Positions 1 through 64,000 of a stretch of DNA of 64,000 nucleotides are shown here, one piece after another. Position 1 is the first letter of the stretch. Each line of letters begins with the position of its first letter. The stretch lies in assembly GCF_054482525.1 (NCBI RefSeq), contig NZ_CM137006.1, one strand, 5' to 3'. The notes beneath the pieces were generated by a model. The model was not told the DNA's origin. It saw nothing but the letters and a program-made list of their open reading frames with translations, and did no database searches. Made by a program: the position numbers and the translations under genes.

Positions 1-1325
<1,325 letters not shown>

Positions 1326-1349
1326 TAAACTGTAGCAGGAAGGAACAGC

Positions 1350-4022
1350 ATGACAGATGTAACGATTAAAACGCTGGCCGCAGAGCGACAGACCTCCGTG
1401 GAACGCCTGGTACAGCAATTTGCTGATGCAGGTATCCGGAAGTCTGCTGACGACTCTGTGTCCGCACAAGAGAAACAGACTTTGATTGACCACCTGAATC
1501 AGAAAAATTCAGGCCCGGACAAATTGACGCTGCAACGTAAAACACGCAGCACCCTTAACATTCCTGGTACCGGTGGAAAAAGCAAATCGGTACAAATCGA
1601 AGTCCGCAAGAAACGCACCTTTGTGAAACGCGATCCGCAAGAGGCTGAACGCCTTGCTGCGGAAGAGCAAGCGCAGCGTGAAGCGGAAGAGCAAGCCCGT
1701 CGTGAGGCAGAAGAATCGGCTAAACGCGAGGCGCAACAAAAAGCTGAACGTGAGGCCGCAGAACAAGCTAAGCGTGAAGCTGCTGAACAAGCGAAACGTG
1801 AAGCTGCGGAAAAAGACAAAGTGAGCAATCAACAAGACGATATGACTAAAAACGCCCAGGCTGAAAAAGCCCGCCGTGAGCAGGAAGCTGCAGAGCTCAA
1901 GCGTAAAGCCGAAGAAGAAGCGCGTCGTAAACTCGAAGAAGAAGCACGTCGCGTTGCTGAAGAAGCACGTCGTATGGCGGAAGAAAACAAATGGACTGAT
2001 AACGCGGAACCGACTGAAGATTCCAGCGATTATCACGTCACTACTTCTCAACATGCTCGCCAGGCAGAAGACGAAAGCGATCGTGAAGTCGAAGGCGGCC
2101 GTGGCCGTGGTCGTAACGCGAAAGCTGCGCGTCCGAAGAAAGGCAACAAACACGCTGAATCAAAAGCTGATCGTGAAGAAGCACGCGCAGCAGTACGTGG
2201 CGGTAAGGGCGGAAAACGTAAAGGTTCTTCGCTGCAGCAAGGCTTCCAGAAGCCTGCTCAGGCCGTTAACCGTGACGTTGTGATCGGCGAAACCATCACC
2301 GTTGGCGAACTGGCGAACAAGATGGCGGTTAAAGGCTCTCAGGTCATCAAAGCGATGATGAAACTGGGCGCAATGGCAACCATCAACCAGGTTATCGATC
2401 AGGAAACCGCACAGCTGGTTGCTGAAGAGATGGGCCACAAAGTTATCCTGCGTCGTGAAAACGAGCTGGAAGAAGCGGTAATGAGCGACCGTGACACGGG
2501 TGCAGCGGCTGAACCGCGTGCGCCGGTTGTGACCATCATGGGTCACGTTGACCACGGTAAAACCTCTCTGCTGGACTACATTCGTTCAACGAAAGTGGCC
2601 TCTGGCGAAGCGGGCGGCATTACCCAGCACATTGGTGCATACCACGTTGAAACTGAAAACGGCATGATCACCTTCCTGGACACCCCGGGGCACGCCGCGT
2701 TTACTTCAATGCGTGCTCGTGGTGCGCAGGCAACGGACATCGTAGTCCTGGTTGTTGCTGCCGACGACGGCGTAATGCCGCAGACCATCGAAGCAATCCA
2801 GCACGCGAAAGCGGCGCAGGTTCCGGTGGTGGTTGCAGTGAACAAGATCGATAAACCAGAAGCCGATCCGGATCGCGTTAAGAACGAACTCTCCCAGTAC
2901 GGCATCCTGCCGGAAGAGTGGGGCGGTGAAAGCCAGTTCGTACATGTGTCTGCGAAAGCGGGTACTGGTATCGATGAGCTGCTGGACGCTATCCTGCTGC
3001 AGGCGGAAGTTCTGGAACTGAAAGCGGTACGTAAAGGTATGGCGAGCGGTGCGGTTATCGAATCCTTCCTCGATAAAGGTCGTGGTCCGGTTGCTACCGT
3101 TCTGGTACGTGAAGGTACTCTGCACAAGGGCGATATCGTTCTGTGTGGCTTCGAATACGGTCGTGTTCGTGCGATGCGTAACGAACTGGGTCAGGAAGTG
3201 CTGGAAGCGGGTCCGTCCATTCCGGTGGAAATCCTCGGCCTGTCCGGCGTTCCGGCTGCGGGTGATGAAGTTACCGTTGTACGTGACGAGAAGAAAGCGC
3301 GTGAAGTTGCACTCTATCGTCAGGGTAAATTCCGCGAAGTTAAACTGGCACGTCAGCAGAAATCTAAACTCGAGAACATGTTCGCCAATATGACCGAAGG
3401 CGAAGTTCACGAAGTGAACATCGTCCTGAAGGCAGACGTACAGGGTTCCGTGGAAGCTATCTCCGACTCCTTGCTGAAACTGTCTACTGACGAAGTTAAA
3501 GTGAAGATCATCGGTTCTGGCGTAGGTGGTATCACCGAAACCGACGCTACCCTGGCTGCGGCGTCCAACGCCATCCTGGTTGGCTTCAACGTACGTGCTG
3601 ATGCCTCTGCACGTAAAGTGATTGAAGCGGAAAGCCTGGATCTGCGTTACTACTCCGTCATCTATAACCTGATCGACGAAGTGAAAGCGGCAATGAGCGG
3701 TATGCTGTCTCCGGAACTGAAACAACAGATTATCGGTCTGGCGGAAGTTCGTGACGTATTCAAATCACCGAAATTTGGTGCCATCGCAGGTTGTATGGTT
3801 ACCGAAGGTGTGGTTAAACGTCACAACCCGATCCGCGTTCTGCGCGACAACGTGGTTATCTACGAAGGCGAGCTGGAGTCCCTGCGCCGCTTCAAAGATG
3901 ACGTTAACGAAGTCCGTAACGGTATGGAATGTGGTATCGGCGTTAAGAACTACAACGACGTCCGCACTGGCGATGTGATCGAAGTGTTCGAAATCATCGA
4001 AATCCAACGTACCATCGCTTAA
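1350..4022 (+). CDS. infB: Translation initiation factor IF-2
   Basis: 890-aa ORF with G-domain motifs [14 protein letters not shown] and NKID, and a Glu/Ala/Arg/Lys-rich N-terminal region. In-frame internal starts sit where E. coli IF2-beta and IF2-gamma begin: GTG codon 158 at nt 1821 and ATG codon 165 at nt 1842. Confidence 0.98.
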
Positions 4023-4033
4023 GGTTGTCTGGG

Positions 4034-4114
4034 TTGTAGGCCGGATAAGGCTTTTACGCCGTATCCGGCAGCCGTTGCCTGATGCGACGCTCGCGCGTCT
4101 TATCAGGCCTACAC
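4034..4114. repeat. BIME: two inverted REP (palindromic unit) copies in the infB-rbfA spacer
   Basis: gtaggccggataaggc...gccgtatccggca followed by gcctgatgcgacgc...gtcttatcaggcctac. This is the classic E. coli REP consensus in opposite orientations. Confidence 0.9.
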
Positions 4115-4140
4115 AGCCCTTTCCACCTGAGATTAATTTT

Positions 4141-4166
4141 AAAAGGGGCTATGGCCCCTTTTTTGT
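4141..4166 (+). terminator. Hairpin plus T-run between infB and rbfA (partial terminator or attenuator)
   Basis: aaaaggggctatggcccctttttt: a GC stem (ggggc/gcccc) followed by a T6 run. Confidence 0.5.
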
Positions 4167-4180
4167 CAGGAGAATTTATT

Positions 4181-4582
4181 ATGGCGAAAGAATTTGGTCG
4201 CCCGCAGCGCGTAGCGCAGGAAATGCAAAAAGAGATCGCTCTCATCCTGCAGCGTGAAATTAAAGATCCTCGTCTGGGCATGATGACCACCGTTTCCGGT
4301 GTCGAAATGTCTCGCGACCTGGCGTATGCCAAAGTATATGTAACGTTCCTCAACGACAAAGATGAAGACGCGGTTAAAGCGGGCATCAAAGCGTTGCAGG
4401 AAGCTTCTGGTTTCATCCGCAGCCTGCTGGGGAAAGCGATGCGCCTGCGTATCGTGCCGGAACTGACCTTCTTCTACGACAACTCGCTGGTTGAAGGGAT
4501 GCGCATGTCAAACCTGGTGACCAGCGTGGTCAAACATGACGAAGAACGTCGTGTTAACCCGGACGACAGCAAGGAGGACTAA
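4181..4582 (+). CDS. rbfA: 30S ribosome-binding factor A
   Basis: ORF-track 4082..4582 has its first 33 codons running through the REP and hairpin. The ATG at 4181 is preceded by caggag and gives a 133-aa [20 protein letters not shown]..., recognised as RbfA. Its stop overlaps the truB ATG by 1 nt. Confidence 0.95.
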
Positions 4583-5526
4583 TGAGTCGTCCTCGTCGTC
4601 GCGGTCGCGACATTAACGGCGTTTTGTTGCTGGATAAACCGCAGGGTATGTCCAGCAATGATGCGCTGCAAAAAGTGAAACGGATTTATAACGCCAACCG
4701 TGCCGGGCATACCGGTGCGCTGGACCCGCTGGCAACTGGCATGTTGCCAATTTGCCTCGGGGAAGCGACGAAGTTTTCCCAGTATCTGCTGGACTCCGAC
4801 AAACGTTATCGGGTGATTGCGCGTCTTGGACAGCGTACCGATACGTCTGACGCCGATGGACAAATCGTTGAAGAACGTCCGGTAACCTTTAGCGCAGAGC
4901 AACTGGCGGCGGCACTGGATACTTTCCGTGGCGATATCGAACAGATCCCATCGATGTATTCAGCACTGAAATACCAAGGCAAAAAACTGTACGAATATGC
5001 GCGTCAGGGCATTGAAGTACCGCGTGAAGCGCGCCCGATTACCGTTTATGAATTGCTGTTTATTCGCCACGAAGGCAATGAGCTGGAGCTGGAAATTCAC
5101 TGCTCAAAAGGCACTTATATCCGCACCATCATTGATGACCTGGGTGAAAAACTCGGTTGTGGCGCGCATGTTATTTACCTGCGTCGTCTGGCGGTAAGTA
5201 AATATCCGGTTGAACGGATGGTGACCCTGGAACATCTGCGTGAACTGGTTGAACAAGCCGAACAGCAGGATATTCCAGCCGCGGAGTTACTTGATCCATT
5301 ACTGATGCCAATGGACAGTCCAGCTTCGGACTACCCGGTGGTGAATCTTCCGTTAACGTCTTCTGTTTACTTCAAAAATGGTAACCCGGTTCGTACATCC
5401 GGTGCGCCGCTGGAAGGACTGGTTCGCGTTACAGAAGGTGAGAACGGCAAGTTTATCGGTATGGGCGAAATTGACGATGAAGGCCGCGTCGCGCCTCGTC
5501 GCCTGGTGGTTGAATACCCGGCGTAA
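4582..5526 (+). CDS. truB: tRNA pseudouridine-55 synthase
   Basis: 314-aa ORF with the catalytic-Asp motif [11 protein letters not shown]. Its position is as in the nusA-infB-rbfA-truB-rpsO-pnp cluster. Confidence 0.97.
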
Positions 5527-5537
5527 TGTTAACCGTC

Positions 5538-5566
5538 TTGCGATAACAGGTCGCTACGAGTAGAAT
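5538..5566 (+). promoter_or_regulatory. Sigma70 promoter of rpsO
   Basis: TTGCGA (5538-5543), a 17-nt spacer, then TAGAAT (5561-5566), about 110 nt upstream of the rpsO ATG. Confidence 0.75.
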
Positions 5567-5578
5567 ACTGCCGCTTAA

Positions 5579-5944
<366 letters not shown>

Positions 5945-5960
5945 TTCTTGCGAGTTTCAG

Positions 5961-5989
5961 AAAAGGGGGCCTGAGTGGCCCCTTTTTTC
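5961..5989. terminator. rpsO Rho-independent terminator; symmetric, so it can also serve the antisense SraG transcript
   Basis: aaaagggggcctgagtggcccctttttt: a GC stem flanked by an A-run on one side and a T-run on the other. Confidence 0.85.
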
Positions 5990-6061
5990 AAGCTGACGGC
6001 AGCAATTCACTGGAAACTAATGTATTGTTGCTATGAATGATCTTCCGTTGCAGAGGTTCGC

Positions 6062-6119
6062 GCGGCTAATGAGAGGCTTTACCCACATTGGGCTGGGTTA
6101 GGGTTGTCATTAGTCGCGA
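6062..6119 (+). promoter_or_regulatory. pnp leader long hairpin (RNase III processing and PNPase autoregulation site)
   Basis: cgcggctaatgaga...(loop)...gtcattagtcgcg forms a long imperfect stem in the 5' UTR. It corresponds to the known RNase III site upstream of pnp. Confidence 0.7.
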
Positions 6120-6190
6120 GGATGCGCAGAAGATCGGGTATTAACACCAGTGCCGTAAGGTACTGTCTAAGAAAGAGAAAGGATATTACA

Positions 6191-8326
6191 TTGCTTAATC
6201 CGATCGTTCGTAAATTCCAGTACGGCCAACACACCGTGACTCTGGAAACCGGCATGATGGCTCGTCAGGCTACTGCCGCTGTTATGGTTAGCATGGATGA
6301 CACCGCGGTATTCGTTACCGTTGTTGGCCAGAAAAAAGCCAAACCAGGTCAGGACTTCTTCCCACTGACCGTTAACTATCAGGAGCGTACCTACGCTGCT
6401 GGTCGTATCCCGGGTAGCTTCTTCCGTCGTGAAGGCCGCCCAAGCGAAGGCGAAACCCTGATCGCGCGTCTGATTGACCGCCCAATTCGCCCGCTGTTCC
6501 CGGAAGGCTTCGTCAACGAAGTTCAGGTTATCGCCACCGTGGTTTCTGTTAACCCGCAAGTTAACCCGGATATCGTCGCGATGATTGGTGCTTCCGCAGC
6601 ACTGTCTCTGTCTGGTATTCCGTTCAATGGTCCGATTGGTGCTGCCCGCGTAGGTTACATCAATGACCAGTACGTACTGAACCCGACTCAGGACGAGCTG
6701 AAAGAGAGCAAACTGGATCTGGTTGTTGCCGGTACTGAAGCCGCTGTACTGATGGTTGAATCTGAAGCTGAACTGCTGAGCGAAGACCAGATGTTGGGCG
6801 CAGTAGTGTTCGGTCATGAACAACAGCAGGTTGTCATTCAGAACATCAATGAACTGGTGAAAGAAGCCGGTAAACCGCGTTGGGACTGGCAGCCGGAGCC
6901 GGTAAACGAAGCGCTGAACGCGCGCGTTGCTGCACTGGCTGAAGCTCGTCTGAGCGATGCTTACCGCATCACCGACAAACAAGAGCGTTATGCGCAGGTT
7001 GATGTCATCAAATCTGAAACCATCGCGACGCTGCTTGCTGAAGATGAAACCCTGGACGAAAACGAACTGGGTGAAATTCTGCACGCTATCGAGAAAAACG
7101 TTGTTCGTAGCCGCGTACTGGCAGGCGAACCGCGTATCGACGGTCGTGAAAAAGATATGATTCGTGGTCTGGATGTGCGTACTGGCGTGCTGCCGCGTAC
7201 TCACGGTTCTGCGCTGTTCACCCGTGGTGAAACTCAGGCGCTGGTTACCGCAACGCTGGGTACTGCACGTGACGCGCAAGTTCTTGATGAACTAATGGGC
7301 GAACGTACTGACACCTTCCTGTTCCACTACAACTTCCCTCCGTACTCAGTAGGCGAAACCGGCATGGTCGGTTCTCCGAAGCGTCGTGAAATTGGTCACG
7401 GTCGTCTGGCGAAGCGCGGTGTGCTGGCAGTCATGCCGGATATGGACAAATTCCCGTACACCGTACGTGTTGTGTCTGAAATCACTGAATCCAACGGTTC
7501 CTCTTCTATGGCTTCCGTGTGCGGCGCGTCTCTGGCGCTGATGGACGCAGGTGTGCCAATCAAAGCTGCTGTTGCGGGTATCGCAATGGGTCTGGTGAAA
7601 GAAGGCGACAACTACGTTGTACTGTCTGACATTTTGGGCGACGAAGATCACCTGGGCGATATGGACTTCAAAGTTGCGGGTTCCCGCGACGGTATCTCTG
7701 CATTGCAGATGGATATCAAAATTGAAGGTATCACCAAAGAGATCATGCAGGTTGCGCTGAACCAGGCTAAAGGTGCGCGTCTGCATATCCTGGGCGTAAT
7801 GGAACAGGCGATCAACGCGCCGCGCGGCGATATCTCTGAGTTCGCTCCGCGTATCCATACCATCAAGATCAACCCGGACAAGATCAAAGACGTTATCGGT
7901 AAAGGCGGTTCTGTTATCCGTGCTCTGACCGAAGAAACTGGCACCACCATCGAAATCGAAGATGACGGTACTGTGAAGATCGCAGCGACCGACGGCGAGA
8001 AAGCGAAACATGCTATTCGTCGTATCGAAGAGATCACTGCAGAAATCGAAGTGGGCCGCGTCTACAATGGTAAAGTGACCCGTATCGTTGACTTTGGCGC
8101 ATTTGTTGCCATCGGCGGCGGTAAAGAAGGTCTGGTACACATCTCTCAGATCGCTGACAAACGCGTAGAGAAAGTGACCGATTACCTGCAGATGGGTCAG
8201 GAAGTACCGGTGAAAGTTCTGGAAGTTGATCGCCAGGGCCGTATCCGTCTGAGCATTAAAGAAGCGACTGAGCAGTCTCAACCTGCTGCAGCACCGGAAG
8301 CTCCGGCTGCTGAACAGGGCGAGTAA
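6191..8326 (+). CDS. pnp: Polynucleotide phosphorylase (PNPase)
   Basis: The ORF-track entry opens at 6104. The known E. coli start is the TTG at 6191 ([21 protein letters not shown]...), preceded by gaaaggat, giving 711 aa. Two RNase-PH-like halves plus KH and S1 regions (...[27 protein letters not shown]...). Confidence 0.97.
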
Positions 8327-8337
8327 GGTTGCCATTT

Positions 8338-8363
8338 GCCCTCCGCTGCGGCGGGGGGCTTTT
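8338..8363 (+). terminator. pnp terminator hairpin
   Basis: gccctccgc-tgcg-gcggggggc followed by tttt, immediately after the pnp stop. Confidence 0.6.
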
Positions 8364-8434
8364 AACCGGGCAGGACGCCTTGTTAGCAACCGGGAACAGG
8401 ACGTTCATTCAACCGTGGTCTTCGGGAGTGGGAA

Positions 8435-9319
8435 ATGAAGCCTTTTTTGCGCTGGTGTTTCGTTGCGACAGCACTTACGCTTGCAGGATGCAGTAATACT
8501 TCCTGGCGTAAAAGTGAAGTCCTCGCGGTACCATTGCAACCGACTTTACAGCAGGAAGTGATTCTGGCACGTATGGAACAAATCCTTGCCAGTCGGGCTT
8601 TAACCGATGACGAACGCGCACAGCTTTTATATGAGCGCGGAGTGTTGTATGATAGTCTCGGTCTGAGGGCATTAGCGCGTAACGATTTTTCGCAAGCGCT
8701 GGCAATCCGACCGGATATGCCTGAAGTATTCAATTACTTAGGCATATATTTAACGCAGGCAGGCAATTTTGATGCTGCCTATGAAGCGTTTGATTCTGTA
8801 CTTGAGCTTGATCCAACTTACAACTACGCGCACTTGAATCGCGGGATCGCATTATATTACGGCGGTCGTGATAAGTTAGCGCAAGATGATCTGCTGGCGT
8901 TTTATCAAGACGATCCCAATGATCCTTTCCGTAGTCTGTGGCTTTATCTCGCCGAGCAGAAGCTCGATGAGAAGCAGGCTAAAGAAGTGTTGAAACAGCA
9001 CTTCGAAAAATCGGATAAGGAACAGTGGGGATGGAACATTGTCGAGTTCTACCTGGGCAACATTAGCGAACAAACGTTAATGGAAAGGCTCAAGGCGGAC
9101 GCAACGGATAACACCTCGCTCGCTGAGCATCTCAGTGAAACCAACTTCTATTTAGGTAAGTACTACCTAAGTCTGGGGGATTTGGACAGCGCCACGGCAC
9201 TGTTCAAACTGGCGGTTGCCAACAACGTTCATAACTTTGTTGAGCACCGATACGCATTGTTGGAATTATCGCTCCTGGGCCAGGACCAAGATGACCTGGC
9301 AGAATCGGACCAGCAATAG
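8435..9319 (+). CDS. nlpI: Outer-membrane TPR lipoprotein NlpI
   Basis: 294-aa ORF with the lipobox LTLAGC at residues 15-20 and TPR-like repeats. Recognised as NlpI and syntenic between pnp and deaD. Confidence 0.96.
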
Positions 9320-9425
9320 CTGACGTACACATCAGCCCGTAATCTTTTTTGATTGCCATCACCTTAACGGGTGAGGGCGTTGTTGTTCGTTAATACACCT
9401 ACTTTGAGCCGGTTCACACTTTTCA

Positions 9426-9506
9426 ATGAAAATTGCTGATCAATTTCATGATGAGTTATGTAGACTGGCCGCCATTAATTTTGAGGCACACGTACTACAT
9501 GGCTGA
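9426..9506 (+). CDS. yrbN: Small protein YrbN (26 aa) in the deaD leader
   Basis: The ATG at 9426 gives [26 protein letters not shown], with the stop at 9504-9506 overlapping the deaD ATG (9499). It matches my memory of the 26-aa yrbN annotated upstream of deaD. It is too short to appear in the ORF track. Confidence 0.6.
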
Positions 9507-11400
9507 ATTCGAAACCACTTTTGCAGATCTGGGCCTGAAGGCTCCTATCCTTGAAGCCCTTAACGATCTGGGTTACGAAAAACCATCTCCAATTCAGGCA
9601 GAGTGTATTCCACATCTGCTGAATGGCCGCGACGTTCTGGGTATGGCCCAGACGGGGAGCGGAAAAACTGCAGCATTCTCTTTACCTCTGCTGCAGAATC
9701 TTGATCCTGAGCTGAAAGCACCACAGATTCTGGTGTTGGCACCGACCCGCGAACTGGCGGTACAGGTTGCTGAGGCAATGACGGATTTCTCTAAACACAT
9801 GCGCGGCGTAAACGTGGTTGCCCTGTACGGCGGCCAGCGTTATGACGTGCAATTACGCGCCCTGCGTCAGGGGCCGCAGATCGTTGTCGGTACTCCGGGC
9901 CGTCTGCTGGATCACCTGAAACGTGGCACTCTGGACCTTTCTAAACTGAGCGGTCTGGTTCTGGATGAAGCTGACGAAATGCTGCGCATGGGCTTCATCG
10001 AAGACGTTGAAACCATTATGGCGCAGATCCCGGAAGGTCATCAGACCGCTCTGTTCTCTGCAACCATGCCGGAAGCGATTCGTCGCATTACCCGCCGCTT
10101 TATGAAAGAGCCGCAGGAAGTGCGCATTCAGTCCAGCGTGACTACCCGTCCTGACATCAGCCAGAGCTACTGGACCGTCTGGGGTATGCGTAAAAACGAA
10201 GCACTGGTACGTTTCCTGGAAGCGGAAGATTTTGATGCGGCGATTATCTTCGTTCGTACCAAAAACGCGACTCTGGAAGTGGCAGAAGCTCTTGAGCGTA
10301 ACGGCTACAATAGCGCCGCGCTGAACGGTGACATGAACCAGGCGCTGCGTGAGCAGACACTGGAACGACTGAAAGATGGTCGTCTGGACATCCTGATTGC
10401 GACCGACGTTGCGGCCCGTGGCCTGGACGTTGAGCGTATCAGCCTGGTAGTTAACTACGATATCCCGATGGATTCTGAGTCTTACGTTCACCGTATCGGT
10501 CGTACCGGTCGTGCGGGCCGTGCTGGCCGTGCGCTGCTGTTCGTTGAGAACCGTGAGCGTCGTCTGCTGCGTAACATTGAACGCACCATGAAGCTGACCA
10601 TTCCGGAAGTTGAACTGCCGAACGCAGAACTGCTGGGCAAACGTCGTCTGGAAAAATTCGCCGCTAAAGTACAGCAGCAGCTGGAAAGCAGCGATCTGGA
10701 TCAATACCGTGCACTGCTGAGCAAAATTCAGCCGACTGCCGAAGGCGAAGAGCTGGATCTCGAAACTCTGGCCGCCGCACTGCTGAAAATGGCACAGGGT
10801 GAACGTACTCTGATTGTTCCGCCAGATGCGCCGATGCGTCCGAAACGTGAATTCCGTGACCGTGATGACCGTGGTCCGCGCGATCGTAACGACCGTGGCC
10901 CGCGTGGTGACCGTGAAGATCGTCCGCGTCGTGAACGTCGTGATGTTGGCGATATGCAGCTGTACCGCATTGAAGTGGGCCGCGATGATGGTGTTGAAGT
11001 TCGTCATATCGTTGGCGCGATTGCTAACGAAGGCGACATCAGCAGCCGTTACATCGGTAACATCAAGCTGTTTGCTTCTCACTCCACCATCGAACTGCCG
11101 AAAGGTATGCCGGGTGAAGTGCTGCAACACTTTACGCGTACTCGCATTCTCAACAAGCCGATGAACATGCAGTTACTGGGCGATGCACAGCCGCATACTG
11201 GCGGTGAGCGTCGTGGCGGTGGTCGTGGTTTCGGTGGCGAACGTCGTGAAGGTGGTCGTGAAGGCGGTCGTAACTTCAGCGGTGAACGCCGTGAAGGTGG
11301 TCGTGGTGATGGTCGTCGTTTTAGCGGCGAACGTCGTGAAGGCCGCGCTCCGCGTCGTGATGACTCTACCGGTCGTCGTCGTTTCGGTGGTGATGCGTAA
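9499..11400 (+). CDS. deaD: Cold-shock DEAD-box RNA helicase DeaD/CsdA
   Basis: The ORF-track entry opens at 9433. The recognised start is [21 protein letters not shown] at 9499 (633 aa). Helicase motifs [19 protein letters not shown] and [10 protein letters not shown] are present, with an Arg/Gly/Glu-rich C-terminal tail. Confidence 0.96.
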
Positions 11401-11425
11401 TCATCGCTGAACAGCGAACACAATC

Positions 11426-11502
11426 TGTAAAATAATATATACAGCCCCGATTTGTACCATCGGGGCTTTTTTTCTGTCTTTTGTACTCGTGTACTGGTAC
11501 AG
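11426..11502 (+). promoter_or_regulatory. mtr control region: a TyrR-box-like site and the TrpR operator
   Basis: TGTAAAATAATATATACA (11426-11443) fits the TyrR box TGTAAA-N6-TTTACA. GTACTCGTGTACTGGTACAG (11483-11502) carries the repeated GTACT/AGTAC symmetry of Trp repressor operators and lies about 50 nt upstream of the mtr ATG. Confidence 0.6.
11443..11474 (+). terminator. deaD Rho-independent terminator
   Basis: agccccgatttgtaccatcggggct followed by a T7 run. Confidence 0.85.
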
Positions 11503-11553
11503 TGCAATGCATAACAACGCAGTCGCACTATTTTTCACTGGAGAGAAGCCCTC

Positions 11554-12798
11554 ATGGCAACACTAACCACCACCCAAACGTCACCGTCGCTGCTTGGCGG
11601 CGTGGTGATTATCGGCGGCACCATTATTGGCGCAGGGATGTTTTCTCTGCCTGTGGTCATGTCCGGGGCGTGGTTCTTCTGGTCAATGGCGGCGCTGATC
11701 TTTACCTGGTTCTGTATGCTGCATTCCGGCTTGATGATTCTGGAAGCTAACCTGAATTATCGAATCGGTTCTAGTTTTGACACCATCACCAAAGATTTGC
11801 TGGGCAAAGGCTGGAATGTAGTCAACGGCATTTCCATTGCCTTTGTGCTCTATATCCTGACTTACGCCTATATTTCTGCCAGCGGTTCGATTCTGCATCA
11901 CACCTTCGCGGAGATGTCGCTAAACGTCCCTGCACGGGCAGCTGGATTTGGTTTTGCACTGCTGGTAGCGTTCGTGGTGTGGTTGAGTACGAAAGCTGTC
12001 AGCCGGATGACAGCAATTGTGCTGGGGGCGAAAGTCATTACTTTCTTCCTCACCTTCGGCAGCCTGCTGGGGCATGTACAGCCTGCGACATTGTTCAACG
12101 TCGCCGAAAGCAATGCGTCTTATGCGCCGTATCTGCTGATGACACTGCCATTCTGTCTGGCATCGTTTGGTTATCACGGTAACGTGCCGAGCCTGATGAA
12201 GTATTACGGCAAAGATCCGAAAACCATCGTGAAATGCCTGGTGTACGGTACGCTGATGGCGCTGGCGCTGTATACCATCTGGTTGCTGGCGACGATGGGC
12301 AACATCCCTCGTCCGGAGTTTATCGGCATCGCCGAGAAGGGCGGTAACATTGATGTGCTGGTACAGGCATTAAGCGGCGTGCTGAACAGCCGTAGCCTGG
12401 ATCTGCTGCTGGTCGTGTTCTCAAACTTTGCGGTAGCAAGTTCGTTCCTTGGCGTAACGCTGGGTTTGTTTGACTATCTGGCAGATCTGTTTGGTTTCGA
12501 TGACTCGGCTATGGGCCGCTTGAAAACAGCATTGTTGACCTTTGCACCGCCTGTTGTGGGTGGTCTGCTGTTCCCGAATGGATTCCTGTACGCCATTGGC
12601 TATGCTGGCTTAGCAGCTACCATCTGGGCGGCAATTGTACCGGCGCTGTTGGCCCGCGCATCGCGTAAACGCTTTGGCAGCCCGAAATTCCGCGTCTGGG
12701 GCGGTAAGCCGATGATTGCGCTGATTCTGGTGTTTGGCGTCGGCAACGCACTGGTGCATATTTTATCGAGCTTTAATTTGCTGCCGGTGTATCAGTAA
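11554..12798 (+). CDS. mtr: High-affinity tryptophan-specific permease Mtr (ArAAP/HAAAP family)
   Basis: 414-aa polytopic [41 protein letters not shown]..., recognised as Mtr. Confidence 0.96.
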
Positions 12799-12806
12799 TT
12801 GAACGA

Positions 12807-12831
12807 GCCGGATGAGCAGTTTTCATCCGGC
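12807..12831 (+). terminator. Hairpin after mtr (weak terminator, no clean T-run)
   Basis: gccggatgagcagttttcatccggc begins 9 nt after the mtr stop. Confidence 0.4.
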
Positions 12832-12858
12832 AATAATTCACAAGTACACGAGATGGTA

Positions 12859-13389
12859 TCAAATAAACCCCTGTTTATTATAAAGTTCTTCAGCGAGAGT
12901 TTCCCCGTGCTCATCGAAAAAAGCATCGGCGATAGTTAAATTTTCTGCCTTAGGATTTGCCGTTATTTTGCTACCATTGGCATCAAATTCGAGCGCGATA
13001 GCGGTCTCCGAACCCCACCAGTAATAATAAATTAGCGCAAAATTATTTTCCCCTGGCGTAATAAACTTCTCGATTCTCCGCACACAGGCCATGAGTGGCA
13101 TGAAGATTTCATAGCTCTCTGAGAGAAATATGTGATCCATCGTGACTATCTGTGTTTCTTTATTAAAGTTGATATGTTCGGCATAAATATTCTTTTCACT
13201 TTCACCAGAATTACAAGCTGCAAGATTGTTAAGCATTTTTGCAGGATCGCCGTACAACCGCTGCTTCTCGATAAACCATGGTAACCAGTCGTCATAGTCT
13301 TTGATATTTGTTGCTGGTGAATGGAAAAACTTCTCGAGGTTACTCTCGGTAATATGTGCATGAAGAAAAAAGGAAGCCGGTTCACTCAT
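12859..13389 (-). CDS. Hypothetical cytoplasmic protein (176 aa), orphan ORF of the mtr-yhbW islet
   Basis: Uninterrupted 176-aa ORF in visibly AT-rich DNA. It has no signal peptide or TM segment, is acidic and aromatic-rich (..NFALIYYYWWGSETAIALEFD..), and is transcribed divergently from the neighbouring L,D-transpeptidase-like gene. I do not recognise the family. Confidence 0.55.
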   Translation of the reverse strand: MSEPASFFLHAHITESNLEKFFHSPATNIKDYDDWLPWFIEKQRLYGDPAKMLNNLAACNSGESEKNIYAEHINFNKETQIVTMDHIFLSESYEIFMPLMACVRRIEKFITPGENNFALIYYYWWGSETAIALEFDANGSKITANPKAENLTIADAFFDEHGETLAEELYNKQGFI

Positions 13390-13547
13390 GATGATTTTCT
13401 CTGGTAATAAGTCGATTTGTTCATTTCTCTGTTTGGTGATGATAAAACGATGACTATTTTATAAAAGTACAGAACTGGACCTTTCATCTATTTCATATCA
13501 TAAGAAAATATATACAAGAACTGGCTCAGAATAAGCGGAATACGAAA

Positions 13548-14267
13548 ATGGGGCGTAAAGGACTACTTGCTATTGTATTGTTGAGCCTGTTTATCGCCAT
13601 GATTTTTCAATTTTTCTGGCCTGCCCCACACGATGAGCACGTTTTCCTGCTGGTTGAAAAACCTGTCGTACCGTCTTTAAAAATCATTCACGCCGGCGAC
13701 CAGTTATTTATCCGCATTCTGAAAGCGGAAGATAAGCTGGAACTGTGGGCAAGCACCAACAACAAGCCTTACGAACTCTATAAAACCTGGACTATATGCG
13801 CGTGGTCTGGTGGCTTAGGGCCAAAGCACAAACAGGGGGATGGTAAAAGCCCGGAAGGTTTTTATGCCACCAACAAAGGGTTACTTAACCCAAACAGTCG
13901 CTATCATCTGGCATTTAATATTGGTTACCCGAATGCTTACGATCGGGCAAACGGCTACACCGGTGATTTCATTATGGTTCACGGAAACTGCCTTTCGGCG
14001 GGCTGCTATGCCATGACCGATGCTGGTATTGAAGAGATTTATCAACTGGTGGCGCAGGCGCTGAATAGCGGGCAGAAGAGCGTGCCGGTGCATATCTTCC
14101 CGTTTGCGATGAACGAAGAAAATATGCGCCAGGCGCAGGTATGGCCGGAATATAATTTCTGGCGTATGTTGAAGCCCGGCTATGATTACTTTGAAAAAAA
14201 TCGCCGATTGCCAACCATCACCATTGAAAACCGGCGTTATAAAATCAGCCCAACAACTCATCCTTAG
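13548..14267 (+). CDS. YafK/DpaA-like L,D-transpeptidase-fold (YkuD) periplasmic protein
   Basis: 239-aa ORF with an N-terminal hydrophobic signal/anchor ([19 protein letters not shown]). It carries the YkuD catalytic motif [13 protein letters not shown] (His codon 13980-13982, Cys codon 14004-14006). Blocks [33 protein letters not shown] and LKPGYDYFE are colinear with remembered E. coli YafK. Confidence 0.8.
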
Positions 14268-15252
14268 CATCCATCGCCAGTTCAAACGAATGCAGGCGCG
14301 CCTGGTGATCGAAAATCTGCCCGTTAACCATAATCTCATCGGCGTCGGTTTCGCGCAGGATCGACTGCAAGCCGTGACGCACTTTCGCTTTATCGCCCAC
14401 CAGCGACATACTCAGCGCCTGCTGCACGCCATACTGCTCGGACGGTGACCAGAACTGATCCATATTTTGAATCGGCGGCGGTAGTTGCCCGGTTTCGCCA
14501 CGGCGTAGTTTCACAAAGGCTTGCTGCATTGAGGTAAAGAGAAATTCAGCGTCGCGGTTGCTGTCGGCGGCGATAATATTGATGCACACCATCGCATACG
14601 GTTTTTCCAGCCGAGCCGACGGTTTGAAGTTACTGCGATAAAGATGCAGCGCCTGGAACAACATATCCGGCGCGAAGTGTGAGGCAAACGCAAACGGCAG
14701 ACCAAGCTGCGCCGCCAGTTGCGCACTGTAAAGGCTGGAGCCTAACAACCATACGGGGATTTTTTCGCCATAGCCTGGTACCGGGCGCACATGTGGATTG
14801 GGATCGCGGGCGTCAAACCAGTCCACCAGCTCCGCGACATCGCGGGGGAAATTATCAATATCGCCGCTCATATGACGACGTAGAGCCATCATGGTTCGCT
14901 GGTCACTACCCGGAGCACGACCCAGCCCCAAATCGATTCGCCCCGGATAGAGCGTATTAAGCGTGCCGAACTGTTCGGCGATCACCAATGGTGAGTGATT
15001 AGGCAACATCACGCCGCCAGACCCCAGATGCAGCGTAGTGGTATTCGCCGCCAGATAGCCAATCAAAACTGATGTTGCAGCACTGGCAATGCCAGTCATA
15101 TTGTGGTGTTCTGCCAGCCAGTAGCGATGATAGCCGCGCTTTTCAGCCAGACGGGCGAGATCGAGAGAGTGGGAGAATGCTTCTCGCGCTGAAGAACCTT
15201 CGGGAATGGGGGCCAGATCGAGTAGCGAAAACGGAATGGTTTTATCAGTCAT
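14245..15252 (-). CDS. yhbW: Luciferase-like (LLM class) flavin-dependent oxidoreductase YhbW
   Basis: 335-aa [29 protein letters not shown]...YWLAEHHNM..., recognised as YhbW. Confidence 0.93.
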
Positions 15253-15332
15253 AACAGCTCACTTTGTTACCGATTAATCTTTAATACTGCATTAAAGAGT
15301 AGTTAAAGTTGTTAACAAAGTGAGCTATATAC

Positions 15333-16211
15333 TTACGCTTGCAGCTCCAGCCCGGCCAGCCGCCGCCAGTAGCCGTTACAATCGCTGTTTGCCGTCAACG
15401 GCAGTGGTGCAGCGCCATTTTCATTGGCGCGGAAGGCGTCGAGCATTGCGAAAGTGTCAGTACCCTGCGGTGACAGGCGGACCACATCGACCAGCCCCTG
15501 CATGGATGTCAGCTCGTTACCGAGGTTGTAAACGTAGCCGCTCATGGTCTGAATGCCATTGAGTACAAACACTTGTTGGTTTTCCTGCGATAGCACGTTG
15601 CGCCCGTTCGGATACTTAATGCAGCAGGTTTCACACTCATCTTTCGGGCGGTCTTCCGAACGCGCGGTAAAGCAGCGGGCGGAGTAGGCCAGCGGCAGAT
15701 GACCGTAGCTCAGGACTTCCACTTCAAACTGGTTGCGAATGCCCAGCTCATCGCACTGATTAAGCAGATTCACCAGCCAGTCGCGGGATAGCTCCACCGG
15801 CATACACCAGCGCATCATGCCCTGTTTAAGCAATATTTTCAGCGTCACCGCGTTGTAGCAGTTCAGCGCATGTCCGGCGACGAACGGCAGTTTGCGTTCA
15901 GCGCACATATTCACCACGCCGAGATCGCTGGCTTCAATCAGAAACTCACCGTTCTCAACATAGCGTTTCAGTTCGCCCAGTTCAGAGGATGCCTGCACCA
16001 GCGCCAGCGTGGAGAGCACAATCTGCTTACCACTTCCGGCGAGTGATTTTGCCATCTCCAGCCAGTCGCCAACTTTGGTTGCCCGGCGCTTGCTGCATAC
16101 CGCTTCACCAAGATAAATCACGTCGGCGCTGCTGGCGGCGGCCTGCTGATAAAATTCTTCCAGCGTCTCTTTTGGCCAGTACCACAGCACTGGCCCTAAG
16201 GAATATTTCAT
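15333..16211 (-). CDS. ubiV: O2-independent ubiquinone biosynthesis protein UbiV (peptidase U32 family)
   Basis: The ORF-track entry is 298 aa. The recognised start MKYSLGPVLWYWPKETLEEFY at 16211 gives 292 aa. The Cys cluster (..CFTARSEDRPKDECETCC..) is typical of U32 Fe-S proteins. It lies directly downstream of ubiU. Confidence 0.93.
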   Translation of the reverse strand: MKYSLGPVLWYWPKETLEEFYQQAAASSADVIYLGEAVCSKRRATKVGDWLEMAKSLAGSGKQIVLSTLALVQASSELGELKRYVENGEFLIEASDLGVVNMCAERKLPFVAGHALNCYNAVTLKILLKQGMMRWCMPVELSRDWLVNLLNQCDELGIRNQFEVEVLSYGHLPLAYSARCFTARSEDRPKDECETCCIKYPNGRNVLSQENQQVFVLNGIQTMSGYVYNLGNELTSMQGLVDVVRLSPQGTDTFAMLDAFRANENGAAPLPLTANSDCNGYWRRLAGLELQA

Positions 16212-16219
16212 TGCTTTTC

Positions 16220-17215
16220 TCACTGCCATTTACGGTGATACGCGCCAAGGGTGGTCTGCGTGCCTTCGGACATCGACCCGAGCGTCTCCATCCACGCGCT
16301 TTGCGGTACGAAGTTTTGCGGATCGGCCTTACAACGGTCGATAGCCTGACGCCAGACTTTCGCCACCTGGCTGACATACGCCGGGCTACGCTGGCGGCCT
16401 TCAATTTTCACCGAAGCAATATTCGCTGCCATTAACTCCGGCAGCAGTTCCAGGGTATTGAGACTGGTGGGTTCTTCCAGCGCGTGATAGCGCTCGCCGT
16501 CCACCAGATAACGCCCTTTACACAGCGTCGGATAACCTGCGTTTTCGCCGTCCTGATAACGGTCGATCAGCACTTCGTTCAGGCGGGATTCCAGCCCCTG
16601 CGGCGTTTGCTGCCAGCGCACGAAGCGAGCCGGAGAACATGCACCGACGGTGTTGGGCGATTCACCCGTCAGATATGACGACAGATAGCAACGGCCTTCC
16701 GACATAATGCACAGGCTGCCGAAAGCAAAGACTTCCAGTGGTACAGGCGTGACCCGCGCCAGTTGTTTCACCTGATGAATCGACAACACGCGCGGCAGCA
16801 CCACGCGGGCAACGTCAAAATGGCGATGATAAAAGTTAATCGCCTCTTCATTGGTCGCCGAAGCCTGCACTGACACATGACGCTCAATATGCGGGTAACG
16901 CTCGGCGGCGTACTCCAGCATGGCGAGGTCGGCGAGGATCAGCGCGTCGGCACCCAGCTGCGCCGCCATATCCACGGCGCGCTGCCAGCGGGCGTAACCG
17001 TCCGGGTGCGCAAAAGTGTTAATCGCGATGTGAAGTTTGCGGCGATGTTGATGGACAAAACTCACCGCTTCCTGCAATTTTTTCTCGGTAAAGTTAAGGC
17101 CGGCGAAGTGACGGGCATTGGTATCATCTTTTAGCCCGATATAAACAGCATCTGCGCCGTTTTCGATGGCCGCCTTAAGCGCCGGGAGATTTCCGGCAGG
17201 GCAGAGCAGCTCCAT
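16220..17215 (-). CDS. ubiU: O2-independent ubiquinone biosynthesis protein UbiU (peptidase U32 family)
   Basis: The ORF-track entry is 340 aa. The recognised start MELLCPAGNLPALKAAIENGADAVY at 17215 gives 331 aa. Confidence 0.93.
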   Translation of the reverse strand: MELLCPAGNLPALKAAIENGADAVYIGLKDDTNARHFAGLNFTEKKLQEAVSFVHQHRRKLHIAINTFAHPDGYARWQRAVDMAAQLGADALILADLAMLEYAAERYPHIERHVSVQASATNEEAINFYHRHFDVARVVLPRVLSIHQVKQLARVTPVPLEVFAFGSLCIMSEGRCYLSSYLTGESPNTVGACSPARFVRWQQTPQGLESRLNEVLIDRYQDGENAGYPTLCKGRYLVDGERYHALEEPTSLNTLELLPELMAANIASVKIEGRQRSPAYVSQVAKVWRQAIDRCKADPQNFVPQSAWMETLGSMSEGTQTTLGAYHRKWQ

Positions 17216-17423
17216 AATTTTTCCTGAAGGTTGCGCTATCAAAGCGCAAAAATGTTAACGAACTGGGATTTTAGTTAACCTTGCTGCGACAATTTTTGAT
17301 TTAAGGCAGTTAAAGTTGTATTGGTGGTAGCAGCAATTTCATATGGAATTGTTGATTTATACCGCTATGTTATTTTTCTGATATGGCAAAATAGGATGAT
17401 TGTTGAAACAGGGAGTAAAACTC

Positions 17424-17948
17424 GTGTTGGATAAACTGCGTTCCCGTATTGTGCATTTGGGGCCATCTCTGTTGAGTGTACCGGTAAAACTGACGCCATT
17501 TGCGCTAAAACGCCAGGTTCTTGAGCAGGTCTTAAGCTGGCAATTCCGTCAGGCGCTGGATGATGGCGAGCTGGAGTTTCTTGAAGGCCGCTGGTTAAGT
17601 ATTCATGTGCGTGATATTGACCTGCAATGGTTTACCTCGGTGGTGAATGGCAAACTGGTCGTTAGCCAGAACGCGCAAGCTGATGTGAGTTTTAGTGCCG
17701 ACGCCAGCGATCTGCTGATGATTGCGGCGCGTAAACAAGATCCGGATACGCTCTTCTTCCAGCGTCGGCTGGCGATTGAAGGCGATACGGAGCTGGGGCT
17801 GTATGTGAAAAACCTGATGGACGCCATTGAACTGGAGCAAATGCCGAAAGCCTTACGCATGATGCTGCTGCAACTGGCGGATTTTGTTGAGGCGGGAATG
17901 AAAACCGCGCCTGAAACCAAACAGACATCGGTAGGTGAACCATGCTAA
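17424..17948 (+). CDS. ubiT: SCP2-domain ubiquinone biosynthesis accessory factor UbiT
   Basis: The ORF-track entry opens at 17400. A GTG at 17424 is preceded by gggag (17411-17415) and gives a 174-aa (M)LDKLRSRIVHLGPSLLSVPVKL..., recognised as YhbT/UbiT. It is divergent from ubiUV. Confidence 0.9.
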   Translation: MLDKLRSRIVHLGPSLLSVPVKLTPFALKRQVLEQVLSWQFRQALDDGELEFLEGRWLSIHVRDIDLQWFTSVVNGKLVVSQNAQADVSFSADASDLLMIAARKQDPDTLFFQRRLAIEGDTELGLYVKNLMDAIELEQMPKALRMMLLQLADFVEAGMKTAPETKQTSVGEPC

Positions 17949-18445
17949 TTCGAGTAGAAATTCCCATTGATGCGCCGGGTATTGATGCCCTGCTGCGTCG
18001 TTCATTCGAAAGTGATGCGGAAGCGAAGCTGGTTCACGATCTGCGTGAAGATGGCTTTCTGACGTTGGGGCTGGTGGCGACAGATGACGAAGGTCAGGTC
18101 ATTGGCTATGTGGCATTTAGTCCGGTTGATGTGCAGGGCGAAGACCTGCAATGGGTCGGCATGGCACCGTTGGCGGTTGATGAAAAATACCGTGGACAGG
18201 GGCTGGCACGCCAACTGGTCTATGAAGGACTCGATTCGCTTAATGAGTTCGGCTATGCCGCAGTGGTGACGCTGGGCGATCCGGCGCTGTACAGTCGTTT
18301 CGGCTTTGAGCTGGCGGCGCATCACGATCTGCGTTGTCGCTGGCCGGGCACTGAAAGCGCCTTCCAGGTACATCGTTTAGCGGATGACGCGCTGAACGGC
18401 GTAACCGGTCTGGTTGAGTATCACGAGCACTTCAATCGCTTTTAA
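17942..18445 (+). CDS. yhbS: GNAT-family N-acetyltransferase YhbS
   Basis: 167-aa ORF with the acetyl-CoA motif [11 protein letters not shown]. It overlaps the ubiT stop by 7 nt. Confidence 0.9.
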
Positions 18446-18734
18446 TCTTTGGGGTTTGCAGGCTGCTCAACAGTTCTGCAAACCCTGCGCCTTTCGCTAC
18501 CAGACGTTCTTTTTGCCGTTTGGTCAGTTGCTTAACGCGATATTCTGCCCGTAACGCCAGCGAACGATCGCCCACTGGCGCGGAAAACGCCAGCGTTAGT
18601 TCTCCTTTCCCGCGCAGTGCTTTCGCCCCTTTGCCGCTTTGGTGCTCCTTATAGCGGCGTTCGACATCCGTGGTGATCCCGGTATAAAGCTTATTATCGG
18701 CGGTACGGATCAAGTAAAGAAACCAGGGTGTCAT
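18432..18734 (-). CDS. yhbQ: GIY-YIG domain nuclease YhbQ (UPF0213)
   Basis: 100-aa [34 protein letters not shown], a GIY-YIG signature. Confidence 0.9.
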
Positions 18735-18784
18735 CGTCTGTGTCGCATGTTAAGGTCAGGCCCACAGTATAAAAGAGAACAGTT

Positions 18785-19207
18785 ATGGAAACACTCACCG
18801 CCATCAGCCGTTGGATGGCAAAACAACATGTTGTCACCTGGTGTGTGCAGCAGGAAGGGGAATTGTGGTGCGCCAATGCCTTTTATCTTTTTGATGCGCA
18901 GAAAGTTGCCTTCTACATTTTGACGGAAGAAAAAACGCGCCACGCGCAGATGAGTGGGCCGCAGGCGGTAGTTGCCGGAACGGTAAACGGTCAGCCGAAA
19001 ACGGTAGCGTTAATTCGCGGCGTGCAATTTAAAGGCGAGATCCGCAGACTGGAAGGTGAGGAAAGCGACCTCGCACGCCAGGCGTACAATCGACGCTTTC
19101 CGGTTGCCAGAATGCTGTCGGCCCCGGTGTGGGAAATCCGGCTCGATGAAATCAAATTCACCGACAACACGCTGGGCTTTGGTAAAAAAATGATCTGGCT
19201 ACGTAAC

Positions 19208-19228
<21 letters not shown>
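18785..19228 (+). CDS. yhbP: UPF0306 protein YhbP (PNPOx-like split-barrel fold)
   Basis: 147-aa [40 protein letters not shown]..., recognised as YhbP. Confidence 0.88.
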
Positions 19229-20489
<1,261 letters not shown>

Positions 20490-20561
20490 TTATTCCCAAG
20501 AATTGATAGTGAGCGTAATATTCACGCGCTCAATTATCATAACTTATTCCTGGGGAATGCT

Positions 20562-21602
20562 ATGACTGGTCAGTCTTCATCTCAGGCGGCAACGCCCATT
20601 CAGTGGTGGAAACCCGCGCTTTTCTTTCTCGTTGTCATTGCTGGTCTCTGGTATGTGAAATGGCAACCTTACTACGGCAAAGCGTTTACTGCTGCCGAAA
20701 CCCACAGTATCGGTAAATCTATCCTTGCGCAGGCGGATGCTAATCCGTGGCAGGCGGCGTTGGATTACGCGATGATCTATTTCCTCGCGGTATGGAAAGC
20801 GGCGGTGCTGGGGGTGATCCTCGGTTCGTTGATTCAGGTGCTGATCCCGCGTGACTGGTTGCTGCGTACGCTTGGGCAATCGCGCTTTCGCGGCACGCTG
20901 CTGGGAACGCTGTTTTCGCTGCCGGGCATGATGTGTACCTGCTGTGCGGCTCCGGTCGCGGCGGGAATGCGTCGCCAACAGGTATCGATGGGCGGGGCGC
21001 TGGCATTCTGGATGGGGAATCCGTTGTTAAACCCGGCGACGCTGGTGTTTATGGGGTTTGTCCTCGGTTGGCAATTTGCCGCGATTCGTCTGGTTGCAGG
21101 CCTTGCGATGGTGTTGCTGATTGCGACGCTGGTGCAAAAATGGGTGCGTGAAACACCGCAAACGCAGGCTCCGGTCGAAATTGACATACCGGAAGCGCAG
21201 GGCGGATTTTTTAGCCGCTGGGGCAGGGCGCTATGGACGCTTTTCTGGAGTACGATCCCGGTTTACATCCTTGCAGTACTGGTGTTGGGTGCCGCTCGCG
21301 TCTGGTTATTCCCCCATGCCGATGGTGCTGTCGATAACAGCCTGATGTGGGTGGTGGCGATGGCGGTAGCGGGATGCTTGTTTGTCATTCCCACGGCGGC
21401 AGAAATTCCAATTGTACAAACGATGATGCTGGCAGGCATGGGAACCGCTCCGGCGCTGGCATTGTTGATGACGCTCCCGGCGGTGAGTTTGCCGTCACTG
21501 ATTATGTTGCGTAAAGCGTTCCCGGCGAAAGCCTTATGGCTGACGGGGGCGATGGTGGCAGTGTCTGGTGTGATTGTCGGCGGGCTGGCGCTGTTGGTTT
21601 GA
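20562..21602 (+). CDS. yraQ: Predicted permease YraQ (DUF318/ArsP-like)
   Basis: 346-aa polytopic ORF with a CxxCC motif (MMCTCCAAPV), recognised as YraQ. Confidence 0.9.
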   Translation: MTGQSSSQAATPIQWWKPALFFLVVIAGLWYVKWQPYYGKAFTAAETHSIGKSILAQADANPWQAALDYAMIYFLAVWKAAVLGVILGSLIQVLIPRDWLLRTLGQSRFRGTLLGTLFSLPGMMCTCCAAPVAAGMRRQQVSMGGALAFWMGNPLLNPATLVFMGFVLGWQFAAIRLVAGLAMVLLIATLVQKWVRETPQTQAPVEIDIPEAQGGFFSRWGRALWTLFWSTIPVYILAVLVLGAARVWLFPHADGAVDNSLMWVVAMAVAGCLFVIPTAAEIPIVQTMMLAGMGTAPALALLMTLPAVSLPSLIMLRKAFPAKALWLTGAMVAVSGVIVGGLALLV

Positions 21603-21617
21603 TTTGAGGGAAAACAT

Positions 21618-21703
21618 GTCGGATGCGTCGTAAACGCCTTATCCGACCTACGGTTTGCATCGTTGTAGGCCTGATAAGACGCGGCAAGCGTCGCATCAGG
21701 CAT
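21618..21703. repeat. BIME: two inverted REP copies between yraQ and dolP
   Basis: gtcggatgcgtcgtaaacgccttatccgacctac and gtaggcctgataagacgcggcaagcgtcgcatcaggc. Confidence 0.9.
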
Positions 21704-21714
21704 TACAAGGGCTG

Positions 21715-22290
21715 CTATTTAATAAACGTAAACGCCGTGGTTACCCGCTTCACGCCGCTTACCCGGCTGGCAATATCTGCCGCCGCTTTCGCTTCACGTT
21801 CAGTCACTAGCCCCATCAGGAACACTTCACCGTTTTCGGTGGTCACTTTCACGTTGGACGATTTCACCAGGTCGCTGGTTAACAGCTGCGAACGCACTTT
21901 GGTGGTGATCCACGTATCGTTAGACGCTTCGCCCAGACCAATCGGCTGGCCCTGACGAATCTCGTTATACACTTCGTTGGCACCGTCGACGCCCATCGCA
22001 ATTTGTTTAGCGCGAGCCGAAAGTTCAGCGTTTGGTGACTGCCCAACCAGCAGCACTTTGCCCTGATACGCCGTGACATTAATACGGGTTTCTTTCTTTA
22101 TCTGTTCGTCTTTCGACAATGCGCTGTTTACGCGCACTTCCAGGGTACCATCGTCTACCTGGGTGCCGACACTGCGTGGGTCAGTTGCGGCTTTGGTACC
22201 CACAGCAGCGGTACCCACTACGGCAGCGGCAACACAACCTTGCAACAGCAGCGCGGAAAGAAGGACTGCGATTGGCGATAATGCCTTCAT
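21715..22290 (-). CDS. dolP: Dual-BON-domain outer-membrane lipoprotein DolP (YraP)
   Basis: 191-aa ORF with the lipobox LLQGC, recognised as YraP. Confidence 0.94.
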   Translation of the reverse strand: MKALSPIAVLLSALLLQGCVAAAVVGTAAVGTKAATDPRSVGTQVDDGTLEVRVNSALSKDEQIKKETRINVTAYQGKVLLVGQSPNAELSARAKQIAMGVDGANEVYNEIRQGQPIGLGEASNDTWITTKVRSQLLTSDLVKSSNVKVTTENGEVFLMGLVTEREAKAAADIASRVSGVKRVTTAFTFIK

Positions 22291-22299
22291 GTATTCTCC

Positions 22300-22890
22300 T
22301 TAAACATCCTGGTGAGGGAAAAGCGTGTTATCGATCAGATCGCACAGGCAATTTACCGTCAGCATATGCATCTCCTGAATGCGAGCACTACGATGCGAAG
22401 GAATGCGGATCTCCACATCCTGTGGCCCTAACAAACCTGCAAGTTCACCGCCGTCATAGCCGGTTAATGCCACAATGGTCATATCACGCGTAACGGCAGC
22501 TTCTACCGCTTTTACAATATCGCGGCTGTTGCCACGGGTGGAAATGGCTAACAATACATCTCCCGCATGACCCAGCGCCCGCACCTGTTTTGCATACACT
22601 TCATCATGTAAGCGATCGTTGGCAATCGCCGTTAAGACAACATTATCAGTATTTAGTGCAATGGCAGGTAAGCTGGGCCGCTCCGTTTCGAAACGGTTGA
22701 TCATGCTGGCAGCAAAATGCTGTGCATTGGCAGCGGAAGTTCCATTACCACAACAGAGGATTTTGTTGCCATTGAGCAGAGACTGAACCAGCGTCATGGC
22801 TGCACGGGAGATGGCATCCGGAAGCGCCTCTGCCGCCGCAATTTGAGTTTGAATGCTTTCAGTGAAGCAAGCTTTAATTCTTTCTTGCAC
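22300..22890 (-). CDS. diaA: DnaA initiator-associating protein DiaA (SIS domain)
   Basis: 196-aa [62 protein letters not shown].., recognised as DiaA. Confidence 0.95.
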
Positions 22891-22909
22891 GCTAATCCTT
22901 AAACCTTAA

Positions 22910-23305
22910 TTATGAGTGGTCATTAAAGGCATCCTTAATCCACTCAACCTCATTCCCGGTGAAGGCTACCACATCGAACCGGCAATCCACAGTATCAAAA
23001 CTCCCATTATGACGCGCGAGCCACAAGCGGGCAGTCTGTAATAATTTGTGTTGTTTGCTGCGGGTCACACTGGCTGCCGCGCCGCCATAAAGCGCAGAGC
23101 GGCGGTAACGCACCTCAACAAAAACGGTGGTCCGGCCTTCACGCATTATCAGATCGATCTCGCCGCCACGCTCGTTCACGTTAGCGGCGATAAACCGCAG
23201 TCCTTTGCCTTCCAGCCAGCGACGCGCTTGTGCTTCCCACGCATCGCCGGTCTGTTTGGTGGTTAACTGGCGGGGACTACCTGACCTTGTTGGTACTGTA
23301 GCCAT
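22910..23305 (-). CDS. yraN: UPF0102 protein YraN (endonuclease-like fold)
   Basis: 131-aa ORF that overlaps the lpoA 3' end by 43 nt on the same strand, as in the lpoA-yraN-diaA-dolP cluster. Confidence 0.9.
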
Positions 23306-25299
23306 GATAACTTCCTGTTAATCACGCAATCCGGGTTAGCCGTCAGACTTCCGGTATTACCGTTGATTTCAAAACCCTGAACCTGGCGCATTTGTGAGAA
23401 ATGATTTGTCAACGACCAGGCATCGACGCCCATCGCATACATGCGAGCCAGCGAATAATCGTTGTTCACCGCGCTGAGCGCCTGCTGCATTAACGGCAGA
23501 TTACCGCCTGCCAGCATCGGGATTTCGCTGTACTGCAAGCCTTCCATCTCCAGACGGAAATCCGGGCCTGCGGTGCCTTGTGCGCTGCGGGAACTGGCGT
23601 ACAGCGTTGCACCGCTCTGGCTACCGTTACGCATGGCGATCATCGGTTTGATAAAAGCGATTTCACCCGGCGTTGCCACAATGTAGACCGCATCGACACG
23701 ACCGCCATTATTGGTGAACTGGTCATCGGTTGGCGTGGTTTGCAGCGTTGGATTGTTGGTCGTCATGCCGGAGTCGGTTGTCGCTCTGGGAGTAATCGGG
23801 CTACCCGTTAAAGCAATACCAGAACCGCCGTTAACACCCGCGCGTAATTCGCTGGTGGAACCAAATTTTTGTTGCAGAACGGTGCCGCCACCCAGTTTCT
23901 GCCACTCTTGCGCAAACGCATTGGCTACGCGATCGCCCAATGAACTACGTGGGATCAGCACCAGCGGCGCTTGTTTACCCTGGTCACGAATATGACGCGC
24001 AGCATCGCGCGCTTCGTCTTCTGGTGAAAGCGCGAAGTAACAAATATTGACGCGGTTTTCGATATTCTCCGGCTGGTTCAGTGCCAGCACGTTCAGCGGG
24101 GTGTTGCTCTTCAGCAACTCTTCAACGTTATTTTTCAGCAACGGGCCGACCACAATACTCGCGCCATCCTGTTGAACCTGGTTGAGGATCTGGCTAAGTG
24201 GTTGTGATGATGTATCGTAGATTTTCAGCTCTGCGGATGGATTCGCAGGTGCGCTTACCGCTGCGGTGGTTGCCGCCGGGGCGTTTACAGGCACCGGCTG
24301 GGCCGCAGGTTGTTCACCGGTCAGATCGCTAACCGAGGCTTGTGCCGGGCTGGCAACGCCATCCACGGTTTGCGGCTGAGGTTGTTCTGCTACGTCTGCG
24401 GCAGGTGCGGCAGCTACCTGAGTCGCCACTGGCTGAGTGCCGATATTTTTCGCCGCTTCAAAGCCTTGCTGAATAGTGCGACCAAATACCGCTGCCTGGC
24501 CATTCAGTGGCAAAAGCAGGGCGATTTTGTTGGTCGATGCGGGTTTAAACGCTTTTACGTTAACCAACTGCGTTGGCAGCATTTTCGCGCCCGGGTTGTT
24601 CGGATAACGTTTCTGCCAGTCGGCGATCCCGGCTTTCATCATGTCGGGATCGTTACGGTTATCAAACCAGATGCGCTGCAGATCCAGCCAGCCTTGCAGA
24701 ATATTTTCGTCGGCATTGATCACCAGCGTATTCGCCTGTTCCTGAGTCATGGAGGAGAGCGCCTGCCAGGTTGCGTCAATATTCTGCTGCTTTTCTTTCG
24801 CGCCGAGCAGCGGTTCCTGAGCAATTAACGCGCGCAGTAAATCAATGGAAGGACGCCCCTGGCTGGCATCGATTTTTACCTGCCAGTAACGCGCTTGCTG
24901 GTTTTGTTCTAAATCTGCAGGTGTGATTTTCGCCAGCAAGTTTTGCGCGCCAGCAAAATCTTTCTGCGCCAGTTTAATCTCTGCCGCCAGCAGTGTTTTC
25001 TCGCGACGCTGAGAATCGTTCAGTTCTTGCGGTAGTTGGTTAAACAACTCCACCGCCTGTCCGGTTTTACCTTCTTTCACCAGTGCACGAATGGCGAGTA
25101 ATTGCCAGTTGATCCTGGTATCATCAGAGCTTTGCTGCATCTGTTGCAGGTAAAAGGCAGAATCAGCCTGCGCCGTGCCCTGCATATAAGCAGTGGACTG
25201 ATCGGGAGTATGGGTGCCACAACCGGCGAAAATCAGGGCTGCCAGAACAACAGGCAGACAACGCGCGGCTTTCAAACGAGAAAATGTTGAGGGTACCAT
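23263..25299 (-). CDS. lpoA: Outer-membrane lipoprotein activator of PBP1A, LpoA
   Basis: The ORF-track entry is 688 aa. The start [27 protein letters not shown] at 25299 gives 678 aa. The lipobox is IFAGC. A Pro/Ala/Gln-rich linker separates the N-terminal TPR-like domain from the C-terminal domain. Confidence 0.94.
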
Positions 25300-25363
25300 A
25301 ATGTATCCAGTGATATTTTTTTTACGCAATGCTCAATATTAAATCGGCAAAACGGACGACACA

Positions 25364-26227
25364 ATGAAACAACACCAATCGGCGGATAATTCTCAGGGCC
25401 AGCTTTACATTGTACCGACGCCAATCGGCAATCTGGCGGATATCACCCAGCGTGCGTTGGAGGTATTACAGGCCGTTGATCTGATTGCCGCCGAGGATAC
25501 GCGTCACACCGGTTTATTGCTGCAACATTTTGGGATTAATGCTCGGTTGTTTGCGCTGCACGACCATAACGAACAACAAAAAGCCGAAACGCTGCTGGCG
25601 AAGCTGCAAGAGGGGCAAAACATTGCGCTGGTTTCCGATGCCGGAACGCCGCTAATTAACGATCCTGGCTACCATCTGGTGCGTACCTGCCGTGAAGCGG
25701 GGATTCGCGTGGTGCCGCTACCCGGGCCGTGTGCTGCTATCACTGCGTTAAGCGCCGCGGGTTTACCATCCGATCGTTTTTGTTATGAAGGCTTTTTACC
25801 TGCCAAATCAAAAGGCCGCCGTGATGCGCTAAAAGCCATTGAAGCGGAGCCGCGCACGCTGATTTTTTATGAATCTACCCACCGTCTGTTAGATAGCCTG
25901 GAAGATATCGTTGCGGTATTAGGCGAATCCCGCTACGTCGTTCTGGCGCGTGAGCTGACCAAAACCTGGGAAACCATTCACGGCGCGCCCGTTGGCGAGC
26001 TGCTGGCGTGGGTCAAAGAAGATGAAAACCGTCGCAAAGGCGAAATGGTACTGATTGTCGAAGGCCATAAAGCACAGGAAGAAGACTTACCCGCCGATGC
26101 CCTGCGCACGCTGGCGCTGCTACAGGCAGAACTGCCACTGAAAAAAGCGGCGGCGCTGGCAGCAGAAATTCACGGCGTGAAGAAAAATGCGCTGTATAAG
26201 TATGCACTGGAGCAGCAGGGAGAGTGA
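25364..26227 (+). CDS. rsmI: 16S rRNA (cytidine1402-2'-O)-methyltransferase RsmI
   Basis: 287-aa ORF ..[39 protein letters not shown].., a tetrapyrrole-methylase-fold signature. It is divergent from lpoA. Confidence 0.94.
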
Positions 26228-26276
26228 TTACAGGCGTCGCAGCAGGAATAGCGTTGCAACGCCTGTAGCAGGCGAG

Positions 26277-27044
26277 TTAACGACGACACATCTCATCAAT
26301 CATGCATGTGAAATAGTTATGCAGCCATAAAAATGAAGCCGGGATAGCGGTAGAGACTTTAGCCGTGAGAAAACGTTCTGTCGCATCCTGCTTTCCTTCG
26401 CCAGTCACCAGTAACAAAACTTCGTGGGCATTGAGAATATCCTTCAGGCCTAAGGTGATCCCACGAGTCACGGGACGGCCCGCGGTTTTTAACATCTCAT
26501 GTTGCTGTGTTCTGGCATCAAGTTGACTGATATGGCAGGCCGGTTGCAGGCTTTCTCCCGGTTCGTTCAGCCCAAGATGACCGTTTTTCCCCAACCCGAG
26601 AACGCATAAATCCAGACCGCCTTTGCGCGCAATCAGGTGCGTTACCCGTTCGCACTCTGTCTCATTTATCTCTTCGGAGCGAAAGCTGATGAGCTGGTCT
26701 TCACGCAGCCCCAGCGGCTGCACGATATGCTGTTGCAGGAAAGTTTCGCAGGTACCAGGCATAGTTAATGGCAGATCCACCCATTCGTCGAGCTTCACGA
26801 AGGTGAGCTGGCTGACATCAACCTGCTGCTGGTGGATTTTTTCTACCAGATAATGATACGTCAGTAATGGCGTGGCTCCGGTCGCCAGGCAAATCACTGC
26901 ATCCGGTTTGCTACGGATCACTGCCAATAAATATTCGCTGGCACGTTCACTTAACGCCATATAGTTTTCAACTTGCTGAAGGGTTTGCACAGGATGAAAT
27001 TCCTTAAGTAAAGAGGCACCACCAGACGCAGTGCCTCGTTCCAT
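26277..27044 (-). CDS. agaI: Putative galactosamine-6-phosphate deaminase/isomerase AgaI (NagB family)
   Basis: 255-aa ORF, NagB-like (..ATGATPLLTY.., ..GLGKNGHLGLNEPG..), and the last gene of the aga cluster. The start codon is uncertain. Confidence 0.88.
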   Translation of the reverse strand: MERGTASGGASLLKEFHPVQTLQQVENYMALSERASEYLLAVIRSKPDAVICLATGATPLLTYHYLVEKIHQQQVDVSQLTFVKLDEWVDLPLTMPGTCETFLQQHIVQPLGLREDQLISFRSEEINETECERVTHLIARKGGLDLCVLGLGKNGHLGLNEPGESLQPACHISQLDARTQQHEMLKTAGRPVTRGITLGLKDILNAHEVLLLVTGEGKQDATERFLTAKVSTAIPASFLWLHNYFTCMIDEMCRR

Positions 27045-27836
27045 TTACAAAATGCCGAATGCGGAACAAACAATAGAGAGCACAAAAGTCACGCCGATTA
27101 ACAGCACCGGATGCGCTTTTTTCACCCGCAGGAAGTAATACATCAGCAGGGTGTAGGCCATCGGTAAAATATTCGGGAAGACTTTATCGAAGAAATCCTG
27201 CTGCAGCGCGACGCTGTGGGTACTGTCGATGGCAAACGATGTCACCACGTTAATATGCACATACGAAGCGATCAGCCCGCCGATTACTGTGATCCCGAGG
27301 ATGGTTGCCGAACGGGCAATCATCTGCGAGTTCTCTCGCACTTTATCGATCGCCTTCACGCCGACTGAATAACCGACGTGGGTCCAGCCGACGCGCAGGA
27401 AAAAGATAAGCAGGTAAACGGCGAAAAATAGAATCGGCCCCAGCAGGTTTCCCTGGCTGGCAAATGATGAGCAAATCCCCGCCATAATCGGCAACAAAGT
27501 GAACCAGAAAATCGCATCGCCAATCCCGGCGATTGGGCCAAACAGTGCCACTTTGAGGCCTTTAATGGTGTCGCGGTTTTCTCCTTTTTCTTCCATCGAA
27601 ATTAATAACCCCATCAGGAATCCGACCAGATTCGGGTGGGTATTAATAAATTCGAGGTTATCTTTCATCGCCGCGCTTAGGCCCGGTTTGTCGTCCTTAT
27701 AAATCTTTTTCAGGATCGGCAACATCGCCCAGGTAAAACCGCCCGCCTGCATCCTTTCGTAGTTAAAGCTTGCTTGTAGCAGTGACGAACGAAAGCCCAG
27801 ACGGGTGATATCTTTTTTACTGATTTCAGATCCCAT
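27045..27836 (-). CDS. agaD: PTS galactosamine-specific EIID component
   Basis: The ORF-track entry is 312 aa. The start MGSEISKKDITRLGFRSSLLQASFNYERMQ at 27836 gives 263 aa. Mannose-family IID signature. It overlaps the agaC stop by 11 nt. Confidence 0.93.
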   Translation of the reverse strand: MGSEISKKDITRLGFRSSLLQASFNYERMQAGGFTWAMLPILKKIYKDDKPGLSAAMKDNLEFINTHPNLVGFLMGLLISMEEKGENRDTIKGLKVALFGPIAGIGDAIFWFTLLPIMAGICSSFASQGNLLGPILFFAVYLLIFFLRVGWTHVGYSVGVKAIDKVRENSQMIARSATILGITVIGGLIASYVHINVVTSFAIDSTHSVALQQDFFDKVFPNILPMAYTLLMYYFLRVKKAHPVLLIGVTFVLSIVCSAFGIL

Positions 27837-28629
27837 TGCTGTAGTCCTCTTCTTCATTTTTACTGGCAACGGGCTGCGGTTGCGCTTGCTGCCGGGATTT
27901 CGCATTGAAAAACTCATACACCGCAAAGCCTGCACCCAGTACGGCAACCGGCAACAGGTTGCTGACCTGGATGTAGCAAACAAACAGGAAGCCAGCGATC
28001 AGGTAAGGGATATATTGCGCTTTGAACATCACGCGCAGCAGCAAGCCAAAACCAACGGCAGGCAGAATACCACCAGCCACTTCAAAGCCGTGGGTCAGCC
28101 AGGCGGGCATCGCTTTCACCAGCGCCTGCATCGCCCCTTGTGCCAGGTAAGTACAGAGGAACGCAATCACCGCATACGCTGAAGCGACGATGAGCATCGT
28201 TGTCCAGTTAAGTCGGGAAAACGCTGCCGTATCCGCCTCTTTCGCGCATTTATCGGCTTTGGTCATAAATAATGAGAAAGCGGAATAGAAGAACAGAATG
28301 ACGTACTGCATTAACAAACTAAACGGCAGGCCAAGACCAATTGCCGTTTTGGCATCAACGCCCGTAGACCATGCAATGACGGTGGTCATCAGACCCGCCA
28401 TAATCGGGTTGGGCGGCTGAACACCACCTGCAGGGGTTAATCCGGCGAAAGCCAACTCTGTCAGACCACCGGTAATTAAGCCAGTCTGAATATCACCGAG
28501 AATAGCGCCAGTTAGGGTACAAACGATTATCGGGCGGAATAAAAATAAGGCTTCCAGCCAAAAATCAATCCCCAGAAAGAAAACTAACGCCGCCAGGGAT
28601 AATCCCTGGAGTAGGGTTATTTCATGCAT
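27826..28629 (-). CDS. agaC: PTS galactosamine-specific EIIC component
   Basis: 267-aa polytopic ORF of the mannose-family IIC type. Confidence 0.93.
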   Translation of the reverse strand: MHEITLLQGLSLAALVFFLGIDFWLEALFLFRPIIVCTLTGAILGDIQTGLITGGLTELAFAGLTPAGGVQPPNPIMAGLMTTVIAWSTGVDAKTAIGLGLPFSLLMQYVILFFYSAFSLFMTKADKCAKEADTAAFSRLNWTTMLIVASAYAVIAFLCTYLAQGAMQALVKAMPAWLTHGFEVAGGILPAVGFGLLLRVMFKAQYIPYLIAGFLFVCYIQVSNLLPVAVLGAGFAVYEFFNAKSRQQAQPQPVASKNEEEDYSNGI

Positions 28630-28667
28630 TTTTATTACCTCAAACCAATATTAAGGCGATTTTAGAT

Positions 28668-29144
28668 TTAGTCAGGGATTTGTTCTTTTTGATCGCCAGG
28701 GACGTCCTGAATGAAAACATTCACGCCACGTTGTTTAATAAAACGTAAGTCCGTGAGATCCTGGTCATCGACATAAACTTTACTGCTGATTTGCTTTTTC
28801 CCTTCCGAGAAATGCATATTGCCGACGTTGACATCTTTCAGGTCAATGCCACCTTCTACCAATTTACGTACCGTTTGTGGCGTACGGCAAATCAGGAAGA
28901 TCTTTTGATGCGGTGCAGCTTTGCCGATGACATTAATGGTTTTTTCGATAGTAAAGAAACGAATGCCAAAGCCGTAGGTTTCCGCGGTAATACCCATTAA
29001 TTTCTGTTGAATATCATCGTTAGCGACAACATCATCCACGACTACCAGCAGATTTGCACCGATGGTAGATGTCCAGGTCACACCAACCTGGCCATGAACC
29101 AGACGGTTATCAATACGGGTTAAGAGAATATTTGGACTGCTCAT
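28668..29144 (-). CDS. agaB: PTS galactosamine-specific EIIB component
   Basis: 158-aa ORF MSSPNILLTRIDNRLVHGQVGVTW, a mannose-family IIB with the phospho-His motif. Confidence 0.93.
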   Translation of the reverse strand: MSSPNILLTRIDNRLVHGQVGVTWTSTIGANLLVVVDDVVANDDIQQKLMGITAETYGFGIRFFTIEKTINVIGKAAPHQKIFLICRTPQTVRKLVEGGIDLKDVNVGNMHFSEGKKQISSKVYVDDQDLTDLRFIKQRGVNVFIQDVPGDQKEQIPD

Positions 29145-29310
29145 TGTGTAATCCTCACCATAAAGTTGAATAATATAATCTTTTTAAATATATTATTGTT
29201 GCGGTATTGTACTGATGTATTTATTAAGGTTTAGTTATCTCCTTTACCATTAAGGCACTCCCCGATATTAATCGGGAAGTACATTGGGATAAATCATAAA
29301 AAACTAATGA

Positions 29311-30183
<873 letters not shown>

Positions 30184-31338
30184 TTATGCCTGCCACGGAT
30201 GAATGATTACGCCTTGCACCACGCGGTTAACGGTGCCACTGGCTGATGGGGTATCCGGCGTATTGCCCATGTGCAGCGACTGCATCAGTGCAAACGTCTG
30301 GGCGTACATCAGGAAGCAAAATGCCTGCTCAACGTCGATAAAGTGACGGGACGGCGGCAGGATGATATGTGGACCGGCGGTAATAACGTCGTTGCTTTCC
30401 GCGGCGATAGCGATTACGCGCATCGCCTGGTTATCGCGGCGAAGTTCAGCCAGCAGATCAAGATCATACTGACGGGTGTAAGGGTGGCTGGAGACAAATA
30501 CCACCACCAGCGTTTCGTTATCGACCAGCGATTTCGGGCCATGACGGAATCCGGTCGGGGAATCATAAAAGGCCGCCAGTTTACCCGCCGTCAGTTCCAG
30601 TACTTTCAGCGCCGACTCGCGTGCTGCGCCCTGTAAGCCACCGCTGCCGAGATAAACGATCCGTTTCCACGGTGCGTAACCAAACACACCTTCGCTGAAA
30701 TCGCCCAGTGAGGTCAGGATCGCCTGGCAACGATCCGCCACGTCGCGGAAGCTCTGGCTATTGATCGTCTCAGGTGCGAAAACCGCGAGGCAGCTGGCCA
30801 TCATGGTGGTAATGCTGCTGGTCATCGCAAAGCCGCGATCGTGCGTTTCTGCGGGCATCAGCAGGGCAAACGCGTTGTCGCTGTTGATCGCGTTTTGGTA
30901 AAGAGCGCCCGCTTCGTTGCAGGTGATCGGCAGGTGATAGCATTCTGGTACAAATTGATTTGCCAGTTCCACGGCGGCGACGCTTTCCGGGCTGTTGCCG
31001 GATCGACCGAAGGAGATCAACAGTAGCGGATGAGCTGGATTCAGGTAGTCCATCGGATTAGTGACCAGATCGGTGGTCGGTACGGCGCTGAAGTTTTTAC
31101 CGGTATGGCTGGCGAGCCACGGCGCGATGATGTCACCGATAAATGCCGAGGTTCCGGCTCCGGTCAGGATTACCCGCAGATTCTCTTTGAGCAGTAACGG
31201 TTCAAGGAAGTTATTGAGCGCGGAACGTAGCGCGTCGATGTTGGTGAGTGAACGGATCCATGCGCGAGGCTGATGGCGGATCTCTTCTTCAGTCCATGTA
31301 CCGGTTGCGGCAGCAGCAGGGGTGTAATTTTCTGGCAT
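30184..31338 (-). CDS. agaS: SIS-domain galactosamine-6-phosphate deaminase/isomerase AgaS
   Basis: 384-aa ORF with tandem SIS domains (..ILTGAGTSAFIG.., ..YLGSGGLQGAARE..). Confidence 0.94.
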   Translation of the reverse strand: MPENYTPAAAATGTWTEEEIRHQPRAWIRSLTNIDALRSALNNFLEPLLLKENLRVILTGAGTSAFIGDIIAPWLASHTGKNFSAVPTTDLVTNPMDYLNPAHPLLLISFGRSGNSPESVAAVELANQFVPECYHLPITCNEAGALYQNAINSDNAFALLMPAETHDRGFAMTSSITTMMASCLAVFAPETINSQSFRDVADRCQAILTSLGDFSEGVFGYAPWKRIVYLGSGGLQGAARESALKVLELTAGKLAAFYDSPTGFRHGPKSLVDNETLVVVFVSSHPYTRQYDLDLLAELRRDNQAMRVIAIAAESNDVITAGPHIILPPSRHFIDVEQAFCFLMYAQTFALMQSLHMGNTPDTPSASGTVNRVVQGVIIHPWQA

Positions 31339-31377
31339 AACTCAATCCTTAGTCTGATGAACTTGACGTCGGGCGTT

Positions 31378-31522
31378 GTCGCTTTCGCTTACCTTTCGTT
31401 TCATTTCACTTGGTGATGTCTTTCGTTGATTAAAATCTATAGAAAAGAAACTGAAAGTTCAATGGAGAAAAAAGAAATAAAACGAAATTTGTGATCATTG
31501 AAAGAAAAGACAAGGGAAGATT
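31378..31522 (-). promoter_or_regulatory. agaS promoter region with AgaR-operator-like CTTTC/GAAAG repeats
   Basis: Dense repeats: gctttcgcttacctttcgtttcatttcac, tctttcgttg, aaaagaaactgaaagttc, aaacgaaatttgtgatcattgaaagaaaag. A CRP-like half site TGTGA sits at 31490-31494. The same motif family occurs in the kbaZ-agaR spacer. Confidence 0.65.
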
Positions 31523-31558
31523 AAAGGATTGCGTAATGACGTCGCTATGTTCACCGAT

Positions 31559-31614
31559 TGCCGGATGCGGCGTACCGTAGGTCGGATCAGACGCGTTAGC
31601 GTCGCATCCGACAC
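31559..31614. repeat. REP element(s) in the agaA-agaS spacer
   Basis: tgccggatgcggcgta (a partial unit) plus gtaggtcggatcagacgcgttagcgtcgcatccgacac. Confidence 0.8.
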
Positions 31615-31688
31615 CGCTGCACAGATCAAAAAGAAAGAAAAAGAAAGGCCTTACGGGGGAAGTGAAGGCCCAATAATGGAGCAAACCA

Positions 31689-32822
31689 TCAAAACGAAGC
31701 TAATTGACCCTGAATCCAGATTTGTTGCACATGCAGCCCGCTATCCAGCGCAACGACGCTGGCGCGTTTGCCCGGTTTAAGCGATCCCAGAACACCATCA
31801 ACACCCAGCATTCGCGCCGGATGCAGCGACGCCATATGGATGGCTTCCGCAGGCGTTACGCCCGTTAACTCGACCATGTTGCGCACTGCTGCATCGACAG
31901 ATAGCGTACTGCCCGCCAGCCCACCGGACGCGGTACGGACAACGCCACCGTGCATCTGCACTTCTTCGCCACATAACGTATAGCGACCATCCGGCATCCC
32001 AGCTGCCTGCATCGCGTCGGTGATCAGTACGATTCTCTCTTTCGCACAGCAACAACACAGCGACATCGCCGCCGGATGCACATGATGACCATCGGCTATC
32101 AGTTCCAGCCAGGCGCGCTTGTCCGTTAATCCCGCGCCAACCATTCCCGGTTCGCGGTGATGTAAACCTGTCATCCCGTTATAGCAATGCACCAGGCCGT
32201 CGGCACCAGCATCAAATGCGGCGCGGGTTTGTTGCCAGGTCGCCGCGCTATGCCCCAGCATCACCCTTACGTTTTGCTGTTTAAGATGGCGGATGGCCTG
32301 CAATGCCCCTTCTTTTTCCGGTGCCAGCGCTACCACGCGCAAGGTGTGCTGAGAAACGGCAATCAATTGATCCAGCTCGGCAATTTCAAGCTCGCGAAAC
32401 AACTCCGGCGGATGCGCGCCTTTATTCTGCGGCGTGAAGTACGGTCCTTCGAGATAACTCCCCAGCACTTGCGCACCAGGTCCGCCGCGTTGGCAACGTT
32501 GAGCAATACGTTTCAGCGCCGCATGAATGGTATTAAGCGGCGCGGTTACGGTGGTCGGTAACCAACTGCCGACACCTTCGCGTGCCTTGTGCATTGCCAG
32601 CTTGTCGAGTACATCCGGCGCGTCATCCATTACATCAACGCCCGCACCACCATGTACATGGGTGTCGATGTAAGCGGGGCAGAGCAGTTCCGCATCGCGT
32701 TCAGTCACGCCCACTGGAATCGGTTCGATTGCTGCGATTACACCGTCAGCAATACGCAACTGATGGTCATCGAGCCATCCCTCTTCAGTCAGCAGCCTTC
32801 TGGCGCGCAGAACGTGTGTCAT
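31689..32822 (-). CDS. agaA: N-acetylgalactosamine-6-phosphate deacetylase AgaA, full length
   Basis: The ORF-track entry is 384 aa. The start MTHVLRARRLLTEEGWLDD at 32822 gives 377 aa. NagA-type amidohydrolase motif YIDTHVHGGAG. The ATGA overlap with the agaF stop suggests translational coupling. Confidence 0.92.
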   Translation of the reverse strand: MTHVLRARRLLTEEGWLDDHQLRIADGVIAAIEPIPVGVTERDAELLCPAYIDTHVHGGAGVDVMDDAPDVLDKLAMHKAREGVGSWLPTTVTAPLNTIHAALKRIAQRCQRGGPGAQVLGSYLEGPYFTPQNKGAHPPELFRELEIAELDQLIAVSQHTLRVVALAPEKEGALQAIRHLKQQNVRVMLGHSAATWQQTRAAFDAGADGLVHCYNGMTGLHHREPGMVGAGLTDKRAWLELIADGHHVHPAAMSLCCCCAKERIVLITDAMQAAGMPDGRYTLCGEEVQMHGGVVRTASGGLAGSTLSVDAAVRNMVELTGVTPAEAIHMASLHPARMLGVDGVLGSLKPGKRASVVALDSGLHVQQIWIQGQLASF

Positions 32823-33253
32823 ATTCCTTCCTCGACCGGACATTCTTCATGGCAGCGGCCTAACTCGTCTACCAGACTGGTCAGCCCACGGTGTCCACAC
32901 TCCAGCGCCTGCACACGGAACTCTTCACCGCTTAACCCTTCGCGCTCCAGCACCATCTCCAGTAGCAGTTGCAAATTGGTGCCGGTGATCACTTCACAGC
33001 CCGGTTTTTGCATCGCCAGCGTTGAAGCTACGCGAAACGGCGTGCCGCCCAGCAAATCTGTCAGAAAAACAATGCCGTCTTCACAATCCAGTTGGGCGAT
33101 GGCCTCTTCAAGCTGCGATGTAAGCAGCGCGGTGCTTGAGGTTTCGGGAAAATCGATGGCAATAAACTGCGATTGATCGCCGAGGATTTGCTTCATTGCT
33201 TTTTCCATGCCACTGGCAAACCCGCCATGCCCTGTCAAAATAATACTTAACAT
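32819..33253 (-). CDS. agaF: PTS N-acetylgalactosamine/galactosamine EIIA component
   Basis: 144-aa ORF MLSIILTGHGGFASGMEKAMKQILG, a mannose-family IIA with the His motif. Confidence 0.92.
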   Translation of the reverse strand: MLSIILTGHGGFASGMEKAMKQILGDQSQFIAIDFPETSSTALLTSQLEEAIAQLDCEDGIVFLTDLLGGTPFRVASTLAMQKPGCEVITGTNLQLLLEMVLEREGLSGEEFRVQALECGHRGLTSLVDELGRCHEECPVEEGI

Positions 33254-33270
33254 CTAATACCTCATTGTAT

Positions 33271-34155
33271 TTAAAGGAAATGGCAGAATTTACCGACGAT
33301 ACCGAGAACCACGGTAACTGCAATCAGGCGCAGCGGACTCCAGCCGCGGCGTACCAGCCAGAACATGGTCAGGGTGTAGACCAGCGGTAAGAAGGCAGGC
33401 ATCAGTTTGTCGATAACATCAGCCTGTAACTTAACCACTGCGTCGCCCGCTGTGATTTCCAGCGTGGTGCTTAAACGAACATAGGTTGCCACCAGCGCGC
33501 CGATTACCGTCATCCCAACGATAGACGCAGCATGGCCGACTTTTTTGGTATTCGCTTTAATGAGTGGAATCGCCGCCACGCCCATGCGGTAAGCATAATG
33601 CGCCAGACCAAAACGCAGCCCCAGGTGTACCACGTTGAACAGCACAATAAAGACGACTGCGCCAAGAATAGAGCCTTGTAGCGCGAGGCTTGCGCCTATC
33701 CCGCCACAAATCGGCAGTAGCGTCAGCCAGAACATCGCATCGCCAATCCCGCCAAGTGGCGCACCGACGGCAATTTTGGTGCTCTGAATACTGTTAACGT
33801 CCTGCTTAGAACGCTCCATAGCAAGGATAATGCCGATAACAAACGTCACCAGAAACGGATGGGTATTGAAGAAACCCATATGCCCCTTCATGGCGCGCGC
33901 CAGGTCGCGTTTATTAGTGTGGATCTTTTTCAGAGCAGGCAGCAGACCGTACAACCAGCCGGAAGCCTGCATACGTTCGTAGTTAAAAGACGCTTGTAAC
34001 AGCATGGAACGCCAGGCGACGCGGTTGATATCTTTTTTCGTCAGCTCCGCGCCAATGCTCTGATCTTCATACACGTTTTCATTGACGCCAGTCAGCAATG
34101 TTTCTTCGTTTTCACTGACGTTCGGCAGGGTGGTTTGATTAGATGCCATCTTCAA
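33271..34155 (-). CDS. agaE: PTS N-acetylgalactosamine-specific EIID component
   Basis: 294-aa ORF of IID type (..WRSMLLQASFNYERMQASGW..), paralogous to agaD. Confidence 0.92.
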   Translation of the reverse strand: MKMASNQTTLPNVSENEETLLTGVNENVYEDQSIGAELTKKDINRVAWRSMLLQASFNYERMQASGWLYGLLPALKKIHTNKRDLARAMKGHMGFFNTHPFLVTFVIGIILAMERSKQDVNSIQSTKIAVGAPLGGIGDAMFWLTLLPICGGIGASLALQGSILGAVVFIVLFNVVHLGLRFGLAHYAYRMGVAAIPLIKANTKKVGHAASIVGMTVIGALVATYVRLSTTLEITAGDAVVKLQADVIDKLMPAFLPLVYTLTMFWLVRRGWSPLRLIAVTVVLGIVGKFCHFL

Positions 34156-34918
34156 ATTCCTCTTTCTGTGCCGCAGGTTGAGTCGGTTCAGGAGATTTAC
34201 GCAGCAGGTCGATCAGCGCCATCGCCAGCGCGGCGGCAGCAATAGCCAGCACCGGTAACTTGAGCCAGGCTGCGGCAACAAAGCCCAGGATGAAGTAGGG
34301 GATGTAGACGTTTTTCATCATGATTTTCAGCAGTACGGCAAAACCGATCGCTGGCATGATGCCGCCCGCGACGCCGAGGCCGTCGATTAATCGTTGCGGC
34401 AGGACATCAATGATGGTTTTGGCATGTTCTGCGCCGAAGTAGATAGGCAGGAAAGCGCAGAGAAAATAGAAAGTGCCGAGTGCCAGCAGTGCCAGATAGT
34501 TCACGCGTTCAATGCCGCGAGTATCGGCGTTCTCTGCCATCCGGTCACAGCGGGACATTACGCCAGACATCACCGAGAACAGGAAGGTAATCCCCATCTG
34601 TACTGCGACAGCGAAAGGTACGGCGACACCGACTGCGACATCGGGTTTCACGCCAGTAGTAATGGCAAACGCCGTGCCGACGATAGTACCGATAATCACG
34701 TTAGGCGGCTGTGCGCCCGCCAGCGGGGCCAGCCCCATCCACACCAGTTCCAGCGTACCGCCGGTTAAAATACCGGTATGCAGATCGCCAAGTACCAGCC
34801 CGACTAACGGGCCGAGGACCACCGGGCGGTGCATATGGGTTAGGCCGTTAAACATATCCAGGCCAGCGATAAAGGCGATAATGCCCAACGCGAATGCCTG
34901 CAACAGACTGATTTCCAT
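34139..34918 (-). CDS. agaW: PTS N-acetylgalactosamine-specific EIIC component, full length
   Basis: 259-aa polytopic IIC ORF, paralogous to agaC. Confidence 0.92.
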   Translation of the reverse strand: MEISLLQAFALGIIAFIAGLDMFNGLTHMHRPVVLGPLVGLVLGDLHTGILTGGTLELVWMGLAPLAGAQPPNVIIGTIVGTAFAITTGVKPDVAVGVAVPFAVAVQMGITFLFSVMSGVMSRCDRMAENADTRGIERVNYLALLALGTFYFLCAFLPIYFGAEHAKTIIDVLPQRLIDGLGVAGGIMPAIGFAVLLKIMMKNVYIPYFILGFVAAAWLKLPVLAIAAAALAMALIDLLRKSPEPTQPAAQKEEFEDGI

Positions 34919-34928
34919 GATGAATCCC

Positions 34929-35402
34929 TCAAAGTAATTTAAAGAGGTCCACTGCAGGCTCTGTCGGGACGCCCTGAACGAAGCATTCCACCCCAGCGGC
35001 TTTCAGGTCGTTAAATGCTGCAATATCGCCCGCATCTACAGAAACCGTTTTGGCGATTTGTTGCTTGCCATTGGCGTAGTGCATATTGCCAACGTTAATG
35101 CGATTCACCGGAACGCCACCTTTCACCAGCGTCAGGAAATCGGCAGGTGTTTTACAAACCAGCAGGATTTTCTGTCGATCGGCGGCGCGATGAATGTTGT
35201 CGATGACTTTTTGCAGCGTCCAGAAACGTACGGCGATCCCTTCTGCCAGTACCATTTCCATCAGGTTTTGTTGTACCGGATCTTCGGCAACCTCATCGTT
35301 GGCTACCAGCACCAGATTTGCCCCCGCAAATCCGACCCACTGAACGCCGACCTGACCGTGAATCAAGCGTTCATCAATCCGGCTTAAAACAATATTTGGC
35401 AT
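34929..35402 (-). CDS. agaV: PTS N-acetylgalactosamine-specific EIIB component
   Basis: The ORF-track entry is 169 aa. The start MPNIVLSRIDERLIHGQVGVQW at 35402 gives 157 aa. Confidence 0.92.
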   Translation of the reverse strand: MPNIVLSRIDERLIHGQVGVQWVGFAGANLVLVANDEVAEDPVQQNLMEMVLAEGIAVRFWTLQKVIDNIHRAADRQKILLVCKTPADFLTLVKGGVPVNRINVGNMHYANGKQQIAKTVSVDAGDIAAFNDLKAAGVECFVQGVPTEPAVDLFKLL

Positions 35403-35424
35403 AGCGTGTTCCTCTTTGTTTTGC

Positions 35425-36705
35425 TTATTGGCCTTCACAGGCTGTGTGGTACTGCGCCAGGATGTCCTGAATATGGTTGATAATGAGTTCCCGTGGCGTT
35501 GGCTGCAGCTCGCCGGAGCGAACTTTCACGTATTGCAGCGGCAAATACTGGCTGATGAGCGGTAGCGGAATTGGTGAATCCGCCAGATTACGAACCAGAT
35601 GAGCGAAAGCGTCATCAATCTGGCTGTCCGGCCAGTAATAGCGCACGCGATCCGAGTAGCTATAACCACGTGCCAGACGACGCGCGTTGCCGTCACCGTG
35701 GTAGTGGCTTTGCCAGTATTCCGGGCGGTCGAGCATCACGTTTTCCAGTACCTGACGCAGACCGGAACAGGCTTTCGCTGGCACCAGTTCTTCTTCAATC
35801 GCCGCCAGAGAGAACAGAGCTTCACGCAGGGCGAAGGTCAGCGCCGGGCCAACTTTCAGAATGGCAAAGTGGTCAATCACCAGCTGGCGCAGCGATTGCG
35901 GCGTTTGATAATCGGTAGAGTGCGCTTCGAAAATCAGCGTTTCGTAGTTTTCGACCATCTGGCTTAAGGCGCTCGCTTTGGCGGGCTGATAATCAATAAC
36001 GTTGGTGTGATCGAATTCGACGCCGGGTTGTACCACCAGAGCAATGATGCGTGGCCAGATGGCACTCAGACCTTGCTTTTCAAAGGCGTGACGATGGGCT
36101 TCCAGCGTGGCGCGGGCGGCATCCGGCGTGGTGACCGCCAGCTCGCTTAAGGTTTCATGCGCGCCGCCAGGTACCGGCACTTCGGTACCAATGACATACT
36201 CCAAATCGGCTTCGCCAAAGTGTTCACGACAGGTTTCTTCCGCCACTTTCGCCAGACGTGCGGCGCGTTCAGCCACGATGTCATCAGTTAAGGGAACCGG
36301 ATCATCCTGACAGGACATGCTGCAATCAAGGTGAATTTTTTTGAATCCTGCCGCCACGTAGCTTTTAATCAAATCATCGGCATTGGCCATTGCCTGAGCG
36401 GCAGGCAGGTTTTGCCAGCGGTTTGGACCCAGATGGTCGCCACCCAGAATCAACGCATCCTGTGGGAAATTCAATGAGTCGGCGAGCTGACAAACAAAGC
36501 CGCGAAAATCGGCGGGCGTCATTCCGGTATAGCCGCCGAACTGGTCTACCTGATTGGAGGTTGCTTCAATCAGTAACGGCGTTTGGTTTGCACTGGCGTA
36601 GCGGATTGCAGCCTCCAGCACCAGCGGATGTGCGGAACAAACGGCATAAATTCCATTTGTTTTGCCCGCTTTGTGCTGTCTCACCATTTCTGTCAGATGT
36701 TTCAC
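35425..36705 (-). CDS. kbaZ: Tagatose-bisphosphate aldolase non-catalytic subunit KbaZ
   Basis: 426-aa [40 protein letters not shown].., GatZ/KbaZ family, and the first gene of the aga operon. Confidence 0.94.
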
Positions 36706-36953
36706 TTTCCTCTCCAGTTCAGATTACTGCGATATTAATCTTTCGTTTTGTTTCAGTTGATACTGCGCCATGGTGAGATAAAAATAAAACGAAAGATAAT
36801 GGTTTTCTGATCTGATTCACAAAAGAAACATAATGAAAGCCACTGAAACGAGAGTAGCTTGCGCCAATGGGTAAGGTGGGCTTGCATTTGCTTAATAGAA
36901 AGGCGTTAATAGGCAAAACGAAATGAAACGAAAGTTTTACGAAAGGACTTACT
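36706..36953. promoter_or_regulatory. Divergent kbaZ/agaR promoter region with AgaR operator repeats
   Basis: Multiple CTTTC/GAAAG-containing repeats: tctttcgttttgtttcag, aaaacgaaagataatgg, agaaacataatgaaagcc, aaacgaaatgaaacgaaagttttacgaaagg. Confidence 0.7.
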
Positions 36954-37763
36954 ATGAGTAATACCGACGCTTCAGGTGAGAAGCGAATGACAGGCACCAG
37001 CGAGCGACGAGAACAGATCATTCAGCGTCTGCGACAGCAAGGGAGTGTGCAGGTTAACGATCTGTCGGCATTGTATGGCGTATCTACTGTGACGATCCGC
37101 AACGATCTGGCGTTTCTGGAAAAGCAGGGGATCGCTGTGCGTGCCTATGGCGGCGCGTTGATCTGCGATAGCACGACGCCGTCAGTCGAGCCATCAGTGG
37201 AAGATAAAAGCGCGCTGAATACCGCAATGAAACGCAGCGTTGCGAAAGCTGCCGTTGAGTTGATTCAGCCAGGTCATCGGGTGATCCTCGATTCCGGGAC
37301 CACCACTTTTGAGATTGCTCGTCTGATGCGCAAGCACACTGACGTAATTGCGATGACCAACGGTATGAACGTAGCTAATGCGTTGCTGGAAGCGGAAGGC
37401 GTTGAGCTGCTGATGACCGGCGGGCATTTGCGCCGTCAGTCGCAATCTTTTTACGGCGATCAGGCTGAACAATCGCTGCAAAATTACCACTTCGATATGC
37501 TGTTTCTTGGCGTAGATGCGATCGATCTGGAGCGCGGCGTCAGCACGCATAATGAAGATGAAGCCCGTTTAAACCGCCGGATGTGCGAAGTTGCGGAACG
37601 GATCATCGTGGTCACCGATTCCAGTAAGTTCAATCGTTCCAGTTTACATAAGATCATTGATACTCAACGTATCGACATGATCATTGTTGATGAAGGCATT
37701 CCTGCGGATAGTCTGGAAGGACTGCGAAAGGCTGGGGTTGAAGTGATTCTGGTCGGGGAGTGA
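36954..37763 (+). CDS. agaR: DeoR-family repressor of the aga regulon
   Basis: 269-aa ORF with an N-terminal wHTH ([40 protein letters not shown]) and a DeoR C-terminal sugar-phosphate sensor domain. Confidence 0.95.
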
Positions 37764-37817
37764 GAAAGGGTGCCCGCTGGTCAACACGAATGCGTTCGGC
37801 GGGCATTGTGAACACCA

Positions 37818-38282
37818 TCAATGGGTTTCTTCTGTCTCTCGGGTGAGGGTTTCCCAGTCGGCAGGAGGATGTCCTCTTTTTAACATTTTGCTGAATACGG
37901 TATAGGCATCTGTTTTTTTACCGTAGGTGCGCAGAGTGTTTTCATCGTTCATCCATCCCAGAATGATGACTTTCTCTTTTTCACTATAACGAAAGAAGAG
38001 ACGATAACGACCAGCACCAAATTTTACCCGTGACCAGTCTTTATTTTTCCCAGAGCCTAACGACTTGCCATGACGGAATGCCGGTGATGATGGATTGACC
38101 GTGATATGCTCCTCAATCACTTTATGGACTACCGCCAATAACTTTGTGGCGGCTTTTCTCTGATAATTTTCAGGATCTTTTCCCTTTAATGTCTCGACTT
38201 CGGCAACTAAAGCGTCGTAGGTTTCCTGAAAACAGGGATGAGCATATAGCGCCCAACCATTAACCCTTTGTGGAAAATCCAT
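37818..38282 (-). CDS. yhaV: Type II toxin YhaV (ribosome-dependent mRNA interferase, RelE/ParE superfamily)
   Basis: 154-aa ORF MDFPQRVNGWALYAHPCFQETYDALVAEVETLKGKDPENYQ.., recognised as YhaV. Its start overlaps the prlF stop by 1 nt. Confidence 0.93.
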   Translation of the reverse strand: MDFPQRVNGWALYAHPCFQETYDALVAEVETLKGKDPENYQRKAATKLLAVVHKVIEEHITVNPSSPAFRHGKSLGSGKNKDWSRVKFGAGRYRLFFRYSEKEKVIILGWMNDENTLRTYGKKTDAYTVFSKMLKRGHPPADWETLTRETEETH

Positions 38283-38617
38283 TATTCGTCGTCGCCAATC
38301 TCATCATCAATGTTGACGTCCATGCCAGCGACAAGTTTCTTTCCTTGTTGAATGTTGAATGGACGAGTTTTTTGCGGGTTGTTCTGGATATCTGCATCCA
38401 GAAAACGCAAAAATGCATTCATAGTATGATCCTCCTGTTCATCTCCCAGTCGGCACATAAATACTTGCCCACCAGGCAGAATTTCGTAATGAATGCTGTC
38501 CTGGCCTGGCTTCAGTTTTAAGGCCTCACGCACTGGCGCGGGGATAGTTGTTTGTCCGCGTATCGTGACCTTTGATTCAGTGGTCAGTACAGCGTGAGAG
38601 CGAGCATTAGCGGGCAT
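38282..38617 (-). CDS. prlF: Type II antitoxin PrlF (SohA), AbrB/SpoVT fold
   Basis: 111-aa ORF ..ESKVTIRGQTTIPAPVREALKLKPG.. (a swapped-hairpin DNA-binding motif) with an acidic tail DDEIGDDE. Confidence 0.93.
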   Translation of the reverse strand: MPANARSHAVLTTESKVTIRGQTTIPAPVREALKLKPGQDSIHYEILPGGQVFMCRLGDEQEDHTMNAFLRFLDADIQNNPQKTRPFNIQQGKKLVAGMDVNIDDEIGDDE

Positions 38618-38673
38618 GATTCACTGTCCTTTTACAGCCTGTTTTCTGCTCAAATTATAAGCTTGAACTAAGG

Positions 38674-38689
38674 TAATGCAAATGCATTA
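38674..38689. promoter_or_regulatory. Perfect inverted repeat upstream of prlF (candidate PrlF-YhaV operator)
   Basis: TAATGCA-AA-TGCATTA lies 57-72 nt upstream of the prlF ATG on the transcribed side. Confidence 0.5.
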
Positions 38690-38765
38690 TTAATGGACGT
38701 GGGGGCTTTAAACAATAAAAACATGGCACTAAGGCCATGTTTTGCGAGGGACGTTCCAAAAGAAA

Positions 38766-40337
38766 TCAGGTCACCGGTGCCGGGTTAAACACCGCCAGCT
38801 GGTTATGCAGTCCCCATTGATCTGAGAAGGTTTTCTTCTTCCCGCTGGCGACGTCGAGAATAAAGTGGAACAACTTCCAGCCCACCTCTTCAATAGTTTC
38901 TTCGCCGGTAGCGATGGTGCCCGCATTAATATCCATTAAATCAAACCAGCGGTTCGCCAGCTCGGTGCGGGTCGCCATTTTAATGACGGGTACCGCCATC
39001 AGGCCGTATGGCGTACCACGACCGGTCGTAAACACTTGCACGGTGATACCCGAAGCCACCTGTTGCGTGCCACAGACAAAATCGCTGGCTGGCGTCGCGG
39101 CGTAAATTAATCCGCGTTTAGTCGGGCGTTGACCGGGCGACAGCACTTCAACAATTGCACTTTTACCCGATTTAGCAATGGAGCCGAGCGCTTTCTCCAC
39201 CACGTTTGCCAGACCGCCTTTCTTGTTGCCCGGCGAAGGGTTGGCGCTGCGGTCGGTTTTTCCCATATTGAGATAGTTATCGTACCACTCCATCTCCTCC
39301 AGCAGCCGTTTGCCGACCTCTTCGTTCACTGCGCGTGGTGTCAGCAGATGGATCGCGTCACGCACTTCCGTGACTTCTGAAAACATCACCGTTGCGCCGC
39401 AGCGCACCAGTAGATCAGACGCATAGCCAACCGCCGGGTTTGCCGTTACGCCAGAAAACGCATCGCTACCGCCGCACTGCATGCCGACAACCAGTTCTGA
39501 AGCCGGACAGGTTTCTCGCTGCCGTTGATTCAGTTTGTGCAAATGGCGTTCGGCGACCTGCAAAATATCCTAGACCATGGACTGAAAACCGACATGCTTT
39601 TCATCCTGCAAACTGACAATGCTGGCGCTTTCTACTGGAATAGCTTGCACATCATCCGTTCCAGTCAGCAGGCGCTCAGGCTGCAACTTTTCACAACCCA
39701 GACCAATCACCATTACTTCGCCGCCAAAGTTAGGGTTCAGCGAAATATTGTGGATGGTACGAATAGGCACAACTGCCGCCGGTGCGTTAATCGCCACGCC
39801 ACAACCGTACAAATGATTCAGCCCCACCACGCCATCGACGTTCGGGTATTTCGGTAGCAGATCGCGTTCAATGATTTTTACTACATAGTCCACCACGCCT
39901 GCCACACAGTGGACGCTGGTGGTGATGCCGAGCAGGTTTTTGGTGCCCACGCTGCCATCGGCATTGCGATAGCCCTCAAAGGTGTAACCTTCAAGCGGCG
40001 GTAAGGGTTCCGGGACTTTGGTTGCAAGTGGCAGCGTGTGTAACGGCGGCGCTTCCGGTAGTACAACCATTGATTCGTCGATCCAGCTTCCGCGTGGGAT
40101 TGCGCGCACGGCGTAACCAATCACTTCGCCATAACGAATAATTTCACCATTAGCCGGAATGTCCAGCAATGCGACTTTATGCCCCTGGGGAATATGTTCA
40201 ATTAATTCCAGCCCATCCGGAAAACGCGTTCCTGCTTTCAGGCCATTATCATTAACAATAATTGCCACATTATCTGTGTCGTGAACTTTTATATAAAACG
40301 CAGTTGGCGTTTCTTGTCTGATTTCGATGTTGGCCAT
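38766..40337 (-). pseudogene. garD: Galactarate dehydratase garD interrupted by a single in-frame amber codon
   Basis: ORF-track pieces 39570..40337 (255 aa) and 38766..39563 (265 aa) are in the same frame. The minus-strand reading is ...[24 protein letters not shown]..., with the TAG at 39572-39570. The total of 523 codons plus stop equals full-length GarD (SAF domain plus UxaA-type dehydratase). Confidence 0.88.
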
Positions 40338-40711
40338 TGTGCAATATTCTCCAGCCAGGGGTTATTAAAATGAGGACCTGGTCTCATTTAAAAATAAATG
40401 ACTTCATTGGGTGAAATAAGAATGTCAGGAGTTTAAAGGCAGAAATGTGATCAATGTCAATCATTTCAGGGATTGCAGTGCCGCGCGGTAAGGTAAAGCG
40501 CAAATCTGTGCTTTAGCGCGCAACCTTATGTGCATATGCTCAAAATAATATTTAAATAGTACTGATTAAATTAGCATTTGCACAATGATTATTATTCTCC
40601 CGCTGCTTATACTAATTCCCGAGTTCATTGTCGTAACGGCATAAATAAAACTCATAAATAACACCTTCCCCATAATAATAAAAATCAGCATAAGTACCCG
40701 AGGTAAATAAA

Positions 40712-42046
40712 ATGATTCTGGACACCGTTGACGTAAAAAAGAAAGGCGTGCATACCCGCTATTTAATATTACTGATTATTTTTATTGTTACCGCCGTTAA
40801 CTACGCCGATCGTGCAACGCTGTCTATTGCTGGTACCGAAGTGGCAAAAGAGTTGCAGTTAAGTGCGGTTTCGATGGGTTACATCTTCTCTGCTTTTGGC
40901 TGGGCCTACTTGCTGATGCAAATCCCCGGCGGCTGGCTGCTTGATAAGTTTGGTTCGAAAAAAGTTTACACCTACAGCCTCTTTTTCTGGTCGCTATTCA
41001 CCTTCCTGCAAGGCTTTGTTGATATGTTCCCGCTGGCCTGGGCAGGGATCTCCATGTTCTTTATGCGCTTTATGCTGGGGTTCTCGGAAGCGCCATCATT
41101 CCCGGCGAACGCCCGTATTGTCGCCGCCTGGTTCCCAACGAAAGAACGTGGTACTGCCTCCGCCATCTTTAACTCGGCGCAATATTTCTCGCTGGCGCTC
41201 TTTTCGCCGCTGCTTGGCTGGCTGACTTTCGCCTGGGGCTGGGAGCACGTCTTTACCGTTATGGGGGTAATTGGTTTTGTGCTGACGGCGCTGTGGATCA
41301 AGTTGATTCATAACCCGACAGATCACCCACGTATGTCTGCGGAAGAGCTGAAGTTTATCTCAGAAAATGGCGCGGTGGTCGATATGGACCACAAAAAGCC
41401 GGGCAGTGTGGCAGCAAGCGGTCCCAAACTGCATTACATCAAGCAATTGCTCTCTAACCGCATGATGCTGGGCGTATTTTTCGGACAATATTTTATCAAC
41501 ACCATCACCTGGTTCTTCCTCACCTGGTTCCCAATTTATCTGGTGCAGGAAAAAGGCATGTCGATTCTGAAAGTGGGTCTGGTCGCCTCGATTCCGGCAC
41601 TGTGTGGCTTTGCGGGCGGCGTGCTGGGAGGTGTCTTCTCGGATTATCTGATCAAACGCGGTTTGTCCCTGACCCTGGCACGTAAGCTACCGATTGTGCT
41701 GGGAATGTTGCTGGCTTCCACCATCATCTTATGTAACTACACCAACAACACCACGCTGGTGGTCATGCTGATGGCGCTGGCTTTCTTTGGCAAAGGATTT
41801 GGTGCGCTGGGCTGGCCAGTGATTTCTGACACCGCGCCGAAAGAGATTGTTGGTCTCTGCGGCGGCGTCTTTAACGTCTTTGGCAATGTTGCCTCCATTG
41901 TCACTCCACTGGTGATTGGCTATCTGGTAAGTGAACTGCACTCCTTCAATGCAGCACTGGTTTTCGTGGGATGTTCAGCGCTGATGGCGATGGTCTGCTA
42001 CCTCTTCGTAGTTGGCGACATTAAACGTATGGAATTGCAGAAATAA
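40712..42046 (+). CDS. garP: Galactarate/glucarate/glycerate MFS transporter
   Basis: 444-aa MFS ORF (..NYADRATLSIAG..), divergent from garD. Confidence 0.94.
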   Translation: MILDTVDVKKKGVHTRYLILLIIFIVTAVNYADRATLSIAGTEVAKELQLSAVSMGYIFSAFGWAYLLMQIPGGWLLDKFGSKKVYTYSLFFWSLFTFLQGFVDMFPLAWAGISMFFMRFMLGFSEAPSFPANARIVAAWFPTKERGTASAIFNSAQYFSLALFSPLLGWLTFAWGWEHVFTVMGVIGFVLTALWIKLIHNPTDHPRMSAEELKFISENGAVVDMDHKKPGSVAASGPKLHYIKQLLSNRMMLGVFFGQYFINTITWFFLTWFPIYLVQEKGMSILKVGLVASIPALCGFAGGVLGGVFSDYLIKRGLSLTLARKLPIVLGMLLASTIILCNYTNNTTLVVMLMALAFFGKGFGALGWPVISDTAPKEIVGLCGGVFNVFGNVASIVTPLVIGYLVSELHSFNAALVFVGCSALMAMVCYLFVVGDIKRMELQK

Positions 42047-42061
42047 GCAAAGGTATAAGCG

Positions 42062-42832
42062 ATGAATAACGATGTTTTCCCGAATAAATTCAAAGCCGCA
42101 CTGGCTGCGAAACAGGTACAAATTGGTTGCTGGTCAGCACTCTCTAACCCGATTAGCACTGAAGTTCTTGGTTTGGCTGGGTTTGACTGGCTGGTGCTGG
42201 ATGGCGAACATGCGCCAAACGATATCTCCACGTTTATTCCGCAGTTAATGGCCCTGAAAGGCAGCGCCAGCGCGCCAGTAGTGCGAGTGCCGACCAACGA
42301 GCCGGTAATTATTAAGCGTCTTCTGGATATCGGTTTCTATAACTTCCTGATTCCTTTTGTAGAAACAAAAGAGGAAGCAGAGCAGGCGGTGGCATCAACC
42401 CGTTACCCACCGGAAGGCATTCGCGGCGTCTCCGTTTCTCACCGCGCCAATATGTTTGGCACCGTGGCGGATTATTTCGCTCAGTCGAACAAGAACATCA
42501 CCATTCTGGTCCAGATAGAAAGTCAGCAGGGCGTAGATAACGTCGATGCCATTGCCGCTACCGAAGGTGTAGACGGTATCTTCGTCGGCCCCAGCGATCT
42601 GGCTGCGGCATTAGGCCATCTCGGCAATGCCTCGCACCCGGATGTACAAAAAGCAATTCAGCATATTTTTAACCGTGCCAGTGCGCACGGCAAACCCAGC
42701 GGTATCCTCGCACCGGTCGAAGCCGATGCGCGTCGTTATCTGGAATGGGGTGCGACGTTTGTGGCTGTCGGTAGCGATCTCGGCGTCTTCCGCTCTGCCA
42801 CTCAGAAACTGGCTGATACCTTTAAAAAATAA
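42062..42832 (+). CDS. garL: 5-keto-4-deoxy-D-glucarate (2-dehydro-3-deoxygalactarate) aldolase
   Basis: 256-aa ORF of the HpcH/HpaI aldolase family ([24 protein letters not shown]..). Confidence 0.95.
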
Positions 42833-42867
42833 CCACCACCGCAACAAGAGAGATGATTGATATGACT

Positions 42868-43752
42868 ATGAAAGTTGGTTTTATTGGCCTGGGGATTATG
42901 GGTAAACCAATGAGTAAAAACCTTCTGAAAGCAGGTTACTCGCTGGTGGTTGCTGACCGTAACCCAGAAGCTATTGCTGACGTGATTGCTGCAGGTGCAG
43001 AAACAGCCTCTACGGCTAAAGCGATCGCTGAACAGTGCGACGTCATCATAACCATGCTGCCAAACTCCCCTCATGTGAAAGAGGTGGCGCTGGGTGAGAA
43101 TGGCATTATTGAAGGCGCGAAGCCAGGTACGGTATTGATCGATATGAGTTCTATCGCACCGCTGGCAAGCCGTGAAATCAGCGAAGCGCTGAAAGCGAAA
43201 GGCATTGATATGCTGGATGCTCCGGTGAGCGGCGGTGAACCGAAAGCTATCGACGGTACGCTGTCAGTGATGGTGGGTGGCGACAAGGCTATTTTCGACA
43301 AATACTATGATTTGATGAAAGCGATGGCGGGTTCCGTGGTGCATACCGGGGAAATTGGTGCAGGTAACGTTACCAAACTGGCGAATCAGGTCATTGTGGC
43401 GCTGAATATTGCCGCGATGTCAGAAGCGTTAACGCTGGCAACCAAAGCGGGCGTTAACCCGGATCTGGTGTATCAGGCAATTCGCGGTGGACTGGCGGGC
43501 AGTACCGTGCTGGATGCCAAAGCGCCGATGGTGATGGACCGCAACTTCAAGCCAGGCTTCCGTATTGATCTGCATATTAAGGATCTGGCGAATGCACTGG
43601 ATACTTCCCACGGCGTCGGCGCGCAACTGCCGCTCACAGCTGCGGTTATGGAGATGATGCAGGCACTGCGAGCAGATGGTTTAGGAACGGCGGATCATAG
43701 CGCTCTGGCGTGCTACTACGAAAAACTGGCGAAAGTCGAAGTTACTCGTTAA
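42868..43752 (+). CDS. garR: Tartronate semialdehyde (2-hydroxy-3-oxopropionate) reductase
   Basis: The ORF-track entry opens at 42853. MKVGFIGLGIMGKPMSKNL is the NAD-binding fingerprint. The start is either 42868 (294 aa) or 42862 (296 aa), and the SD spacing slightly favours 42862. Confidence 0.92.
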   Translation: MKVGFIGLGIMGKPMSKNLLKAGYSLVVADRNPEAIADVIAAGAETASTAKAIAEQCDVIITMLPNSPHVKEVALGENGIIEGAKPGTVLIDMSSIAPLASREISEALKAKGIDMLDAPVSGGEPKAIDGTLSVMVGGDKAIFDKYYDLMKAMAGSVVHTGEIGAGNVTKLANQVIVALNIAAMSEALTLATKAGVNPDLVYQAIRGGLAGSTVLDAKAPMVMDRNFKPGFRIDLHIKDLANALDTSHGVGAQLPLTAAVMEMMQALRADGLGTADHSALACYYEKLAKVEVTR

Positions 43753-43848
43753 TGACGTCGTGCCCGGATGGCGTATTGCAATCCGGGCCTGGAATCCAGG
43801 CCGAATAAGAGAAACGCCCTCCGGCGTCATGTGGTAACAGGCATAGGT

Positions 43849-44994
43849 ATGAAAATCGTAATCGCCCCAGACTCTTATAAAGAAAGTTTATCTGCCAGCG
43901 AGGTTGCGCAGGCGATAGAAAAAGGATTTCGGGAAATTTTTCCTGATGCACAGTACGTTTCTGTTCCGGTTGCCGATGGTGGCGAAGGAACGGTGGAAGC
44001 GATGATTGCAGCTACCCAGGGTTCTGAACGTCACGCCTGGGTTACAGGGCCGCTGGGCGAGAAAGTGAATGCCAGTTGGGGGATCTCCGGCGATGGCAAA
44101 ACCGCGTTTATTGAAATGGCGGCGGCCAGTGGACTGGAACTGGTACCTGCGGAAAAACGTGATCCACTCGTGACCACTTCACGCGGCACAGGCGAGTTAA
44201 TCCTACAGGCGCTGGAGAGCGGCGCGACAAACATTATTATCGGCATTGGCGGCAGCGCCACAAATGATGGCGGCGCAGGCATGGTACAGGCGCTGGGGGC
44301 GAAATTATGCGACGCCAACGGCAATGAAATTGGTTTTGGCGGTGGTAGCCTTAATACTCTGAATGATATTGATATTTCCGGCCTCGATCCGCGCTTAAAA
44401 GATTGCGCCATTCGTGTCGCTTGTGATGTCACCAATCCGCTGGTGGGCGATAACGGCGCATCGCGCATCTTTGGCCCACAAAAGGGAGCCAGTGAAGCGA
44501 TGATTGTCGAGCTGGACAATAACCTCTCTCACTATGCCGATGTCATTAAAAAAGCGCTGCATGTTGATGTGAAAGATGTCCCCGGCGCAGGAGCTGCGGG
44601 CGGTATGGGCGCGGCGCTGATGGCGTTTCTTGGTGCGGAACTGAAAAGTGGTATTGAAATCGTCACGACGGCGCTGAATCTGGAGGAACATATTCACGAT
44701 TGTACGCTGGTGATCACCGGTGAAGGGCGTATTGACAGCCAGAGTATTCACGGCAAGGTTCCGATTGGCGTTGCAAACATGGCAAAAAAGTACCATAAAC
44801 CGGTGATTGGCATTGCGGGTAGCCTGACCAATGATGTTGGCGTTGTACATCAGCATGGCATTGATGCGGTCTTCAGCGTATTGACCAGCATTGGTACGTT
44901 GGACGAAGCATTCCGCGGGGCTTATGACAATATTTACCGTGCTTCACGTAATATCGCCGCGACACTGGCGATTGGAATGCGCAACGCGGGGTGA
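43849..44994 (+). CDS. garK: Glycerate 2-kinase
   Basis: The ORF-track entry opens at 43768, but its extension crosses a structured spacer. The start MKIVIAPDSYKESLSASEVAQAIEKGF at 43849 gives 381 aa. Confidence 0.93.
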   Translation: MKIVIAPDSYKESLSASEVAQAIEKGFREIFPDAQYVSVPVADGGEGTVEAMIAATQGSERHAWVTGPLGEKVNASWGISGDGKTAFIEMAAASGLELVPAEKRDPLVTTSRGTGELILQALESGATNIIIGIGGSATNDGGAGMVQALGAKLCDANGNEIGFGGGSLNTLNDIDISGLDPRLKDCAIRVACDVTNPLVGDNGASRIFGPQKGASEAMIVELDNNLSHYADVIKKALHVDVKDVPGAGAAGGMGAALMAFLGAELKSGIEIVTTALNLEEHIHDCTLVITGEGRIDSQSIHGKVPIGVANMAKKYHKPVIGIAGSLTNDVGVVHQHGIDAVFSVLTSIGTLDEAFRGAYDNIYRASRNIAATLAIGMRNAG

Positions 44995-45026
44995 CAAGGG
45001 CGCGCAAACCCTCTATACTGCGCGCC

Positions 45027-45403
<377 letters not shown>

Positions 45404-45412
45404 GATTTACGT

Positions 45413-45441
45413 AAAAACCCGCTTCGGCGGGTTTTTGCTTT
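45413..45441 (+). terminator. rnpB Rho-independent terminator
   Basis: aaaacccgcttcggcgggtttttgctttt. Confidence 0.85.
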
Positions 45442-45508
45442 TGGAGGGGCGGAAAGATGAATAAATATCAACGGTATTAATAATAGATTTTGTAAGAAGT
45501 TATTAAGT

Positions 45509-46696
45509 CTATATTGCATTTAAAAGGTCGTAATCATACGTATAGTCCTCTCTGGTATAATATTGCTTCTCTGAGTTATAAGCTTCATATGTATTATATT
45601 TTACGACTTCAAAGCAATTGTCTGGAGAATTTTCGTCTTTCTCGAGTGTATTATCTGGAAGGAATTCCTCTGAGCTAGAGTCCTCTATGTTTAAATCTGT
45701 ATTGTAATTAATTTTTGGATCGATTAGATAAGCATTTCCTTTGACGCTTTCATAATCTTTAATGATTATATCGATGTAATAATCTATTTTTTCTGATGAG
45801 AATGCTTTCATCTCTGGTAATCTAATTCTGTTCAAGTAATTGTTAATTTTCGATGAGCTTTTATATATTTCTTTTGTTAATTCATTTTCTAATTCATCTG
45901 TTAGAGTTGCTCTTGGTATAGATTCTATAATTGCAAGTCTCATAATTTTTAATTGTTCTTCGGTAATATCTCCAAGCGCATTTAAACAACTTTCGACAAG
46001 CTTAATTTTTTCTTCAGAATACATATCGTTAATGCTTGTTATAACAGGCGTTATTTTTAGTAAATAATCCCATGAGATTGTGGCGTTTTGTTTTGAACTA
46101 ACGAAATTTACCTGAAACATGTTGGCATTAGTAAAATCTGTGTCATCCAATTTAAAAGGGTTTAAAATTGTATTGGCCATATGTTTATCTGTAAAATCAT
46201 AAAGTTCTAAATCGACATTCCGTAAGTCCAGAGAGGATAGATCAACTATACCTCCAGTCCCACAACTAAAGATTACGTTCAACCTCCTGATTTCATTGTA
46301 AATGTCTTTCAATGGGCAATTAACATTGATATTGCCTGTGGATATTTCCTGGTTTTTTAACGGTTCATTAATTGTAAGTTCACAGGTATTGTCTGATCGT
46401 TGAATAATTCGGGCGTTATAACCAAAAAAATCCAGACGAAGAGACGAATCATTATAAAGAATTACATTTTGTAAGTACGCTAATTCTTTTTGAAAATCAC
46501 CAGTGATAATGCATTTCCCACCTGGTTGTAACGCGTTAAGTAAAGTGACCATTTGAACAGAGGTCTGTTTTAGTTTTTCTATGCCTGGTGCTAGTGCTTC
46601 GAGGTTATTTCCTATGGGGCTTTCAGGAAGATCATTCATTTTTCGACGGGCTAAATCACAACTAATATCATTACCAATTGATGAAACAGGGGACAT
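45509..46696 (-). CDS. yhaC: Uncharacterised protein YhaC (pentapeptide-repeat-like centre, acidic and Tyr-rich C-terminus)
   Basis: 395-aa ORF in strongly AT-rich DNA. Its length and position between rnpB and yhaB match K-12 yhaC. The central region ..VDLSSLDLRNVDLELYDFTDKHMANTILNPFKLDDTDFTNANMFQVNF.. resembles pentapeptide repeats. Confidence 0.8.
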   Translation of the reverse strand: MSPVSSIGNDISCDLARRKMNDLPESPIGNNLEALAPGIEKLKQTSVQMVTLLNALQPGGKCIITGDFQKELAYLQNVILYNDSSLRLDFFGYNARIIQRSDNTCELTINEPLKNQEISTGNINVNCPLKDIYNEIRRLNVIFSCGTGGIVDLSSLDLRNVDLELYDFTDKHMANTILNPFKLDDTDFTNANMFQVNFVSSKQNATISWDYLLKITPVITSINDMYSEEKIKLVESCLNALGDITEEQLKIMRLAIIESIPRATLTDELENELTKEIYKSSSKINNYLNRIRLPEMKAFSSEKIDYYIDIIIKDYESVKGNAYLIDPKINYNTDLNIEDSSSEEFLPDNTLEKDENSPDNCFEVVKYNTYEAYNSEKQYYTREDYTYDYDLLNAI

Positions 46697-46717
46697 TATT
46701 TTATCCTTTATAAATAA

Positions 46718-47257
46718 TCAATAAAAATCATTATTAAAATGATCGGGTGAAAAAAAGAGAATTTGCCAACAATCTGTAGGAATGGAGGTTTTATTAAAGT
46801 ACGTAGGGGGGGTTAAGATGGCTTCTTTTCGGGTGAATTTTGCACAATACTTAGAAATCGTCTCCTTAATACACTCCAGCTCTTTTTTATTGACGGCTGA
46901 GCAAGTACATTGTTCGCCAAAAGGTGCAAAAGTGCCTACATCTAATGTTTGTATGATATAATCGTCATGTTCTCCTGTAGAAATATCTATGATGAATGGA
47001 CTCATATTTTCCGGTTGGATTCGGATCATGACAGAAGGAACATCGCCTTGATAGAAATTCAATGCAGTAATTGCAGATAATACTCTCCGCAGTTCATTAC
47101 TTATACTGTATATTTTATTAACGTCATTGGTGGAGACAATTTCTGCAAACTTTCTTTTTACCGTCCAATAATCAATATTTCTGTTGTGATTGTTAACCAC
47201 TGCGTGCATTGGTGGGATTGAAGGGTGAAAAATATGTGCAATTGGGAAGCCTTTCAT
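46718..47257 (-). CDS. yhaB: Uncharacterised protein YhaB
   Basis: The ORF-track entry is 199 aa. The K-12 annotation length of 179 aa corresponds to the start MKGFPIAHIFHPS at 47257. The DNA is AT-rich and the start codon is uncertain. Confidence 0.7.
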   Translation of the reverse strand: MKGFPIAHIFHPSIPPMHAVVNNHNRNIDYWTVKRKFAEIVSTNDVNKIYSISNELRRVLSAITALNFYQGDVPSVMIRIQPENMSPFIIDISTGEHDDYIIQTLDVGTFAPFGEQCTCSAVNKKELECIKETISKYCAKFTRKEAILTPPTYFNKTSIPTDCWQILFFSPDHFNNDFY

Positions 47258-47512
47258 TGATGCCAGCCTTGTCATCATGACAAACAATAATAGATGCTTA
47301 TTTTCCTCGCACGGCACTTTCGCACTATCAAAAAACGCTCATTTACCCGGCATTACAGTAAACGAAGCAACATTCTGTGGCCTACGCCGATCAAAAGCTC
47401 TGTGAAAATTCCCCTTGTTGTCTTTGGCAGACCTTATCGCGGCGACCAGCAATTATTCGTTTTGTGATCCTCAACACAAAATGCTATTCGTCGCCTATGA
47501 GGGGAGAGGAAT

Positions 47513-47731
47513 TTATGGAAAACGATTGCATTCACAAAATGACGTCCTGTCAGAAGAGAAAAAGTTGACGTTAATCAATTGTTCGAGATGATCAATACCT
47601 GTATTCGAAATTTTAAAATATTGATAAAATAAATGTTTGTTCTCCAACAAATAACGTGAAAAAATGTGACGTGCCGCATTATTTATCGCTGAAAATGGTT
47701 TATTTATAATAAAATTTGAGAACTTGCTCAT
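47513..47731 (-). CDS. tdcR: Small positive regulator of the tdc operon, TdcR
   Basis: The ORF-track entry is 118 aa. The 72-aa form MSKFSNFIINKPFSAINNAARHIF... matches the remembered TdcR. It is divergent from tdcA. Confidence 0.7.
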   Translation of the reverse strand: MSKFSNFIINKPFSAINNAARHIFSRYLLENKHLFYQYFKISNTGIDHLEQLINVNFFSSDRTSFCECNRFP

Positions 47732-47966
47732 TAAATTTAACTCAAATTTTGCCTGGTAATTATCCGGTAATTGCTTGAAATATGGTCTCAGCCCCTTTTT
47801 TGTATTAACCACATAACGAATGATGTTATCGCCATAAAATATGGTTATCCCCGTCATTTTTTTTGACAAAAATCAGGGTTTATGCTGATTTTTATACTTT
47901 AACTTATTGATATATAAAGATATTTAATTGAAATAACGATGCCCTGGAAAGTATTGAAAGTTAATT

Positions 47967-47982
47967 TGTGAGTGGTCGCACA
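47967..47982. promoter_or_regulatory. CRP-binding site of the tdc promoter
   Basis: TGTGA-GTGGTC-GCACA, a near-consensus site (TGTGA-N6-TCACA) about 65-80 nt upstream of the tdcA ATG. The tdc operon is known to be cAMP-CRP dependent. Confidence 0.75.
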
Positions 47983-48045
47983 TATCCTGTTCATTTCATT
48001 TTGATACACTTCATGCCGTCAATGAGGTAATTAACGTAGGTCGTT

Positions 48046-48984
48046 ATGAGCACTATTCTTCTTCCGAAAACGCAGCACCTGGTAGTCTTTCAGGAAGTCA
48101 TTAGAAGTGGCTCTATCGGCTCGGCTGCAAAAGAATTAGGGTTAACTCAACCGGCCGTCAGTAAAATCATTAACGATATTGAAGATTATTTTGGCGTGGA
48201 ATTAGTGGTGCGGAAAAATACCGGTGTAACATTAACACCTGCCGGTCAATTGTTACTCTCCCGTTCCGAATCCATTACCCGTGAAATGAAAAATATGGTT
48301 AATGAGATAAGCGGTATGTCTTCTGAGGCGGTGGTGGAAGTCTCATTTGGTTTTCCTTCATTGATTGGTTTTACTTTTATGTCCGGGATGATCAACAAGT
48401 TCAAAGAGGTGTTCCCGAAAGCGCAGGTTTCTATGTATGAAGCGCAACTGTCTTCGTTCTTACCGGCAATCCGCGACGGTCGACTGGATTTTGCGATTGG
48501 TACGTTAAGCGCAGAAATGAAGCTTCAGGATTTACATGTTGAGCCGCTGTTCGAGTCCGAGTTTGTGCTGGTAGCCAGTAAGTCCCGAACATGCACCGGC
48601 ACCACCACGCTGGAGTCGTTGAAGAACGAACAGTGGGTGTTGCCACAAACCAATATGGGGTACTACAGCGAGCTACTTACTACGTTACAAAGAAATGGCA
48701 TCAGTATTGAAAACATCGTTAAAACCGACTCAGTCGTGACAATTTATAATCTTGTTCTCAATGCTGATTTCTTAACTGTAATTCCTTGTGATATGACATC
48801 ACCTTTTGGTTCAAATCAATTTATTACTATTCCGGTTGAAGAAACATTACCTGTGGCACAATATGCCGCGGTATGGTCGAAAAATTATCGTATTAAAAAA
48901 GCAGCATCGGTTTTGGTGGAATTAGCCAAAGAGTATTCATCTTATAATGGGTGTAGACGAAGGCAATTAATTGAAGTTGGTTAG
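48046..48984 (+). CDS. tdcA: LysR-type activator of the tdc operon
   Basis: 312-aa ORF with an N-terminal LysR HTH (..VIRSGSIGSAAKELGLTQPAVSKIINDIE..). Confidence 0.95.
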   Translation: MSTILLPKTQHLVVFQEVIRSGSIGSAAKELGLTQPAVSKIINDIEDYFGVELVVRKNTGVTLTPAGQLLLSRSESITREMKNMVNEISGMSSEAVVEVSFGFPSLIGFTFMSGMINKFKEVFPKAQVSMYEAQLSSFLPAIRDGRLDFAIGTLSAEMKLQDLHVEPLFESEFVLVASKSRTCTGTTTLESLKNEQWVLPQTNMGYYSELLTTLQRNGISIENIVKTDSVVTIYNLVLNADFLTVIPCDMTSPFGSNQFITIPVEETLPVAQYAAVWSKNYRIKKAASVLVELAKEYSSYNGCRRRQLIEVG

Positions 48985-49082
48985 TTATTTGTTTTTATTT
49001 AAACATAAATAATCCACCTGTCTGTTTTGCAGGTGTCGGTTACGGTTACCTACATATTTAATTCAGGCTAAGAGGTTTTATA

Positions 49083-50072
49083 ATGCATATTACATACGAT
49101 CTCCCGGTTGCTATTGATGACATCATTGAAGCAAAACAACGACTGGCTGGGCGAATTTATAAAACAGGCATGCCTCGCTCCAACTATTTTAGTGAACGTT
49201 GCAAAGGTGAAATATTCCTCAAATTCGAAAACATGCAGCGTACCGGTTCATTTAAAATTCGTGGCGCATTTAATAAATTAAGTTCACTGACCGATGCGGA
49301 AAAACGTAAAGGTGTAGTGGCCTGCTCTGCGGGCAACCATGCGCAAGGGGTTTCGCTCTCCTGCGCGATGCTGGGTATCGACGGTAAAGTGGTGATGCCA
49401 AAAGGCGCGCCGAAATCCAAAGTAGCGGCAACGTGCGACTACTCTGCAGAAGTCGTTCTGCATGGTGATAACTTCAACGACACTATCGCTAAAGTGAGCG
49501 AAATTGTCGAAATGGAAGGCCGTATTTTTATCCCACCTTATGATGATCCGAAAGTGATTGCTGGCCAGGGAACGATTGGTCTGGAAATTATGGAAGATCT
49601 CTATGATGTCGATAATGTGATTGTGCCAATTGGTGGTGGCGGTTTAATTGCTGGTATTGCGGTGGCAATAAAATCTATTAACCCGACCATTCGTGTTATT
49701 GGCGTACAGTCAGAAAACGTTCACGGCATGGCGGCTTCTTTCCACTCCGGAGAAATAACCACGCACCGAACTACCGGCACCCTGGCGGATGGTTGTGATG
49801 TCTCCCGCCCGGGTAATTTAACTTACGAAATCGTTCGTGAATTAGTCGATGACATCGTGCTGGTCAGCGAAGACGAAATCAGAAACAGTATGATTGCCTT
49901 AATTCAGCGCAATAAAGTCGTCACCGAAGGCGCAGGCGCTCTGGCATGTGCTGCATTATTAAGCGGTAAATTAGACCAATATATTCAAAACAGAAAAACC
50001 GTCAGTATTATTTCCGGCGGCAATATCGATCTTTCTCGCGTCTCTCAAATCACCGGTTTCGTTGACGCTTAA
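49083..50072 (+). CDS. tdcB: Catabolic (biodegradative) L-threonine dehydratase
   Basis: 329-aa PLP enzyme with the Lys motif ..[14 protein letters not shown]... Confidence 0.96.
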
Positions 50073-50090
50073 TTAATTCGTTGAGGATAG

Positions 50091-51425
<1,335 letters not shown>

Positions 51426-51450
51426 TCCGTAACTCAGGATGAGAAAAGAG

Positions 51451-52659
51451 ATGAATGAATTTCCGGTTGTTTTGGTTATTAACTGTGGTTCGTCTTCGAT
51501 TAAGTTTTCCGTGCTCGATGCCAGCGACTGTGAAGTATTAATGTCAGGTATTGCCGACGGTATTAACTCGGAAAATGCATTCTTATCCGTAAATGGGGGA
51601 GAGCCAGCACCGCTGGCTCACCACAGCTACGAAGGTGCATTGAAGGCAATTGCATTTGAACTGGAAAAACGGAATTTAAATGACAGCGTGGCCTTAATTG
51701 GCCACCGCATCGCTCACGGCGGCAGTATTTTTACCGAGTCCGCCATTATTACCGATGAAGTCATTGATAATATCCGTCGCGTTTCTCCACTGGCACCCCT
51801 GCATAATTACGCCAATTTAAGTGGTATTGAATCGGCGCAGCAATTATTTCCTGGCGTAACTCAGGTGGCGGTATTTGATACCAGTTTCCACCAGACGATG
51901 GCTCCGGAAGCTTATTTATACGGCCTGCCGTGGAAATATTATGAAGAGTTAGGTGTACGCCGTTATGGTTTCCACGGCACGTCGCACCGCTATGTTTCCC
52001 AGCGCGCACATTCTTTGCTGAATCTGGCGGAAGATGACTCCGGCCTGGTTGTGGCGCATCTTGGCAATGGCGCGTCAATCTGCGCAGTTCGCAACGGTCA
52101 GAGTGTTGACACTTCAATGGGAATGACGCCGCTGGAAGGCTTGATGATGGGTACCCGCAGTGGTGATGTCGACTTTGGTGCGATGTCCTGGGTCGCCAGC
52201 CAAACCAACCAGAGCCTGGGTGACCTGGAACGCGTAGTGAATAAAGAGTCGGGATTATTAGGTATTTCCGGTCTTTCTTCGGATTTACGTGTTCTGGAAA
52301 AAGCCTGGCATGAAGGTCACGAACGCGCGCAGCTGGCAATTAAAACCTTTGTTCACCGAATTGCCCGTCATATTGCCGGACACGCAGCCTCATTACGTCG
52401 CCTGGATGGAATTATATTCACCGGCGGAATAGGAGAGAATTCAAGTTTAATTCGTCGTCTGGTCATGGAACATTTGGCTGTATTAGGCGTAGTGATTGAT
52501 ACAGAAATGAATAATCGATCTAACTCTTTTGGAGAGCGAATTGTTTCCAGTGAAAATGCGCGTGTCATTTGCGCCGTTATTCCGACTAACGAAGAAAAAA
52601 TGATTGCTTTGGATGCCATTCATTTAGGCAAAGTTAACGCGCCCGCAGAATTTGCATAA
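51451..52659 (+). CDS. tdcD: Propionate/acetate kinase
   Basis: The ORF-track entry opens at 51439. The start [21 protein letters not shown] at 51451 gives 402 aa. Acetate-kinase signature. Confidence 0.95.
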
Positions 52660-52692
52660 TTTAGTTGAAGTATTGTAGAGAGATTATTTTTC

Positions 52693-54987
52693 ATGAAGGT
52701 AGATATTGATACCAGCGATAAGCTGTACGCCGACGCATGGCTTGGCTTTAAAGGTACGGACTGGAAAAACGAAATTAATGTCCGCGATTTTATTCAACAT
52801 AACTATACACCGTATGAAGGCGATGAATCTTTCCTCGCTGAAGCGACGCCAGCCACCACGGAATTGTGGGAAAAAGTGATGGAAGGCATTCGTATCGAAA
52901 ACGCAACCCACGCGCCGGTTGATTTCGATACTAATATTGCTACCACCATTACCGCTCATGATGCGGGATATATTAACCAGCCGCTGGAAAAAATAGTGGG
53001 CCTGCAAACGGATGCGCCATTAAAGCGTGCGCTGCATCCGTTCGGTGGCATTAATATGATTAAAAGTTCATTCCACGCCTATGGCCGTGAAATGGACAGT
53101 GAATTTGAATATTTGTTTACCGATCTGCGTAAAACCCATAATCAGGGCGTATTTGATGTTTACTCACCGGATATGCTGCGCTGCCGTAAATCTGGCGTAC
53201 TGACCGGTTTGCCAGATGGTTATGGTCGTGGGCGCATCATCGGTGACTACCGCCGCGTGGCGCTGTATGGCATTCGTTATCTGGTGCGTGAACGCGAACT
53301 GCAATTTGCCGATCTCCAGTCCCGTCTGGAAAAAGGCGAAGATCTCGAAGCCACTATCCGTCTGCGTGAGGAGCTGGCAGAGCATCGTCATGCGCTGTTG
53401 CAGATTCAGGAAATGGCGGCGAAATATGGCTTTGATATCTCTCGCCCGGCGCAGAATGCGCAGGAAGCGGTGCAGTGGCTCTACTTCGCTTACCTGGCGG
53501 CAGTGAAATCGCAAAATGGCGGCGCGATGTCGCTGGGTCGCACGGCATCGTTCCTCGATATCTACATTGAGCGCGACTTTAAAGCTGGCGTACTCAATGA
53601 GCAGCAGGCACAGGAACTGATCGACCACTTCATTATGAAAATCCGTATGGTGCGCTTCCTGCGTACGCCGGAATTTGATTCGCTGTTCTCCGGCGACCCA
53701 ATCTGGGCGACGGAAGTGATCGGCGGGATGGGGCTTGACGGTCGTACGCTGGTGACCAAAAACTCCTTCCGCTATTTGCACACCCTGCACACTATGGGGC
53801 CTGCACCGGAACCTAACCTGACCATTCTTTGGTCGGAAGAATTACCGATTGCCTTCAAAAAATATGCCGCGCAGGTGTCGATCGTCACCTCTTCCTTGCA
53901 GTATGAAAACGACGATCTGATGCGTACTGACTTCAACAGCGACGATTACGCGATTGCCTGCTGCGTCAGCCCAATGGTGATTGGTAAGCAAATGCAGTTC
54001 TTTGGTGCACGCGCTAACCTGGCGAAAACACTGCTGTACGCAATTAACGGCGGGGTAGACGAGAAGCTGAAGATTCAGGTCGGGCCGAAAACGGCACCGT
54101 TGATGGACGATGTGCTGGATTACGACAAAGTGATGGACAGCCTCGATCACTTCATGGACTGGCTGGCGGTGCAGTACATCAGCGCGCTGAATATCATTCA
54201 CTACATGCACGACAAGTACAGCTACGAAGCTTCGCTGATGGCGCTGCACGATCGTGATGTCTATCGCACCATGGCGTGCGGCATCGCGGGCCTGTCGGTG
54301 GCAACGGACTCCCTGTCTGCGATCAAATATGCCCGCGTGAAACCAATCCGTGACGAAAACGGCCTGGCGGTGGACTTTGAAATCGACGGTGAATATCCGC
54401 AGTACGGCAACAACGACGAGCGCGTAGACAGTATTGCCTGCGACCTGGTTGAACGCTTTATGAAGAAAATTAAAGCGCTGCCAACCTATCGCAACGCCGT
54501 CCCTACCCAGTCGATTCTGACTATCACTTCTAACGTGGTGTACGGCCAGAAAACCGGTAACACGCCAGACGGTCGTCGCGCGGGTACACCGTTCGCACCG
54601 GGCGCTAACCCGATGCACGGTCGTGACCGCAAAGGTGCGGTAGCCTCGCTGACGTCGGTGGCGAAACTGCCGTTCACCTACGCCAAAGACGGGATCTCGT
54701 ACACCTTCTCGATCGTGCCTGCGGCGCTGGGCAAAGAAGATCCAGTACGTAAAACCAACCTTGTCGGCCTGCTGGATGGGTATTTCCACCACGAAGCGGA
54801 TGTCGAAGGAGGTCAACACCTCAACGTCAACGTAATGAATCGGGAAATGCTGCTGGATGCCATCGAGCACCCGGAAAAATATCCTAACCTGACAATCCGT
54901 GTCTCTGGCTACGCCGTGCGCTTCAACGCACTGACCCGTGAACAGCAACAGGATGTTATTTCACGTACTTTTACCCAGGCGCTCTGA
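52693..54987 (+). CDS. tdcE: 2-ketobutyrate formate-lyase / pyruvate formate-lyase 4 (glycyl radical enzyme)
   Basis: 764-aa ORF with the C-terminal glycyl-radical motif [11 protein letters not shown] and the active-site CC (..IACCVSPM..). Confidence 0.96.
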
Positions 54988-55000
54988 CGCCGGAGGATGT

Positions 55001-55390
55001 ATGAAAAAGATTATCGAAACGCAACGTGCCCCAGGCGCAATCGGCCCTTATGTTCAGGGCGTTGATTTAGGCAGCATGGTCTTCACCTCCGGGCAAATTC
55101 CGGTTTGCCCACAAACCGGTGAGATCCCGGCTGATGTGCAAGATCAGGCGCGTTTAAGCCTCGAAAACGTCAAAGCGATCGTGGTTGCTGCCGGGCTGAG
55201 CGTGGGCGATATCATCAAGATGACCGTGTTCATCACCGATCTGAATGATTTTGCCACCATCAACGAAGTCTATAAGCAGTTCTTCGATGAGCATCAGGCG
55301 ACCTACCCGACCCGGAGCTGTGTGCAGGTTGCGCGTTTGCCGAAAGATGTGAAGCTGGAAATTGAAGCCATCGCAGTACGTAGTGCGTAA
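55001..55390 (+). CDS. tdcF: RidA/YjgF-family enamine/imine deaminase TdcF
   Basis: The ORF-track entry opens at 54938 inside tdcE. The start MKKIIETQRAPGAIGPYVQG at 55001 is preceded by ggagg and gives 129 aa. Confidence 0.94.
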   Translation: MKKIIETQRAPGAIGPYVQGVDLGSMVFTSGQIPVCPQTGEIPADVQDQARLSLENVKAIVVAAGLSVGDIIKMTVFITDLNDFATINEVYKQFFDEHQATYPTRSCVQVARLPKDVKLEIEAIAVRSA

Positions 55391-55461
55391 AGCCTCGTGA
55401 GCGGGACGGTCGCAAGGTCGTTCCGCTCCACTTCACTGAACGGCAATCCGAGGGTGTGGAT

Positions 55462-56826
55462 ATGATTAGTGCATTCGATATTTTCAAAATTGGGATTGGT
55501 CCCTCCAGTTCGCATACCGTGGGGCCAATGAATGCCGGAAAAAGTTTTATTGATCGGCTGGAAAGTAGCGGCTTATTAACCGCGACGAGCCATATTGTGG
55601 TCGATCTGTACGGGTCGTTGTCACTGACGGGCAAAGGCCATGCCACGGATGTCGCCATTATCATGGGACTGGCAGGAAACAGTCCGCAGGATGTTGTCAT
55701 TGATGAGATCCCTGCATTTATAGAGTTAGTAACGCGCAGCGGGCGGCTGCCAGTGGCATCTGGTGCGCATATTGTTGATTTTCCTGTAGCAAAGAACATT
55801 ATCTTCCATCCCGAAATGTTGCCTCGCCATGAGAACGGAATGCGGATCACTGCCTGGAAGGGACAGGAAGCGCTATTAAGTAAAACCTATTACTCTGTCG
55901 GCGGCGGGTTTATTGTCGAAGAAGAACACTTCGGCCTGTCGCACGATGTCGAAACGTCCGTACCTTACGATTTCCACTCAGCAGGTGAACTGCTGAAAAT
56001 GTGTGATTACAACGGCCTGTCTATATCTGGTCTGATGATGCACAACGAGCTGGCGCTGCGCAGCAAAGCGGAAATTGACGCAGGGTTTGCCCGTATCTGG
56101 CAAGTGATGCATGACGGTATTGAACGCGGGATGAACACTGAAGGCGTGCTGCCTGGTCCGCTCAATGTGCCGCGTCGTGCCGTAGCGCTGCGTCGTCAGC
56201 TGGTTTCCAGCGATAACATCTCTAACGATCCGATGAATGTCATCGACTGGATCAATATGTACGCGCTGGCGGTTAGTGAAGAAAACGCAGCTGGCGGGCG
56301 CGTGGTGACGGCACCGACTAACGGTGCGTGCGGCATTATTCCGGCAGTGCTGGCTTATTACGATAAGTTCCGTCGTCCGGTAAACGAGCGGTCAATTGCC
56401 CGCTATTTTCTGGCAGCGGGGGCTATTGGCGCGCTGTATAAAATGAACGCCTCCATCTCTGGCGCGGAAGTCGGCTGTCAGGGGGAGATTGGCGTGGCCT
56501 GTTCAATGGCGGCGGCAGGGTTAACTGAACTCCTGGGCGGCAGTCCGGCGCAGGTGTGCAATGCGGCGGAAATCGCGATGGAGCATAACCTTGGGCTGAC
56601 CTGCGATCCGGTTGCCGGACAGGTACAAATCCCGTGCATTGAACGTAATGCCATTAATGCCGTGAAAGCAGTAAACGCCGCGCGGATGGCGATGCGCCGC
56701 ACCTCGGCACCGCGTGTTTCACTCGATAAAGTGATCGAGACGATGTATGAAACCGGCAAAGATATGAACGATAAATACCGCGAAACATCACGCGGAGGAC
56801 TGGCCATTAAAGTGGTCTGCGGCTGA
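55462..56826 (+). CDS. tdcG: L-serine dehydratase 3 (Fe-S type)
   Basis: The start [23 protein letters not shown] gives 454 aa. SdaA/SdaB paralogue. Confidence 0.95.
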
Positions 56827-56850
56827 CATTGCTGTCAGCTTTCATCCTTG

Positions 56851-56876
56851 GGTGCACAAATGTGCACCTTTTTTTT
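56851..56876 (+). terminator. tdc operon Rho-independent terminator
   Basis: ggtgcacaaatgtgcacc followed by T8. A second hairpin, gctgacattgctgtcagc, sits just upstream at 56822-56839. Confidence 0.8.
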
Positions 56877-57100
56877 GTGATCTGCCGCAAATAGAGAATG
56901 AATATTCTCTTGCGATTAATTTAGTAGAAAATTCTTATCCATCTCCGTTATTTCAAAGTCTTGATTGTGAAGATTTTCTCTGACCTCGCGCGTATCATTT
57001 CTTTATTCTAATAACTCGCCTGCAAAAACGTAGACCGCATATCGCCTTGATGCGGCTCGGAAAAAAATAATAAGCCCTACAAAATATTGAGCGAGAAATT

Positions 57101-58432
57101 ATGGAAATTGCATCGAATAAAGGCGTCATTGCAGACGCTTCGACCCCGGCGGGTCGTGTTGGAATGAGTGAGAGCGAGTGGCGAGAAGCGATCAAATTCG
57201 ACAGTACTGACACCGGCTGGGTGATTATGAGTATCGGGATGGCGATTGGCGCGGGGATTGTTTTTCTCCCGGTGCAGGTCGGTTTGATGGGATTGTGGGT
57301 ATTTTTGCTCTCATCGGTGATTGGTTACCCGGCAATGTATCTGTTTCAGCGGTTGTTTATTAATACGCTGGCAGAATCACCAGAATGTAAAGATTACCCG
57401 AGTGTCATTAGCGGTTATTTAGGTAAAAACTGGGGCATCCTGTTAGGTGCGCTCTATTTCGTAATGCTGGTGATTTGGATGTTCGTCTATTCCACCGCCA
57501 TCACCAACGATAGTGCTTCCTACCTGCATACCTTCGGCGTGACGGAAGGGTTGCTGTCAGACAGTCCCTTTTATGGTCTGGTACTGATTTGCATTCTGGT
57601 GGCGATCTCCTCACGCGGCGAGAAATTGTTATTCAAAATTTCGACGGGGATGGTGCTGACCAAGCTGCTGGTGGTCGCGGCGCTGGGCGTGTCGATGGTG
57701 GGAATGTGGCATCTGTATAACGTCGGTTCGCTACCGCCGCTGGGGCTGCTGGTGAAAAACGCCATTATTACGCTGCCGTTTACCCTGACGTCGATTCTGT
57801 TTATCCAGACGTTAAGCCCGATGGTGATCTCTTATCGCTCGCGGGAAAAATCAATTGAAGTGGCGCGGCATAAAGCATTGCGGGCAATGAATATCGCGTT
57901 TGGTATTTTGTTTGTCACCGTCTTTTTCTACGCCGTGTCGTTCACGCTGGCGATGGGACATGACGAAGCGGTAAAAGCCTACGAGCAGAATATTTCCGCG
58001 CTGGCAATTGCGGCGCAGTTTATTAGCGGTGACGGCGCAGCGTGGGTGAAAGTGGTCAGCGTCATTCTCAATATCTTTGCTGTAATGACTGCATTCTTTG
58101 GCGTCTATTTAGGCTTTCGCGAAGCAACGCAAGGGATCGTAATGAACATCCTGCGTCGCAAGATACCTGCCGAGAAGATTAACGAAAATCTCGTTCAGCG
58201 CGGCATCATGATTTTCGCCATTTTGCTGGCCTGGAGCGCCATCGTACTGAACGCCCCGGTGTTGAGCTTCACCTCTATCTGTAGCCCGATTTTCGGCATG
58301 GTAGGGTGCCTGATCCCGGCGTGGCTGGTTTACAAAGTACCGGCATTGCACAAATACAAAGGGATGTCTTTGTACCTGATTATCGTCACTGGTTTGTTGC
58401 TTTGTGTTTCTCCGTTCCTGGCATTTTCTTGA
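57101..58432 (+). CDS. cyuP: Cysteine-inducible HAAAP-family transporter CyuP (YhaO)
   Basis: 443-aa polytopic ORF paralogous to TdcC/SdaC, followed by cyuA. Confidence 0.92.
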   Translation: MEIASNKGVIADASTPAGRVGMSESEWREAIKFDSTDTGWVIMSIGMAIGAGIVFLPVQVGLMGLWVFLLSSVIGYPAMYLFQRLFINTLAESPECKDYPSVISGYLGKNWGILLGALYFVMLVIWMFVYSTAITNDSASYLHTFGVTEGLLSDSPFYGLVLICILVAISSRGEKLLFKISTGMVLTKLLVVAALGVSMVGMWHLYNVGSLPPLGLLVKNAIITLPFTLTSILFIQTLSPMVISYRSREKSIEVARHKALRAMNIAFGILFVTVFFYAVSFTLAMGHDEAVKAYEQNISALAIAAQFISGDGAAWVKVVSVILNIFAVMTAFFGVYLGFREATQGIVMNILRRKIPAEKINENLVQRGIMIFAILLAWSAIVLNAPVLSFTSICSPIFGMVGCLIPAWLVYKVPALHKYKGMSLYLIIVTGLLLCVSPFLAFS

Positions 58433-58459
58433 TTTACCTGAAATTTTAAGGTTTTTAAT

Positions 58460-59770
58460 ATGTTTGATTCGACTTTAAATCCGTTATGGCAGCGTTACAT
58501 CCTCGCCGTTCAGGAGGAGGTAAAACCGGCGCTGGGGTGTACTGAACCGATTTCACTGGCGCTGGCGGCGGCGGTTGCTGCGGCAGAACTGGAAGGTCCG
58601 GTTGAACGTGTAGAAGCCTGGGTTTCGCCAAATCTGATGAAGAACGGTCTGGGCGTCACCGTTCCCGGCACGGGAATGGTGGGGCTGCCGATTGCGGCGG
58701 CGCTTGGGGCGTTAGGTGGAAATGCTAACGCCGGGCTGGAAGTGCTGAAAGACGCAACTGCGCAGGCAATTGCCGATGCCAAAGCACTGCTGGCGGCGGG
58801 GAAAGTCTCAGTTAAGATCCAGGAACCTTGCGATGAAATCCTCTTCTCACGCGCCAAAGTCTGGAACGGTGAGAAGTGGGCGTGTGTCACCATCGTCGGC
58901 GGGCATACCAACATTGTGCATATTGAGACGCACAATGGCGTGGTGTTTACCCAGCAGGCGTGTGTGACAGAGGGCGAGCAAGAGTCGCCGCTGACGGTGC
59001 TTTCCAGGACGACGCTGGCTGAGATCCTGAAGTTCGTCAATGAAGTCCCGTTTGCGGCGATCCGCTTTATTCTCGATTCTGCGAAGTTAAATTGCGCGTT
59101 ATCGCAGGAAGGTTTGAGTGGTAACTGGGGGCTGCATATTGGCGCGACGCTGGAGAAACAGTGTGCACGCGGTTTGCTGGCGAAAGATCTCTCTTCATCC
59201 ATTGTGATTCGTACCAGCGCGGCATCCGATGCGCGTATGGGCGGCGCTACGCTTCCGGCGATGAGTAATTCAGGCTCGGGTAACCAGGGGATCACTGCAA
59301 CAATGCCTGTGGTGGTGGTAGCAGAACACTTCGGGGCCGATGATGAACGGCTGGCGCGAGCGCTGATGCTTTCGCATTTGAGCGCGATTTACATCCATAA
59401 CCAGTTACCGCGTTTGTCTGCGCTTTGTGCCGCAACGACCGCAGCAATGGGGGCCGCCGCCGGGATGGCATGGCTGGTGGATGGGCGTTATGAAACCATC
59501 TCGATGGCGATCAGCAGTATGATCGGCGATGTCAGCGGCATGATTTGCGATGGTGCGTCGAACAGCTGCGCGATGAAGGTTTCGACCAGTGCTTCGGCTG
59601 CGTGGAAAGCGGTGTTAATGGCGCTGGATGATACCGCCGTGACCGGCAATGAAGGGATTGTGGCTCATGATGTTGAGCAGTCGATTGCCAACCTGTGTGC
59701 GTTAGCAAGCCATTCGATGCAGCAAACGGATCGGCAGATTATCGAGATTATGGCGAGCAAGGCCAGATAA
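58460..59770 (+). CDS. cyuA: L-cysteine desulfidase CyuA (YhaM, UPF0597)
   Basis: 436-aa [41 protein letters not shown].., recognised as YhaM. Confidence 0.92.
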
Positions 59771-59790
59771 ACGCCAGGTTTTGGGTATCG

Positions 59791-59880
59791 TGCCGGATGC
59801 GATGCTGGCGCATCTTATCCGGCCTACGAATTGCACAATTTGTTGATGTTGTTGGGTTTTGTAGGCCGGATAAGGCGTTT
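59791..59880. repeat. BIME downstream of cyuA: one complete REP plus the left half of a second REP cut by the IS
   Basis: tgccggatgcgatgctggcgcatcttatccggcctac (59791-59827) and gtaggccggataaggcgttt (59861-59880), abutting the IS end. Confidence 0.9.
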
Positions 59881-60788
<908 letters not shown>

Positions 60789-61312
60789 TCCAGGAGATGC
60801 TCCTGCATGGCTTTCAGATATGCATTTTCTGCGCGAAGATAACGCAGCTCATTCTTCATCTCTTCCGGCGTCATGTTTGCCTCGTTTTCATGGGTATCAT
60901 CAGAACGGGTCATGCTTTTCTCCTTCCTGCGCCTGATAAAGGCCTCATTACCAGATTTGCGGTAGCCTTTTATCCAGTTTTTAACCGTGTTGTGGCTGGG
61001 AATGTTAAACCGGGCAGCTACCCGGGGTAGAGACTCAGAATGCCCGAGAGCATAAAGAACCACGCAAAGTTTATCTTCAGGAGAATAGCTACGCTTGTGT
61101 CTGCAATCCAGTGCCCGAGGACCGTGAAGAAGAAAAAGATTAATCCAGTGTGAGAGGCTGGTGTGAGAAAGTTGAAAGAGTTTTGCCGTAGAAATGATGC
61201 CTGCATGACCAGCCAGGTAGTGATTTACAGCGGCAAGTTTTACTTCAAATGAATGTTTCATAAACTGCACCTTCAGATGTCAGATTATGTCCAACATTTG
61301 GGGTGCAGTTCA

Positions 61313-61334
61313 GTTTACGCCGCATCCGGCACCT
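61313..61334. repeat. Right half of the IS-interrupted REP
   Basis: gtttacgccgcatccggcacct. Joining it to 59861-59880 minus one GTTT copy restores gtaggccggataaggcgtttacgccgcatccggc, a canonical REP. Confidence 0.9.
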
Positions 61335-61338
61335 GTCT

Positions 61339-61503
61339 TTACGCGGTAGCTTCATCCTCGGCTAAACGCGTTTCAGCATCCGCGACGATGGCTTCCAGCT
61401 CGCTCAACATCTCTTCATAGCCAAAACTATTGGCGGTGCGAGCAGGTTCTTTCGCCACCACGGGCTTCACTGGCTGACGCTTTTTGGCCGATTTTTTACT
61501 CAT
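61339..61503 (-). CDS. yhaL: Small protein YhaL (54 aa)
   Basis: The minus-strand ATG at 61503 gives MSKKSAKKRQPVKPVVAKEPARTANSFGYEEMLSELEAIVADAETRLAEDEATA with a stop at 61341-61339. It matches the remembered 54-aa YhaL downstream of yhaK and falls below the ORF-track cutoff. Confidence 0.8.
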   Translation of the reverse strand: MSKKSAKKRQPVKPVVAKEPARTANSFGYEEMLSELEAIVADAETRLAEDEATA

Positions 61504-61525
61504 CATCATCTCCCTGTAAAAACAA

Positions 61526-62227
61526 CTAGACAGGCAAATCTATCAGCAAAGCGCGCAGTGGGGAATCGGCAACCAGCGTAATGTTAGCCTCGTCACGAAT
61601 AAACGCCCCATCACCGCAGGTCAGCGCTGCTTTCTCTTCATAATGCGTAAGCGCATGAAATTTCCCGTGAATCGATTGCAAATACGCGCGTGGCCCATGC
61701 AACTGGAAATTCGCACTTTCGCCTTTGTCGAGCACAATATGATGCAGCCATACTTGCTGGCGCAATTGCAGGCTTCCCATCGCACCCTCTGGCGAGGCAA
61801 TTAATTGCTGCTTGCCCATATTAAGCGCCAGCTTTTGAATCAGCGGATTCTCTCGCTGCGGGCAGGCATCCAGCCAAAGCTGCATTCGCGTTAACGGTTT
61901 GTCTTTGCTGAGATTGTGTTCGCTATAGCTGACACCCGGCTGGGTAGAGAGCAGCAACACCTCACCAGCGCTGGCCTGAACATGATTGCCTTCGCTGTCG
62001 CGATACTCAGCTTCTCCATCCAGAATCACATTTAAAATATCGACTTTGGGATAGGTTCGCGGCTGAAAGGCGGCACCTGGGGCCAGCACTTCCTGGTTAA
62101 GCACGCGCAGGGAGGCATAGCCTAACAATTTCGGGTCGAAGTAGTGTCCAAAGGAAAAAGTATACCGGGCCTGCAACCATCCGTAGTCTGCTTGTCCACA
62201 CTGCCTGGCAGTTCGGGTAGTAATCAT
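61526..62227 (-). CDS. yhaK: Pirin-like bicupin protein YhaK
   Basis: 233-aa ORF MITTRTARQCGQADYGWLQARYTFSFGHYFDP.., recognised as YhaK. Confidence 0.93.
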   Translation of the reverse strand: MITTRTARQCGQADYGWLQARYTFSFGHYFDPKLLGYASLRVLNQEVLAPGAAFQPRTYPKVDILNVILDGEAEYRDSEGNHVQASAGEVLLLSTQPGVSYSEHNLSKDKPLTRMQLWLDACPQRENPLIQKLALNMGKQQLIASPEGAMGSLQLRQQVWLHHIVLDKGESANFQLHGPRAYLQSIHGKFHALTHYEEKAALTCGDGAFIRDEANITLVADSPLRALLIDLPV

Positions 62228-62331
62228 AATTCTTGACCTCTCTTTACTTCCTTTTATGGTAAGGGGCTGGACGCTACATTGTTAGCCAGATATTCTGCCC
62301 GGTATGTTCAAATTTCCTGAATGAGAACGAA

Positions 62332-63228
62332 ATGGCCAAAGAAAGGGCATTAACGCTGGAAGCACTACGGGTTATGGACGCGATCGATCGCCGGGGCAGT
62401 TTTGCGGCGGCGGCGGATGAGCTGGGACGCGTGCCTTCCGCACTTAGCTACACCATGCAAAAACTGGAAGAAGAGCTGGATGTGGTGCTGTTTGACCGCT
62501 CGGGCCATCGCACCAAATTCACCAATGTCGGGAGGATGTTGCTGGAGCGAGGGCGCGTTTTGCTGGAAGCCGCAGATAAACTGACTACCGATGCGGAAGC
62601 CCTCGCGCGCGGTTGGGAAACGCATCTCACCATTGTGACCGAGGCGCTGGTACCGACACCTGCCTTTTTCCCGTTAATCGACAAACTGGCGGCAAAAGCC
62701 AATACCCAACTGGCAATTATCACCGAAGTGCTGGCGGGGGCGTGGGAACGGCTGGAGCAGGGGCGGGCGGATATTGTTATCGCGCCGGATATGCATTTTC
62801 GTTCCTCGTCGGAGATCAACTCGCGCAAGCTCTATACGTTAATGAACGTCTACGTTGCCGCGCCTGATCACCCGATTCATCAGGAGCCGGAACCGTTATC
62901 TGAAGTGACGCGCGTGAAATATCGTGGAATTGCGGTGGCGGATACCGCTCGTGAGCGCCCGGTGTTGACCGTACAGCTGCTGGACAAACAGCCGCGCTTA
63001 ACGGTGAGCACGATTGAAGATAAACGTCAGGCATTACTGGCGGGGCTTGGCGTGGCGACGATGCCGTATCCGATGGTTGAAAAAGATATTGCGGAAGGGC
63101 GGTTGCGTGTCGTCAGCCCGGAATCGACCAGCGAGATCGATATTATTATGGCCTGGCGTCGTGACAGTATGGGGGAAGCGAAATCCTGGTGTCTGCGGGA
63201 AATTCCCAAACTTTTTAGCGGAAAATAA
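62332..63228 (+). CDS. yhaJ: LysR-type transcriptional regulator YhaJ
   Basis: 298-aa ORF with a LysR HTH (..AIDRRGSFAAAADELGRVPSALSYTMQKLEE..), divergent from yhaK. Confidence 0.93.
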   Translation: MAKERALTLEALRVMDAIDRRGSFAAAADELGRVPSALSYTMQKLEEELDVVLFDRSGHRTKFTNVGRMLLERGRVLLEAADKLTTDAEALARGWETHLTIVTEALVPTPAFFPLIDKLAAKANTQLAIITEVLAGAWERLEQGRADIVIAPDMHFRSSSEINSRKLYTLMNVYVAAPDHPIHQEPEPLSEVTRVKYRGIAVADTARERPVLTVQLLDKQPRLTVSTIEDKRQALLAGLGVATMPYPMVEKDIAEGRLRVVSPESTSEIDIIMAWRRDSMGEAKSWCLREIPKLFSGK

Positions 63229-63232
63229 TCGA

Positions 63233-63258
63233 TTAAGCACCTTTTACAAGGTGCTTAA
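63233..63258. terminator. Bidirectional hairpin between the convergent yhaJ and DUF805 genes
   Basis: ttaagcaccttttacaaggtgcttaa, a perfect 11-bp stem. Confidence 0.55.
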
Positions 63259-63261
63259 TTA

Positions 63262-63630
63262 TTATTCTTGTTCCAGTTTCGGATCTGGTCCAAAGCGGTT
63301 TTCGCCTGGCGTACCCGCCTGGCAGTTAAAGACGATGATAATAAGCCAGCCGATAAACGGGATTAAGAATAGCAGTGCCCACCACGCCGAGCGGTCGGTG
63401 TCGTGCAGGCGGCGGAACTGAACCGCCCACCACGGTAAAAACACCAGAATACCGTAGATTGTCGTCAGGATGCCTTCGCCACCAGCGCGTTGCCAGCCTA
63501 ACATTTTATCCAGCAGCCCCAGCACGAACGTAAAGATGATGTTGACCAGAATAAACATCCAGTACTCTTTGCGCCGCGCACGACCCCGGAAACCGACATA
63601 ATTTTTTAGTACTTTCAGATACCAGTCCAT
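63262..63630 (-). CDS. yhaH: DUF805 inner-membrane protein (YhaH-like)
   Basis: The ORF-track entry is 129 aa. The start MDWYLKVLKNYVGFRGRARRKEYWMF at 63630 gives 122 aa. The DUF805 motif RRLHDTDRS is present. By memory the sequence resembles YhaH rather than the 118-aa YhaI, so the symbol is less certain than the family. Confidence 0.75.
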   Translation of the reverse strand: MDWYLKVLKNYVGFRGRARRKEYWMFILVNIIFTFVLGLLDKMLGWQRAGGEGILTTIYGILVFLPWWAVQFRRLHDTDRSAWWALLFLIPFIGWLIIIVFNCQAGTPGENRFGPDPKLEQE

Positions 63631-63770
63631 TTTTGCCTCAATTTTGCTCAATCACTTGTTTTTAAAGCAGCAAATTAAGAATAGACGTGAATGAAATGGC
63701 AGTAAATATTCGTTCAAGGAATTAATAAAGTGCCGTGAAGGCGCGCTAAGACTGATGACAAGCGCAAAAT

Positions 63771-63868
63771 CGCCAGATGCGCTACGCTTATCTGGCCTAC
63801 GCGGCATTGTAACATATTGAATATAAACGTTTTGTAGGTTGGAAAAGACGTTCACGCCGCATCCGACA
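63771..63868. repeat. BIME: two REP-like units
   Basis: cgccagatgcgctacgcttatctggcctac and gtaggttggaaaagacgttcacgccgcatccgaca. Confidence 0.8.
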
Positions 63869-63921
63869 TAAATAACACGCACTTAGCTAATAATCAGAGG
63901 CACCTCGTAAGGTGCCTTTTT

Positions 63922-64000
63922 TTAACCGAAGCGAACATCTCGTCCATGCGGTTCATCGAGATCCTGCCACGGACCAATTGAAATAATCCCCGTAGGGTTG
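63922..64000 (-). CDS. yqjG: 3' end of the glutathionyl-hydroquinone reductase gene (Xi-class GST), truncated by the window edge
   Basis: The minus strand reads ...NPTGIISIGPWQDLDEPHGRDVRFG-stop (TAA at 63924-63922). The C-terminus and position fit remembered YqjG. Only 25 codons are visible. Confidence 0.6.
   Translation of the reverse strand, partial: NPTGIISIGPWQDLDEPHGRDVRFG

Follow-up and report, generated by a model that had tools for sequence, protein, structure and literature searches.

A conserved acidic protein of an uncatalogued family encoded beside a YafK/DpaA-like gene in Escherichia coli and Salmonella

Introduction

When a small protein of no recognisable family is encoded back to back with a cell-wall enzyme, does it serve that enzyme or does it act on its own? 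The question is raised by a 176-aa open reading frame (ORF) in the 64,000-nucleotide stretch of DNA analysed here (the window), which an earlier note, made from the letters alone, had picked out as the divergent partner of an L,D-transpeptidase-like gene. The ORF typifies the enterobacterial 'y-ome' well: its product has been placed in no family, no relative of it has a solved structure and no function has been assigned to it. It appears to be very widespread in Salmonella enterica; in E. coli it belongs to the accessory genes of particular lineages. RefSeq already lists it as a hypothetical protein; the family to which it belongs is itself uncatalogued. The features of the locus to which we refer throughout are the following:

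12859–13389, minus strand: the 176-aa ORF, with an ATG start (RefSeq WP_001294023.1, 'hypothetical protein')
13390–13547: divergent spacer between the ORF and the YafK-like gene, 158 bp, 31% GC against 51% for the window
13548–14267, plus strand: 239-aa YafK/DpaA-like YkuD paralogue (WP_000532751.1, RefSeq 'L,D-transpeptidase family protein')
12799–~14244: two-gene islet of ~1.45 kb, replacing the REP-containing mtr-yhbW spacer of K-12
12807–12831: perfect 9-bp hairpin GCCGGATGA-N7-TCATCCGGC, read from the sequence, between the convergent mtr and ORF stops

A conserved gene for a small acidic protein

The ORF is intact from its ATG over all 176 aa, which bears out its earlier description as long and uninterrupted. 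The window is E. coli chromosomal DNA; strain SCU-102, which is 100% identical to it over 12700–14400, has the same locus annotated in RefSeq. When 5426 complete E. coli genomes were searched, the full 531 bp were found at ≥94% identity in every one of the 183 carriers (183/183), and the ORF is an ordinary CDS annotation in 40/40 sampled rows of such carriers. In Salmonella the corresponding cluster comprises 953 sequences, and two exact variants of the ORF each occur on at least 1000 contigs. The GC content of the ORF is 40.5%, as against 51% for the whole window.

Identity of the protein across genera is 59–72%, and synonymous sites of the orthologues are saturated between genera. Pairwise dN/dS among eight orthologues (from E. 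coli, Salmonella, Superficieibacter, Chania, Leminorella and a further enterobacterium) ranges from 0.07 to 0.22, and 56 columns are invariant in an alignment of 11 orthologues. At the level of sequence evolution, these comparisons show that 12859–13389 on the minus strand encodes a functional protein and is strongly constrained by purifying selection.

The product has a pI of 4.70, with 27 acidic (D+E) against 13 basic (K+R) residues, and its aromatic cluster, LIYYYWWGSE, occupies residues 119–128. Its maximal Kyte-Doolittle(19) value is only 0.86, and therefore it has neither a transmembrane helix nor a signal peptide. Acidity, the aromatic cluster and the missing export signal had all been read from the translation before, and each of these observations holds. 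An AF2 model built from the 11-sequence alignment reached a pLDDT of 84.9 and a pTM of 0.83. The ORF product is a cytoplasmic, acidic, 20-kDa alpha+beta protein with a predicted ferredoxin-like arrangement, and belongs to a sparse, uncatalogued family of ~180 aa.

A family shared by Enterobacterales and Bacteroidota

The earlier reading could place the ORF in no family, and indeed no Pfam, NCBIfam, PADLOC or PHROG profile accepts it (no match at E<=1). When 30 diverse members of its family were compared with Pfam at E<=10, no Pfam family was matched by more than one of them, and a profile search against PDB sequences returned noise only. Relatives were instead collected by comparing a profile with every one of 1.84 billion cluster representatives; this yielded 133 clusters at E<=1e-3, nearly all of them ~180 aa in length. 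The family spans Enterobacterales and Bacteroidota, and its named distant members (from Flavobacterium, Chitinophaga, Sphingobacterium and a Cytophagaceae bacterium) are all annotated 'hypothetical'.

The family is characterised by the motifs MSE(P/L)SS, DW..W, (F/L)SE(N/S)Y and (Y/F)WWG. In 129 non-redundant members, the most conserved residues are W35 (92%), W38 (90%), E3 (89%) and M1 (88%), followed by E91 (84%), S2 (83%), S6 (82%) and W125 (82%), and 97 out of 120 members begin with MSE. The E. coli/Salmonella protein itself departs from the family consensus at several positions (Y75F, D76N, W82V and N92S). Some relatives carry an additional N-terminal segment: in P0039, P0057, P0066 and P0093 a hydrophobic leader is present and the domain starts at S/T-E directly after it, and P0149 has a signal-peptide-like leader before S/T-E; the cleavage sites of these leader-bearing relatives, that of P0149 included, were judged by eye. 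The mature protein would thus keep Ser or Thr at position 1, next to the near-invariant Glu, both in the secreted members and in the cytoplasmic ones, for which removal of the initiator Met is predicted. In one further member, P0033 (399 aa), two copies of the domain are fused in tandem.

Structural comparison by Foldseek, which the earlier note had proposed, and by TM-score gave no confident match to any enzyme family. The ferredoxin-like fold predicted for the ORF product is a common fold class and is uninformative on function. The probable functional kind of the product is judged by analogy only.

The two-gene islet between mtr and yhbW

In K-12 the interval between mtr and yhbW consists of a 117-bp REP-containing spacer only. 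The islet that takes its place is found in 183 of the 5426 complete E. coli genomes (3%), and in all 183 the two genes occur together. The same order, mtr-ORF-YkuD-yhbW, is found in Salmonella, in Superficieibacter electus, in Klebsiella oxytoca-type genomes and in one further enterobacterium. Compared with a Salmonella contig (L016), the islet is 90–98% identical, whereas the flanking mtr and yhbW are 81–88% identical, and dS of both islet genes between E. coli and Salmonella is ~0.2. This indicates that both genes passed together, and recently, between the two genera as a single unit, presumably through homologous recombination in the flanks. No mobility gene accompanies this inter-genus exchange. 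Relatives of the ORF were absent from phage records, plasmid records and viral contigs, the sole 'plasmid' match being a mislabelled chromosome of 4.9 Mb, and a cargo gene of phages or plasmids was rejected on these searches.

The second gene of the islet encodes a protein with a Pfam YkuD domain (27 bits, cutoff 23.4), which scores 250.4 bits on the NCBIfam model LdtF_DpaA_YafK (NF040599), below the equivalog cutoff of 365 bits, and matches PHROG 17304 strongly (3e-65). Its N-terminus forms a hydrophobic segment resembling an export signal or anchor (KD 2.56). The gene is found in Salmonella, in 3% of E. coli, in E. albertii and in E. fergusonii. With DpaA, a PG-Lpp amidase, the YkuD homologues of E. 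coli number six (PMC12729407), and the neighbour would therefore be the seventh. A literature search on a second YafK paralogue found no paper. An extra YafK/DpaA-like enzyme may alter the tethering of the outer membrane in Salmonella and some ExPEC-type E. coli, and the neighbour could modulate the linkage between Lpp and peptidoglycan. At its 3' end the YkuD-like gene (plus strand) overlaps convergently with yhbW (minus strand) by 23 nt (14245–14267), so that its last seven codons are antisense to the C-terminus of yhbW.

The spacer between the two genes had been described as AT-rich and 158 bp long, and at 31% GC over 13390–13547 it is so. Both promoters presumably lie within it, and a simple consensus scan of the spacer for a sigma-70 promoter found none. 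The spacer is conserved among close relatives only, with almost no conservation when it is aligned across genera. A short AAGTnCAGAAnTGGAC-like stretch at 13440–13470, with its equivalent in the spacers of L003 and L006, is the sole part common to E. coli/Salmonella, Superficieibacter and the further enterobacterium, and may be a regulator or promoter element. An Rfam search of 12500–14500 gave no match. The hairpin at the other end of the ORF has no T-run on either strand and was not called by a terminator scan; it may end transcription from both sides or stabilise transcripts.

Is the ORF tied to its neighbour?

The divergent pair, on which the earlier description centred, is kept in five enterobacterial lineages; elsewhere its members are unlinked or stand alone. 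Co-occurrence across genomes, proposed as a check on the pairing, is complete in E. coli (183/183); the pairing breaks down in Leminorella, Chania, Bacteroidota, Budviciaceae and Klebsiella-type loci. In Leminorella, the ORF and the closest YkuD homologue are unlinked, with the latter located after atpC elsewhere in the genome. Budviciaceae likewise have an atpC-linked YkuD gene and no ORF nearby. In Chania the ORF lies beside an Smr-domain gene with no YkuD gene nearby, and no YkuD gene was seen near the family in ~30 Bacteroidota and metagenome loci.

In three independent Klebsiella oxytoca-type assemblies (L057, L058 and L059, around 3740–3781, minus strand), codon 9 of the ORF has lost the same single nucleotide, which changes TTCTTGCAT to TTCTTCAT, and the orthologue in L057 has suffered a second deletion in an A-run. 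The YkuD gene is intact in all three, and its exact protein is indexed in 269 blocks of the sequence collection. Intact 184-aa versions of the ORF do exist in other samples (L063–L065). Frequent disruption in other strains, named beforehand as a sign against the gene, is thus seen only in the Klebsiella oxytoca-type lineage and not in E. coli or Salmonella. As a toxin would not outlive its antidote, a frameshifted ORF next to an intact YafK-like gene counts against an immunity pair.

The suggestion that the ORF product is an immunity protein or inhibitor of its neighbour, already doubted when it was made, is not supported by these comparisons. The product is cytoplasmic and the enzyme has an N-terminal export/anchor segment, so that the two do not share a compartment; strict co-occurrence also fails, with the ORF lost and the enzyme gene kept in Klebsiella-type loci. 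A toxin-antitoxin pair was rejected on the differing compartments, the unlinked genes of Leminorella and the frameshifted ORF beside an intact enzyme gene. More broadly, a toxin/immunity relationship or an obligate partnership of any kind between the ORF and its YkuD neighbour is unlikely, given the unlinked and solo loci, the Klebsiella-type frameshift, the confinement of pairing to the same site and the different compartments.

The ORF product could be a functional partner of the YafK-like paralogue, co-regulated with it from the divergent promoter region that they share, that controls expression or export of the periplasmic amidase/transpeptidase-like enzyme or deals with its consequences, for instance by handling a released muropeptide or Lpp fragment. 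In favour of this are the divergent pairing kept in five lineages despite saturated synonymous sites, the transfer of the pair as a single block and the full co-occurrence in E. coli (183/183). However, all paired cases are at the same chromosomal site and may therefore trace to one ancestral insertion. The unlinked genes in Leminorella, the solitary ORF of Chania and Bacteroidota, the Budviciaceae enzyme gene after atpC with no ORF nearby, the frameshifted ORF beside an intact enzyme gene in Klebsiella-type loci, the separate compartments and a spacer that is not conserved between genera all speak against it, and we consider such a partnership improbable. The same frameshift, together with the missing consensus promoter in the spacer, might instead be taken to mean that the ORF is spurious or decaying and has no function. 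With a dN/dS of 0.07–0.22, 56 invariant columns, an intact frame in 183/183 E. coli carriers and on very many Salmonella contigs, a confident AF2 model and distant homologues in another phylum, that reading is effectively refuted and has next to no chance of being correct. It is very probable that the gene is real, that its family is new and unassigned, and that it functions independently of the gene beside it.

Neighbourhoods in Bacteroidota

In Flavobacterium-type genomes, the family gene occupies a hotspot flanked by conserved ECH/PTPS genes on one side and LpxR/transglycosylase genes on the other. Related genomes differ in what this hotspot contains, and its genes are co-directional with short gaps. 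A second group of loci has a conserved co-directional array of genes for ~110-, 140- (DUF3592), 228- and 184-aa proteins, joined in some loci by TPM, RCC1 or LRR+DUF1963 proteins. The gene immediately upstream of the family member in locus L022 encodes a genuine SUKH-1 protein (28.3 bits, cutoff 25.4), and the one downstream of it in locus L024 encodes an LRR protein. With three matches, SUKH-1 is the joint most frequent Pfam family in a set of 120 neighbour representatives, although three among 120 is a mild enrichment only.

No toxin domain was found in the genes adjacent to the family in ~30 loci, where many neighbours have no Pfam match. The only toxin lead comes from one locus, in which the opposite strand has a MafB19-like deaminase match at a distance of ~3 kb. 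Since Pfam recognises only a minority of the array neighbours, the arrays are no more than candidate immunity loci. They are also not made of paralogues, as hhalign detected no relationship between the family and 18 recurrent neighbour clusters.

Other neighbours were noted in single loci. A Bacteroidota metagenome contig (L010, 1–3704) encodes HEAT_2/DUF4132 and WGR+DNA-ligase-domain proteins followed by small co-directional unannotated ORFs, one of which belongs distantly to the family and another of which encodes a SUKH-like protein that scores below threshold. In Leminorella grimontii (L004, 5663–7699), the ORF orthologue adjoins genes for a 152-aa protein with a SymE toxin domain and a 378-aa Sel1-repeat protein, and a Sel1-repeat protein is also encoded near a distant member of the family in a metagenome locus (L029).

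Possible functions of the ORF product

The ORF product probably works alone and not with its YafK-like neighbour. From its genomic context, we tentatively propose a binding mechanism of the immunity type, which is the single most likely mechanism and still has the odds against it. The product would be a stoichiometric binding or neutralising protein of the 'orphan immunity' kind: in the cytoplasm it would tie up a toxin or another foreign effector entering the cell, and the relatives with a signal peptide would act likewise in the periplasm. Adjacency to the YafK-like gene would then reflect synteny inherited from one ancestral insertion and not functional coupling. This reading is favoured because of the arrays with SUKH and LRR proteins, the small acidic protein, the fusion and signal-peptide variants and the patchy phyletic spread. 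The product is small and acidic with no match to a catalytic family, the family is sporadic across phyla and located in low-GC islets, and both the tandem fusion P0033 and the signal-peptide versions have their like in known immunity families. Against it stand the search for adjacent toxins, which found none, the position of the copy in the window outside any array, and the conservation of the sequence, including the near-invariant N-terminus, E3, W35, W38 and E91, which exceeds that usual for fast-evolving immunity proteins. Should orphan immunity prove true, the ORF marks an unknown toxin aimed at Enterobacteriaceae.

That same conservation, near-invariant N-terminus included, fits equally well with a stand-alone enzyme or a small-molecule binder on a ferredoxin-like scaffold, in which Ser2 (exposed once Met is removed), Glu3, E91 and W35/W38 would form the site. 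Such an activity is rather unlikely, as neither the sequence nor the structure finds a confident match to an enzyme family, the E. coli/Salmonella protein has replaced consensus residues (Y75F, D76N, W82V, N92S), there is no metabolic gene context, and the signal-peptide cleavage sites that would expose the same N-terminus in secreted relatives were placed by eye. Bolder still is the idea of a new type of enzyme or sensor that uses the processed Ser/Thr-Glu N-terminus as its functional group, an Ntn-like site on a ferredoxin-like scaffold; this we regard as quite improbable. A last candidate comes from Salmonella, where the product could be a secreted type III effector. By the gene order of Salmonella LT2 (mtr being STM3279), STM3278 is the presumed counterpart of this ORF. 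A literature search on the locus tags and accessions of the ORF found one effector-prediction table only, from a 2011 computational meta-analysis that ranks STM3278, a 'putative cytoplasmic protein', 44th among effector candidates (PMC3240867). Provided that STM3278 is the ORF, this ranking favours the effector; however, it is a prediction without experiment, the family extends to Bacteroidota with some members bearing Sec signal peptides, and commensals are among the E. coli carriers, all of which makes a type III effector very improbable indeed. Whichever function applies, experiments can be narrowed by the reach into Bacteroidota, the unusually conserved N-terminus and the independence from the cell-wall neighbour.

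Comparison with known systems

One parallel is Tlde1/Tldi1 of Salmonella, a T6SS effector with an L,D-transpeptidase fold and its immunity protein. Here, too, Salmonella has a gene for a cell-wall enzyme of the YkuD fold next to a small gene that fits no known family. Tldi1 is a periplasmic protein, and its gene has the same orientation as that of the effector, which has no signal peptide. In contrast, the enzyme of the islet has an export/anchor segment of its own and is transcribed away from the gene for a small cytoplasmic protein, which can be lost while that of the enzyme persists.

At the level of fold, the Api92/YubB ferredoxin-like domain (DUF1281; PDB 2ijr) was considered as a relative, with TM-scores <=0.37, Foldseek E >=0.026 and no HMM match; the likeness does not go beyond the ferredoxin-like fold, which is very common. 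Ferredoxin-like enzymes of the dimeric alpha+beta barrel or ABM type are a further candidate comparison for the fold. The classical Ntn fold is alpha-beta-beta-alpha, whereas the candidate N-terminal-nucleophile-like site considered here would sit on a ferredoxin-like scaffold. For the neighbour the comparison is with DpaA (YafK/LdtF; PMC8263019, PMC12729407). The neighbour aligns over nearly the full LdtF_DpaA_YafK model, and its YkuD domain contains the HG...SAGC motif, but it falls under the equivalog cutoff, is found in only 3% of E. coli and has an anchor-like hydrophobic N-terminus.

The reading that we favour, an orphan immunity protein, finds its counterpart in the heterogeneous polyimmunity loci, in which genes for SUKH, LRR and other, unrelated small alpha+beta proteins stand together in co-directional arrays that vary between strains (Zhang et al. 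2012, PMC3482391). The ORF family differs from the orphan immunity genes of these loci in that it matches no catalogued Imm or SUKH profile, its E. coli/Salmonella copy lies outside any array, no cognate toxin is found beside any of its members and its sequence conservation is unusually high. Its Bacteroidota members lie in variable co-directional arrays with SUKH-1 and LRR proteins, which may be loci of this kind. It resembles the orphan immunity genes in encoding small, acidic alpha+beta proteins that lack an enzymatic signature, in its patchy distribution across phyla, and in having both tandem-fusion and signal-peptide versions.
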